NCBI RefSeq assembly: GCF_030028105.1
Contig: NC_092376.1
Span: 91,572,230 to 91,636,229 of the forward strand
Origin: Mobula birostris
Taxonomy: Eukaryota
Length of the DNA stretch: 64,000 nt
Direction of reading: 5' to 3'
Positions 1 through 64,000 of the stretch are shown here, piece after piece. A model generated the notes under the pieces. The model was not told the DNA's origin. It saw only the letters and a list, made by a program, of their open reading frames with translations, and did not search any database. A program made the translations under genes and the position numbers. Positions within the stretch are counted from its first letter, which is position 1. Each line of letters starts with the position of its first letter.

Positions 1-3000
1 CCAACCCACCCTTCTACTCCCACATCCAGGTCGTTAATAAAAATCACAAGAAGTAGAGGTCCCAGAACAGATCCTTGTGGGACACCACTAGTCACAATCC
101 TCCAAACTGAATGTACTCCCTCCATCATCACCCTCTGCCTTCTGCAGGCAAGCCAATTCTGAATCCACCTGGCCAAACTTCCCTGGATCCCATGCCTTCT
201 AACCTTCTGAATAAGCCTGCCAAGTGGAACCTTGTCAAATGCCTTACTAAAATCCATATAGATCACATCCACTGCACTACCCTCATCTATATGCCTGGTC
301 ACCTCCTCAAAGAACTCTATCAGGCTTGTTAGACACGATCTGCCCTTCACAAAGCCATGTTGACTGTCCCTGATCAGACCATGATTCTCTAAATGCCCAG
401 AGATCCTATCTCTAAGAATCTTTTCCAACAGCTTTCCCACCACGGATGTAAGGCTCACTGGTCTATAATTACCCGGACTATCCCTACTACCTGTTTTGAA
501 CAAGGGGACAACATTCACCTCCCTCCAATCCTCTAGTACCATTCCTGCGGACAACGAGGACATAAAGATCCTAGCCAGAGGCTCTGCAATCTCTTCTCTC
601 GCCTCATGGAGCAGCCTGGGGAATATTCCGTCAGGCCCTGGGGACTTATCTGTCCTAATGTATTTTAACAACTCCAACACCTCCTTTCCCTTAATATCAA
701 CATGCTCCAGAACAACAACCTCACTCATATTGTCCTCACCATCTTCAAGTTCCCTCTTTACCCTACTCACCAAGGCTTTCTCATGCCCCCTTCTTGCTCT
801 TCTCAGCCCCTTCTTGCTCTTCTCAGCCCCTTCTTGCTCTTCTCAGCACCTTCTTAAGCTCCTTTCTTGCTTCCCTATATTCCTCAATAGACCCATCTGA
901 TCCTTGCTTCCTAAACCTCATGTATGCTGCCTTCTTCCCACCTGACTACATTTTCCACCTCACATGGTTCCTTCAGCCTAACATTCTTTATCTTCCTCAC
1001 CAGGACAAATTTATCCCTAACATCCCACAAGAGATCTCTAAACATCAACCACATGTCCATAGTACATTTCCCTGCAAAAATATCATCCCAATCCACACCA
1101 GCAATTTCTAGCCTTATAGCCTCATAGTCTGCCTTTCCCCAATTAAAAATGTTCCTGTGCTCTCTGATTCTATCCTTTTCCATGATAATGCTAAAGGCCA
1201 GGGAGCGGTGGTCACTGTCCCCCAGATGCTCACCCACTGAGAGATCTGTGACCTGACCCGGTTCATTACCTAGTACTAGATCTAGTATGGCATTCCCCCG
1301 AGTCGGCCTGTCCACATACTGTTCCAGGAATCCATCCTGGACACACTTAACAAACTCTGCCCCATCTAAACCCTTGGAACTAATCATGTGCCAATCAATA
1401 TTAGGGAAGTTACAATCACCCACGATAACAACCCTGTTATTTTTGCACCTTTCCAAAATCTGCCTCCCAATCTGCTCCACTGTATCTCTGCTGCTACTAG
1501 GCGGCCTATAGAATACTCCCAATAGAGTAACTGCTCCCTTCCTGTTCCTGACTTCCACCCATACTGACTCAAAAGAGGATCCTGCTACATTACCCACCCT
1601 TTCTGTAGCTGTAATAGTATCCCTGACCAGTAATGCCACCCTTCCTCCCCTTTTTTCCGCCCTCTCTATCCCTTTTAAAGCATCGAAATCCAGGAATATT
1701 GAGAATCCATTCCTGCCCTGGTGCCAGCCAATTCTCTGTAATGGCCACGACATCATAATTTCATGTATGTATCCAAGCTCTCAGTTCATCACCTTTGTTC
1801 CTGATGCTTCTTGCATTGAGGTACACACAGTTCAGCCCTTCTACCTTACTGTCTTTACACTGTTTATTCTGCTTCTCTTTCCTCAAAGCCTCTCTATATG
1901 TTAGATCTGGCTTTACTACATGCACTTCTTTCACTGCTGTATCGCTCTGGGTCCCATCCCCCTCGCAAATTAGTTTAAAGCCTCCCGAACCATGCTAGCA
2001 AACCTACCTGCAAAGATATTGCTCCCCCTTGAGTTCAGGTGCAACCCATTCAATCTGTACAGGTCCTACCTTCCCCAGAAGAGACCCCAATGATCTAAAA
2101 ATCTAAAACCCTGCTCCCTGCACCAACTCCTCAGCCACGCATTCAACTGCCATCTCCTCCAGTTCTTACCATCACTGTCACGTAGCACTGGCAGTAATCC
2201 TGAGAACGCCACCCTTGAGGTCCTGTTCTTCAGCCTTCTGCCTAGTTTCCGAAACTCACACTTCAGGACCTCATCCCTCTTCCTGCCTATGTCATTGGTC
2301 CCAACATGTATCACGACTTCTGGTTGCTTTCCCTCTCGTACCAGGATGTCGTGCACTCGGTCAGAGACGTCCCGGATCCTGGTACCCGGGAGGCAACAAA
2401 CCATGCGGGTGTCCTTCTCACGTCCACAAAATCTCCTGTCTGCTCCCCTGACTCTAGAGTCTCCAATGATGACAGCTCTCCTCTTCTCCGTCCCACCCTT
2501 CTGCACCACAAGGTCAGATTCAGTGCCAGAGGCCCTGTCACCGTGGCTCACACCTGGTTGGTCGTCCCCGCCAACAGTATCCAGGACGGTAAACTTATTA
2601 TTCCGGGGAATGGCTACAGGTGTGCTCTGCACTACCTGTCTACTCACCTTCGCTTTTCCCCCCTCTGACTGTCACCCAACGACCTGCTTCCGGCAGCCTA
2701 GGTGTGACTACCTCCCTGTAGCTCTCATCTGTGACTGCCGCATTCTCCCTTATGTGTCGAAGGTTATCCAGGGGCCGCTCCAGATTCCTTACACGGTCTT
2801 CTAGATCGCCCAGCTGTATGTACTTCTGGCAGATGTGACTCTGCGGGAGAGGGGAGTTCCCCCAAGACTGCCACATCTCACATGAGAGGCACATCACCGT
2901 CTCAGGAGACATTGTAAAAACTAACTGCTAGCTAGCTTGTCCTCTGCCTCTTCTCGTCGAAGCCTCTCGAGTCAAAGCCTCAAAGCTCCTCTCTTTCACT

Positions 3001-3300
3001 GGCCCTCTCACTCACTGGCCACTTTCCACAGGCTGCTTCCTTTGAGCTATCCCTCTATTTATCTGTTTGAGCTTTTCAAAATGTTTGGTCACCTGACCCC
3101 GACTGCCCAATCAGCTGCTTTCTGCTGAGTCTGAGCTATTCAAATCTTGATTGTCTAATCAACAGCTTTCTGCTGATCTATTCAAATCTTGATTGACTTG
3201 ATTGCACAGACCAACTGCCAAAACTGCCAGAATCTCTCGAGTCAAAGCCTCAAAGCTCCACTCTCTCACTGGCCCACTCACGCACTCGCCGCTTTCCACT
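1..3300 (-). mobile_element. CR1-clade LINE, 5' portion (5'UTR, ORF1 zinc-finger + SGNH esterase, ORF2 APE endonuclease and start of RT), degenerate
   Basis: ORF 2640-2912 has a CxxC...HxC motif. ORF 2066-2647 has GDS and VIHVGTND esterase motifs. ORF 911-1756 has the endonuclease motifs YRPP, GDCN, LDLVL and SDH. RT-like sequence occupies 1-700. Contains frameshifts and deletions. Confidence 0.9.
787..846. repeat. 3 x 20-bp tandem repeat (CCCCTTCTTGCTCTTCTCAG) inside CR1 ORF2
   Basis: Three consecutive identical units read directly. Confidence 0.9.
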
Positions 3301-3317
3301 GTGAATGACAGTTCCAC

Positions 3318-5245
3318 CAGAGTACAGAATACAGTCACAGTACAGCACAGTTCAGAACAGAGTTACAGTATAGCACAGTACGGAATAGAGACAGAGTTCA
3401 GAACAGAGTAGTGTCACAGCACAGTACAGTACAGAATAGTGACGCAGCACAGTAAAGTACAGAATTGAGTCACAGTACATCACAGCAGAGAATAGAGTCA
3501 CAGTACAGTGTAGCATAGTGCAGAATAGACTCACAGTACAGCACAGTACAGAATACAGTCACAGTTCAGCCTACTACAGAATAGAGTCACAGTACAGTAC
3601 AGAACAGCATAGAGTCACAGAACAGTAAAAGACAGAATAGAGTCACAGTACAGCACAGAGCAGTAAGAATAGAATCACAGTACAGCATAGCAGAGAGTTG
3701 AGTCATATTACAGAACAGCACAGTGCAGAATGGACTCACAGTACAGCACCGTTCAGTACAGAATAGAGTTGCAGTACAGTACAGTACAGAATAGTGACAC
3801 AGCACTGTAAAGTACAGCATTGAGTCACAGTACAACATAGCAGAGAACAGAGTCACAGTACAGTGCAGAATGGAGTCACAGTGCAACACAGCACAAAATA
3901 GAGTCATCGTACAGTACAGCACAGTACGGAGTATTGTCACAGTACACTACAGCACAGTACAGAATAGAGTCACAGTGCAGCACAGCACAGAATAGAGTCA
4001 CAGTAGAGAACAGTACAGAATAGAGTCACAGTTCAGCACAGCACAGCACAGAATAGAGTCACAGTACAGTACAACACAGTACAGAATTGAGTCACAGTAC
4101 AGTACAGTACAGAATAGAGTGAGTGTGGGCATGTGGCCAAGTGGTTAAGGCATTGGACTAGTGACCTGAAGGTCGTGAGTTCGAGCCCCAGCCAAGCAAG
4201 GCAATTAATCACACATTGCTCTGCGACGACACTGGTGCCAAGCTGTTTGGGTCTTAATGCCCTTCCCTTGGACAACATTGGTTTCATGGAGAGGGGAGAC
4301 TTGCAGCCTGGTCAACTGCTGGTCTTCCATACAACCTTGCCCAGGCCTGCTTCCTGGAGAGTGAAGACTTTTCAGGCGCAGATCCATGGTCTCGCAAGAC
4401 TAACAGATGCCTTTAAAGAATAGAGTGACAGTAAATCACAGTGCAGAATAGAGTCACAATACAGCACAGCACAGTACAGAACAGAGTCACAGTATAGTAC
4501 AGTACAGTAAAGAAGAGAGTAACAGTACTGATTAGAATCACAGTACAGTACGGCATAGAGTCACAGCACAGCACAGTGTAGTATAGAATAGAGTCACAGT
4601 GCAGCTCAGTTCAGTACAGAAGAGAGTCACAGTTCCACACAGTACAGGATAGAGTCACAGTACTGTACAGTACAGCATAGTATCACAGCACTATAAAGTA
4701 CAGAATTAAGTCACAGTACAGCACAGCAGAGAATAGAGTCATATTACAGCACAGCACAGTGCAGAATAGGGTTAAAGTGCAGCATAGCTAGGACAGATTA
4801 GTCACTGTATACTACAGTACAGAATATAGTCACAGTACAGCACAGAATAGAGACACAGTACACTACAGTACAGAATAGAGCCACAGTACAGCACAGCACA
4901 GTGCAGAATAGAGTCCAGTATGGTGGAGCACAGAACAGAATAGTTTCCCAGTACGGGACAGTACAGAATAGAGTCACAGCACAGTAAAATACAGAACAGA
5001 TTCACAGTACTGAACAGCACAGTACAGAATAGAGTCACAGTACAGCACAGTACAGAATAGAGTAACAGTACAGTACAGAATAGAGTAACGGTACAGTATA
5101 GTACAGAATAGATTCATAGTTCAGCACAGTAGAGAATAGAGTCACAGTACAGCACAGCAGAGAGTTGAGTCATATTACAGAACAGCACAGTGCAGAATGG
5201 TGTCACAGTACAGCACAGTACACTGTAGAGTCACAGTACAGTTAC
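3318..5245. repeat. Satellite built from ACAGT/ACAGC pentamers and AGAATAGAGTC units
   Basis: Recurrent CAGAATAGAGTCACAGTACAGCA-type units over ~1.9 kb, interrupted by a SINE at 4123-4416. Confidence 0.95.
4123..4416 (+). mobile_element. tRNA-derived SINE inserted in the satellite
   Basis: A-box TGGCCAAGTGG and B-box GTTCGAGCC. Flanked by 12-bp direct repeat AGAATAGAGTGA at 4111-4122 and 4417-4428. Confidence 0.85.
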
Positions 5246-5269
5246 TGAATTTACTGAGGAGGGTGGAAC

Positions 5270-5697
5270 ACTACTGAGAGGCCAACTAGACAGTTGCATG
5301 TCACATACGAGCCTGTCCCTTAAGCATCAGAAAGTCCATCTCTAAAGTAACAGTACTGGGAAAGTTTGCACATTTCTGCAATGTATTCAGAAATGCTTTC
5401 ATCCTTTGACTGGTTCCTTTTGTAAAATCTAAATCTCTCAGCTATTACCAGCAGTTTCGGGCTCAAGTGATTTTGTAAAATTGTAACGATTTCATCAAAC
5501 GTCTTCCTTGCTGGTTTTTCAGGGGTTATTAAGTTGCATAAGAGACTATGTTCTTCCACCCACAAAGCTAAGAAGCATAGGCCTTTCTTTTGCTCAACTA
5601 CAACATTTGCCTTACAATACAGTTCAACCCTCTCGCTACACAATTCCCAGCCTTCATTAGGGCTATTAAATTCATCAACTTTCCCATCTGAAGCCAT
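5270..5697 (-). mobile_element. Gypsy/Ty3 LTR-retrotransposon gag N-terminal fragment
   Basis: MASDGKVDEF...ERVELYCKAN...PEKP..KTFDEIV..L.NH.SPK.LVIAERFRF..RNQ..DESISEYIA is the typical gag signature of K02A2.6-like Gypsy elements. It is followed by a frameshifted RDRLVC. Confidence 0.8.
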
Positions 5698-5949
5698 CGC
5701 CGTGTTATTTTCATTTTAAATTTGCTAGTTCTATCTTTCACTGTGTACTATATAGTGTAATCATGCATCCCTTTGTTAGAGTTCGTGACAGCTTTCTCTA
5801 TACTGCTTAACTCTTTCGTCTCAGTGCTTCATCCATAACTATCATTGCAGTTGGTGATATTCTCTGATATTCAGGTTCATACTCACTGACAATTTGTTGT
5901 GTTTGTGCACAACTACATAATAATTAAATCAAATCACATACTTGGGAAG

Positions 5950-6790
5950 TGGCTTTAACTTGTGTATTCACATTGCAGTGAGGGAGAGAGAGAACAATCA
6001 GCATGCATAGCCAATAGATCAATATGCATGTGCACAAGCATAGACAACAGTCCATCCATAGTGCTAAGGGGAGTCATTGCTCTAAAAGTAATGGATCCAT
6101 ACATTACACTTACTGTTAAGACATCCATTATCCAGTTGCAGAGGGAGGAGCTGAGACCTAGCAAAGACAGCTTCCCCACCAGTTTCTGGGTATGATGGTG
6201 TTGAATGGTGAACTGAAATCCGTAAATAGCAGTCTGGCATATGAAACCACATTTTCCAGGTGGGACAGGACAGAGTGGAGGGCAGAGACAACTACATTAT
6301 TAGTGGATCAACCTAACTGAAAAGTGAACTGGAATGGGTCCAATGTAACTGAGAGAAAGGCTTTAATGTGCTCCATGACCAGCTGCTCAAAGCATTTCAT
6401 AATAGTTGATGTTATTGCCACTGGAGATAGTCATTTAGGCAGGTTACTGTCACCTTCTTTCGTACTGGAATGATAGTTGCTTCCTTGAAAACAGAGGGGA
6501 CAATGGACCGTTCCAGAGAGATGTTGAATATATCCGTCAGCACCTCTGTCAGCTGGGTTCCACAGTCTTTCAGAACCCATCCTGGTAGATTATCAGGCCC
6601 CGCAGCTTTGCATAGGTTGACTCTGGCCAGGGTCTTCCTCACCTCAGCTTCAGCTAGACAGATTATCTGCTCCCCCGGGTGGAGCGGTACGTTTCCTCAC
6701 CAGGACTTTGTTCTGTGCATCAAACCTGAAGTAGAAGACATTCGGACTCTCAGGGTGTGAAGCATCAGGTCACTGATACACAGGGTAGAC
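5950..6790 (-). mobile_element. Rex1/Babar LINE RT fragment
   Basis: KAAGPDNLPGWVLKDC..QLTEVLTDIFNISL...IIPVRKK..VTCLNDY and LGLSSSLCNWIMD motifs. Confidence 0.8.
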
Positions 6791-6792
6791 TT

Positions 6793-7191
6793 AGAAACCA
6801 TAGAAAAACTACAGCACAGAAACAGGCCTTTTGGCCCTTCTTGGCTGTGCCGAACCATTTTCTGTCTAGCCCCACTGACCTGCACACGGACCATATCCCT
6901 CCATACACCTCCCATCCATGTATCTGTCCAATTTATTCTTAAATGTTAAAAAAGAACCTGCATTTACCACCTCATCTGGCAGCTCATTCCACACTCCCAC
7001 CACTCTCTGTGTGAAGAAGTCTCCGCTAATGTTCCCTTTGAACTTTTCCCCCTTCACCCTTAACCCATGTCCTCTGGTTTTTTTCTCCCCTTGCCTCAGT
7101 GGAAAAAACCTGATTGCATTCACCCTATCCACACCCATCATAATCTTATATACCTCCATCAAATCTCCCCTCATTCTTCTACGCTCCAGGG
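6793..7191 (-). mobile_element. CR1 LINE 3' end
   Basis: LERRRMRGDLMEVYKIM...TRGH...FFTQRVVGVWNELP is the ORF2 C-terminus, followed by a 3' tail. Confidence 0.9.
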
Positions 7192-9448
7192 TAGGGGTCG
7201 CCAACCCGTCGATCGCGATCGACCAGTCGATCTTTGAGACTTTCCCAGTAGATCCCGAAGAAAAATCAAAAATAAATACACAAATACTGTTGTAATGTGA
7301 GCATTATAAAAGTAAGTAGTACTAATTAGGATAATGGTAAAATAACAATATTTTCGCTAAAAAGCTGTTTGTAAAGAGAGATTGTTTCTGGGTCGCGGGA
7401 GTTTAGTTCCATTCTTTCTGCCCAGTGTACATGTGTCATTCCCCTGCCATGCACCGCATTTTCAGCGTAGCCTGTGCTGCATCAAAGTGACCAATCAGAC
7501 TCGATAAGAGTACAGACTGTCACAGACATCAATATACGGCAGTGGTCCCCAACCTCTGGGCCGCGAAGCATGCAGGGGTGCAGTGGTAGGCAGGATGCAC
7601 ACAGCACGTCTTTAAGAAAAAAAGCCGAAATAAGCAAGCTATTTAATTAAGAGCCGTCCAGCACATGAGTGTCGGCCCAGATCAGAGGCGACGCAATCGG
7701 CAATCGCTCGTGATATCCTGATAGCATAGGGGAGGCTCCACGAAAGAAGGCGAAAACATACAAATTCCATCTAGAATGGGAAGAGGAATTTCAATTTACC
7801 TTGGTGAAAGACAAGTGTGTATGTATTTTGCGCCACCAAACACAAGCACTGACTAAAAGAGGGAATCTGGAGCGGCACCGCAACACCAACCATCAGGAAT
7901 TTAAAGACACCTACCCCCCAAAGAGCGCAATCCGAGCCTGGAAAGTTGAGCTGAAATCGGGGTTAAAGGCCCAGCAATCGTTTTCCACAAAACATGCTGC
8001 TCAAAATAAGGCTGCTATTGAAGCATCATTTCATGTAAGTCACCTTTTGGCTAAACACAAGAAGCCTTTTACAGATGGCGATTTATTCAAGGAAGCAATG
8101 GTCATTACTGCAGAGACTGTTTTTAATGACTTTAAAAACAAAAACAGCATCACAACCGCAGTACATAACATACTGCTTGGCCCAGCAACAGTGACAAGGA
8201 GGGTAGAGTCACCATCAGAGGACGTGAATATTTTCAACTACAGTTTGACGAATCCCTGGATGTAATGCAAACAGCTCAGCTTGTATTTGTCAGAATGGCT
8301 TTCCAGGATTTTACAGTAAAGGAGGACTTCCTCATTCTTATGCACTTAAAGGAAAGAACCAGAGGTGAGGATATTTACAATGAGTTTAAAAAAAATGTCC
8401 ATGAAGATGACATCTCCATTCATAAACTGGTGGCAATTACTACTGATGGGGCCGAGCAATGCGCTTTGTGCGCGTTGGTTTTATACCACTAAAAGTCAGT
8501 GCCTACTTCGGGTCAACTTATCTATGTGAAATTGCATTTTCACAGATGAAGATTATTATATCTAAGTACAGGAGCTAACTTACTGACTGACACCTCACTA
8601 GGGTTGCCAACCTTCTCACTCCCAAATAAGGGACAAAAGTAGCAGTCAAATCCCGGGACATTTGTGTTTACCCCGAGAAAGACTACCATGACCATGAAGC
8701 CTTGCGCGGGCACCTGTGCGCGCATGCGAGTACGTGCCGTTTTTTTTACCCCACGAATCGGTTTTCGCTTAATCTTCATTATTTCTACTTCATACAGGTT
8801 GTGTATTTATCATCTCATTCCTGCTTTTACTATATGTTAGTGTTATTTTAGGTTTTATGTGTTATTTGGTATGATTTGGTAGGTTTTTTTTGGGTCTGGG
8901 AACGCTCAAAATTTTTTTCCATATAAATTAATGGTAATTGCTTCTTTGACATAAAACATTTCAGCACAGAAGGTTTCATAGGAACGTTCTACCTTAGGGG
9001 GGGTATATGGGAGAGTTGGCAAGCCTACACCTCACAGACTGTCTCAGCCTGGCTGTCTGTAGTTATGAGCCAAATTTCAGGGAACTATCAGAAAGTACTC
9101 AGCCCCAGTCATCACACTGAGTGCAACAGTCAATTTTTATTCATTTATTTTTCGTGTTGAAATAAAATTAAATAATAAAACTTAGAATTAAAGGTGTGAA
9201 GTATATTCTTAAAGAAAGACAGCTATGGCCTGTTTGATATGCTGGTTACAGTGTTTTCTTGTTTGAGTTAATTTGAAAGTTTGACAAAAGTATTTTGTGT
9301 AATTCAAATACAATTCGCCCAAATAAAAGGCCTCACATTGGAAGTACCATCTGACCTGTCTTTTCTCTAGACGATTTAGTAGGTAGATCTTGCCTTTCAC
9401 TGAAGTCAAGGTAGGGGATCTTGGGCTTAAAAAGGTTGGTGACCACTA
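7192..9448 (+). mobile_element. hAT (Charlie/Buster, GTF2IRD2-like) DNA transposon, internally deleted, dead transposase
   Basis: Terminal inverted repeats TAGGGGTCGCCAACC (7192) and GGTTGGTGACCACTA (ends 9448). Peptide remnants FHLEWEEEFQFTLVKDKCVCI, KHKKPFTDG, ITTDGA, and C-terminal FGSTYLCEIAFSQMKII. No matching TSD is visible. Confidence 0.85.
8599..9027. mobile_element. hAT MITE (Blackjack/Tip100-like termini) nested in the Buster element
   Basis: TIRs TAGGGTTGCCAAC and GTTGGCAAGCCTA. Perfect 8-bp TSD CACCTCAC at 8591-8598 and 9028-9035. Confidence 0.9.
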
Positions 9449-9452
9449 GTCT

Positions 9453-11270
9453 AGGTGCTGTGCATGAGCAGTTGGTCGTACACAGGTGGCAGCCACTCGC
9501 CTTCTTCACCTGCCAGCTCCATCCTCCCAAATGGAAGTGCAGCATGTTTGACCGTGAGCTTCTTGATCTCTATTTGGCTTTCTGCCATTTTTGTTTTCTT
9601 CTAGAGCATTGCCATTTTACAGTATTCGTTGATCACAGACCCCTTGTGCATGCGATGGCCAAAATATCAGTCCCTTGGTCTACATGGCAGCAGCACCACC
9701 TGGCCTAAGTATCAAAATTCACAACATATCAAAGGGAAAAATCATGCCGAGGCCAAATGCCCTTCACAGCCAGCCATTGAGGCCATACACATAGGGGGTG
9801 ACTATGCTGGCGTGACAGCTACCAAGTTATTGACCTAGAGTTTCAGGCTTACTGAACAGCAGTTACGGGCCTGCAACTGGCTACAATGAAGTTTGGAGAA
9901 GCTGGGGTTTCTCTCCTGTGCAATGACTCAGCAGGTCACCCTCACCCCACTGAGCCCACAAACCAGAGATGGACTGTTTTGGACTCTATACGTAGCCTCA
10001 CAGAAACTGGTCGCTCTAAAGTTTGTGTGGCAGGGCCTTCAAAGGGACGTGCGTTATTGGACTGTAGCCTGTGTGGAGTGACTTCAGGCAAAAATTATTT
10101 GTCATATTCAGGCCCTTTGGCACCTCTTGAGGTCTCTGAGCGATGGTTCGACCATGTCAATATGGACCTTGTTTGTCCTTTCCTCCCTCCCATAGTTTCC
10201 TGCACCTCCTTACCATGGTGAACTGCACCACCAGGTGGCCAGATATTATTCCCCCTTGCATCGATGATGGCCACAGATGTGGCTCAGATATTCATCAGCA
10301 CCTGGGTTACTCAATTTGGCACTCCATCTGATATTTCCTCTGACCACAGTCCCCAATGATGGTCCAGAGACTTGGCGTTGGGCTGCATCACACCATGTTG
10401 TGTCACCAGTAGTCCAACAGCTTATGTGAGCTGTTTCACCATTCCTTAAAGGCTGCCCTGATTTCAAACAAAGACCAGCAGTTATATGTGGCTGAGTTGG
10501 AACACAAACAGTCATTACGAGTGCCAGGTGATTTCATTCCTGATGTCATAGCCGCCTGATCAGCATCTCAATAGTGTACCAGCCTCCTCAGCAAATTCAA
10601 TTCCTTTTCACCTATTCCTACCTCCCATTATGGCATACAGCACTCTTGTGTTCCTGTTGACCTACATTCCAATTTGCTGGTTTTCATCCACCACGTTGCA
10701 CACCAACATCCCCTAAGGCCCCCTTACAATGGCCCATTTCGTATTTAACAGAGAGAAAAGACAAGAGTGGTAAACCTGACCGTATTTTGATAGATTGCCT
10801 TGATCTGGTCCACCAAGATTCGGGGGATTCCCTGGTGAAACGACGTGACTGTGAGTGTATCTACGCACCTCTGGATGGGCCAGAGTAACTTGCTGTTCCT
10901 CCACCCATGGAACTTAGGACCGGCTCATCTGAGCTCCAGATAACCAGCTCGCAATGCCGGTTTTAGTGAATTTGGGCGGGGGAGGGGGGGAGGTCTGCGT
11001 AGTATAATGCGTTTGGTGGAAATGTACATCACTCACAACCACCGACATTGAGTTGGTGTTTCACTGTATGGGGCTGGTCTGATGTGATGATATAATCACA
11101 TTTAAGGTTTTTAGTGTGCTTTGGGCGTAGTTGTTGGTTTTCAATAGACCAGTTGCTACTGCTTTCCTGAAAGATAAAATGTCTCCACCACTATATATGT
11201 GAAAATATGCAGTATTGTACATAGCCCGCAGAGTGTCGTCGTGGTTCACTGACCCCATCTTGCTCAGTTC
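9453..11270 (+). mobile_element. Gypsy pol remnant (RNase H, integrase), polypurine tract and probable 3' LTR
   Basis: WQPLAFF..QL...FDRELL..YLA..HF..LLE...FTVFVDHRPL is RNase H. FDHVNMDLV and LLTMVN.TTRWP are integrase. G-rich PPT at ~10974-10993. The LTR end is uncertain. Confidence 0.75.
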
Positions 11271-11319
11271 TAAGCAAGAGAAATGACTTTATCTCTTATC
11301 GTAATCTATTTCAATTTAT

Positions 11320-11570
11320 TTATTCATTTATTTAGAGATGCAACATAGAATAGGCCCTTTGAGCCGCACCACACAGCAGCCCATCTAACTGTGGGACAGC
11401 TTACAATGACGAATTAACCTGCTGACTGATAGATCCTTGGACTGTGGGAGCAAACTAGGATGGCCAGAAAACCCACGTACACACAGGGAGCAATGTAGAA
11501 ACTTGCTTACAGAAGAATTGAACTCTGATCTCTGATGCCTATAACTGTACTGTACTACCATGGCACCGTA
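11320..11570 (-). mobile_element. V-SINE (HE1-like) fragment
   Basis: Reverse complement of the CCCACAGTCCAAGGA...GGTTAATT.GTCATTGTAA V-domain, shared with the copies at 11778-13350 and 59345-59620. Confidence 0.65.
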
Positions 11571-11777
11571 ATCACATAAGTGAGTGCAAAAATGCACGTT
11601 TGCTGATGATTCAAAACTAGATGAGAATGAAAACAATGAAAAGGGCTATGAATAGATCAACAAGTAGGAAAGGTTTCAGGCCCAGTCCTGAGGGAGGGTC
11701 TCTGTCCAAAATGTCAACTATTCATTTCCCACCTGACCTGCTGACTTCATCTATCATTTGTGTCACAAAATTTGTGC

Positions 11778-13350
11778 CATGGTGGCGTAGTGGTTAGCGC
11801 GACACTTTTGCAGCTCAAAGATCAGTTCAATCCTGGTGTCTTCTATCTCTCTTCCCCGTGGAATGCATGTACTTTCCCCTAGGGTGCCCTAGTTTCTTCC
11901 AACAACCTGAAGACATTCTTCTTGACTTCAGCACAGCATTCGATACTGTGGATTATGCCATTTTAATAGACCATCTCCAGTACAGGATTGGTGTTGATGG
12001 CACTGCGTTGAACTGATTTACATCCTACCTCAAAAATAGAAGCTTCACCGTCAACATAAGAAAATTTTCCTCTTCTCCAGCTAGCTTTTCCTCCAGGGTC
12101 CCACAAGGTTCTATCCTAGGTCCCATTCTTTTCTCTATATACATGCTTCCCCTTGGCCAAATCATTCAAAAATACGACATTTCCTTCCATTGTTATGCTG
12201 GTGACACACAGCTTTATCTCCCCTTGAGACCAAACGACCAGTCAAATCTAGTCAGCCTCATGAACTGCCTTGAGGACATAAAGTGTTGGATGGCACAAAA
12301 CTTCCTACAGCTGAATGAAGGCAAGTCTGAAGTTGTCCTATTTGGTCCCCTCCCGACTCCAACAAAGTGATTACCAACAGTCTTGGTAACCTGTCCACCC
12401 TTGTCAAACCCCATGTCAAAAACCTTGGTGTGATATTTGATTTCGCCTTTATGTTTGACAAGCAAGTTAATGCAGTAGTAAAAGCCAGTTTTTTCCAGCT
12501 TCGTACTATTGCCAAAATCAAGTCATTTCTCTCTTTCAAAGATCTTGAGAAAGTCATCCACACCCTTATATCCTCCTGCTTGGACTACTCCAACTCCCTG
12601 TATACTGGGATTAGTCAGTCGTCCCTGTCCCATCTGCAACTGGTCCAGAACACCGCAGCCAGGCTCCTGACAGGTGCCCGGAAGAGGGACCATATTACTC
12701 CTATCCTGGCCTCTCTCCACTGGCTACCAGTACGGTTTAGAATTGATTTTAAGGTTCTCCTGTTTGTTTTTAAAGCCGTAAATGGGCTGGCCCCCTCCTA
12801 TATCACAGACCTTCTAACCCCTTATTCTACTTCCAGGTCCCTCAGGTCGGCTCACTTGGGGCTCCTAGCTATCCCGTGATCTAAATTTAAGTTCAGGGGT
12901 GACCGTGCCTTTGCTGTTGTAGCCCCTAGACTGTGGAACAGCATTCCCCTTCCTGTCAGATCTGCCCCCTCCATTGACTCTTTTAAGGCCAGGTTCAAAA
13001 CTTACCTTTATTCACTCGTGTTTGAATCTTCCTGATATGGCTGATGGCTTCTGATTAGGCTCATGTGTTGTTTATTTTGTGCCTATAAGCCTTGTTGTTT
13101 ATATCTGTGCTTCTTGTATTTGTGATCTTAGCTACCTGTTTTGGATTGTACAGCATTTTGGTCAACATGGGTTGTTTTTAAATGTTCTTTATAAATAAAT
13201 TTGACTTGACTTGACTTGACTTGGGAGGGTTAATTGGTCATTGTAAATTGTCCCATGATTGGGTTAGGGTTAAATTGGGGTTGTTGGACAGTGTGGTTCG
13301 AAGGGCTAGAAGGGCCAATTTCACACAGTATCTCTAAGTAAATAAATAAA
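11778..13350 (+). mobile_element. V-SINE (HE1-like) split by an L2 insertion
   Basis: tRNA-like head at 11778-11917. The body resumes at 13223 (GGTTAATTGGTCATTGTAAATTG) and ends in (TAAA)n. Confidence 0.7.
11918..13222 (+). mobile_element. L2 LINE 3' half (RT domain to tail)
   Basis: LLDFSTAFDTVD, VPQGSILGP, FHCYAGDTQLY and HITPILASLHWLPVRFRIDFK motifs. Ends in AATAAA plus a (TTGAC)n tail. Confidence 0.9.
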
Positions 13351-13675
13351 TTGAATTTTGTGTAAGAAAATATGAGGTTATGCAACTTGGTAGAAAGTAT
13401 AAAAGTAATTATTCTTAAATAGTGAGTGCAGTGCATATAAATGTAAGTGTACCTTTAAGCTCAAGCATACTCTGCTGCTTGTATGACTTCTGATATCTCA
13501 TGACTGTTGCTCTGCTGTTCTTATCATTGTTTCTAAACAGAACATGGATTGGCAATGATTTTGATACTTGAAGGAGTAGGACAGTGGCACAATGTAAAGA
13601 AAATAGATGAGGGGATTCTCAGTGATGATGACAGCCAGTGCATGTGATGGATACATTGGTGAGTTTAAGAGATGC

Positions 13676-14478
13676 TCACTACTCTTGAGTAGCTTGTGGC
13701 CACCCTGACTGGTCCTTCATCAAGACAGCAACAAAACTAGCAGGGCGATCAGCCCAACAAACAAACAGAGGTAAGGAGCAAAGCAGATGGAAAAACATAG
13801 TCATCCCATATGTAACTGGAGTTTCAGAGTAACTGAGAAAGATTTTCATCAAACACCAAATCTCTGTGTTTTTCAGACCTACAAACACATTCAGGTAGAA
13901 ACTTGCCCACCTCAAAGAATCCTACACCCAAGGAAACAGAGCAATATGCTACCAAATGCAATGAGAACAGCTCAGATCTGTATATTAGCGAGACAAAACA
14001 AACATTTCACATACGGATGGCCCAACATAGGAGGGCTAACTCCTCAGATCAAGACATGGCTGTATATCTATACGTAAAAGACAAGGGACACTCCTTTGAT
14101 GGTAACAATGCACACATTTAGGACAGGTGGTTTGAAAGAGGGGTTAAAGAAGCTATCTTTGTCAAATTGGAGACCCCGTCCCTGAATAGAGGTGGTGGGG
14201 TATGACATCACCAATCAGCTACCTACAATGCAGTCCTAACATCTCTATCCCAGTGCCTCCACAACAGTTCACACCTCCATTCATGCAGAAATAAGACTAA
14301 TGACTTTCTCATTACCTCTACAACTCTTAACAACCCTCATGTGATTGCTATACCTTTAAACAACTCCAGAGTTAGTAAACTGGAAAATTACTCACCATGG
14401 ATCAGAACTGAAGAAGCCACTCAGATGATGGTGAAAAGTCTTCTAACAACACAGCAAGTTCAGTTGCTTTGATTTACT
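13676..14478 (+). mobile_element. Penelope-like element (Poseidon-type) 3' part with GIY-YIG endonuclease
   Basis: IVIPYVTGVSE.LRKIF, then YATKCNE..SDLYISETKQ....RMAQHRR, then WFERGVKEAI..K...PSLNRGGG. Confidence 0.85.
14404..14444 (+). ncRNA. Degenerate minimal type I hammerhead ribozyme motif in the PLE terminus
   Basis: AGAA-CTGAAGA-A-GCCA..TGGT-GAAA-AG-TC|TTCT. Stems I and II can pair. The stem III palindrome is altered (GAAAAGTC instead of GAAACGTC). Confidence 0.6.
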
Positions 14479-14479
14479 A

Positions 14480-16020
14480 TTGCTTGATAAACTTCCCTTG
14501 TCAGCCACAGTTGCCTACCCCTGCCATTTGAGAGCAACTTCTGTGGGACATATCTATCCTGCGCCTTGTGAATTATCCCCAGAAACTTCAGCCACCTCTG
14601 CTCTGCCATCATCCCTGCCAGTATCCTCCTCCAATCCACCTGGGTAAGCTCCTCTCTCATGCCTCTGTAATTCCACTGCAATACTGATCCATGATACTTA
14701 TGCTTCTTCCTCTCAAATTGTAGTATGAATTCAATCATATTCTGATCACTACCTCCTAAGGGTTCCTTTACATTAAGCTCTCGAATAAGATCTAGGTTAT
14801 TACACATGACCCAATCGAAGATAGCCTTTCCCCAAGTAGGCTGAAGCACAAGCTGCTCTAAAAAGCTATTTCATAGGCATTCAACAAATTCCCTCTCTTG
14901 CAATCCACCGTCAACCTGATTTTCCCAATCCCCTTGCATTTTGGAGTCCCCCATAACAACTGTGACGTTATCCTTCTTACATGCCTTTTCTAAGTCCCTT
15001 TGCAATCTCAGCCCCACATTCTAGCTACTATTTGAAGGCCTATCTATGATTCCCATAATGTTTTTTTTTAAACCTTGTGGTTTCCTAACTCCACCCACAA
15101 AGATTCAACATTCCCTGAGCCTAAGTCACTTCTTTCTAAAGATGTCACTCCAACTCTTACCAACAGAGCCACACCACTGTTTGTGCCTTCCTGTCTGTCC
15201 TTTTGATACAAAGTATATCCTTTGATGTTTAGCTCCCAACTATGGCCTTCTTTCAGCCACGACTCAGTGATGACCACAACATCATACCAACCAATCTCTA
15301 ATTGTGCCATGAGTTCGTCCACCTTATTCCAAATGCTACACACATTTAAATACAACACAACACCTTCGGTCGTGCATTCTTTGCCCTTTTTAATTTTGCC
15401 TCGATGGTACAATTTAAATCATTGCTCTGTCTGCATTTGCACCCAATTGTCCTTCCATACATTCATGTTACACCCATCATCTACTTCGAAACCTGCTGGC
15501 TCATCCTCAGCTCTATCATATTGGCTCCCATCCCCCTGCCATATTAGTTTAAACCACTCTCAACAGCTCTAGTAAACCTGCCTGCAAGAATTTTGGTCCC
15601 CCTCGGATTCAGATGCAGCCCATCCCTTCTCTACAGGTCCCACCTGCCACAGAAGTCCCAATTATCCAGAAATCTGAATCCCTGCCCCTTGCTCTAATTC
15701 ATCAGCCACACAGTTATCTGCCACCTCATTCTATTCCTATCCTTACTGTTGCTTGGCACAGGCAGCAATGCCAAGATTACTATCCTTGAGGTCCTGCTTC
15801 TCAGCTTCCTTCCTAACTCCCTGTACTCTGGTTTCAGGGTCTCCTCCCTTTTTCTACTTATGTAATTGATACTAATATGTACCACGGCGTCTAGCTGCTC
15901 ACCCTCCCTTTTCAGGATATTATGGACATGTTTGGAAACATCGCAGATCCTGGCATCTGGGTGGCAAACTACCATCTGTGTTTCTTTTTTGCATCCACGG
16001 AATTGCCTATCTGTCCCCTT
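14480..16020 (-). mobile_element. CR1 LINE fragment (ORF1 esterase and endonuclease)
   Basis: VVHISINYI (esterase), LYLNVCSIWNKVDEL...VITESWL and KEPLGGSDQNMIEF. Confidence 0.85.
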
Positions 16021-17984
16021 AAAGGGTATTCAGGGATTGCTTAGTCAGTGGAATTTAGGTGAAACTAATGATATCCTGGATTTACTATCTGACAGAACAT
16101 CCAAATAGAGAGAGCATTTAGAAATGTGAAGCAATTTCACTTTGGATATGATCCTGATGTGTAAGTAGGGAACAAATGCATAAAAGTAGTAATGAACTCT
16201 TCACTGCTGTCTCAACTTGACTCTATGTCTAGAGTACTGGCAACAGTACAAGTCGGTCAATATTGAAAGAGAAGTTTTTGTGCCATCTCCTGTTCCTACA
16301 TCTTATGATCTTATTACAAGCCATTTCAGTGGAAACCAGTGGGTCATTTCCTACCAAGGGTATGAAGGCTGCAAGTCTCCTACTTGTTTTCATTTTTTGT
16401 ATTTCCTCATGAGGAGGAAATCCATGCAATCACAGAGAGACACAGCAGAGCAGGGGAACACAATCAAACCCAGATCACTGGATCTGTGGGACTGCTGTAC
16501 CAGCACTTCTTTGTGGCATGGGAACCAGCTGTTCATCCAATCTCCAGACAAAGTTCCTGGATGATTGCAGGGATTATATTCTGCTGCTGCTGGCCAACCA
16601 ATCACTTCTCAGTTCTTTCTCGTGAAGTTTATAGGCCCATTAAACTCTTCCTGTCTGTGTCAAAATAACTAGTTTTGATTTAAACTCATGCAATTGCAGA
16701 AGGAAAGAATTCATGTAATGAATGTCAGAGCAGACTCAGAACACCCATTCCAGATGTTTCATTGTCACAGAGCTGGGCATGCTCATAGAAACATCGAGGG
16801 ACAGAGGGCAGAAGTGGACTCTTTTGGCCTTCCTCATCTATGTTGACCATAATGTCTACCTACACCTATCCCAAATGCCCATGTTAGGCCCTACCTCTGT
16901 GTTCTTTCGGTCCATAGGCAATCGATGACACAAAAGGAAGCCATGCAGTCTATAGCATCCATGCTTGTTGAAAATTTGCTTTAGAGACTCTGCTGTGAAG
17001 AGAGATGAGAGTGATTGTCCCTCTGAAGAGGATAGCCAGAATTAAGTGAAGACCACAAAACTGAGGGTACCTGAGTGCTGGATGGGAAAGTGACAAAATA
17101 CAACGTCAACTGCAATTTGTAAGAATGGGAGGAAACATATAAAATCCCCAGGGATCTTGACAGGTTGAATACAGAGAGGAAAAAAAATCCCCATATTGTA
17201 TAGGGTAATATTTCCCTGAAGCCTCTATTCGCCTCACATGCAAAGGACTATGAATGTAAAAGAGTCCGGCTGGGGTACCTCACACATGGTGCACAACTGA
17301 TAATGAAATGATCCATTCCACCACTTCCTTCCCACAGGGTAGGTGCTATGGGATGTATATTAAAGGCTGCGGTGTTACATGAGCAGGTAGTTCTAAGTAG
17401 GCCTATCAATAACGATGTGTTGTTCTGTCATTGGTCAGTCTAGTTGTTTGAAATGCCTCAAGCACGTCTGGCTGAGATAAAACAAAACATTGGGCACAAA
17501 CGTAGCACAATCCCTCTGAGTTAGGGAGGAATGAAATGCCAGTTTCAATGTGTCAGTTTGTCTGTCGGTACAGTGAGGTGATCCAGGCACCACTCATACA
17601 TCAGAGAGTATTTGCCCAATCAAGAGAACCGTATGTCTAGTGGGTTTGGGAACACTCTAGCCAACAGACACAGGCAGACCAGGCTGAGGAGAGTGTAGCT
17701 CCAATTAACCTGTAACAGAAACCAAAGTTCTCCATCTACCACACTTGGCACCCAGGCTATGTTCCCGTAAGAGTGCAAAGAGAATGGGTACTAAAATAGA
17801 TCATTAAAGACAGCCATGCAGTGCTGGAATCCCAGCCTTTGTACTGCTGTACATTGCTGTGCTAGGCAACAAGGCTGAATCTAACAACGGGTCGGTCCAT
17901 AGCCACTGTGTTGTGCAGGTCACGGGAAGCCATGTAGCTGACATACTCAGACATTAGTGACTGATGACACTGCCAGCAACTGCG

Positions 17985-18262
17985 TCAGCTGTTCACACAC
18001 TCGCTATGTTTTGAGTCAAGACCCTTTGGCGAGACTGGATTAAAAAAGATGAGGAGTAGATTTAAAAGCTGGGGGAGGGGAGAGAGAAACACAAGGTGAT
18101 GGGTGAAACCAGGAGGGGAAGAATGAAGTAAAGAGCTGGGAGGTTGATTGGTGAAAGAGATACAGGGCTGGAGAAGGGAGAGTCTGATAGGAATGGACAG
18201 AAGGCCATGGAAGAAAGAATAGGGGGAGTGGACAGTACGGAAGGTTAAGGTTATAGCAAGAT
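17985..18262 (-). mobile_element. Neptune-type PLE 3' fragment
   Basis: Purine-rich body homologous to 37121-37430 and 63540-63790, with a decayed terminus. Confidence 0.65.
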
Positions 18263-18264
18263 AC

Positions 18265-19960
18265 TGATGAAATTGGAAAGTGCGCAATGGAATTTAGCTC
18301 AAACAAATATGTATTGTAAGTATTTTGGAAAGCTAAACCAGCTCAGAGCATACACAGTGAATGGCAGGCCCCAGGGAATATTATTGAATAGAAAGACAAG
18401 AACATAGTTCCCTGAAGAAGGTAAGATAGTGAAAACAGGCATACAGCATGCCTTCCTTTATTAGCCAAGGAATTCAGCACAAGGTCATGTTAGTTGTACA
18501 ATATTTCAGTCAGGCCATTCTGAGAATACTGTGTGCAATTCTGATCCCCACACTACTGGAATGATATGAAAAGCTAGGGAGGGTGAAGAAAAGATTTACA
18601 AGGATGTTGCCTGGTTTAGAAGACTTGAGTTGAAAGGAAAGTCAGCATCTAACAAATCTGATCGAGTTTTTTGATGACAAAGGAGCTTGATGAGGGTAAG
18701 ACAGTGGATGTTAGCTACATGGACTTTAGTAAGGCATTGATAATGTCCCTCATGGTAAGGTCATTCAGAAGGTAAAGATGAATGGGATTAAGGATCAATT
18801 GCAAGTTTGGATTCAGAAGACAGGAAGAAGAGTTGGAAGGCTGTTATTCTCACTGGAAGTCTGTGACCAGTGGTGCTCCACTAGGATTGATAATGGGACA
18901 CCTGTTGTGTGATGTATGTCAATCACATGGATGAAAATGCAGTTGAGTGGATGAGACCAAGACTGGAGGAGTTCTGGACTGTGTGAAGAATACGGTAGGA
19001 TCCAGATCAGTTACAGACATGGGTAGAGTAGTGGAAGATGGGGTTTAATCTTGCCAAGTGTGTCGTATTGCACATAGGGAGGTCAAATGGAAGTGGGAAG
19101 TAATTAGTTAAAGGTAGACCCTAAATAGCATTTTAGTACAGAACGATGTTTGTGTTCAAGTCCCCAGTTGACGGAAAGTGGCTATGAAAGAGGATTAGGT
19201 GGTAAAGAATGCATATCGCATGCTAGTGTTCATCGTTGAAAATAAGAGTAAGGAAATCGTGCTGCAGATACAATATACAAAACTTTAATCAGACTACACT
19301 TAAAAAATAGCTCTATTTGTCACATGCACATCCCATCATACAGCAAATTGTGTTGTTTGTGCCCAAGACCAACACAGTTGGAGGATGTGCTTGAACACTC
19401 GGAATACTGCATGCAGGAAGGATGTAGGGGCTGTGGAGAAGGTGCAGGTCACCAGTATTAGAAGGTAAACGCTATAAGGAAAGATTAGACAAACTTAGGC
19501 TGTTCTCCCTAGCACACTCGAGGCTAAGGTGAGACCTGATACAGGTTTTTAAAATTATAAGCATGGATTGGGTAGAGTAGGAATGGTTTCCACATGGTAA
19601 TATCAAACACCGAAGTTTATGTTTTAAGCTGGGGGGGAGGGGCAGGTTTAAAAAATGGAGATTGGTATGAGCCTGAAATGGGTTTCTGAGGTTCTAGTGA
19701 AATCAGAGAATCTTGTGGAGTTTAAGAGGCTTTTGATTAAAAACATGAATATTAAGGGAATAGAGGGATGTACGTGATTTAATATAAATTGGCATCAAAA
19801 TAAGCACAATATAGTGGACAGAATAACCTGTCCAGGGCACTACTATTCTATGTTCTGTCTGTATTCCATGGTTGGAATGTCTAAAACAGAGGGCATAGAA
19901 TTAAGATGAGAGGGGGTAAGTTTTCAGGCAACCCGAGGGCCAAATTTTTCAAAGGTGGTT
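18265..19960 (+). mobile_element. Old, highly decayed CR1 RT and 3' fragments
   Basis: Recognisable YMDFSKA, VTSG.P.G, FN..KC.VLH and 3'-tail remnants. Confidence 0.65.
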
Positions 19961-20357
19961 TCTGCAATGAGTTGCCACAGTAGGTAGCAATGATGAGGTA
20001 TCTGAGCAGGTAATTGGCTGAGGGATAAACAGAAGACGAGATTTGCCTGTTACATGGTAGATAATCTGATCCATGTTTCCTTTGGCCCAGTCCAGCATCC
20101 TGTTGGACATCGATTGTTTCAGAAAATGTTGAATCAAAACAGCACATTTGGAATAACTGTTGCTATTTCACTACTTGCATTACACTTAGATAATAAAAGC
20201 TAACATATTTGTGAATTTCCTTTCATGATTCTACACTAAAATGACTTCAACTAGAATGGAAACAACAGGAATTCTGCAGATGCTGGAAATTCAAGCAACA
20301 CACATCAAAGTTGCTGGTGAACGCAGCAGGCCAGGCAGCATCTCTAGGAAGAGGTGC

Positions 20358-20393
20358 AGTCGACGTTTCAGGCCGAGACCCTTCGTCAGGACT
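20358..20393 (-). ncRNA. Minimal type I hammerhead ribozyme (PLE-type)
   Basis: Minus strand reads AGUC-CUGACGA-AGG(gucucgg)CCU-GAAA-CG-UC|GACU. Core is intact, stem I is AGUC/GACU, and stem III is the palindrome ACGU. Confidence 0.8.
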
Positions 20394-20461
20394 AACTGAA
20401 GGAAGGACGTTTCAGGCCGAGACCCTTCGTCAGGACTAACTGAAGGAAGCTTCCTTCAGTT

Positions 20462-20497
20462 AGTCCTGACGAAGGGTCTCGGCCTGAAACGTCGACT
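20462..20497 (+). ncRNA. Minimal type I hammerhead ribozyme (inverted copy)
   Basis: Identical motif on the plus strand, with predicted cleavage after 20493. Confidence 0.8.
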
Positions 20498-20679
20498 GCA
20501 CCTCTTCCTAGAGATGCTGCCTGGCCTGCTGCGTTCACCAGCAACTTTGATGTGTGTTGCTCAACTAGAATGGAGTGTTTTATGTAAAGTTACACTACCT
20601 CCTCCAGTTTCTTACTATCCGCTTTCTTTTGGAATTATATTCAAACCTACGATCTTAATACCTTACAACCTTTGCTTGG

Positions 20680-21202
20680 TTTATTTACCTTAAGTCTTGA
20701 TAACATTTGTTTGTTACTTTTTGTCTACAATGTTGCTGCTTTGCTTGGTTCATCATCAGCTTGGGATGTTATTACCAGTGTAAAACAACTTCTCAGTTAA
20801 TTAAATGTCAATTCCAATACCAAGGACAGTCATATTTTAGATGTTGACAATAATCCTAATTAAAGGTGTTTACATGGTAAAAAAGTACATACTTCCTTTT
20901 ACAGCAGTCAAACTAAACAACAGGCTCATGCACCAACAGCTTAACAGCCGGCATGTTATGAGTCAGGTTTAAAAAATGTTGCATTACCTGTTCTCTCAGA
21001 GAACATCGCACGTACAACAAAAGCACTCTTTGCTATTGCACTCCCAAGTTGATCTTCCTTGTGGCTAAGATTTATAATGCTTTAGTTTAAAAATAGAAAA
21101 TTTAAAGAGTTGGTTTTAATTAAACACATTAAGATGAAACAACCAGCATACCAGTTGTTTAATTGCATAGTATCATATCGTGGTGTGCATTATAGTTTTA
21201 TT
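20680..21202 (-). terminator. LIG4: Candidate LIG4 polyadenylation signals
   Basis: AATAAA on the minus strand at 21197-21202 and 20680-20685. Which one is used is unknown. Confidence 0.4.
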
Positions 21203-21410
21203 TCTTCATGAAAAACCTCAGTTTTGTAAATAAGGACTGTTAGTAATCTTTACCTGGAATTAAAGACAATGAGCTAGGAGAAAAATATTCATTTATATAA
21301 CAGATTCAGACACTATTTTGCAGTTGGTGAACATAATGACTGCACAGCTCTACATTGCCCTCTAAGAATTGCCTGTTCTTACTCATTTTTCAATGATTTT
21401 TAGCAATCTT

Positions 21411-24149
21411 CTAAAGTAAGTAAACTTTTTCATCTTGCATGCACCCAGCTTTCAGTGAATCAGATACCCATGATTCCATCACAATTTTGAATTTCCTTTC
21501 AAATGTTCTCCTGAGCAATTTCAGTTCTGAGAGACGTTGTTTATCAATAGCAATAATGACATGGGAGACACCTTCATGCAGTCTCGTGACACACTTCGCG
21601 CCATGAAAACGCAGCTCCAAGGCCCTCAGGTCTAAGCTTGTGTTGCGTATCCATGTACTGGAGTCACCAATTCTGCTGTAGAAGTCAATATAAATTATGC
21701 AGCCTCTGAACATACGTAGAGGTGATTTGTCCCAGAAGTACTGATGCTCCAGGTCAGCAATAGATGAGAAGGGCAATTTCTTTACTGGTTTATTCATTCT
21801 TTTGAAAACTTCTTGTAGCTGGGTTTTATCAACATCAGCATAATAGCTGTCACCGTAGCTATCATATTCTTGAGCAAAATGTTCTTCTGTTGAAGGTGAC
21901 ATATGAATCATAAACTGAGGTTGCCAGGGTACAAAATGTTTCTTTTTCAAACAATCAACCAACCAATCAGCTTTCACAATATCATGCTCATTAGCAGTGA
22001 CAAGGTTTTTGACACGGATATTGACAGTGCCCACAATGACGCAGTAAGTATCAGGTCCAGGATTCTGTACAACTAATCCTCCACATTCAGCTATTCCCTT
22101 TTCCAGATCAGCTTTAGGATAATGGTCAAGACCATTTAAGACACAAAACTCAACATTTTCAAAAATATTAGAAACTTTGCTGATATTGGATAGATCTTGG
22201 GCCTTAAACTGTTCTGCAATACCAATCAATTTTTTGACTTTTGTCAAAACTTTACGTTTCTTCTTCTCTGGCTCATCATCGTTTAGGTCTACGTGTTTGG
22301 ATGCAAGTTTCCCTGATGCTTTTTGGTGCAATTGACTCAGATCATGCAAGGTCATGCACTCATACCAGTGTTTATCATCTCTGATCTTCTCAATTCGTGG
22401 AAAACGCAACGTACAACCTGTTTTATACGCATCACTGTTTACAATTTCAGCTGCCTTAATTTGCAGAATGACCGAATTGCAGGGCTCGATATAGACCTCT
22501 GGTTTTTCAGTACCACACAGGATACTTGCAGGAGGATCTTTTTTCTGGTAAGGTTTCCAGTGATTAGCTAATTTCAGCCCCAGGTCGTACAGTTCTTTCA
22601 TTGTGTATCCAGAGCCTACACGGCAAACTGAGTGAAAGACTGATGGTTTCTCACCAGCTGAAGGAACTTCTGCAACAGCACACAGAAAATGAGACACCAT
22701 TCCACCCCGATGACCTTTACCAAAGTAACCTCCAACAATCAAGATGTCAAGCTCATCCATCAATCCATCAACATATTCTGGTTTAATTTTCAACCAGCCT
22801 TCACCACGTTTATCTGGTTTATAAACAGATAAAGGATCCTTTATCATGATTCCTTCTTCCCGTTTATCTATGGCATCATTCAAGGCATCAGCAACATCTT
22901 TTTTTGTTTTTATTTCTGTTTTTTCCACAACCTGAAAATGACCTGGCACTGATGTGAAGATAGTCTGAAGGATTTCATGTCTTTTCCTGAGAGTTTCATT
23001 TGCCATTTTCTGATTATTTACCATTAGCACATCAAATACACAGAAACAAGTTTGTAATTCTGAATCCTCCACCATTCTTTTGATATCAAATTTGTTTCCT
23101 TTCTGCATAAAGGTTTTGGTAACTGGGTTGTAGGCCATCATTTCTCCATCAAGGATGCAATTTTGCACTGTGCTCTTGAAGGTATTGTGAATAAATGGTG
23201 TGAGAGATCCTTGTAATGGTGAAGCACCAAACTGTTGGCTGTAATCATAGCTATTACGTGAAAAATATTTGTAAATATCTCCATCTTTGTGAAGCTGCAT
23301 ACGCTCCCCATCTAATTTAGTTTCTAGGTAAAAACTCTGATTGTGCATTAACTTTTCAATGTTTTTCATATTAGCAACACCAGCAAGCATTGGCTTAAAA
23401 GCAGAAAACAACATGATGGAGACATCACTGAGGGATACACTGGGATCATGGAGCTGTCTGCAAACTTTTTCCAAATCTGTTGTCACGCTATAAAGCTCTA
23501 CAGCATCTGGATGGAATAACTGAAGTATAGTTTGTTGACTGATGCCTAACTTCATGTCTTTCAGGATCATACGAATAAGCCACTTTTGTTCCAATGCAGA
23601 ACTCTGACAGATTAAATGCAACAGGCTCTTTTTGACTAAATCTTTCTTCTTGACAGCATTATTAAGTGCAATGGAGTCCAGATGTTCATTTACCCCACAA
23701 ATAGTCAACGAGCCTTTATTTGGACACCTCTGTTTCAGAACAAAATATGCAATCACAGCAAAATCACCTGCCTCTCCATATGAGGTTGTTGGAGCTCGAT
23801 AATTCAAGAGTTTCAGAGCATCTTTTCCCTCTTTTGGCAAACCAAGAACTTCAATGTAAAGTTTTGCGAGCATTGTTTCTTTAATGCCATATGCCATCCT
23901 CTCCCTCTCAAGTTGAGGAAGTATCAGGCGGAGTGCTGGGTAGAAAGAATCAGTGGTGTCTAAATCATTCTTATGAAGAGCATTATGAAATTTTCTCCAT
24001 GAATCCAGGAAGTCTTTGAAATACCTGTTTTTTTCCGGTCTGGATTTAGTTTTCTGTATGTTTTCCAAAGTTGAACAGAGGTCACTGAAGGGAACTTCAG
24101 AAGCCACAGTTTTTACTGGTGAACTGTGCGACACAGATGCCGCAGACAT
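21411..24149 (-). CDS. LIG4: DNA ligase 4 (912 aa, single coding exon)
   Basis: Uninterrupted ORF with N-terminal [11 protein letters not shown]...[32 protein letters not shown], adenylation motif [10 protein letters not shown]-fold [13 protein letters not shown]-like KKKRK, and tandem BRCT domains with an XRCC4-binding linker (EYDSYGDSY). First ATG at 24149. Splice acceptor TTTTCAG ends at 24190. Confidence 0.99.
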
Positions 24150-24959
24150 GATCAATTTGGACAAAATACTGCACTCGAAGATGTGTAATCTGAAAATTCA
24201 AAACATATTGGTTGATAATCATTTCGCTTTTAAGACAAAGTGAAAAAGCACAGAAAAATCTGATTTAACACTCTGGTTTTAAATTCATTTATATTCGGTT
24301 TCCTGCTGTCATGGGCTCCCCATCTGAACATCATAAATTCATGACCCAGAGAACAAATGCTGGGAAAATACCCATGAGTCACATTGCAGGTACATCCTTT
24401 TACCACTAGATGTGATTTCCCAATCTATCAATGGCATAACCAAAGACTTCAGCAAAACTTTATACCGGTTTTCTATAAATAATGCGACTGGTAAAATAAT
24501 CAATCTGATGTCATGCATGACATTTGGACATGCAGACAATGATGCTGGGTTATCAGTACCAGGAGCTTTTCCTGCTTCCAGTCCTGATGGAATAGCTGCA
24601 TAGATTGCACCTTCCAGTATTTCTGACGTTTCTTTCAGATGGTACAATTTAGAATACCCTCCCTCCTCCTTTTTCCCCCCTTAATCACCTTTCAAGAGGG
24701 AAGAAGAAAGCTTCCAAGTATATAGATACATGAGAGAGGGCTGGACAGAGGCCCACAGATGATGAGTGGAATTATCTTGGGACGGGGTGGGGGTGGGGGT
24801 GGGGGAGGTGTTTAATGATGGACAGACTGAGCCATGGGGGACATGAGGAGAGAGGAAAAGTGACCAAAGATAGAAAAAATCCAGGTTGATGAGTGTGTAT
24901 GAGTGAGGAGTGAGTGAGTGTGAAAGAGTGACAGTGACAGAACACGAGGTGCAAATTAC

Positions 24960-25560
24960 CTTAAATTAAATATATTTATATGTGCATACCATACAGCTGT
25001 AGTGGAAGGTGTTCTTCCAACTTTCCTATCACCTTTCCATAGCAATTGAGAAGACCAAGGTCAGAGAGGTCAGAGGGAGTGGAGAATTGAAATGACATGC
25101 AACCAGTAGCTCGGAGACAGGGCTGTGCTCTGTAAAACATTTGCCTTGTCTATGCCTGATTTCACCAATGTGGAGGAGGCCACATTGGGAGCAGCGAATG
25201 CAGTAAACTAGATTGGAAGAGGTGCGTGTTAATCTTTGCCTCATTTGGAAGGGCGGTGTGGTGGAACTGAGGGACAGGTAGGTGTTCACTTTTAAAGGTG
25301 AAGAGGGAAAGTGCCTGAGGATGGGCTGGGCTGAATTGGAGAAGCAATGAGTGAACTCAAGAGCCACAGGGGGAGAGTCCCTCTCTGAGTGTAAGATGAG
25401 AGTGGCAGCAATATTGCCATAAGTAATGAAGAATTTTGCTTGTTGGATGTACTGACTAGTGGAGTGAAAAGGAATTCTTTCACTCGTCTGAACGGTGGAG
25501 GGTTAGGAAAGAGGACAGGAGAGAGAGGATGGTCCAATACGAAGGATTGTTCCATTCAGG
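24960..25560 (-). mobile_element. Neptune-type PLE GIY-YIG fragment in the LIG4 intron
   Basis: RQRLTRTSSNLVYCIRCSQCGLLHIGE.RHRQGKCFTEH. Confidence 0.8.
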
Positions 25561-25688
25561 AACTGTCATAAGGTGATTTCTGGACCACAGAAAATGGTGA
25601 AGGACAAAATGAATATACTTGAGGGTTCAAGACACAAAAGGCCTCAAAGGAGCTCAGGAAAGAGCAGGAATATAGTATTGGGATAGTG

Positions 25689-25767
25689 CAGGGGTTCCTA
25701 ACCTGTATTATGCCAATGAGCTTTACCTTAACAGAGGGGTCAATGGACCCCAGACTGGGAACCCTTA
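25689..25767. mobile_element. Small hAT-like MITE
   Basis: Imperfect TIRs CAGGGGTTCCTAACCTG and CAGACTGGGAACCCTT. A related fragment lies at ~55592-55650. Confidence 0.45.
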
Positions 25768-26403
25768 GGATCGACGATCAGGCATGATTGTTTAATTCTG
25801 TCAACTCAGAGGCTAAAGTGTCTTCAGGTAGAAAATTGGTTATTGATTATTGATTTGGTTGTGCTACACCACACATCTTGAAAGAAATAAAAGCAAATAT
25901 TAATTACTGACAAGATTTAAAAGATGCTCTTTATACAGTACTACTTATATATAACTTATGCATAAGTACTACTGAATGAAGAACACACATTTTAAACAAA
26001 GATCTCAAAACATTTTCACGCAGCACCCAATATTACTGCATGCTATTGTCACTAACCAGTACATTGAATACATATGGCGAGAACAAATGGGTGTTTTGAC
26101 GTTGAGTACCAGCGTAATGAACTAATGGAATTTTGCTGAGGTAAAATGGTTTAAAAGAATCCTTGAGTGTTTGTGCATTTTTTAAAATTTATTCAGTTAC
26201 GAGATGTGGGCGTAAGCTAGCTTTTATTGCCCACACTTAGTTGTACTTGAGAAGGGGTGATGAGCTGACTTCTTGAACCGCTGCAGTCCCTGAGGTGTAG
26301 ATGCACCCACAGAGCTGTTAGGGAGGAAATTCCATGATTTTGACCCAGCGACAATAAAGGAACGGCGAGACAATACGCTGAATGGATTTTGTACCAGACT
26401 TAC

Positions 26404-26690
26404 CTAAAAAAGCTGCCCACCAAAAAATAGTTAATGCATGTTCCCTTCAAGTGTTAGCAATCTAACAGTGATTTCGTCTCTAAGTCCAATCTTCAAAACC
26501 GTAGTCAAGACGGTACAGCAGACTTTTTTCAAAAAAAGGACTCTCATACTGCAAGCGGGAAGCAAAGAGCAGGCAAGTAGTTCAAACGTTTTACGGAAAG
26601 CAAAGTAGGGATTGGGAAGCACACAACGCGACCCCTCCCGAGCAGGAAGCACGAATTGCAGATCAGGCTGGTCTCGCTCTGACTTCCGCC
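26404..26690 (-). other. LIG4: Probable non-coding exon 1 of LIG4
   Basis: Consensus donor AG|GTAAGT on the minus strand (intron starts at 26403), next to the CpG-rich promoter. TSS is approximate. Confidence 0.6.
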
Positions 26691-27010
26691 AACGTCGCGT
26701 TGCATTGTGGAAGACCGGATGCTGTGGCAGAGACGTTGGTGTCGTCACGTCCGGTATTTTATTTCGCCCGGAAAGATGGAGACGGTGAGTGTTTGAGGCC
26801 TCTGGGCACTGACGTCTGTTGGTCGCTTTGTGTGTGAGGACAACGTACATGTTGGCGATTTACTGCTGCTTCTTCCCCCCTCCCCCTTCATCCAGGGGGC
26901 CCGGGACTGCGGCAGGATGAGGTTGGAGACGGCCGAGGCCGTGCGGTCGGTACGGCTCCTCTCCGCTTCGCTTCCTACCGCGGTCGCAGACGTTCAGGTC
27001 CCCGGTAGGA
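26590..27010. promoter_or_regulatory. CpG-rich bidirectional promoter for LIG4/ABHD13
   Basis: The main CpG-dense non-repeat segment in the window. ETS-type ACTTCCG (26682) and CCGGAA (26768), CRE-like CGTCACGT (26743) and TGACGTC (26810), YY1-like AAGATGG (26773). Divergent splice donors flank it. Confidence 0.8.
26740..26784 (+). other. ABHD13: Probable 5' exon 1 of ABHD13
   Basis: Strong donor ACG|GTGAGT at 26785. TSS is approximate. Confidence 0.6.
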
Positions 27011-27334
27011 AATAGGTATCTGCGGATGCTTGTACAAACGTTTGTATGTGCCCATTATAAACGCTTCCATGCGTTTTAAAATAAAGGGAAAAGTCTGCAA
27101 AATTGTGGATGATTGTGTTAGATTTTAGATTTAAGGCTGCATGTTTACTATCTTTTGCTGCGATTGAAAAATGGCATGTTCTGTGAAGTTATTTGTCAGA
27201 TTTTAGTATTTAATATAAACTATTTAACAAGATACCTATCTGACAACAGTTGTGAGGTAAGAGTGTAAATACGTAGACTACTTTGTCTGGTAAATCAGAG
27301 TTTGGAGTTAAAAATAACAGTTGAAAGAACTCAA

Positions 27335-28030
27335 TATGTTAAGCAGCATTTGTGGAAAGGAAAATTCGATGTCTATAGTGAAATCCTGCATAAGGGCTGC
27401 GAGTACAGAGTGGAGTTAAATGGTGTGAAGAGGTAAAGTAGGCACTGGCAGGCGTTAGGTGAGCTGGAGAGGACGGGTAAATGGTGAGGGACATCTGCTG
27501 GTGGGTGACAGATAGTGACAGAAGAAGAGAAGGGGTAAAAGGGTCAGATGGAGTTGGGTGGGGAATCGGAAATGCAGCATAGAGGCAGGTTAAAAGGTGA
27601 TAAGTTTGGAATACTGGGCTGATGGAACAAGTTGTGAGAGAGGATATGTGACTCAGCATTCGTGTGTGAGTAATAGGCAGATGGAAGGAAGGAGAGCCTG
27701 TGTGCATCATGAGAGAGAATGGAATATAAGGGGTGTGAGCTACCTGAGACTGCAAATTCAATGTTTATACCATTTGGCTGTTATTCTGGTTTCTGTTTGG
27801 CCTCACCTTACAGTGGAGAATGCTGAGCACGGGCAGGTTGGTGTGGAGTTGCAATGGCATGAGCCAGGAGGTCAGCATGGGCAATGAGAACAGAGTAATG
27901 GTGTAACCCATTCACTTACTCCACAATGGTCTCCCTCATTCTGAATAAATAAATGAATGTGGCCTCTTCTCTATACAGAGCACTGAATGCAGTAGGTGAG
28001 GTTGGGTGAGGTGCATTTAAACCTTTGCCT
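27335..28030 (-). mobile_element. Old Neptune-type PLE remnant
   Basis: Purine-rich body and decayed GIY-YIG region resembling 24960-25260 and 33045-33600. Confidence 0.5.
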
Positions 28031-28604
28031 GACGTTTTAGGTCTCTGGGTAGTTTGGGATATTGTTTATAAAGACAGGAAAATCAATTTGTCTTCTCATT
28101 GAGTCTTGTATATTCTTCAAGATCTAAGATGCCGATTGTGCGATAATTATGCTATAAAAACAAATCCAAGTTTGTTTGTAGTGGTAATTGTACAATGTTA
28201 CAATAAAATGAATAGTTATACTCGATGAAAATGAAACTACTGAATGTACAGGAAACCTTAAGCAAAAAAAAAATCAAAAATACTGGAATCACTTAAATGA
28301 TCTTTAATATGTAAAAAGATAAACAAGGTTAACATCCTGTTTTGAAGGCCCTTCAACAGAAAAGTTCCAGTTAGTTGCCTTTCATTGCACAATCTGACTT
28401 GCTTATTGATACAAGCAGGATAGGACAAGAGAAACCTTGTCCAATCCAACCTTCATCTGCGTGTCTGAATTTAAATCTGGTCACTTGTTTTCTCACTTTA
28501 CCAGTTCAGTTCCTTTCCACTAATACTAATTAATTAATGTGCTGACTGTCTCCAATGCATTTCATGCTTAAAAACGAATAAGTTCAAGAAATGAGTTACA
28601 AGGA

Positions 28605-29410
28605 TCCTGTGGGAGGCACGTGCAGAAATCCTCAGTGACGGGTGAGGTACCGGAGGTTTGGAATAGCGAATGTTGTTCCACTGTTTAAGAAAGGCTGTAA
28701 ACATAAACCAGGAAATTATAGGCTGGTGTGGCTGCCATCAGTGGAAAAGTTATTGGAAGGTATTCTAAGAGACCAGGTATGAGTATTGGGACAGAGAGGG
28801 ACTGAGTAGAAATAGGCGGCATGGCTTTGTGTGTGGTAGGTTGTGTCCAACCAATCTTAGAGTTTTTTTGAGGAAATTACCAGGAAAGTTGATGAAGGCA
28901 AGGCAGTGGATAGTGTTGACCTGGACTTCAGCACGGCACTTAACAAGGTCCCACATGCGAGTTTGGTCAAGAAGGCTCAGTTGCTCAGCATTCAAGATGA
29001 GGAAATAGATTGGAAAAGACATTGGCTTTGTGGGAGAACGTGGTAGCAGATGGTTGCCTCTCTGACTGGAGGCCTGTGATTAGTAGAGTGCGCGGGGGTC
29101 AGTCCTGGGTCCGTTGTTGTTTATCATCCAGATCATTGATATAGATGACAATGTGGATCAGCAAATTTGCAGATTACACCAAAATTGGGGATGCAGTGGA
29201 CAGCGAGGAAGACAATCAGAGTTTGCAACGGAATCTGGACCAGCCTAAAAAATGGCAGATGGAATTTAACGCAGTCAAGTGTGACGCGTTGCACTTTGAG
29301 AGGAGCAACCAAGCTAGATCTTGTGCAGTGAACGGTAGGGCACTGAGTGGGGTAGAACAAAAGGATCTGGGAGTAGATGTCCATAACTCATTGGAAGTAG
29401 TGTCATAGGT
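28605..29410 (+). mobile_element. CR1 RT fragment
   Basis: NVVPLFKKG, PGNYR, LDFS, ISKFADYTKIG and WQMEFNAVKC. Confidence 0.85.
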
Positions 29411-30492
29411 AAGACCATAAGACATAGGAGCAGAATTAGGCTATTCAGCCCGTAAAGTCTGCTCCGCCATCCCTTCATGGCTGATCCCAGATCCCACTCA
29501 ACCCCATCACAACTGCCTTCTTGCCATATCCTTTGATGTCCTGACCAATCAACTTCCACCTTAAATATACCCGCAGACTTGGCCTCCAACAGAGTCTGTG
29601 ACAGAGCGTTCCACAGATTCACTACTCTCTGGCTACAAAAATTCCTTCTTACCTCTGTCTAAAAGGTCACCCCTCAATTTTGAGGCTGTGCCTTCTAGTT
29701 CTGGGTACCCCGACAAGAGGAAACATCCTCTCCACATCCACCCTATCTAGTCCTTTCAACATTCAGTAGGTTTCAATGAGATCCCCCCCCCATTCTTCTA
29801 AATTCCAATGAGTACACTGACAAACACTCCTCATATATTAACCCCATCATTCCCGGAATCATCCTTGTGAACCTCCTCTGGACTTTCTCCAACACCAACA
29901 CATCCTTTCTGAGATACCGGGCCCATAACTGTTGACGTTACTTCAAGTGCGGCCTGACTAGTGTCTTTAAAGGTTCAACATTATCTCCTAGCATTTATAT
30001 TCTATTCCCCTTGAAATAAATGCCAACATTGAATTTTCCTTCTTTACCACAGGCTTAACCTTCTGGGAGTCTTGCACAAGGTCTCCTAAATTCCTTTGCA
30101 CCCCTGATATTTGAACCTTCTCCCTATTTAGATAATAGCACTATTGTTCCTTTTACCAAAATGTATCATATTATTTCCCAACACTGTATTCCATCTGCCA
30201 CTTTAAGTCCTGCTGCAATCACATTGCTTCCTCAGCACTACCTACCCCTCCACCTGTCTTTGTATCATCTGCAAGCTTTGCCACAATACCATCAGTTCCA
30301 TTATCCAAATCATTGACAAACATACTGTCCTGTGAGGAACACCACTAGTCACTGGCAGCCAACCACTCGCTGCCTCCTGCCTGTTAGCCATTCCTCTATC
30401 CATGCCACTACCTTTCCTGTAATGCTGCAGGATTTTATGTTGTGAAACAGCCTCGTGTGGCACCTTATCAATTGCCATCTGAAAATCCAAGT
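29411..30492 (-). mobile_element. CR1 3' end and RT fragment
   Basis: (ACCATAAG)-type tail at 29411, NLWNAL and MDFQMAIDKVPH motifs. Confidence 0.85.
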
Positions 30493-32342
30493 AAATCCAA
30501 GGAATGTGGACTTCAAATTACAACTGGAAATAGAAAAGGCTTGTCAGAAGGGCAGTGTTATGATAATTGTGCGGGATTTTAACATGCGAGTAGATTGGAA
30601 AAATCAGGTCAGCACTGGATCTCAAGAGAGAGAATTTGTAGAATGTCTGCGAGATGGCTTTTTAGAACAGCTTGTTGTTGAGCCCACTAGGGGATTGGCT
30701 GTACTGGATTGGGTATTGTGTAATGAACCGGAGGTGATTGGAGAGATTGAGGTGAAGGAACCCTTAGGAGGCAGTGATCATAACATGATTGAGTTCACTG
30801 TGAAATTAGAAAAAGAGAAGCCGAAATCTGATGTATTGGTGTTTCAGTGGAGTAAAGGAAACTACAGTGGCATGAGAGAGGAACTGGCCAAAGTTGACTG
30901 GAAAGAGACACTGGCGGGAAAGACAGCAGAGCAGCAGTGGCTGGAGTTTATAGGAGAAGTGAGGAAGGTGCAAGACAGGTATATTCCAAAAAAGAAGAAA
31001 TTTTCGAGTGGAAAAAGAATGCAACCATGGTTGACAAGAGAAGTCAAAGCCAAAGTTAAAGCAAAGGAGAGGACATACAAGGAAGCAAAAATTAGTGGGA
31101 AGACAAAGGATTGGGAAGTCTTTAAAACCTTACAAAAGGAAACCAAGAAGGTCATTAAGAGAGAAAAAATTAACTATGAAAGGAAACTAGCAAATAATAA
31201 TGAAGAAGATACTAAAAGCTTTTTCGAGTATATAAAGAGTAAAAGACAGGTGAGAGTAGGTATAGGACCGATAGAAAATGATATGGAGAAATTGTAATGG
31301 GAGATGAGGAGATGGCAGAGGAACTGAACAAGTATTTTGCGTCAGTCTTCACTGAGGAAGACAGCAGTATACCGGACACTCAAGGGTGGCAGGGAAGAGA
31401 AGTGTGCACAGTCACAATTACGACAGAGAAAGTACTCAGGAAGCTGAATAGGCTAAAGGTCGATAAATCTCCTGGACCAGATGGAATGCACCCTCGTGTT
31501 CTGAAGGAAGTAACTGTGGAGATTGCGGAGTCATTAGCGATGATCTTTCAAAAGTCGATAGATTCTGGCATGGTTCTGGAGGACTGGAAGATTGCAAATA
31601 CCACTCCACTATTTAAGAAGGGGGCAAGGAAGCAAAAAGGAAATTATAGACCTGTTAGCTTGACGTCGGTGGTTGGGAAGTTGTTGGAGTCGATTGTCAA
31701 GGATGAGGTCACAGAGTACCTGGAGGCATATGACAAGATAGGCAGAACTCAGCATGGATTCCTTAAAGGAAAATCCTGCCTGACAATCCTATTACAATTT
31801 TTTGAGGAAATTACCAGTAGGCTAGACAAGGGAGATGCAGTGGATGTTGTATATTTGGATTTTCAGAAGGCCTTTGACAAGGTGCCACACATGAGGCTGC
31901 TTAGCAAGATAAGAGCCCATGGAATTACAGGAAAGTTACATATGTGGATACAGCGTTGGCTGATTGGCAGGAAACAGAGAGTGGGAATAAAGGGATCCTA
32001 TTCTGGTTGGCTGCCGGTTACCAGTGGTGTTCCACAGGGATCAATGTTGGGGCCGCTTCTTTTTACATTGTACATCAACGATTTGGATTATGGAGTAGAT
32101 GGCTTTGTGGCTAAGTTTGCTGACAATACGAAAGTAGGTGGAGGGGCCGGTAGTGCTGAGGAAACGGAGAGTCTGCAGAGAGACTTGGATAGATTGGAAG
32201 AATGGGCAGAGAAGTGGCAAATGAAGTACAATGTTGGAAAGTGTATGGTTATGCACTTTGGCAGAAATAATAAACGGGCAGACTATTATTTCAATGGGGA
32301 AAGAATTCAAAGTTCTGAGATGCAACGGGACTTGGGAGTCCT
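30493..32342 (+). mobile_element. CR1 ORF2 (endonuclease-RT), relatively young, with one frameshift near 31297, truncated at both ends
   Basis: ORFs 30455-31297 and 31297-32358 carry [39 protein letters not shown] and KFADNTK. Confidence 0.95.
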
Positions 32343-33043
32343 CTATCCCTTGGTGTGATAATTTGTACATTTGACCACTGTAAATCACTATGGTGTATTA
32401 ATACTGAAATGTTACATAATTTCAGTATTAACATTGTTACATTAATTATACATAAATTGCAGTTAGTCGTCTGAGCTGAGCTTCAGTGTTCAGTCTAGGC
32501 TGTGTAATTTGTTTATCAAAATTATGGAGACCTCACTAGTGAGTCAGTAGATCACCTGTAGAACCGTAGAACCCTTGTCTGTCTTTTGATTAGATGATAA
32601 CTGATCCTCTTCCGCTTGTTTCTTTCCTCCTCCTTTCTTGACATTTCTCTGTTTTCAATAAGTAGGTCCATTCCAATATTTTTCCTGAATATCCATGAGC
32701 TTTTTGAGCTGGCACATTGTATAGAGTTATTAGATGTCTGTTTGAAGCCTGGGTGTATTGTATGTTACATTGAGATTGGAAAATATCTTTCATAACTGGA
32801 GGTTATGTAATAATGGTCAAATGATAATGCTTTGTATTGGTTTGCAATGTGAATCTCAAGTTATGGAGATAGGGTGGCAGGGATTGCTTCAAATATGACC
32901 TTTTGGTTTTTAGAGTGATACTTCAAAAATTAATCAAATTTATTGCCTTTCTTTAGAGAAATGCTCCAATTCCACAGTAACATAGCACTCACAGCAAACA
33001 GTACAGTCATATGCCATTAACAGCAGTTGTGCTAGCATATCAT

Positions 33044-33600
33044 AAACACAAAAAATTCTGCAGATGCTGGAAATCCAAAGCAATACACACAAATGCTGGA
33101 GGAACTCAGCAGGTTAGGTCAAGTTATGGAAATAAATAAGCAGTTGACATTTCGTGCCAAGATTCTTCTTCAAGTCTGGAAAGGGCGGGGGAAGACAGAG
33201 TAAGAAGGTGGGGGACAGGTGAAAGAGGACTAACTCGAAGGTAATGGGTGAAGCCAGGTGGGTTGGAAAGGTAAAGGGCTGGATATGAGAGGAGAATGGA
33301 CCATGGGAGAAAGGGAAGGAGGAAGGGCACCAGGGAGAGGTGATAAGAGGTGAGAGGCCAGTGGTGGAATGGAAGGGGGAAGGAGGACCTTTTTTACTGT
33401 AAGAAGTCGATGTTCATGCCATCGTTGGAGGCAACCCAGATGGAATATGAGGTGTTGATCCTCATTGTGGCACAAGAGGAGGCCATGGACCAAAACATCG
33501 GAATAGAATGGGAATCAGAATTAAGTTGGTTGGCCAGCATGATATTCCGCTTTTTGTGGATGAATTGCAGGTGCTCGACAAAGCAGTCTCCCAATTTACA
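33044..33600 (-). mobile_element. Neptune-type PLE 3' end
   Basis: Terminus TTCTGCAGATGCTGGAAATC...GCAATACACAC is shared with 20261, 58034, 62553 and 63417. The hammerhead is decayed. Confidence 0.8.
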
Positions 33601-34020
33601 ATGGGGAGCTTGCAACTCCTCTAGAGTTGTCATAGGTCTCTTGATGGCCTCCCTCACTGGTCCCCTTCTTGCACGGTCACTCAGTTTTTGAGGACAGCCT
33701 GCTCTAGGCAGATTTACAGCTGTGTCATATTCTTTACATTCTTGATGATTGGCTTAACTGTATGCCAAGGGATATTCTGTGATTTGGAAATTTTCTTGTA
33801 TCCATCTCCTGACTTGTGCTTTTCAATAACCTTTTCGGGGAGTTGCTTGGAGTGTTCTTTTGTCTTCATGGTGTAGTTTTTGCCAGGATACTGACTCACC
33901 AAACACAGATGTGTTTTTGCTACAATCGAATTATTTTGTGTTTTATATTTGTAAATAATTTAGTTCACTTTGTGAAGATCTCTTTCCAATTTGACATGAA
34001 AGTCTTTTTTTGTTGATCAA
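33601..34020 (-). mobile_element. Tc1 transposon fragment (transposase N-terminus)
   Basis: MKTKEHSKQL.EKVIEKHKSGDGYKKISKS.NIP..TV..II and RPMTTLEELQ. Confidence 0.85.
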
Positions 34021-34021
34021 T

Positions 34022-35440
34022 GAGTTGAATTGAATTGACTTTATTACTTACATCCTTCATATACATGAGTAAAAATCTCTATGTTACATCTCCGTCCAAA
34101 TATGCAATGTGCAATTTATAGTAATTTATAATAGTATGTACAAAAGGACAGTCAACATAGCATAGAATACAGTTGTATCAGCATGAATTAATCAGCCTGG
34201 TGAAAGAAGCTGTCCCGGATTCTGTTGGTTCTGACTTTTATGCTGCGGTACCTTTTCCCCAATGGCAGCAGCTGGAACAGTGTGGTTGGGGTGACTCAAG
34301 TCCCCAATGATCCTTCAGGCCCTTTTTACACACTTGTCTTTGTAAATTTCCTGAATAATGGGCTGTCCGCATCATTCTCTGCAGAGTCCTGCGATTGAGG
34401 GAAGTGCAGTTCCCATACCAGGCAGTGATGCAGTCAGTCAGGATGCTCTCAATTGTGCCCCTCTACAAAGCCCTTAGGATTTGGGGGCCCATACCAAACT
34501 TCAACAGTCTGAGGTGAAAGTGGCGCTGTTGTGCTTTTTTTCACCACAGAGTCGGTATGTACAAACCATGTGAGATCCTCGGTGATGTGTATGCTGAGGA
34601 ACATAAAGCTGTTCACCTTCTCAATCCCAGATCCATTGATGTCAATAGGGGTTAGCCTGTCTCCATTCCTCCTGTAGCTCATCCACAACCAGCTTCTGTG
34701 TTTTTATGCTATTGAGGGAGAGGTTGTTTTCTTGACACCACCATGTGAGGGTGATAACGTCTTCTCTGTAGGCTGCCTCGTTATTATTAGAGAGTAGACC
34801 TATCAATGTAGTATCATCAGCAAATTTGATTAGCAGATTGGAGCTGTGGGTGACGACACGGCCATGGGTATACAGAGAGTAAAGAATGGGGCTTAGGGCA
34901 CAGCCCTGAGGGGGACCTGTGTTGAGGGGCAGAGGTGAGGGACCCTCTCTTACCACCTGGCACCGATCTGACAGGAAGTACAGGATCCAGCTTCACAAGG
35001 CAGGGTGAAGACTGAGGTCTCTGAGCTTTTTGTCAAGCCTGGAGGGAATTATGGTGTTCAATGCTGAACTGTAATCCAAGAACAGCATTCTCACATAAGC
35101 ATCCTTCTTCTCCAGATGTATAAAGACGGCGTGTAGAGCTGTGGCTATTGCGTCTTCTGTTGATCGGTTGTGTCAGTAGGCAAATTGTAGGGGTCCAGTG
35201 TGGGTGGCAGCATGCTGCAGATGTAGTCCTTGACCAGCCTGTCAAAGCATTTGCTTATTATTGAGGTAAGTGCGACAGGTTCAGACATGTTACTTTGGTC
35301 TTTTTAGGTACAGGTACAGTGGTGGACGTTTTGAAGTAGGAGGGCATACTGGGAAAGGGAGAGATTTTAAAATGACTGTAAACACCTGCAAGTTGTGTTG
35401 CGTACATCCTGACTACCTGCCCTGGGATGCCGTCTCATGC
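34022..35440 (-). mobile_element. Rex1/Babar LINE 3' half
   Basis: LNTGPPQGCALSPILYSLYT...IKFADDTTLIGL.SNNNEAAYREDV. (TTCAA)n tail at 34022-34040. Confidence 0.9.
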
Positions 35441-36059
35441 CAAAAAAAGGCCAAATTAAATCTACTGTGATTCACTTCCAAGGGGAGTGAGTACTTTTTA
35501 TAGGCACTGTAAAGACTTCGCCTCCATAGCTGCTCGTGGCAAAGAATTCCATAGACTCACCACTGTTTGCTTAAAGAAATTCCTCCTCATCTCCATTCTA
35601 AAAGGATGCTTCTCTGTACTGAGGCTGTGTTCTCTGGTCTTGGACCTGATGCAGACCATGTTGCTGTATGTTACAGAGAGGCATCATAGTCGGTGCGTGA
35701 AGGTGGTGTGCAGTCTAAAAGCGAGTGATTATTTTATTAATGAAGGTAAAATTAGGTGCCCTAATTATTGTTCCCCCTGTGAAGGAAAATATATCATACT
35801 TGTTTGATCTAATAAAAACATTGCTAATTTTAGCGGTATCATCAAGTGTAAATCAATGGTGAAGTCTTGAGCCCCGTGGAACCCTGCACACAGCTCTCTA
35901 GCCCTAAAGAAGCTCCTATCATAGAAATTATAATTTCAAACAGCATGCAAACACAATTTGGCCCAGCTTGGCATCAGCCATCAAACTTCCATTTTTTTGC
36001 CATATTGCGACCTATTGCCAACTTCATAATTCAACCACTCCGGCAATTTAACCTAACAC

Positions 36060-36815
36060 TACAGACATTTTTGATTTGGGATATCTTGCATGAACAGCTC
36101 TCTTCAGGTCATGCCAAAACATCTCAATTGGGTTAAGGTCTGGAATGTTACTTGGCCATTCCAAGACACACATTTTCTTGATTTACTCTTTTGTTTAATT
36201 CATTGTTTTGTTGCATCATCCAAATTCTATTAAACTTCAGGTGACGGACCTCTACCCTGACATTCTCCTGTAAAATGTCTTGATACAATCAATACAATTT
36301 TGAATTCATTGTTCCCTTAATGATTGCAAGCTGTCCAGGCCCTGGGACAGCCAAGCAGCTCCAAACCCTGATGCTTCTTCCACCATGCTTCACAGTTGGG
36401 ATGAGGTTTCGCTGTAGGAGTGCAGTGCCCCTTTTCCTTCAAACATAAGTAGTGTGCATCTCTCTACCAAAAAGTTCAACTTTGTTTCATCTGTCCACAG
36501 AGCATTGTCCCAGAAGCATTGTAGAACATCCAGGTGGTCTTTTGCAAACTTGAGATGTGCAGCAATTTTTTTTTTTTGGAGAGCAGTAGCTTCCTCTGTG
36601 GTGTACTTCCATGAACACTTTTCTTGTTCAGTGTTTTTCTTAAAGTGGGAACATGAACAGAGACTTTAGCAAGTTCTAGAGATTTCTGCAGTCTTTTTTG
36701 CTGTTAACCTTGGGTTCTTTTTCACCTCCTTCAGCATTGTGTTCTTGGTGTGATCTTTACAGGACGCCCACTTTAGGGAGAGTAGCAACAGAACTGAATT
36801 CCCTCCATTTGTAGA
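36060..36815 (-). mobile_element. Tc1 transposon internal fragment
   Basis: Reverse strand encodes VLWTDETK.ELF and PTVKHGGRSI motifs. Confidence 0.8.
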
Positions 36816-36817
36816 TA

Positions 36818-37120
36818 CAGGTTTCCCCCGCTGTCCGAAGGTAGAGCATTCCTACGAAACGGTTTGTAAGCCGAAATGTCGTAAAGTGAAGAAGCAATTA
36901 CTATTTATTTATATGGGAAAATTTTGTGAGCGTTCGCAGACCCAAAAATAACCTACCAAATCATGCCAAATAACACATAAAAGCTAAAATAACAGTAACA
37001 TATAGTAAAAGCAGGAATGAAATGATAAATACACAGCCTATATAAAGTAGAAATACTTTTCCACGATCATTTCTGAACTGTTCTCCGTAGCGAAAATCTC
37101 ACGCAAGCGCTGTTGGCAAG
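36818..37120 (+). mobile_element. Tigger/pogo-like transposon end
   Basis: Begins TA|CAGGTTTCCCCCGCT. Homologous in reverse to 8780-8996. Confidence 0.65.
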
Positions 37121-38590
37121 AGGGCCAAAACCCTTTAGCAGGACTGGAGAAAAAAGGATGAGGAGTCAGAGTTAAAAGATGGGGGGAGGGGATGGAGAAT
37201 CACGAGGTGATAGGTGAAACCGGGATAGGGGAGGGGTGAAATGAAGAGCTGGGAAGTTGATTGACGAGAGATACAGGGCTGGAGAAGGGGGGATCTAATA
37301 TGAGAGGACAGAAGGCCATGGAAGAAAGGAAAGGGGGGGAGGGGAAGCACCAGAGGGAGGCGACAGGCAGGGGGAGATGAGGTGAGAGAAGGAAAGGGGG
37401 ATGGGGAGTGATGGGGGCGGGGGTCATTACCAGAACTTCAAGAAATCGATGTTCGTGCCATCAGGTAAGGTGTTGTTCTTCCAATCTGAGTATGGCGTCA
37501 TCGTGACAGCAGAGGAGGCCATGGAATAACCATCAGAATTGGAATGGGAAGTGGATTTAAAATGGGTGGGTACTGGGAGATCCTGCTTTCTCTGGTGGAT
37601 GGAGCATTGGTGCTCAGTGAAGCAATCTCCTAATCCACCATCAACACTGCCCTCAATTGCATCACTTCCATTTCATGCATGTCTGCTCTCGCCCCACCTC
37701 CTGCCACCCTACCAGTGATACGGTTCCTCTTGTCCTCACCTACCATCCCACCACCCTCTGTGTCTAGCACATAATTCTCCGTAAGATCCACCATCTCCAA
37801 TGGGATCCCATCTTCAAAGTATATCTTTACTCCCCACCCCCACTTCTGTTTTCCACAGGGATCACTCCCTATGTGACTCTATTTGTCCCTCCCTGCTGAT
37901 CTCCCTCCTGGCACTAATCCTCGCAAGCAGAACAAGTGCTGCACCTCTCTCCCTGTCATTTGGGGCCCCAAACAGCCCTTCCTGTGTCCGGTGCTCCCAT
38001 TGTGGCCTCCTGTATGTTAATGAGACCCAACATAAATTCAGGGATCGCTCCTCTGAACACCTACACCCTGCCAGAAAAAGCGGAATCTCCCAGTGGCCAC
38101 CCATTTTAATTCTACTTTCCATTCCGATATGTCTATCCATGGCCTTCTCTACTGTTGTGATGAGGCCATTCTCAGGTTGGAGCAACAACACCTTGTATTC
38201 CGTCTGGGTAGTCTTCAACCTGATGGCATAAACATCAATTTCTCAAACTTCTGCTGATGCACCCCTCCCCCCCCTTCACCATTCTCCGTCCTCTTTTTCC
38301 CTCTCTCTCCTTATCTGCTTGCCTGACCATCGCCTCCCTCTGATGCTCCTCCCCCACCCCCCTTTCTTTCTTCGATGCCCTTCTGTCCTCTCTTATTAGA
38401 TTCCCCCTTCTCCAGCCCTGTATCTCTTTCACCAATCAACTTCCCAGCTCTTTACTTCATCCCTCCCCCTCCTGGTTTCACCTTTCACCTTGTGTTTCTG
38501 CCTCCTCTCAACACCCCCCCCCCCACACACACACCTTTTAACTCTACTGCTCCAGTCCTACTGAAGGGTCTCGGCCCTAAACATCGATTC
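37121..38590. mobile_element. Neptune-type PLE as an inverted pair (37121-~37636 minus, ~37637-38590 plus)
   Basis: The plus copy encodes CVRCSHCGLLYVNET..KFRDRSSEHL and ends in a decayed hammerhead (CAGTCCTACTGAAGGGTCTCGGCCCTAAACATCGA). The left segment is the diverged reverse complement of its 3' part. Confidence 0.85.
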
Positions 38591-38592
38591 TA

Positions 38593-39675
38593 GCAAAGTT
38601 ACAATGTCACCTGCAGCTTTTAACTCTCAGAAAACTGATAGCCTATTTTCCGTTAATACTCACAAAGAAGAACTCTCACATACTCTGGAGGCCTTTCCTC
38701 CTTTATCCTGAACCTGTCTCATTTAAATATCAACTGGCCATCTTGTGAGAGATGTGCAACCCCTTTCCCAAATCATCAAATTTCAACCGGCCATATCCTT
38801 TCACCAGCAGCAATGTAAAAGGGACAACTGCTTACCTTAAATTCTGTGTCCAAACGGGTCGTCGGATCCCGTCAAGGTACCAGTCCCAATGGGCGAGGGG
38901 CAAAAATGCTGGGTCGGACACAAGGAGTAGCCAGAGGTAAACTACCTCGGGACGCCTGCCACTCAGTTGTGTTCGATTCAAGCTTCCTGTCACTTACTCA
39001 GCCCAGAGAGATGTTTCCTATGTTGGGATCCGAGTCACGACACCAAATGTAAATGTAACTTTGCTGGATCAAAAACGACAGCACAAAAAGATCGTTACTT
39101 ATCTTTTCACCCATTTATTTCTTTGAGCTCAGCTGGCAAGTGAACTTGGACCTGACATCAGGGAAAGAACCTTTCCAGCGGTTCTGCAAGTTCACTGCCC
39201 GATGTCAGAATTGTCAGAAGTTATAAGGCCATCGATACAAAAGAACAATCAGTTTGATAACCATTCTGGTGAAGTCAATGGATTACTGATACAGAGAACA
39301 ATCAGTTTGATAACTATTCCAGCCAAGTCAATGGACTATTGATACAAAAGTACAATCAATTTGTTAGACACTCCAGCCACCTTAATTAAAGGAAAGAATG
39401 TCCTACCTGGTTTGCTGGAGCCTTAATGACAAAGATAAGAACATCCGTCAAATTTGTGCTTTAATTAAGAAAGGAATGTTCTGTCCAATTTCCATCAGGT
39501 ACTGCTTTCTGTCAAAATCAAAAGGTGTGAAAAGCCCAGAGACATCTTATGTGGATCTGGGTGAAATTTAACCCTTATCTTGCTCCAAAGAAAGCAGCTA
39601 TGAGACATTATTCAAATACGCTGCAGTCACGGACATAGTCAGTACTGAATCCATTGTTTACAGGAATCTTGAGAA
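38593..39675 (-). mobile_element. Endogenous retrovirus remnant: LTR (~39675-39048), tRNA-His PBS and leader
   Basis: Minus-strand order: U3 tandem repeats, TATAA (~39221-39225), AATAAA (39114-39119), LTR end ...TTTACA (39048), TT, PBS TGGTGTCGTGACTCGGAT (39045-39028), donor AG|GTAAGC (38837-38830). The LTR 5' edge is uncertain (39662-39821). Confidence 0.8.
39234..39378. repeat. ~2.7 copies of a 53-54-bp tandem repeat in LTR U3
   Basis: Units start GATACA at 39234, 39288 and 39341. Each contains ACAAT(C). Confidence 0.85.
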
Positions 39676-39909
39676 TCCCCCATTCCTTTAAACTTTATCA
39701 GGCCTGATTATGAGGTTGGGGCAAGGATTGGCCGTGTCAGGTCCACAGTCATTGGTTTTAAAATTCTCTCCTAGTTACAAAGTTGGCATTCTGGTAGAGC
39801 TGTGGCAGGTCTGTTTTTACATGGAAGAACACAATTAGAACAGAGAAAAAGCAAAAGCCATATGACTATAAAGTAGTCATGGTGTTGAGAACCAGGATTA
39901 GCTTTAATA

Positions 39910-40530
39910 TCAATAGACAATAGGTGGAGTAGCCCATTCAGCCCTTTGAGCCAGCACCGCCATTCATTGTGATCATGGCTGATCATCCACAATCAGTACC
40001 CTTTTCCTGCCTTCTCCCCATATCCCTTGAGTCCGCTATCTTTAAGAGCTCTATCTAACTCTTTCTTGAAAGAATCCGGAGAATTGGCCTCCACTGCCTT
40101 CTGAGGCGGACCATTCCACAGAACCACAACCCTCTCTCCATTCTAAATGGTCTTCCCCTTATTCTTAAACTGTGGCCTCTGGTTCTGGACTCCCCCAACA
40201 TCGGGAACATGTTTCCTGCCTCTAGTGTGTCCAATCCCTTATATGTTTCAATCAGATCCCCTCTCATCCTTCTAAATTCCAGTGTATACAAGCCCATTCG
40301 CTCCAATCTTTCAACATATGACAGTCCCACTGTCCCGGGAATTAACCTCTTGAACCTACACTGCACTCCCTCAATAGCTAGAATGTCCTTCCTCAAATTT
40401 GGAGACCAAAACTGCACACAATACTCCAGGTGTGGTCTCACCAGGGCCCTGTACAACTGCAGAGGGACCTCTTTGCTCCTATACTCAACTCCCCTTGTTA
40501 TGAAGACCAACGTGCCATTAGCTTTCACCG
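39910..40530 (-). mobile_element. CR1 3' end
   Basis: LYRALVRPHLEYCVQFWSP...LEFRRMRGDLIETYK. Confidence 0.9.
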
Positions 40531-41092
40531 GCATATACAGTCAAATTTGCTAACTTTGCAGCAGCAGTACAATGCAATATGTGAAAAACATAGAAAAGAA
40601 CTGAATTACATTAAGTATGTATATTAAATAATTAAAATAGGTAGTGTGAAAACAGAAATTTAAAAAAAGTAGTGAGCTAGTGTTCATCAGTTTCCATTTA
40701 GGAATCGGATGGCAGAGAGGAAGAGGCTGTCCCTGAGTCGTTGAGTGTGTGCCTTCAGGCTTCGGTACCTCCTTCCTGATGGTAACAATGAGAAGAAGGC
40801 ATGTCCTGGGTTGTGGGGGTGCTTGATAATGGAAGCTGCTTTTCTGAGGCACTGCTCTTTGAGATGTCTTGGATAATTTGGAGGCTAGCACTCATAACGG
40901 AACTGACGGATTTTGTAACTCTCTGCAGCTCACTTCAATCCTGTGCAACAGGCCCCCATACTAGACAGTGCTACAGCCTGTTAGAATGCTCTCCACGGTA
41001 CATCTGTAGAAGTTTTCCAGTGTTTTGGTCTCCTCAAACTCTTGATGAAATATAGCTACTGGCTTGCCTTCTTTATAGCTGCATCGATATGA
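40531..41092 (-). mobile_element. Rex1/Babar-type LINE 3' fragment, resuming at ~43762-43920 after a CR1 insertion
   Basis: Similar to 34022-34700. The sequence continues (TTAGATCCTCAGATATTG...) beyond the CR1 tail. More Rex-like remnants extend to ~44720. Confidence 0.65.
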
Positions 41093-43761
41093 TGGGATGG
41101 CTGCCATTGGGAGTTGAACGTCCAAGGACATACGGTGTATCGGAGAGATAGGTTTGTAAGCAGAGGAGGTGGTGTGGCTGTGTGTATAAAAAATAATATT
41201 AAATCATTAGAAGGGGATGACATAGATCGGAAGGTGCAGAGTCTTGGGTTGAGTTGAGAAATGGCAGGGGTAAAAGGACCTCCAAACAGTAGCCGGGATG
41301 TGGATTACAAATTACAGCAGGAGATAGAAAGGCATGTCAGAAGGGCAATGTCATGATAATCGTTGGGAATTTTAACATGCAAGTGGATTGGGAAAACCAG
41401 GTCAGTCCTGGGCCTCAAGAGAGAGAATTTGTAGAATGTCTAAGGGATGGCTTTTTAGAACAACCTGTTGTTGAGCCCACTAGGGGATCGGCTGTGCTGG
41501 ATTGGGTGTTGTGCAATGATCCGGAGGTGATAACAGAGTTTGAGGTTACAGAACCCTTAGGGAACAGTGATCACAATATGATCGAGTTCACTTTGAAATT
41601 TGAGAAGGAGAAACTATAAATTCCAATGTGTCAGTATTTCAGTGGAACAAAAGAAATTACAATGGCATGAGAGGGGAACCGGCCAAAGTTGACTGGAAAG
41701 GGGCACTAGCAGGAAGGGCAGCAGAGCAGCAATGGCTGGAGTTTCTGCAAAAAATGAGGGAAGTGCAAGACAGATATATTCCAAATAAGAAATTTTCAAA
41801 GGGAAGAAGGACACTACCGTGGCTGACAAGTGAAGTCAGAGCCAAAGTAAAAGCAAAAGAGAGGGCATACAAGGAAGCCAAAGCTAGTGGGAAGATAGAG
41901 GATTGGAGATGAATTATGAAAGGAAGCTGGTGACTAATATCAAAGAATATATTAAAAGTTTTTTTAAATATACAAAGGGTAAAAGAGAGTCGAGGGTAGA
42001 TATAGGACCAATAGAAAATGATGCTGGAAATATTGTAATGAGAGATGCAGAGATGGCGGAAGAACTGAATGTGTATTTTGTGTCAGTCTTCACAGTGGAA
42101 GACATCTGCAGTATACCGGGCATTCAAGAGTGTCGGGGAAGTGAAGTATGTGCAGTGAAAATTACAACTGAGAAGGTGCTCAGGAAGCTTAATGGTCTGA
42201 GGGTGGATAAATCTGGATCTGATGGAATGCACCCTTGGGTTCCAAAGGAAGGCGCTGGAAAGATTGCGGAGGCATTAACAATGACCTTTCAAGAATCAAT
42301 AGCTTTTGGCATTGTACCAGATGACTGGAAAATTGCAGATGTTACTCTGCTATTTAAGAAAGATGGGAGGCAGCAGAAAGGAAACTATAGACCTGTTAGC
42401 CTGGCGTCAGTGGTTGGGAAGTTATTGGAATCGATTGTTAGGGATGAGATTACAGAGTACCTGGAGACGCATGACAAGATACGCCAAGGTTTCCTGAAAG
42501 GAAAATCCTGCCTGTCTAACCTATTGCAATTTTTCTAGGGAATTACAAGCAGCGTAGACAAGGGAGATGCTGTAGATGTGGTGTACTTGGATTTTCAGAA
42601 GGTCTTTGACAAGGTGCAGCACATGAGGCTGCTCAGCAAGATAAGAGCCCATGGAATTACGGAGAAGTTACTAGCGTAGGTGAAGCACTAGCTGGTTGGC
42701 GGAAACAGAGATTGGTAATAAAGGGATCCTCTTCTGGCTGGCTGCTAGTTACCAGTGGAGTTCCACAGGGGTCGATGCTGGGACCGCTGCTTTTTACAAT
42801 GTATGTCAATGATTTGGATTATGGGATTAATGTATTTGTGGCTAAATTTGCTGATGATGCAAAGATAGGTGGAGGAGCAGGTAATGTTGAGGAAACAGAA
42901 AGCCCTGCGGAGAGACTTAGATAATTTAGCGGAATGGGCAAAGAAGTAGCATATGAGATGCAATGTTGGAAAGTGTATGGTTATGCACTTTGGTGGAAGA
43001 AATAAATGGGCAGACTATTATTTAGATTGGGAGAGAATTCAAAATGCCAAAATGCAAAGGGGCTTGGGAGTCCTTGTGCAGGGTAGCCTCAAGGTTAACC
43101 TCCAGGTTGAGTCCGTGGTGAAGAAAGCAAATGCAATGTTGACATTCATCTCTAGAGGTATAGAATGTAAGAGCAGGGATGTGATTTTGAGGCTGTATAA
43201 GGCACTCATGAGACCGCACAGTATTGTGTGCAGTTTTAAGCTCCTTATTTTAGAAAGGATATACTGAGGGTTCAGAGAAGATTCAAGCAAATGATTCCAG
43301 GAATGAAAGGGTTATCGTATGAGGAACGTCTGGCAGCTCTTGGGCTGTATTCCCTGGAGTTCGGGAGAATGAGGGGGGATCTCAGAAACATTCCGAATGT
43401 TAAAAGGCCTGAACAAATTAGATATGGGAGATGTATTCCATGGTAGGGGAGTCTAGGACAAGAGAGCACGACTTCAGGATTGAAGGATGTCCATTTAGTA
43501 CAAAAATGTGGAGAAATTACTTTAGTCAGAGGGTGATAAATCTGTGGAATTCGTTGCCATGAGTGGCTGTGGAGGCCTATCCATTGGGTGTGTTTAAGGC
43601 AGGGATAGATAGGTTCTTGATTAGCCAGGGCATCAAAGGGTATGGGGAGAAGGCAGGGGAGTGGGGTTGACTGGAAGAAATGCATCAGCCCATGATTGAA
43701 TGGCGGAGCAGACTCGATGGTCTGAATGGCCTACTTCTGCTCCTATATCTTTTGGTCTTAT
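41093..43761 (+). mobile_element. CR1 ORF2 to 3' tail, degenerate
   Basis: Endonuclease and RT ORF pieces at 41353-43267. Tail CCTATATCTTTTGGTCTTATG. Confidence 0.92.
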
Positions 43762-46064
43762 GTTAGATCCTCAGATATTGAAACCCAGGGACTTGAAATT
43801 GTTCATACTCTTCACTTATGACCCTTCTCATTGGATTTGTTCGTGTTCTCTCATCTTACCCTTTCTGAAGTCCACAATCAGTTCTTTGGTTGTACTGACA
43901 TTGAGTGCAAGGTAGTTGCTAAACTGTAGCGATTGAGGTTTAGCTGATTGTTTCAAGAACCAAATGGTTGAAGGGGAGTAGCTGTTCTAGTGGTGTGGGA
44001 CTTGAGGCTCTGTACCTTCTGTCGGATGGTAGCTGCGAATAGATGGCCTCCTGTAGATAGTAACAGTGAGTTGGAACATGCCCATGATATATTGGGCAGA
44101 GTCCACACCTTTATATTGCTGTACCAGATCATGCTGCAATCAGTCCAGATCTATTGAACTTAACATCTTCAAACATTTATGAGAGAGTTTACTGACAAGC
44201 TGAACCTCCTTAACCTCCAAAGAAAGTTAGGACAGCAGCATGCTTTCCTTATGATTGTATCTGTGAGTTTGGCTCATGATATATTTAATGCCCAGGAATT
44301 TAAATTTGCTGACTCCCTCACTGCTGATTCCCCCAATGTAGGCTGGTGCACGTTCAATCTCCTTACATTTCCTGAAGTTAATATTCAGTTCTTCTGTTTT
44401 ACCGACATTAAACGAGCAATTGTTATTGTGGCATCACTCAGTCAGGTGTCCTATGTCACTGGTAAGCTGACTCATCGCTGCTGTAATTTGTCCAACCCCA
44501 GAAGTGTTGTTGCAGATTTGAAGATGACGTTGTAGCTGTGCTTAGTACACAGTCACATGCATAGAGAGTAAAAGAGTAAAGCAGAGGGCTAAGCATGCAA
44601 CCGTGAGGTGTGTTTGTGTTACTGATCAGCGAGGAGGAGATAGTAACCACTCTTCATTGATTGAGGTCTGTCAACGAGGAAGTCAAGTATCCAGTTGTAA
44701 AGGAAAGTACGAGGCCCAATACCTTCAATAAGTTTAACTGGTTTTAAGCATGTTAATCCTTTTTTTTAAGTTAATGTCTTGGCTTTCTTAACATCTGCTT
44801 GAGGAAGAGGTTTATCAATGTCCAGTTTGACCTCCAGAACAATATTATTAAGTGGCACATACTCTCCAGTAATCTGCCTGCTGATACCTACTGGGTTTCA
44901 CAAGACCACTTGACTCACCAGTCCTTTGGCCAAATATGAACCAAAAAGGTTAATTCCAGAGAGGATGAGAATGACTGCCTAACGTCAAACAACATTGGAT
45001 GCCAGAACCCCTGGTAAACTGATGCAAATAACTTATAATTCATAAAGTTATTATTGTTGAAGATCATTCATCCATCCCAGGAGTTCGTTGAAACAGTGCA
45101 AGAGCCATGTCCTTAGCCATGACTGAATATTCAACAGGACCAGCCGTCAGAATATGCCTCTACAAGAAAGTCAGACATTGGGTGTTGAAAAGCAGAAGTA
45201 GCTGTAGATGCTGGAAATTAAAATTAATGTTGAAATTTTCAGGAACATCAAGCAAAATGTCAGAAGAACATAATCCATGATTCAGGGTGATGACCTTTCA
45301 TCAAAACTGAGAAAAGTCTTTAAAAACGAATTATATTTCAAGTTGCAGAGAAGGAGCAATGGGGTTTCTGCATGAGAATGAATGACTCAAGTAGTGTTCA
45401 TGTCATTAGGAGAAGGTGATATATATAGGCTTTTAATCACAGTTGATCTCTCTAGGGGAAACATTTCCCTGGGCTGTTTGTGATGGCAATATTTGCTGGT
45501 CTTGTGATTCAAAAAAAACTCGATAATTTTATCCATTCTTGTAGAACATAGAACAATTCAAGGAATACAGGATACCTTTGGCTAAGCATTCTCATGTTGG
45601 TAACAATTTTGGAATTGCATGTATGGGAAAAAAAAACAACTTCAGGAGAAATGTGTTCCTTGTGCATCCATCTGACATGGTTTATGAATACAATGTCATT
45701 AGTGAATTTCAAGCTATGTTCTAGTTTATCAGAGTCAGAGCCCTCAGTTGAAATTATTGTAAACCATGGAGCAGCAAGCATTTTCGAAGGTAATTATTGT
45801 ATCATTGTCAGATGTTGGTGTTGTAGCTTGCTACCTGTGCTATATTCATGATTTTTTTTTAAATGCACGAAATGTAGAAATGGTGAAGAATATTTTGACA
45901 CCACTATATTCTTCTAAGCCATTAGTAATTTTTTAAAAAAACTTTGACCTTTTTCCAAGCAAATGCAACATAATATTATTTTGTTGTAGGATACAAACAA
46001 ATTTATAGCGAAAAATATCAAATGGAGCAAAAGCTTACAAGTACTGTAAAACTCCAATTTGACT

Positions 46065-46222
46065 GCAGTGGATTCTGGTTAATTGGGACCAGTACATTTT
46101 GCATTTTGTCCCAATTAAACAGCTGGCTCAATTAGTCGAATTTTCATGGAAATAGTTAAGGTATTTAAAAAAAAAGACAAAGTGAGTAACAAACTATGCA
46201 TTTAAATGAAATAGAGAACAAG
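46065..46222. mobile_element. Tc1/mariner-Tigger-like MITE fragment
   Basis: CAGTGGATTCTGGTTAATTGGGAC...GTCCCAATTAA internal inverted motif. Confidence 0.4.
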
Positions 46223-46791
46223 TTAGCACCTGCTCCACCCCCTGCCCCTGGCACTCCTTCTCTGCCAGTTTTCCCACACCCTTCCTGAGATGCTCCCCCC
46301 CCCCCGCCCCGCCATTCCAAACATCCTTTGCTGCTGCCAGATTTACAAACTCGCCATGTTGACAAATATACTGTGGTGCAAAAAGCCTCTTAGGCTCCCT
46401 AGCATATATACATATATATGTACCTAAGAGATTTGCACAGTACAAACCTGATGGTGTGGGACTTGGAGGCTTCTGTTCCTCCTGCCAGATGGGAGCTAAG
46501 AAAAGATGGCGTGGCCCAGGTGGTATGGATCTTGAATAATTTTGCCACCTTGATGCAGCACCACCTGTAGATATTACCAATTGTGCAGAAGGATGTGCGG
46601 CTTCTTAAATTCCTCTGCTGTACCATTGCTATATTGACATAGCAGACCACGATACACCTAGTCATTTATAGCTGATAGATATCATTTTAATCTTTTACAA
46701 AATAATTATGCGGCAAATACTGAAGGATTAATCTGTGTATTTTTTTTATAGAACAGATGTAGCTGAGAAACTGGTGCCTTTGAAAGAGACT

Positions 46792-47805
46792 ATGATGGAG
46801 AAAACATGGAAGTCATGGAACTATGTCAGGAAATGGCTGATTGTCTTGATATCATGGTCCTGGAGTCTGTGCCGGATTTCTCTACTAGCTCTGATTTTAA
46901 CCTTCCACTTGTATGGAGGCATCTTTTTGCTTTTTTTGATCCTTGCATCAGTAGCAGGTATATTGTACAAATTCCAAGATGTACTCCTCTACTTCCCAGA
47001 GCAACCACCTTCGTCACGTTTGTATGTTCCTGTACCTACTGGAATCCCACATGAAAATCTTTTTGTTAAAACCAAAGATGGAATCCGACTTAATTTGATT
47101 CTGTTGAGATACACTGGAGATAATGCTTCATATTCACCAACCATAATCTATTTTCATGGCAATGCTGGTAATATTGGTCACAGGATACAAAATGCGCTGT
47201 TGATGATGGTCAATCTAAAAGTTAATGTACTACTTGTAGATTATAGAGGTTACGGAAGGAGTGAGGGGGAACCGAGTGAAAAAGGCCTTTACTTGGATTC
47301 AGAAGCTGTGTTGGATTATGTTATGACCAGACCTGATCTTGATAAAACCAAAATAATCTTATTTGGTCGCTCTTTGGGTGGTGCAGTTGCTATTCACTTG
47401 GCCTCAGAGAATCCACATAGGATTTTTGCAATAATTATTGAGAACACCTTCCTCAGTATCCCACATATGGCCAGCACTTTGTTCTCCTTCTTTCCCATGA
47501 GGTATCTTCCACTTTGGTGCTACAAGAACAAATTTTTGTCCTACAACAAGATTGCCCAGTGCAGGATGCCATCCCTTTTGATTTCTGGATTGTCAGACCA
47601 GCTAATTCCACCAGTCATGATGAAACAACTCTGTGAGCTGTCTGCATCACGGACTAAGAGACTAGTCATTTTTCCGGATGGAACTCATAATGATACCTGG
47701 CAGTGCCAGGGCTATTTTGCTGCTCTTGAACAATTCATCAAAGAGTTATTAAAAAATAATTCACATGAAGAAGTAAAAACCACATCTAATGTAACAATAA
47801 TATAA
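46792..47805 (+). CDS. ABHD13: Alpha/beta-hydrolase domain-containing protein 13 (single coding exon, 336-337 aa)
   Basis: [16 protein letters not shown]..., [26 protein letters not shown], nucleophile motif GRSLGG, DQLIPP, GTHNDTW, and terminal NVTII. ATG at 46792 or 46795. Acceptor TTTTTTTATAG ends at 46751. Confidence 0.99.
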
Positions 47806-49612
47806 TTTTTTCTGTATATAGTGTAAATTTTACATGTGTATGTACAGAAAAGATGAAGGTTAACTTGGAAGTCATTATTGGATATTTTACCACTAGTGGT
47901 AGAATATTTTTACCTGTTTCAGTGCATGAGAGAAGTATACTGATGTTTCATACAGAGTTTGTTGATCTGATCAGCTACGTTGTTCAATATTGTAATAATA
48001 AGGTTTCCTTTAGTGAGCACCGTATGAACTAAGCATCATTTTATTTATTCCCCTTTTGCGTTAAAATGATTTAATTTTGTCAGCAATTTTGTACCTTTTG
48101 CAATTGACAGAATTGTCTATGCACCAAATGCATAGTTATCTTTTTTCAGAAGTGACAAGTGCTCCATGTGCAATTAAGTTGAGACTAGTTTATCCTAATC
48201 TTAATTGTTCATAAATAAAAATGTGTGATTGGATTATTATGAATTTGAGATTTTATTTCCTTAACTCTTTTGTTGCCCTTGAGCATGAATGTTTCAGCTC
48301 CATCACCTGTGTTGTAACTAAATGTATTCAATAGATGACAGTAGAAAAAGTAAACTTCTTTTGAAATTTTGATGTGGATTCTTGTGGAACCAATCCACCC
48401 ATTCAATTTAAAAAGCATGAGAAGTGAAATGTAGTTTGTTGCAATTCTATAATTTTAGCATTGATCCAGTTTCTTGTACAACTGTTGAGTCTTATTGACT
48501 CTTGTAGCTCTTAATTGTATTTTATTTGTATTGTTTTTAAGCAATATTTTTGTTCCAACCCTTTTCTGTATTTCTCTACCTCCAGAAATTTGTTGTTTCG
48601 AGTTTTCTTTGTAAGTCCTAATGTGGCGAAAATGCGTTTCATTACATACAATCAAAGTATTAAACATTAAACACAAAATGATTTTATACTTAAACAGAGC
48701 TGGAATAAAACATTCAACCCAGCTTAATGTATTAAATTCAGAAACACAGAAGCTGAAATCTGCTATTCCATGTAAGATTCCTTAGTGACATAGTGAAGTG
48801 TTCTAATTACATCACATTTAGGAATTCCTAAAAAAAAACCCTGCCTTCTAATGTGAAGAGCCAGTTGCTATAAAAATATTAAGAATTTGTCTTAGTTGAT
48901 GTTCTTCATATTATCAAGGAAGTAATTTGAATCTTTGGTGTTCTAACCTTGAAAATTACTTCAGTTCAAAGGATTAAGCCAAAGAGTTACACAGCAGTAA
49001 CAAAAGTTTACAGTGAGTTTATGTGCTTTTGGAGCTGACTTGAAATTACTGCTCTTCTTGGTATGTATGAATTAAAAAAAAATCTTTCTTTGGTCTGACA
49101 ATATTCACCGTTAACCTTTAATTGGTCTAAGATTGATATTGTAGTTATTGTATAGAAGTGATGAAAGACAACTTTGCTTATATGTAAAGAATAGTTTAAT
49201 TGAAAATGAGTTTGCACCATGTATGCTAATACATGTAGTTTTTCACTATGCATTCTACCAGGAGTATTGCTAAATTTAAATGTAACTTCTTTTATGAAAT
49301 ACAAAATGCAAATTGTTTTTGAAAAGTTTGGAATTTTCTGTAATTCTGCACAATAATATTTTGTCTAATTTTTTTTTGCCTCAGCTGACTCTTGTATCTG
49401 TTCCAGAAGGTCTTTACATTCTTGTTTACAACCTTATCCAGAAGATTTGATTGAAGCTCCAACGTGCTTAGCGTGCTGTTGGCCATGCCAATCACAGGAA
49501 TGGTACATGAAATGAAAACTGATTCTTTCTGAAGTTTAGCAAACCATGGTTTACATATCTAACTCTTGGAGCAGCAAGACTGCAAGTGTTCAGCTTTTCT
49601 GATTTCCTGTAT

Positions 49613-49623
49613 AATAAAATAAA
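49613..49623 (+). terminator. ABHD13: Candidate distal polyadenylation signal of ABHD13
   Basis: Overlapping AATAAAATAAA followed by a GT/T-rich tract, at the end of a ~1.8 kb AT-rich stretch with no recognisable repeats. Other AATAAA at 48214 and 48704. Confidence 0.5.
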
Positions 49624-49729
49624 GTTTATTTAAATTTTCATCCTAATTATGTTTGTCTTTTTTCTGCAGTGGATTTATGGTAGCTTAGCAATAATAGCTG
49701 CGGTTCTCTAAGATGAAAATATTCTGTAA

Positions 49730-50750
49730 GGCATAGGAGCAACATTCTGCCATTGAATCTACACCACCATTTGATCCTGGCTAATTTATTGTTCTCTCTT
49801 AAGCCTTTTCTCTCTTACTAATCAAGAACCTATCAACCTTTGCTTTAATTTTACCCAATGAGTGGTCTCCACGGCAATAGCTGGCAATGAATTCCACAGA
49901 GTTATTTTCTGTTTGTTTCCAAAAGTTTCCTCGTCCTCTAGCTTCCTGCTCATTTTTGCAGTATTGTATATCATTGCTTTTGCTTTTATGCTTTCTTTGA
50001 CTTCCTTTGTCAGCCACTGTTGCCTCATCCTCCCTTTAGAATGCTGGAGCGAAATAATGTTCTGTCTTCTGAATTACTCCCAGAAACCCCTGCCATTGCT
50101 GCTCTACCAACATCCTTGCTAAGATCCCTTTCTGTCTATCTTTGGCCAGCTGCTCTCTTATGCTTCTGTAGTCACCTTTACTCAAACTAATGCCAGTGCA
50201 TCTAATTTCATCATCTCCATCTCAAATTACAGGTTGAATTCTATCATGAGCACAGCCTTCTAATCAAATCTGGTTCATTGCAGATCAACAAATATCTAGT
50301 GGGGTCAACCAGAGCTGTTCTAAAAATCCATCTCATAGGCATTCTACAAATAATTTCTCTTGGGATCCAGTGCCAATCTGATTTTCCCAGTCTACCTGCC
50401 CATTGAAGACCCCCATGTCACCATAACATTGCCTTTCTTACATGCCTTTTCTATCTCCTATTGTAATTTGCACCTCATATCCTGGCTACTATTGGAAGCC
50501 TGTATATTTAGACTCCCATCAGGATCTTTTTACCCTTGCAGTTTCTTAAATTTACCCACAAAAATTCTACATGTTCTGATCTTTTGTCACTTCTTACTCT
50601 GGATTTTTTTTTTAACCAGCAGGGTTATCTTTTGCCCACCTTTTTGATGGGATCTATACCTTTGGTGTGATCTTTCTACCGCAGCTCTGTGATGCGCATA
50701 ACATCCTACTTTCCAGTTCCACACTGTCCTATAAGATCATGCACCTTATT
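49730..50750 (-). mobile_element. Decayed CR1 fragments
   Basis: WLTKEVKESIKAK and LWNSLP motifs, plus endonuclease remnants. Confidence 0.7.
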
Positions 50751-51269
50751 TCATATTAACTGCAGAAAGCAATGCATAGAATGGCCACACAGTTGATACT
50801 GTTGTATGATCAAATTAGGTGAAATTCAAAGTGTAGAAAAGGAAAACTGGAGACGTTTTAATAAAATATATTTTGGCTGGCTGACCAATAGATTTTAAAC
50901 CAGAGAAAGGGAAGCTTAATACAGCTGAAAAGCTTAATTTCAACATGATTGCATGGCAGCAACTGCCACATAAGCTTTAAAATTAAAAATCAACTGGATG
51001 CTGCAGGTGCAAGGAGGGATTTTTACTTAGCTAAAAATGAATTTCCATCAACTTATGAAGCAACCTGACTATTTTTAAATGCAGTACAGTGCAAGTTCTA
51101 TTGCATATTCATCAGATGAAACTTTTTTTTACAGGATAGTTTAGAGATATGTAGTGGAGATATTAAAAAGAGGGTTCCATTGACATTAATTAGTCTTGTC
51201 CTTGTTATCCGCAAGAGGTGTGGACATGGATTCCTTGCAGATAACAAAGAATGCAATTTTTTTTTATTG

Positions 51270-51920
51270 ACAATGGAGTATAGGAACAGACCCATCAATC
51301 CACAGTGACATCGCACATGATGTCAAATTAAACTAATCCCTTCTGCCTAAACATAATCCATATCCCTCCATTCTTTGGATATTCCTGTGCCTATTTGAAG
51401 GCTTCTGAATATCACCATAATATCTGCTTCCATTACAACCACTCGCAGTATATTACACATGCTTACCTGCTGCTCTGTGTAAAAAGAAAAATAAACTTGC
51501 CCTGCATGTCCCCTTTACACTTTACCCAACTTAATTTAAAGCAATGCTACTCTGGGAAAAGATTCTGGCTCTCTACCCTATCTAAACCTTTCAGAATCAT
51601 ACCAACTTCTAGCAGGTGTCCCCTCAGCATCTGATACTCCAGAAGAAACAATCCAAGTTTACTCAACCTTCTCTTGTAGTTAATATCCTCTAATCCAAAC
51701 AGCATACTGGTAAACCTTTTCTGAACTTCCGTCAAAGCTGCCACAATCTTCCCGTAATTGGGCGACCAGAACTGCAAACAATTGCAGCTGACGTCCTGAT
51801 TCCTAAATGCCAAGCCCTCATAAGTGTGTTGTATGTCTTTGTTACCACTCTATCTTTTTACGTTGCTACCTTCAAGTCTGTATGGACTAGGGCCCAAAAT
51901 TACACTGTGTATCAATGCAA
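51270..51920 (-). mobile_element. Old CR1 3' end
   Basis: LQFWSPNY...VQKRFTSML.GLE..NY..RL.KLGLF.LE...LRG.L. Confidence 0.75.
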
Positions 51921-51924
51921 TGTT

Positions 51925-54900
51925 TTTAACAGTCCATTTTGGATACTGTTGTGGGAGATAACCTCCATGGTGAATGCCACGGAGACCAGGTAACTGGCAC
52001 TGAGCATGGATCTGTAGTGCAGAAGGGAAGGAGGGAGAAGAGGGACTGAATAGTCAGGGGAAACAGATGAGATTCCATGGATGTGAACGAGATACCCAGA
52101 TGGTATATTGCCTCCCAGCTGCCAGGGTCAGGGATGTTGAGGAGGATAGCATCCACAGTATTTTGGAGGGAGAGCAGCCAGATGTCTTGGACCATATTTG
52201 TACGAATGACATAGAAGGAAAAGCAAAGTCTTGAAAAGAGTATTTGGGAAAACTAGGTATTTAAGAAGCTGAGAAGCTGGTCCCCCAGGGTAGTAATTTC
52301 TAGATTGCTGTCTGTGCCATGCGCCAGTCGGGTAGAAATAGGATGAAATGGCAGATTAATTTGTGGCTGAGAAGCTGGTGCAGGGGGCAGGGCTTCAGGA
52401 TCTTGGATCATTGGAATCTCTTCTGGGGGAGATATGATCTGTACAAAAGTGATGGTTGCACCTGAACCTGAGGAGGACCCGTATTCTCACGGGCAGGTTT
52501 GTTAGAGCTGCCTGGGAGGGTTTAAACTAACTAACATGGGGCTGTGAACCAGAGTGAATGGACTCAGGATATGATGGATAGTTTAAAAGCAAAGTATGCA
52601 GTCAGACTGTCAGGAAGGGCAGGCAGATGATAGGAAAAAATTGCAGCCAGCAGGGATGCGAAATCAAAAAAAGTAGCAAATACAGTACTCAAAGTGTTAT
52701 ATCTCAATGCATGGAGTATAAGAAATAAGATGGGTGATCTTGTTGCACTATTTCAGATTGTCAGGTATGATATTGTGACCATCAATGAATCGTGGCTGAA
52801 GAATGGTTGTAGCTGGGAGCTGAATGTCCAAGGTTTTGTGTTGTATCGGAGAGATAGGAAAGTAGGCAGAGGGGGTGGTGTGGCTGTGCTGGAGAAGAAT
52901 AGCACCAAGTCAGTAGAAAGATATGACATGGGATTGGAAGATGTTGGGTCATTGTGGGTTGAGTTAAGAAACTGCAAGGTTAAAAGGACCCTGACTGCAG
53001 TTATATACAGGCCCGCCAACAGTAGCTGGGATGTGGACCACAGATTACAAAGCGAAAAAGAAAAGACATGTCAAAAGGGCAATATATGATAGTCATGGGA
53101 GATTTCAACATGCAGGTCAATTGGGAAAATCAGGTTAGCAACGGCTCTCAAGAGTGTGAGTTTGTTGATTGCTTACAAGATGGTTTTTTAGAGCAATTTG
53201 TTGTTGAGCCTACTAAGGAATCAGCTCTACTGGATTGGATGTTATGTAATGAACATAGGGAACTTAAGGTAAAGTAACCCTTAGGAGTCAATGATCACAA
53301 CGTGATTAAGTTCAACTTGAAATTTGATAGGGGGAAAGTAAAGTCTGACGCAGCACTATTTCAGTGGAGTAAAGGAAATTACAGTGGTATGAGAGAGAAG
53401 TTGGCTGAAGTAAGTTGGAAGGAGATGCTGGCAGGGATGACAGCAGAGCAACGATGGTGTGAGTTTCTGGGAAAAAATGAGGAAGGTGTAGGATAGGTGA
53501 GTTCCAATAACAAAGAAATACACAAATGGCAAAATAATACAACCATGGCTGACAAGGGAAGTCAAAGCTAATATAAAAGCAAAAGAGAGGGCATGCAACA
53601 TAGCATAATTTAGTAGGAAGTCAGAGGATTGGGAAGTGTTTAAAAGCCTACAGAGAGCAACAAAAAGAATCATTAGGAGTGAAAGATGAGAGTGGATACA
53701 GGACCACTAGAAAATGAGGCCGATGAAATAATAAAAGGGGAAAAGGAGATGGCAGATGAACTAAATGAGTATTTTGTGTCAGTCTTCACTGGAAGGCACT
53801 AGCACTGTGCCAGATGCTGAATGCTGTGAGGTAAGAGAGGTGAGTGTAGTGACTGTTACAAGGGAGAAGGTGCTCAAAAAGGAACATAAGTCACCGGAAG
53901 CAGAGGAGCTGCATCCTCAAGTTCTGTACGAGGTAGCGTTAGAGATTGTGGAGGCATTAGTAATGATCTTTCAAAAATCATTGGACTCTGGCATGGTGCC
54001 AGAGGACTGGAAAATTGCAAATGTCACTCCACTCTTTAAGAATGGAGGAAGACAGCAAAAAGGAAATTATAGACCAGTTAGCCAGACCTCAGTGGTTGTG
54101 ATGATGTTGGAGTCAATTAGTAAGGATGAGGTTATGGAGTACTTGGTGACACAGGACAAGATAGGATAAACTCAGCATAGTTTCCTTATGGGAAAATCTA
54201 CCTGATCAACCTGTTAGAATTCTTTGAGGAGATTACACGTAGGATAGATAAAGGGGATGCAGTGGATTTTGTATATGTGGACTTTCAAAACCCTTGACAA
54301 GGTGCCACACATGAGGCTGCTTACCAAGAGAAGAGCATGGTATTACAGGAAAGTTACTGGCATGGTTAGAGCATTGGTTGATTGGTAGGAGATAGTGAGG
54401 GGGAAATGAAAGGATTCTTTTCTGGTTGGCTGCCAGTGACTAGTGGTGTTCCGTTGGGGTCGGTGTTGGGACCGCTTCTTTTTATGCTGTATATCAATGA
54501 TTTAGATGTTGGAATAGATGGCTGTGTTGCCAAGTCTGCAGATGATACAAAGATTGGTGGAGGGGCAGGTAGCGTTGAAGTAACACTAGAAGAACTACAG
54601 AAAGACTTAGAAAGATCAGGAGAATGGGCAAGAAAGAAGCAAATGAAATGCAATGATGGAAAATGCATGGTCGTGCACTTTGGTAGTAGAAGTAAATGTT
54701 CAGACTTTTCTAAATGGGGAGAAAATCCAAAAATCTGAGATGCAAAGGAACTTGGGAGTCGTTGTGCTGAACACCCTGAAGGTTACTTTGAAGGTACAGT
54801 TGGTGGTGAGGAAGGCAAATGCAGTGTTAGTATTCATTACAAGCAGTCTAGAATACAAGAGAAGGAATGTGATGCTGAGGCCTCACCTTGAGTACTGTGA

Positions 54901-55370
54901 AGAATTTTGGGCTCTTCATCAAAGAAAAGATGTGCTGGCATTGGAGAGGGTTCAGAAGAGGTTCACAAGGATGATTCTGAGAATGAAAGGGTTATCATAC
55001 AAGGTATGTTTGGATAACTCTGGGCCTGTACTCGCTGGAATTTCATAGGATGAGAGTGGCTCTCATTGAAACCTTTCAAATATTGAAAGGCCTGGACAGA
55101 GTAGGTGTGGAAAGGATGCTTCCCATACTGGGGAGTCTAGGACAAGGGCACACAGTCTCAGGATAGAGAGATGTCTATTTAAAACAGAGATGCTGAGAAA
55201 TTTCTTTAGCCGGAGGGTGGTAAATTTGTGGAATTTGTTACCACAGGTAGCTGTGTAGGCCAGGGAGTGGGGCTGAGGAGGGAGAAAAGGATCAGCCATG
55301 CTTGAATAGCAGAGCTGACTCGATGGGCTAAATAGCCCAATTCTGCTCCCTTGTCTTGTGGTCTGATGGC
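51925..55370 (+). mobile_element. CR1 LINE from ORF1 esterase through ORF2 to 3' tail, degenerate
   Basis: Esterase remnant at 51925-52530, LYLNAWSIRNK endonuclease, RT motifs at 53765-55048, and 3' tail at ~55340-55370. Confidence 0.9.
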
Positions 55371-55669
55371 CTTATCTGTATCTGTATAGTTACAGATATT
55401 CCAAAGGCTTTTTTTAATCCAATATGACTGCAAATAATTTAATATTAGCTAATATTATTAGAAAGCTCAGCAGAGAAGTGGGCAATACAGCTCCAAACAT
55501 CTATGCTGATCACAATGCGTAACTTTGCTAATGCCCTTCATCTGCATTAGGCTCAGATCCTACTGCACTTTCCTCACCAATCTCCCTTTAAAGCAGGGTC
55601 CCCAGCCTGGGGCCACGGACCCCTCACTCAATGGTATTAGTCCATGGCAGCAAACAGGTGGAACCTCCA

Positions 55670-57250
55670 TTGTATTAGCCTTTTCCACCTTCTCTGGCAA
55701 TTCATTTCATATTACTTCTGTCCTCTCAATCTAAAAACGTAATCCTCAGATTTCCTTTAAATTTCTTACCTCTAACAGTACTTTAAGCATGTGGACTCCA
55801 GATTTAGACTTCCCCATCCTGGAAGAAAAAAGACTGTTTGCTTTATCCATTGTGTGCCTCTCATAATGTAATTAATGCACTCAATTATGTAAATATCTAT
55901 CAGGTCGCTCCTCTGCATCCTCCACTGCAATGAGACTAAACCTAGTCTATCTGCCCTATCTATAGCCCTGCATTCCAGGCAACATTCTCAACAATATTTT
56001 GTTGCTACATCCACATCCTTAAGTGTGGCAGCCAGAACTGTCCACGATACAGGTGCAATCTAACCAGTATTTTGTGTGGCTGTAACATAACTTCCTAAAT
56101 CTTGTACTCAATGCCCAGCCAATGAAGGCAAGCATGCTGAATGCTTCATTCATGACTCTCTCCAACTGTGTTTCCATTTTCAGGGAGCTATGAACTTACA
56201 CCTCAAAGCATCTCTGTACATCAAAATTCCTGATCTCCCTGCCACTTACTCTATATGTTCTGCCTATATTTGATATCCCAAAATACATTTCTTCAAACTT
56301 GTCTCCACCTATCATTTCACCCAATTTTCCAGCTAATTTCTTTCTGGTTATCCTTAGACAAACTTCTTTACTATCTACAGCTCCTCCCATATTTGTAACT
56401 TTGGCATAATCAGATCACATCTGCTTTCATTCAAGTAATTTATGTATATCACAAACAACTAAGGTCTCAGCAGCAATCCCCACAGTACACACTTCCAAGT
56501 GCTCTTGACAATTTCCCTCTGCCTCCTGTCATCAAGTCAATTTTGAATCCAGTTTGGCAACACAACTTGGATCCCATATGATTTCAACTGGAAAATTTAC
56601 CTGGACCTTGTTAAAGCCTTACCAAAGTCTATATTTACTATGAATACTACTCTGTCTTCAGTTTTCTTAGTAAAAAAATTGAAAGACGGGATCCCCCCCA
56701 CACAAAACCATGCAGACTGTCCCAAATGTGTCTCTGCCTTTCCAAGTATATGTAATTACTCTTCATTAGAATTGTTTTCTGGTAATTTCCTTACCACGAT
56801 GTAAGGATTACTGGCCTGGTGGTTTCCTGGTTTGTTTACACTAACCTTTTTCAATAAGGGAACAACATTTGCTATATTATGTCATCTGAAGCTATCAATG
56901 AAATAATCCCCTCCCTTCCTTCCCATAGCATCCTGGAATAGATCCCATCAGGCATTGGGGATTTAGCCACCTTAATGTATGCCGGTACCTAACACCCTTC
57001 CTGATGTAAGCATATTCTAGGATATCAACTCACCTCCCCCCATAACTCTCCAGCCTTCACATCTTTCTCCCTGGTGATAAAATGACAAGTATGCACTCAT
57101 ATCCCTGGTCTGACACACAGATTCCTCCCTTGATCCTTGAATGCTCCTACCCTTTCCCTTGCTGAACTCTTATTTGTAATATGTATATAAAAGTTATGAT
57201 TATTCTCCTTAATCTGCTTGCCAAGGCCATTTCATCTCCCCTTTAGGGCC
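55670..57250 (-). mobile_element. Old CR1 RT and 3' remnants
   Basis: MGGAVDSKE.CLR and other decayed RT motifs. Confidence 0.6.
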
Positions 57251-58031
57251 TCCTTGCTTTCACTTCACTTCTCTATCCCCCATAAACTTTAATAAATACG
57301 TTGAAATCATTAAAAAACCTAAAGTTAGCAATATTAGCCAGTGAACTACGTCAAAGTCTGGAAGTCACATGATTCAGCATGTGACTCTGAATGCTGGTTC
57401 CCATGGTCCCATCCACTGATGGGGCCCGGCTTCTTGTGCTCTTTCATTTACTGGGTGCTGAGTTCTCTTGCTCTCTTCCAAATTGGAAGGACTCTGATTC
57501 CCTCGCGCCGTTCATTCACTGGGACTTGGCTCTCTTAATTCGTTTAAACTCACCTGATAATATTTCCCCCACTTCCTTGAAATATGAGTGGAAAATGTAT
57601 GATTCTACTTTGTAACATCTTGAAAAACATTTATTAAAAGTGGGTATTTACACAATAGGCTTTAATTAAATTAAATACTCTCCCCCACGCGCAAAACAAA
57701 ATTGCACAAACGGCAACCAAAAAAACAAGCGAAAACACAAGAATATAAAACAAAATGAAAAGGCGTATTTCAGTAAGGAACAGTTCAGCTCAGTGTTTAT
57801 TATTTGCAGGTGGCCCTGATTCAAAAATTTCCCAAAAGTAGTAAAAAAAGAGCGACCGGAACAAGAACTAGAAGCTAGAACACATCATAAACCTGAATTA
57901 GAGTCCAAATCTACAGCCTGCGTTGATTAAACCTTGCTCCAGTGCCATCTGCCAACAGCATTGTGGGAGAGAGAGAGAGATCACTCAAACGCAAGAACCT
58001 TCCCTCGGGAGCAGCGAGAGAGACCACGACT

Positions 58032-58225
58032 ACACACACAAGGTTCTGCAGATGCTGGAAATCTAGAGCAGTACGTGCAATGTGCTGAAGGAGTTCAGCA
58101 GGTCAGGCAGCATCTAAGGATGGGAATAAACAGCTGATGCTTTGGGCTGAGACCCTTCATCATGAAGGATCTTGGCCTGAAACGTCAACTGTTTATTCCC
58201 TGAGCTCCTTCAGCACATTGTATGC
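58032..58225. mobile_element. Older PLE-terminus fold-back
   Basis: Same terminus as 20261. Arms are centred on CTTCAT-C-ATGAAG (58161). Outer arms are CAATGTGCTGAAGGAG and CTCCTTCAGCACATTG. Confidence 0.8.
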
Positions 58226-58530
58226 ATTAACCCATAATTTTACATACTTCAAATATGTCCTCTCTCCTCTCAAACTCCTTCAATCCAGGGAAAACAGACT
58301 TAGCGTCTCCATTCTCTTCTCATACCTGAAATGATCCATCCCAAGCAAAATCCCTGGAAAACCCCACTGATTTCAGGGAAGACTTAGGATTGTTATGAGG
58401 AAAAAGAGGTAAATTAATATTTTATTCTATTTCACTTTATTATTGTTAATTGTTAGTCCATTTAGAGATATTAGAAATAGACACACTTATACTTTTGTAG
58501 CCGTAAAGGCGAGGAATGAAGCTTTCCCAG

Positions 58531-59268
58531 GTAAGACATAGGAGCAAAATTATTTTTCTTCTCAACCCATTCTTCTGTCTTCTCCCCGTAGTCTTTGATG
58601 ACCTTACTAATCAATAGCCTGTTGGTCTCTGCTTTAAAGATACCCAATGACTTGGTGTCCATAGCTCTGTGTGGCAATGAATTTCACAGTTTTACCATCC
58701 TCTGGCTAAAGAATTTGGCATCTCATCTCTGTTCTAAAGGGGCATCCTTCTATTCTGAGGCTATGTCCTTTGGTCCTGGACTCCCCCGCTATAGGAAGTG
58801 TCCTCTGCATTTGTGTTGGGCACGTGGCCAAGTGGTTAAGGTGTTCCTCTAGTGATCTGAAGGTCGCTAGTTCGAGCTTCAGCTGTGGCAGCGTGTCTGT
58901 GTCCTTGAGCAAGGCACTTAACCTCACATTGTTCTGGTGTCTGTGCGAGGAGTAGCGCCCCACACAGACTTCCAATCTGCGACTTGTAAGGCATGAAAAT
59001 GCCCAACGCAGTCCTCTCATAGTCTGAGCCAACATTCCCTCCTCCCCCTCCATATGTACTCTATCTTGGCATTTTAATATCCTATAGATGTCAATGAAAT
59101 CCCTTTCATTCTTCTAAATTCTAGTGAGTACAGGCCCAGAGTCATCAAATGCTCCTCAAGCATTAATTTTTCATTCCTCAGGTCATTCTCCTGGATCTCT
59201 GGATCTTCCCCAACGTCAGCACCTCCTTTCTTGGAAATGGGGCCGAAAACTTCTCACAGTACTCCAAA
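58531..59268 (-). mobile_element. CR1 3' end interrupted by a SINE
   Basis: GESRTKGHSLRIEGCPFRTEMR and LGIFKAETNRLLISK. Confidence 0.8.
58815..59050 (+). mobile_element. tRNA-derived SINE with CORE-like segment
   Basis: A-box TGGCCAAGTGG, B-box GTTCGAGCT, then GTGTCCTTGAGCAAGGCACTTAACCTC. The head is shared with 4123-4416. Confidence 0.8.
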
Positions 59269-59344
59269 TAATTTTTCAATGTAACAATGAAACAATAAAT
59301 TATATTTTATTTTTCATTTCATGTTAGTACATTCAGTAATTAGT

Positions 59345-59620
59345 TAGAAGGTATAGGGTAGTGTAGTGGTACAGTACAGATGACCCAGGTTCAATTTCTG
59401 ATGCTGTCTGTAAGGAGTTTGTACCTTCCCCCCGTAACCACGTCGGTATCTCCCAGGTGCTCCAGTTTCTTCCCACAGTCCAAGGACATACCAGTTGGTA
59501 GGATAATTGGTCATTGTAAACTGTCTTGTGATTAGGCTAGGATTGAATTGTGGGATTGATGGTTGGTGCAGCTTGAAGGCCGAGAAGGGCCTACTCCACA
59601 CTGTATGCCAATCAAGATAG
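59345..59620 (+). mobile_element. V-SINE (HE1-like)
   Basis: GGTGCTCCAGTTTCTTCCCACAGTCCAAGGAC...TAATTGGTCATTGTAAA V-domain. Confidence 0.75.
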
Positions 59621-59823
59621 ATTGATCTGTTTGCCATATGTAGTGGAAAGTGATACAGTAGTATGCACCTCTCTCAGGAGAATCCAATTACTTTTTGTAT
59701 CAATTTTTATACCTTTGGCACCATTATCAAAGGTACACCTGTTGTCTAATCCATAATGTATTTGTCATATTGCCTTTGAAAGTACAATGATGAGTCTTGG
59801 GATATTGATTCAGTGATTCAGTA

Positions 59824-59941
59824 CTGGCTTCAGACAGTAAGGAGAGCTTGCCATTCATGGATGCCTTTATCTATAAATGTCTGTTATGGGCTGGCTTCAG
59901 ACAATAAGGAGAGCTTGCCATTCATGGATGCCTTTATCTAT
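59824..59941. repeat. Direct repeat of 51 bp, period 67
   Basis: CTGGCTTCAGACA(G/A)TAAGGAGAGCTTGCCATTCATGGATGCCTTTATCTAT at 59824 and 59891. Confidence 0.9.
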
Positions 59942-60489
59942 GCTACCCTTTTCTTTCTGGATGTTACAGTCACAGATCTTTGAGGTCCTGATTGTGAATT
60001 GGAGCAATCCCAGTGGTTGCTGTAAATACTGAGTAGGTCAGACAACATATCTTCTAAAGCTTTTGGGAATACTAGATTCCCGGATGCTTTAACAAGATTA
60101 GCCCTTGGATTCAGAGCAGTAAGGATAAACAAGGAAAGGCAGAGGGTTGCGTCCTGGTGAATGTGTAGCTCAGCAGGATCTCATACATTGTCACTACTTC
60201 AGAGACCCACTGACATCCCAAAAGGGGCTGACCCTCCCCAAATATTACAACATTTATAAGAGAAAAGCCACTATACAGAGAATGGCAAATTGAAATATAG
60301 CATAGCATTAAACATCATAGTTACTATTATTAACTGGCTTCTTAGTCTCAAGGTCATCAAAACAAAAGGCAAATCCCTTTTTCCATGGCAAGTTATAGTG
60401 AGAATGAAGATAACTGTCACATCCAATCAATTAAGATCATTCCAAAATGATGAAGAAAGAAAGGTGTTGTAGGCAATAAATAACACAGA

Positions 60490-60690
60490 ACAAGATTGGC
60501 TGGGCAAGTTGGGGAAGTTATATTTGAAGGGAGGAGTCTTCAAAGGAGGTGGAGTTTGTATTAGGAAGAAAGTATCTTGCCGATCAATCATTGTTTAATT
60601 ACAGTTCAAACTGTGCAGCTGTATAATTGTGTGCAAATGCAGAACTTGAAAACTTTACAGAGAAAGTCAACTTTCAGCAAGTGGCAACTA
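60490..60690 (+). promoter_or_regulatory. TNFSF13B: Candidate TNFSF13B proximal promoter
   Basis: Reverse CCAAT (60495), PU.1/ETS-type GGGGAAGT (60511) and IRF-like GAAA half-sites (60648-60667), upstream of exon 1. Confidence 0.4.
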
Positions 60691-60766
60691 TGTGAATAAA
60701 TGTGAAGTTTGCCAAGCTGAACGGACTATTGTGCTGCAGTGGTTGAAAAGTGGATTGAAGATCAAG

Positions 60767-61018
60767 ATGTTACAACAAAGGAAAGAATACCACACAGAAC
60801 ACAGAAAACTGATTTGCTCTGCCTTCATCCTTACTTCTGCAGTTTTCTTGTTGGCCTACATAACCGCAGTAACTCTATGCCAAGTTTGTGCACTACAAGC
60901 AGAAATCTCAGCTCTAAAAGAGGATTTGGGAACGTACAGGTTCCAAAGGGATTACTTACAAGCATTGATGAGGATGAGCAAGGGTGTTTCAACCAACTGG
61001 AACACTTCAGTAAATCAG
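60767..61018 (+). CDS. TNFSF13B: BAFF / TNF ligand superfamily member 13B, coding exon 1 (cytoplasmic tail, TM, stalk)
   Basis: Type II TM LICSAFILTSAVFLLAYITAVTL followed by QVCALQAEISALKEDL, resembling BAFF QVAALQGDLASLRAEL. Phase-0 donor CAG|GTACAG. Syntenic downstream of ABHD13. The start codon is uncertain. Confidence 0.85.
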
Positions 61019-61122
61019 GTACAGCTAATTAAATCCAAAAGAATTGCAATTGCTCAAACCAGATCCCTTACCATCTGTTGTCATATGATGAATATTTTAA
61101 AATTGTATGTTTTGCTTTATAG

Positions 61123-61216
61123 GTCAGTGAATCTCTTGAGAAAAACATGCACAACAGGGAGAAATCAACAGAAAGAAAAAGAATATTTCGAGGAAGAAGA
61201 TCCCTTCTTGAACAAG
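61123..61216 (+). CDS. TNFSF13B: BAFF coding exon 2 with furin site
   Basis: Acceptor TTTGCTTTATAG, in-frame VSESLEKNMHNREKSTERKRIFRGRR|SLLEQ, phase-1 donor AAG|GTTTGT. The TNF-homology exons were not found in the window. Confidence 0.85.
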
Positions 61217-61985
61217 GTTTGTGTGTGCGCATGTGAGATAAGCTTTGGATTTATTCTGTATTCAAAAATTTGCATTTGTGTGGATTGGCAATTTATGTAA
61301 CAGCATTGTCTAAATGTTGTGTTTTAGCAGAAGACTTTTTGTTAGACTTTATTTAGAATAAACCACATTATATTGGAATCAGAACCTCACCCATTTCCAG
61401 ATATGGTCTCTTCCCCATTTTACCCTATCAGGTTTTTTTTAAGTGTTTAAGGAACCTTCAAGTATATGTTTAAAATAAACTAGATATTATTACAAGCTTG
61501 TGGAATATGAATGATTCAGCTAGTGCAAATAAAGTGCATAACATTCCTATTGTCTCCAGAGAGCATTGTCCTGATCAAGATATTGCTTATCTGAAACAAA
61601 TAGTCATACCACTGGCATTACGATGCATTGTATTGTGCCATGGAAAGTTAACTGGTAGTCTGAAATATGATTCAGAGCTTTAAAGTGACTATGTCCATAA
61701 AACTGATTGATTAGTACCTCTCAAGATGGTTCTTAATGTACATTAAGAAACGTTATTCAGTCGATGTTTGCTGACTTTAATTGTGAAAAATGTTTTTGAA
61801 CTCAGATTATACTTGACAAAATAGAAAATTCTACCAGAGAGTAATAGTCTTAGTTCTGTTTATTTTTAAATATAGTAGTTCCCCATTGTGAAGTTCAAAA
61901 TACTTTTCCCTTATTGTGACTCAACAAAACCCTGTAATTCCCCCTGTAGTCCATGGTACTTTTCTAACATTCCAATAAAAATATG

Positions 61986-63416
61986 CAGTGCCTTGTAAAA
62001 GTATTCAACCCCCAGACTTTTGTTCATGTAAATGAGTGTTACAACCAGAGGTTCAATTTAACAGAGAATTTTTATTTGTGAATCACATATGCCTTTTTCA
62101 CATTTTTTTCACTTTTTTTCACAGTAGAGCACAAAAATCATGAAAAACTGAACTGTCAGTTCAAAAATATTCATCCCCATTTGCTCAGTGCTTAGTTGAA
62201 CCACCTCTCGTAGCCAATGCAGCCAGTAGTCTTTTTGAATAAGTCCTTATTAGCTTTGCACAACGTGATAAAGCAAGAATTGCCCATTCCTTCTTGCAAA
62301 ATTGCTCAAGCTGTGCCAGCTTAGTTTGGGGTAATGTTGGACAGCAATCTTGAGCTCTTTCGAGAGATGTTTGATCAGGTTAAGGTCAGAACCCTGACTG
62401 GGCCACTCAAAGATACCAATTTCTTCATTTGAAGCTCTAGCAGTGTGCTTTGGGCCATTTTCCTCTTGAAAGATGAACTTCCTTCCCAGTTTAAGCTTTT
62501 TGACAGAGGTTGTCAGGTTTTTAATCCATGCACTCTCTATATCTTAAAAACGCAAACACGAGGAAACCTGCAGATGTTGGAAATTCAAGCAACACACACA
62601 AAAGGCACTGGTGAATGCAGCAGGCCAGGCAGCATCTACAGGAAGAGGTACAGTCGATGTTTCGGGCTGAGACCCTTCGTCAGGACTACGAAGGGTCTTG
62701 GCCTGAAACGTCCACTATACCTCTTCCTATGGATGCTGCCTGCCCTGCTGTGTTCACCAGCACTTTTTGTGTATGTCACTCTCTATATTGAGTAGCATTC
62801 ATCTTCCCATCTATCCTGATCAGATTTCCAGTTAAATCCTGCTGCTGAAAAGCATATCCATAGTATGATACCTCCATTATACTTTACAGTAAGGCTGGTG
62901 TTACCTGGCTGATATGCAGTATTAGATTTCCGCTGCATGTGTTGAGGCCAAAATCTAATCTAGTTTCGCCTGACTACAAGACCTTCTTCCACATCTTTAC
63001 TATATCTTCTAAGTTACACTTTGCCATGAATTTTATCTCCAGTTGCAGCCAGTGATTTCTGCAGCTCACTCAGAGTGACTGTTGGCTTCACAGTGGCCTC
63101 GTTTACAAGAGACATTCTGCTCTGGCAACTAGGTGTAGAGGGGTGGACTGACCTAGGCGTGGTTTCATATTTTTTTTCCACTTTTCACGACTGCACTGAG
63201 CTCTGAAGTATGTTCAGTGCCTTTTCGATGGTCTTGTACCCTTAGCCGGATTATGTTTCTCTGTTAGAATTCCCCTGACTTGTCTTGAATGCTCTTTAGT
63301 CTTCATTTTAGTATGGTCTGTTGAAAATTCACCATACTGTTCGACCTTACCTAGAGAGAGGACATTTATTCTTATAAATACATTGAAAACAGATAATCTA
63401 ATTTTCTACATCAACA
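61986..63416 (-). mobile_element. Tc1 transposon in TNFSF13B intron 2, decayed
   Basis: Terminus CAGTGCCTTGTAAAAGTATTCAACCCC. Reverse strand EWPSQGSDLNLIKHL is a WPxQSPDLN-like motif. Confidence 0.8.
62543..62776. mobile_element. PLE-terminus fold-back inserted in the Tc1
   Basis: 12-bp TSD CACTCTCTATAT at 62531-62542 and 62777-62788. ~85-bp imperfect arms around loop 62681-62687. Hammerhead core on the minus strand at 62652-62687. Confidence 0.85.
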
Positions 63417-64000
63417 AACACAAGGAAATCTGCAGATGCTGGAAATTCAAGCAACACACACAAAATGCTGGTGGAACGCAGCAGGCCAGGCAGCATCTAT
63501 AGGAAGAAGTACAGTCGATGTTTCGGGCCGAGACCTTTCGTCAGGACTAACTGAAAAAAGGGATAGTAAGAGATTTGAAAGTGGGAGGAGGAGGGGGAAA
63601 TCCAAAATGATAGGAGAAGACAGGAGGGGGAGGGATGAAGCTAAGAGCTGGAAAGATTGGAAAAAGGGATACAGAGCTGGAGAAGGGGGAGGATCATGGG
63701 ACAGGAGGCCTAGGGAGAAAGAAAGGGATAAATAGATAGATAGTTAAATAGATAGATAGAGGCTGGGGTAAAAACGGGAGGAGGGGTATTAACGGAAGTT
63801 AGAGAAATCAATGCTCATGCCATCAGGTTGGAGGCTACCCAGATGGAATGTGAGGTGTTGTTCCTCCTACCTGAGTGTTGCCTCATCTTGACAGTAGAGG
63901 AGGCCGTGGATAGACATATCAGAATGGGAATGGGACGTGGAATTAAAATGTGTGGCCACTGGCAGATCCTGCTTTCTCTGGCAGATAGAGCGTAGGTGTT
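63417..64000 (-). mobile_element. Neptune-type PLE 3' end, continuing beyond the window
   Basis: Full terminus. Minus-strand hammerhead AGTC-CTGACGA-AAGGTCTCGGCCC-GAAA-CATC|GACT at ~63512-63548. Purine-rich body leads into the GIY-YIG C-terminus. Confidence 0.85.

What the first reader, a model, noticed from the sequence alone, without database searches (positions are those of the whole stretch)
20261..20560. Recent hammerhead-ribozyme fold-back insertion whose internal duplication ends exactly at the predicted cleavage site
Seen: a 300-bp insert with a 14-bp TSD, two mismatch-free 112-bp inverted arms and a spacer-less palindrome centre (GGAAG|CTTCC, 20449/20450). It contains three copies of CTGACGA...GAAACGTC. 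The 44-bp tandem duplication has unambiguous edges (20361 C vs 20405 G; 20406 G vs 20450 C). On the element's sense (minus) strand it ends precisely at GUC, the NUH cleavage triplet. Established: Penelope-like elements carry minimal type I hammerheads with a palindromic stem III that cleave as dimers. Inference: the junction may record the reverse transcriptase jumping onto a ribozyme-cleaved RNA 3' end and then snapping back. That would be genomic evidence that this ribozyme is active in a chondrichthyan and shapes insertions. Post-insertion slippage or an assembly error is the alternative.
Basis: partly seen in the sequence, partly recalled or inferred. Interest (0 to 1): 0.8.

Follow-up and report, generated by a model that had tools for sequence, protein, structure and literature searches.

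The report
Penelope insertion stutter at hammerhead site
This is a young, ordinary head-to-head copy of a Penelope-like jumping gene; its small extra piece ends at the cut site of the element's self-cutting RNA motif, as do many such pieces elsewhere in this genome, but a second site with no such motif is hit just as often, so cutting is suggested, not shown.

Summary
The described structure is real and the insertion is young: two related organisms carry the empty site. It is the 3' end of a Neptune/Nematis-type Penelope-like element; the inverted arms, 33-nt tail, target duplication and minimal hammerhead are all published features. What is new is population-level. The 44-bp piece belongs to a class of short re-copied fragments at the joint of such insertions, and 20 of 43 independent loci end at or are compatible with the hammerhead site GUC (about 4 expected). 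However, a site without a hammerhead, 42 nt downstream (GCGUU), is equally hot (19 of 38). Host junctions and ordinary 5' ends show no peak at the cut site. Fragments lie within the span of their own arm in 42 of 43 loci and are mirrored in none, which contradicts 'jump onto another cleaved RNA, then snap back'. Best reading: abortive re-copying of the same template while the two ends are joined, stopping at sequence- or structure-set hot spots. Ribozyme cutting remains a live cause (about 0.3): 5' restarts also cluster at the cut, and a core-mutant sister family lacks the peak (weak, by-eye count).

The parts
20247..20260 (+). Left copy of the 14-bp target-site duplication
   Evidence: single copy at the empty site in two related organisms
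20261..20405 (-). Arm 1: last 145 nt of the Penelope-like element (pLTR end), 5'-truncated at position -40 (0 = C of GAAAC)
   Evidence: same end follows the GIY-YIG reading frame in L001 and L083
20261..20293 (-). 33-nt 'tail', present on this arm only
   Evidence: 30-40-bp optional tail described in PMC8557442 and PMC11167929
20320..20324 (-). GCGTT, position +45: second genome-wide hot spot for fragment 3' ends (not a breakpoint in this copy)
20357..20394 (-). Complete minimal type I hammerhead motif (stem I UAGUC/GACUG, core CUGACGA...GAAA, palindromic ACGU stem III); predicted cut between 20362 and 20361
   Evidence: sequence; architecture from PMC4209133; cutting untested
20406..20449 (-). 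Extra 44-nt piece, positions -40 to +3; ends at GUC, no microhomology at its junction; incomplete hammerhead (no 3' strand of stem I)
20449..20450 (.). Spacer-less joint; arm 1, the extra piece and arm 2 all share the same 5' limit (-40)
20450..20560 (+). Arm 2: inverted, tail-less copy (-40 to about +70), identical to arm 1
20461..20498 (+). Complete minimal hammerhead motif in arm 2; predicted cut between 20493 and 20494
20561..20574 (+). Right copy of the target-site duplication

Best explanation
A canonical, young, 5'-truncated insertion of a Neptune/Nematis-type Penelope-like element. The protein nicks both target strands 14 bp apart and starts DNA synthesis from both ends, at the tail end and at the tail-less start 33 nt inside (shown in vitro for a relative; inferred here). 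Both arms come from one source template. While the two inner ends are being joined, synthesis starts on arm 1's own cDNA (or its own RNA) at or near the inner end, stops after a few dozen bases and starts again at that end, leaving a short extra sense piece (inferred). Where it stops is set by local sequence or structure of the template. GUC at the hammerhead site is one of two top stop sites; the other has no hammerhead. Ribozyme cutting is not needed to explain this copy.
For: Shown: layout, target duplication and empty site; GIY-YIG, CCHH and C-x4-C-x2-C linker upstream of the same end. Arms agree at two subfamily-diagnostic sites in 55 of 61 pairs against 0.35 expected. Fragment start equals arm-1 start within 2 nt in 20 of 43, lies inside in 22, beyond in 1; arm 2 does not pass arm 1's start in 28 of 30. 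Junction mirrored in 0 of 43. Stop-site rates per allowed restart position: +3 0.48, +45 0.45 (0.25 in a second search window), next tier 0.14-0.23, near zero at +12 to +20 and +36 to +41, which are predicted stems. No peak at the cut among host junctions or ordinary 5' ends. For the anole element, hammerhead mutants did not change insertion in vitro and no RNA reads began or ended at the site (PMC11167929).
Against: No single structural rule that I found predicts both top sites to the base. +3 abuts a predicted cDNA hairpin, but variants that weaken that hairpin are no rarer among +3 loci than in baseline copies, and +45 lies inside or a few bases before predicted stems. Restart points cluster at +4, the 5' end of the 3' cleavage product (10 of 38 compatible, null 0.086, p 1e-3). 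The A6C-core family shows 1 of 18 at +3 (by eye). The two hot spots are the only two CGU-H words in the 145-nt end, which is what pairing to the hammerhead's GAAACG would need. The re-priming step is inferred, not observed. In the two control sets nesting is looser (6 of 38 and 8 of 41 run beyond).
Confidence: 0.55

Rival explanations
1. The hammerhead does cut the template RNA inside the insertion complex, and the nick is recorded. Either the enzyme reads across a cut but still paired RNA and later synthesis halts where the downstream RNA piece begins, or it re-engages the 5' product of the same molecule. The +45 site would then be a cryptic second substrate or have another cause.
For: Single-base sharpness: 10 of 19 unambiguous ends between 0 and +7 fall on +3 (p 3e-5). 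Both sides of the scissile bond are enriched (3' ends at +3, restarts at +4). Six loci read literally GCGTT|GACTG (one with a further substitution), joining the two CGU-H sites. A6C-core family 1 of 18 against 20 of 43 (p 0.002); A6C slows Mg-dependent cutting by about five orders of magnitude in another hammerhead (PMC7151607, passages). The anole hammerhead cuts when the element's protein is present.
Against: Equal hot spot at +45, where a hammerhead fold costs about 24 kcal/mol over the best fold and has a C.C mismatch next to the cut. The A6C contrast is not significant against older intact-core copies (about 10 of 55, p 0.27), was tallied by eye, and is confounded by family sequence and restart range; that family has its own cluster at +9 to +11. 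The GCGTT|GACTG joints can also be parsed as 4-nt microhomology with a CpG-decayed template. Arm 1 must be copied across the site, so the RNA was uncut or read through. No peak among host junctions or ordinary 5' ends.
Confidence: 0.3
2. One reading: the reverse transcriptase jumps onto the 3' end of a different, already cleaved RNA, then the cDNA snaps back to make the second arm.
For: Enrichment at +3. One locus, L001, has the fragment continuous with about 900 nt of upstream element.
Against: Duplication mirrored in 0 of 43. Fragments nested in 42 of 43, with a pile-up at the arm's own start; among +3 loci 10 equal, 9 inside, 1 beyond.
Confidence: 0.05
3. Post-insertion slippage or repair at a palindrome, or an assembly or polishing error at this locus.
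For: No read or contig spans the duplication. The identical junction occurs only once more in 4.0 Gb, 92 kb away, which hints at local copying or a polishing artefact at one of the two loci (chance that any two of 43 loci lie that close is about 0.04, before requiring the same junction).
Against: 43 independent loci share the architecture. This junction has no microhomology. Fragments mostly sit between the inverted arm or flank and arm 1, not at random places in the arms.
Confidence: 0.1

Closest known systems
Canonical EN+ Penelope-like elements, Neptune/Nematis type (Craig et al. 2021, PMC8557442, passages; Arkhipova et al. 2013, PMC3846280, passages)
   Same: 5'-truncated copy with an adjacent inverted copy, palindrome at the inverted junction, optional 30-40-bp tail on one arm, target duplication, C-terminal GIY-YIG with CCHH and CX2-5CxxC linker.
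   Different: Short re-copied fragments at the joint with recurrent end points are not mentioned in the passages I read.
Minimal hammerheads in pLTRs of metazoan PLEs (Cervera and de la Pena 2014, PMC4209133; parts 1-2 of 4 read)
   Same: Type I core, 5-bp stem I, extra base between positions 9 and 10.1, palindromic positions 15.2/16.2 with no loop III, predicted to need a dimer.
   Different: That paper states there is no in vivo evidence of cutting. Its proposed tandem junctions from ligated circles would restore GUC/GAC, whereas these junctions join GUC to varied upstream positions.
Poseidon element PAc of Anolis (Frangieh et al. 2024, PMC11167929; parts 1-2 of 4 read)
   Same: Two initiation sites defining the tail, both target strands cut and extended, hammerhead in the pLTR.
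   Different: Different clade (no linker zinc finger). There no RNA reads ended at the hammerhead site and mutants inserted normally; genomic junction hot spots are not covered in the parts I read.
Non-LTR retrozymes (Li et al. 2026, bioRxiv 10.64898/2026.07.22.740005; part 1 of 5 and passages)
   Same: Short tandem units bearing a type I hammerhead, derived from PLE pLTRs; some loci here have grown into arrays of 3-10 units.
   Different: Units here end at or near the cut and usually lack the 3' strand of stem I, and they sit inside single inverted insertions.
L1 twin priming and 5' extra nucleotides of LINE inserts (PMC4245944, passages)
   Same: Priming from both nicks gives an inversion; extra sequence arises during 5'-end joining.
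   Different: In L1 the inverted part is a different stretch of the RNA, and the extra bases described come largely from flanks. Here both arms copy the same stretch and the extra piece is the element's own.

Membership tests
EN+ Penelope-like element | C-terminal GIY-YIG endonuclease with CCHH motif | tested here: met
   PF01541 at E 1e-4, just above cut-off, in L001; C-x2-C between the two motifs and two later histidines. L083 gave no Pfam hit at E 0.01. Tested in sister copies, not in the window insert, which has no coding part.
EN+ Penelope-like element | Reverse transcriptase upstream in the same frame | tested here: inconclusive
   RVT_1 at E 7e-6 but below the curated cut-off in L011; L083 runs from RT-like motifs to the endonuclease end in one 399-aa frame. 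No full-length copy was examined.
EN+ Penelope-like element | Inverted 5'-truncated copy, optional 30-40-bp tail, target duplication | tested here: met
   12 of 30 unselected young copies have an inverted arm within 1.4 kb upstream
Neptune or Nematis clade | CX2-5CxxC zinc finger in the RT-EN linker | tested here: met
   C-x4-C-x2-C in L001 and L083; definition from PMC8557442
Neptune clade specifically | Placement in an RT tree | not tested
   No tree built; Neptune and Nematis are not separated here
Minimal type I hammerhead | CUGANGA and GAAA core, NUH triplet, stems I and II, palindromic stem III | tested here: met
   met in two of the three copies. 24,256 exact 30-nt core copies plus 2,192 with another last base. 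No Rfam model reaches gathering score.
Minimal type I hammerhead | Self-cleavage at GUC (dimer or protein-assisted) | not testable with these tools
   No raw RNA reads were offered. The cognate monomer fold is 7 kcal/mol above the best fold.
Non-LTR retrozyme | Two or more consecutive tandem units each with a complete hammerhead | tested here: not met
   The extra unit lacks the 3' strand of stem I; definition from the bioRxiv paper

The most novel reading that the evidence does not exclude
Junction fragments in this genome are a fossil record of in vivo hammerhead cutting during Penelope-like insertion: 3' ends pile up on the scissile GUC, restarts pile up on the next base, a natural A6C core-mutant family lacks the peak, and the second hot spot is a cryptic CGU-U substrate of the same catalytic strand, with GCGUU|GACUG joints as possible ribozyme-mediated re-ligation products.
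Probability: 0.3. Interest if true: 0.72.

Novelty: new member of a known kind. Interest (0 to 1): 0.48.

Why it matters
The role of hammerheads in endonuclease-bearing Penelope-like elements is called unclear in PMC8557442, and the one biochemical study found no RNA ends at the site (PMC11167929). A genome with more than 26,000 young copies, sharp junction hot spots and a natural core-mutant sister family makes the question testable from sequence alone. Independently of the ribozyme, the nesting of arm 2 and of the extra piece inside arm 1, and the agreement of the two arms, constrain how Penelope inverted insertions are joined, a step that has not been worked out. The single locus is otherwise ordinary.

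Tried and rejected
BLAST-type search of the genome with the element end returned nothing because common words are skipped (uninformative). Rfam: no hit. No RNA holder was listed and no raw reads were served, so RNA ends could not be seen; no contig spans the duplication. Priming on a cleaved RNA end at the target: rejected, 0 of 30 parsed loci stop at +3; by eye no element-to-host junction at +3 in the other 70 listed rows (100 of 214 matches were listed). Cleavage defining ordinary 5' ends: rejected, 4 of 99 (100 of 977 matches listed; the filter favours some junctions). A capped start site at -28 leaving an extra G: rejected (preceding base G 18, C 17, T 15, A 6). Arrest at the +8/+27 hairpin as sole cause: hairpin-weakening variants are not depleted among +3 loci. 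First parser mis-read CpG-decayed junctions and fragment starts and was replaced; the arm-concordance pattern failed twice and was fixed. An upstream control gave only 9 loci from 22 matches, 4 ending at TGAC by eye. For 60 of the 90 matches only the matched string was seen, not the flanks. Whether the +45 peak persists in families reading GAGTT there was planned but not run. Earlier scan notes: nothing by sequence or place. Supplements of the papers were not opened; Fig. S2 of PMC11167929 may bear on genomic end points.

Full report
Numbering. Positions are on the element's sense strand; 0 is the C of GAAAC, so the predicted hammerhead cut lies between +3 and +4 (window 20362/20361 in arm 1).

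Observation. Three core motifs are present, but the middle one lacks the 3' strand of stem I. Single contigs of two related organisms run across the site with one copy of the target repeat, and both junctions are present in the probable source sample and a second sample of the same organism, so the insertion is real and young. No contig spans the internal duplication, so it is not read-verified. The host taxon was not tested.

What the element is. The same end follows a reading frame with RT-like motifs, a C-x4-C-x2-C linker and a GIY-YIG/CCHH domain in sister loci, the layout of Neptune/Nematis-type Penelope-like elements (PMC8557442, passages). An exact 30-nt core occurs 24,256 times, plus 2,192 with another last base. 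An inverted 5'-truncated copy, a junction palindrome and a 30-40-bp tail on one arm are the published norm (PMC8557442; PMC3846280, passages). The tail corresponds to two initiation sites, and both target strands are extended in vitro (PMC11167929, parts 1-2 of 4). Minimal, dimer-type hammerheads in these ends are known, with low activity in vitro (PMC4209133, parts 1-2 of 4). In this genome 12 of 30 unselected young copies have an inverted arm upstream, and paired arms agree at two diagnostic sites in 55 of 61 cases against 0.35 expected (these loci came mostly from my selected searches). The fold-back is therefore ordinary.

Is the breakpoint special? A pattern that catches any 34-64-nt tandem junction around the core gave 57 matches, or 43 loci after dropping 14 array-internal or segmental repeats. 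The 3' end of the extra piece is exactly +3 in 10 and compatible with +3 in 20, against simulated rates of 0.034 and 0.09. Conditioning on each restart point gives 3.9 expected (p 7e-9), and 10 of 19 unambiguous ends between 0 and +7 fall on +3 (p 3e-5).

Controls cut against a ribozyme-only reading. The same design downstream gave 56 matches, 38 loci (18 repeats dropped), with 8 exact and 19 compatible ends at +45 (GCGTT), statistically the same as +3. A third window (53 matches, 41 loci, 12 dropped) again showed +45 above its neighbours (3 exact, and 1 at +44), a warm zone at +26 to +35 and a cold zone at +36 to +41. Rates per allowed restart position were 0.48 at +3, 0.45 at +45 (0.25 in the third window) and 0.14-0.23 for the next tier; cold zones coincide with predicted stems. 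An upstream window gave 9 loci, 4 ending at TGAC by eye. Element-to-host 3' junctions show no stop at +3 (0 of 30 parsed; none by eye in the other 70 listed of 214). Ordinary 5' ends are not enriched at +4 (4 of 99).

Anatomy of the fragments. They usually lie between the tail-less inverted arm, or the flank, and arm 1. Their 5' start equals arm 1's start within 2 nt in 20 of 43 loci, lies inside it in 22 and beyond it in 1; arm 2 does not pass arm 1's start in 28 of 30. In the window copy all three parts begin at -40. The junction is mirrored in the inverted arm in 0 of 43 loci. A cDNA that jumped and then snapped back would mirror it, and a jump to an independent cleaved RNA would not respect arm 1's own limit. 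The piece was therefore copied from the same template as arm 1, most simply by an abortive start during joining of the two inner ends (inference). Nesting is looser in the control sets (6 of 38 and 8 of 41 beyond).

What keeps the ribozyme in play. The +3 peak is one base wide. In the downstream set, restarts cluster at +4 (10 of 38 compatible, null 0.086, p 1e-3), six of them reading literally GCGTT|GACTG (one with a further substitution); these can also be parsed as microhomology with a CpG-decayed template, though no undecayed counterpart appears. The two hot spots are the only CGU-H words in the 145-nt end, yet a hammerhead fold at +45 costs about 24 kcal/mol. An older sister family carries CUGCUGA in place of CUGANGA, a change that slowed Mg-dependent cutting by about five orders of magnitude in another hammerhead (PMC7151607, passages). 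By eye 1 of 18 tandem loci of that family is compatible with +3 (4 rows judged not to be tandems were left out), against 20 of 43 in the young family (p 0.002) but about 10 of 55 in older intact-core copies (p 0.27; about 14 rows left out). Flanks were seen for only 30 of the 90 matches, the families differ in sequence and restart range, and the mutant family has its own cluster at +9 to +11. This test is inconclusive. Variants that weaken the +8/+27 hairpin are not depleted among +3 loci, which counts against simple hairpin arrest.

One oddity. The exact junction occurs only once more in the genome, 92 kb away in an independent, older insertion (L001), and that is the single non-nested case. 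Local gene conversion or a polishing error at one locus is possible.

Novelty. Five literature searches on the element and its junctions (open-licence PMC and bioRxiv only) and four look-ups in earlier scan notes turned up no description of such fragments or hot spots; subscription papers and supplements were not seen. The element is a new member of a known kind. The junction signature is a new observation with a modest chance (about 0.3) of being the in vivo trace of hammerhead cutting. Interest 0.48.

Noticed in passing
L001 (G000:C8:91500547), 92 kb from the window copy: Independent, older inverted insertion with the identical 44-nt piece and junction, here in the tail-less arm and continuous with about 900 nt of upstream element; the only other exact copy of the junction in 4.0 Gb.
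   Followed up: partly
window 62531-62788: Older head-to-head insertion of a sister subfamily with a 12-bp target repeat and an asymmetric centre.
   Followed up: no
window 63417-64000: Older single-arm copy on the minus strand running off the window into the endonuclease-coding part.
   Followed up: no
L006, L081, L084, L163, L355-L359: An older, once abundant sister family has the hammerhead core CUGCUGA (A6C), so a family with a probably impaired ribozyme still spread; its tandem junctions cluster at +9 to +11.
   Followed up: partly
L050 (C9:21104370-21104881), L113, L120, L140, L337, L073: Some junction fragments have grown into arrays of 3-10 units of 36-62 nt, a possible starting point for hammerhead-bearing satellites or retrozymes.
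   Followed up: no
L135, L150, L195, L199, L202, L203: Six independent loci share the joint GCGTT|GACTG (one with a further substitution), linking the +45 hot spot to the first base after the hammerhead cut; no arm 2 in them passes +4.
   Followed up: partly
L168, L170, L172, L284: Arms with a deletion skipping the hammerhead core between short repeats at the base of the GACG/CGTC stem, possibly reverse-transcriptase skips across that hairpin.
   Followed up: no
listing (for example L188, L250, L265, L295): Fold-back centres often fall on the ACGT and GTCGAC palindromes around the cut site.
   Followed up: no
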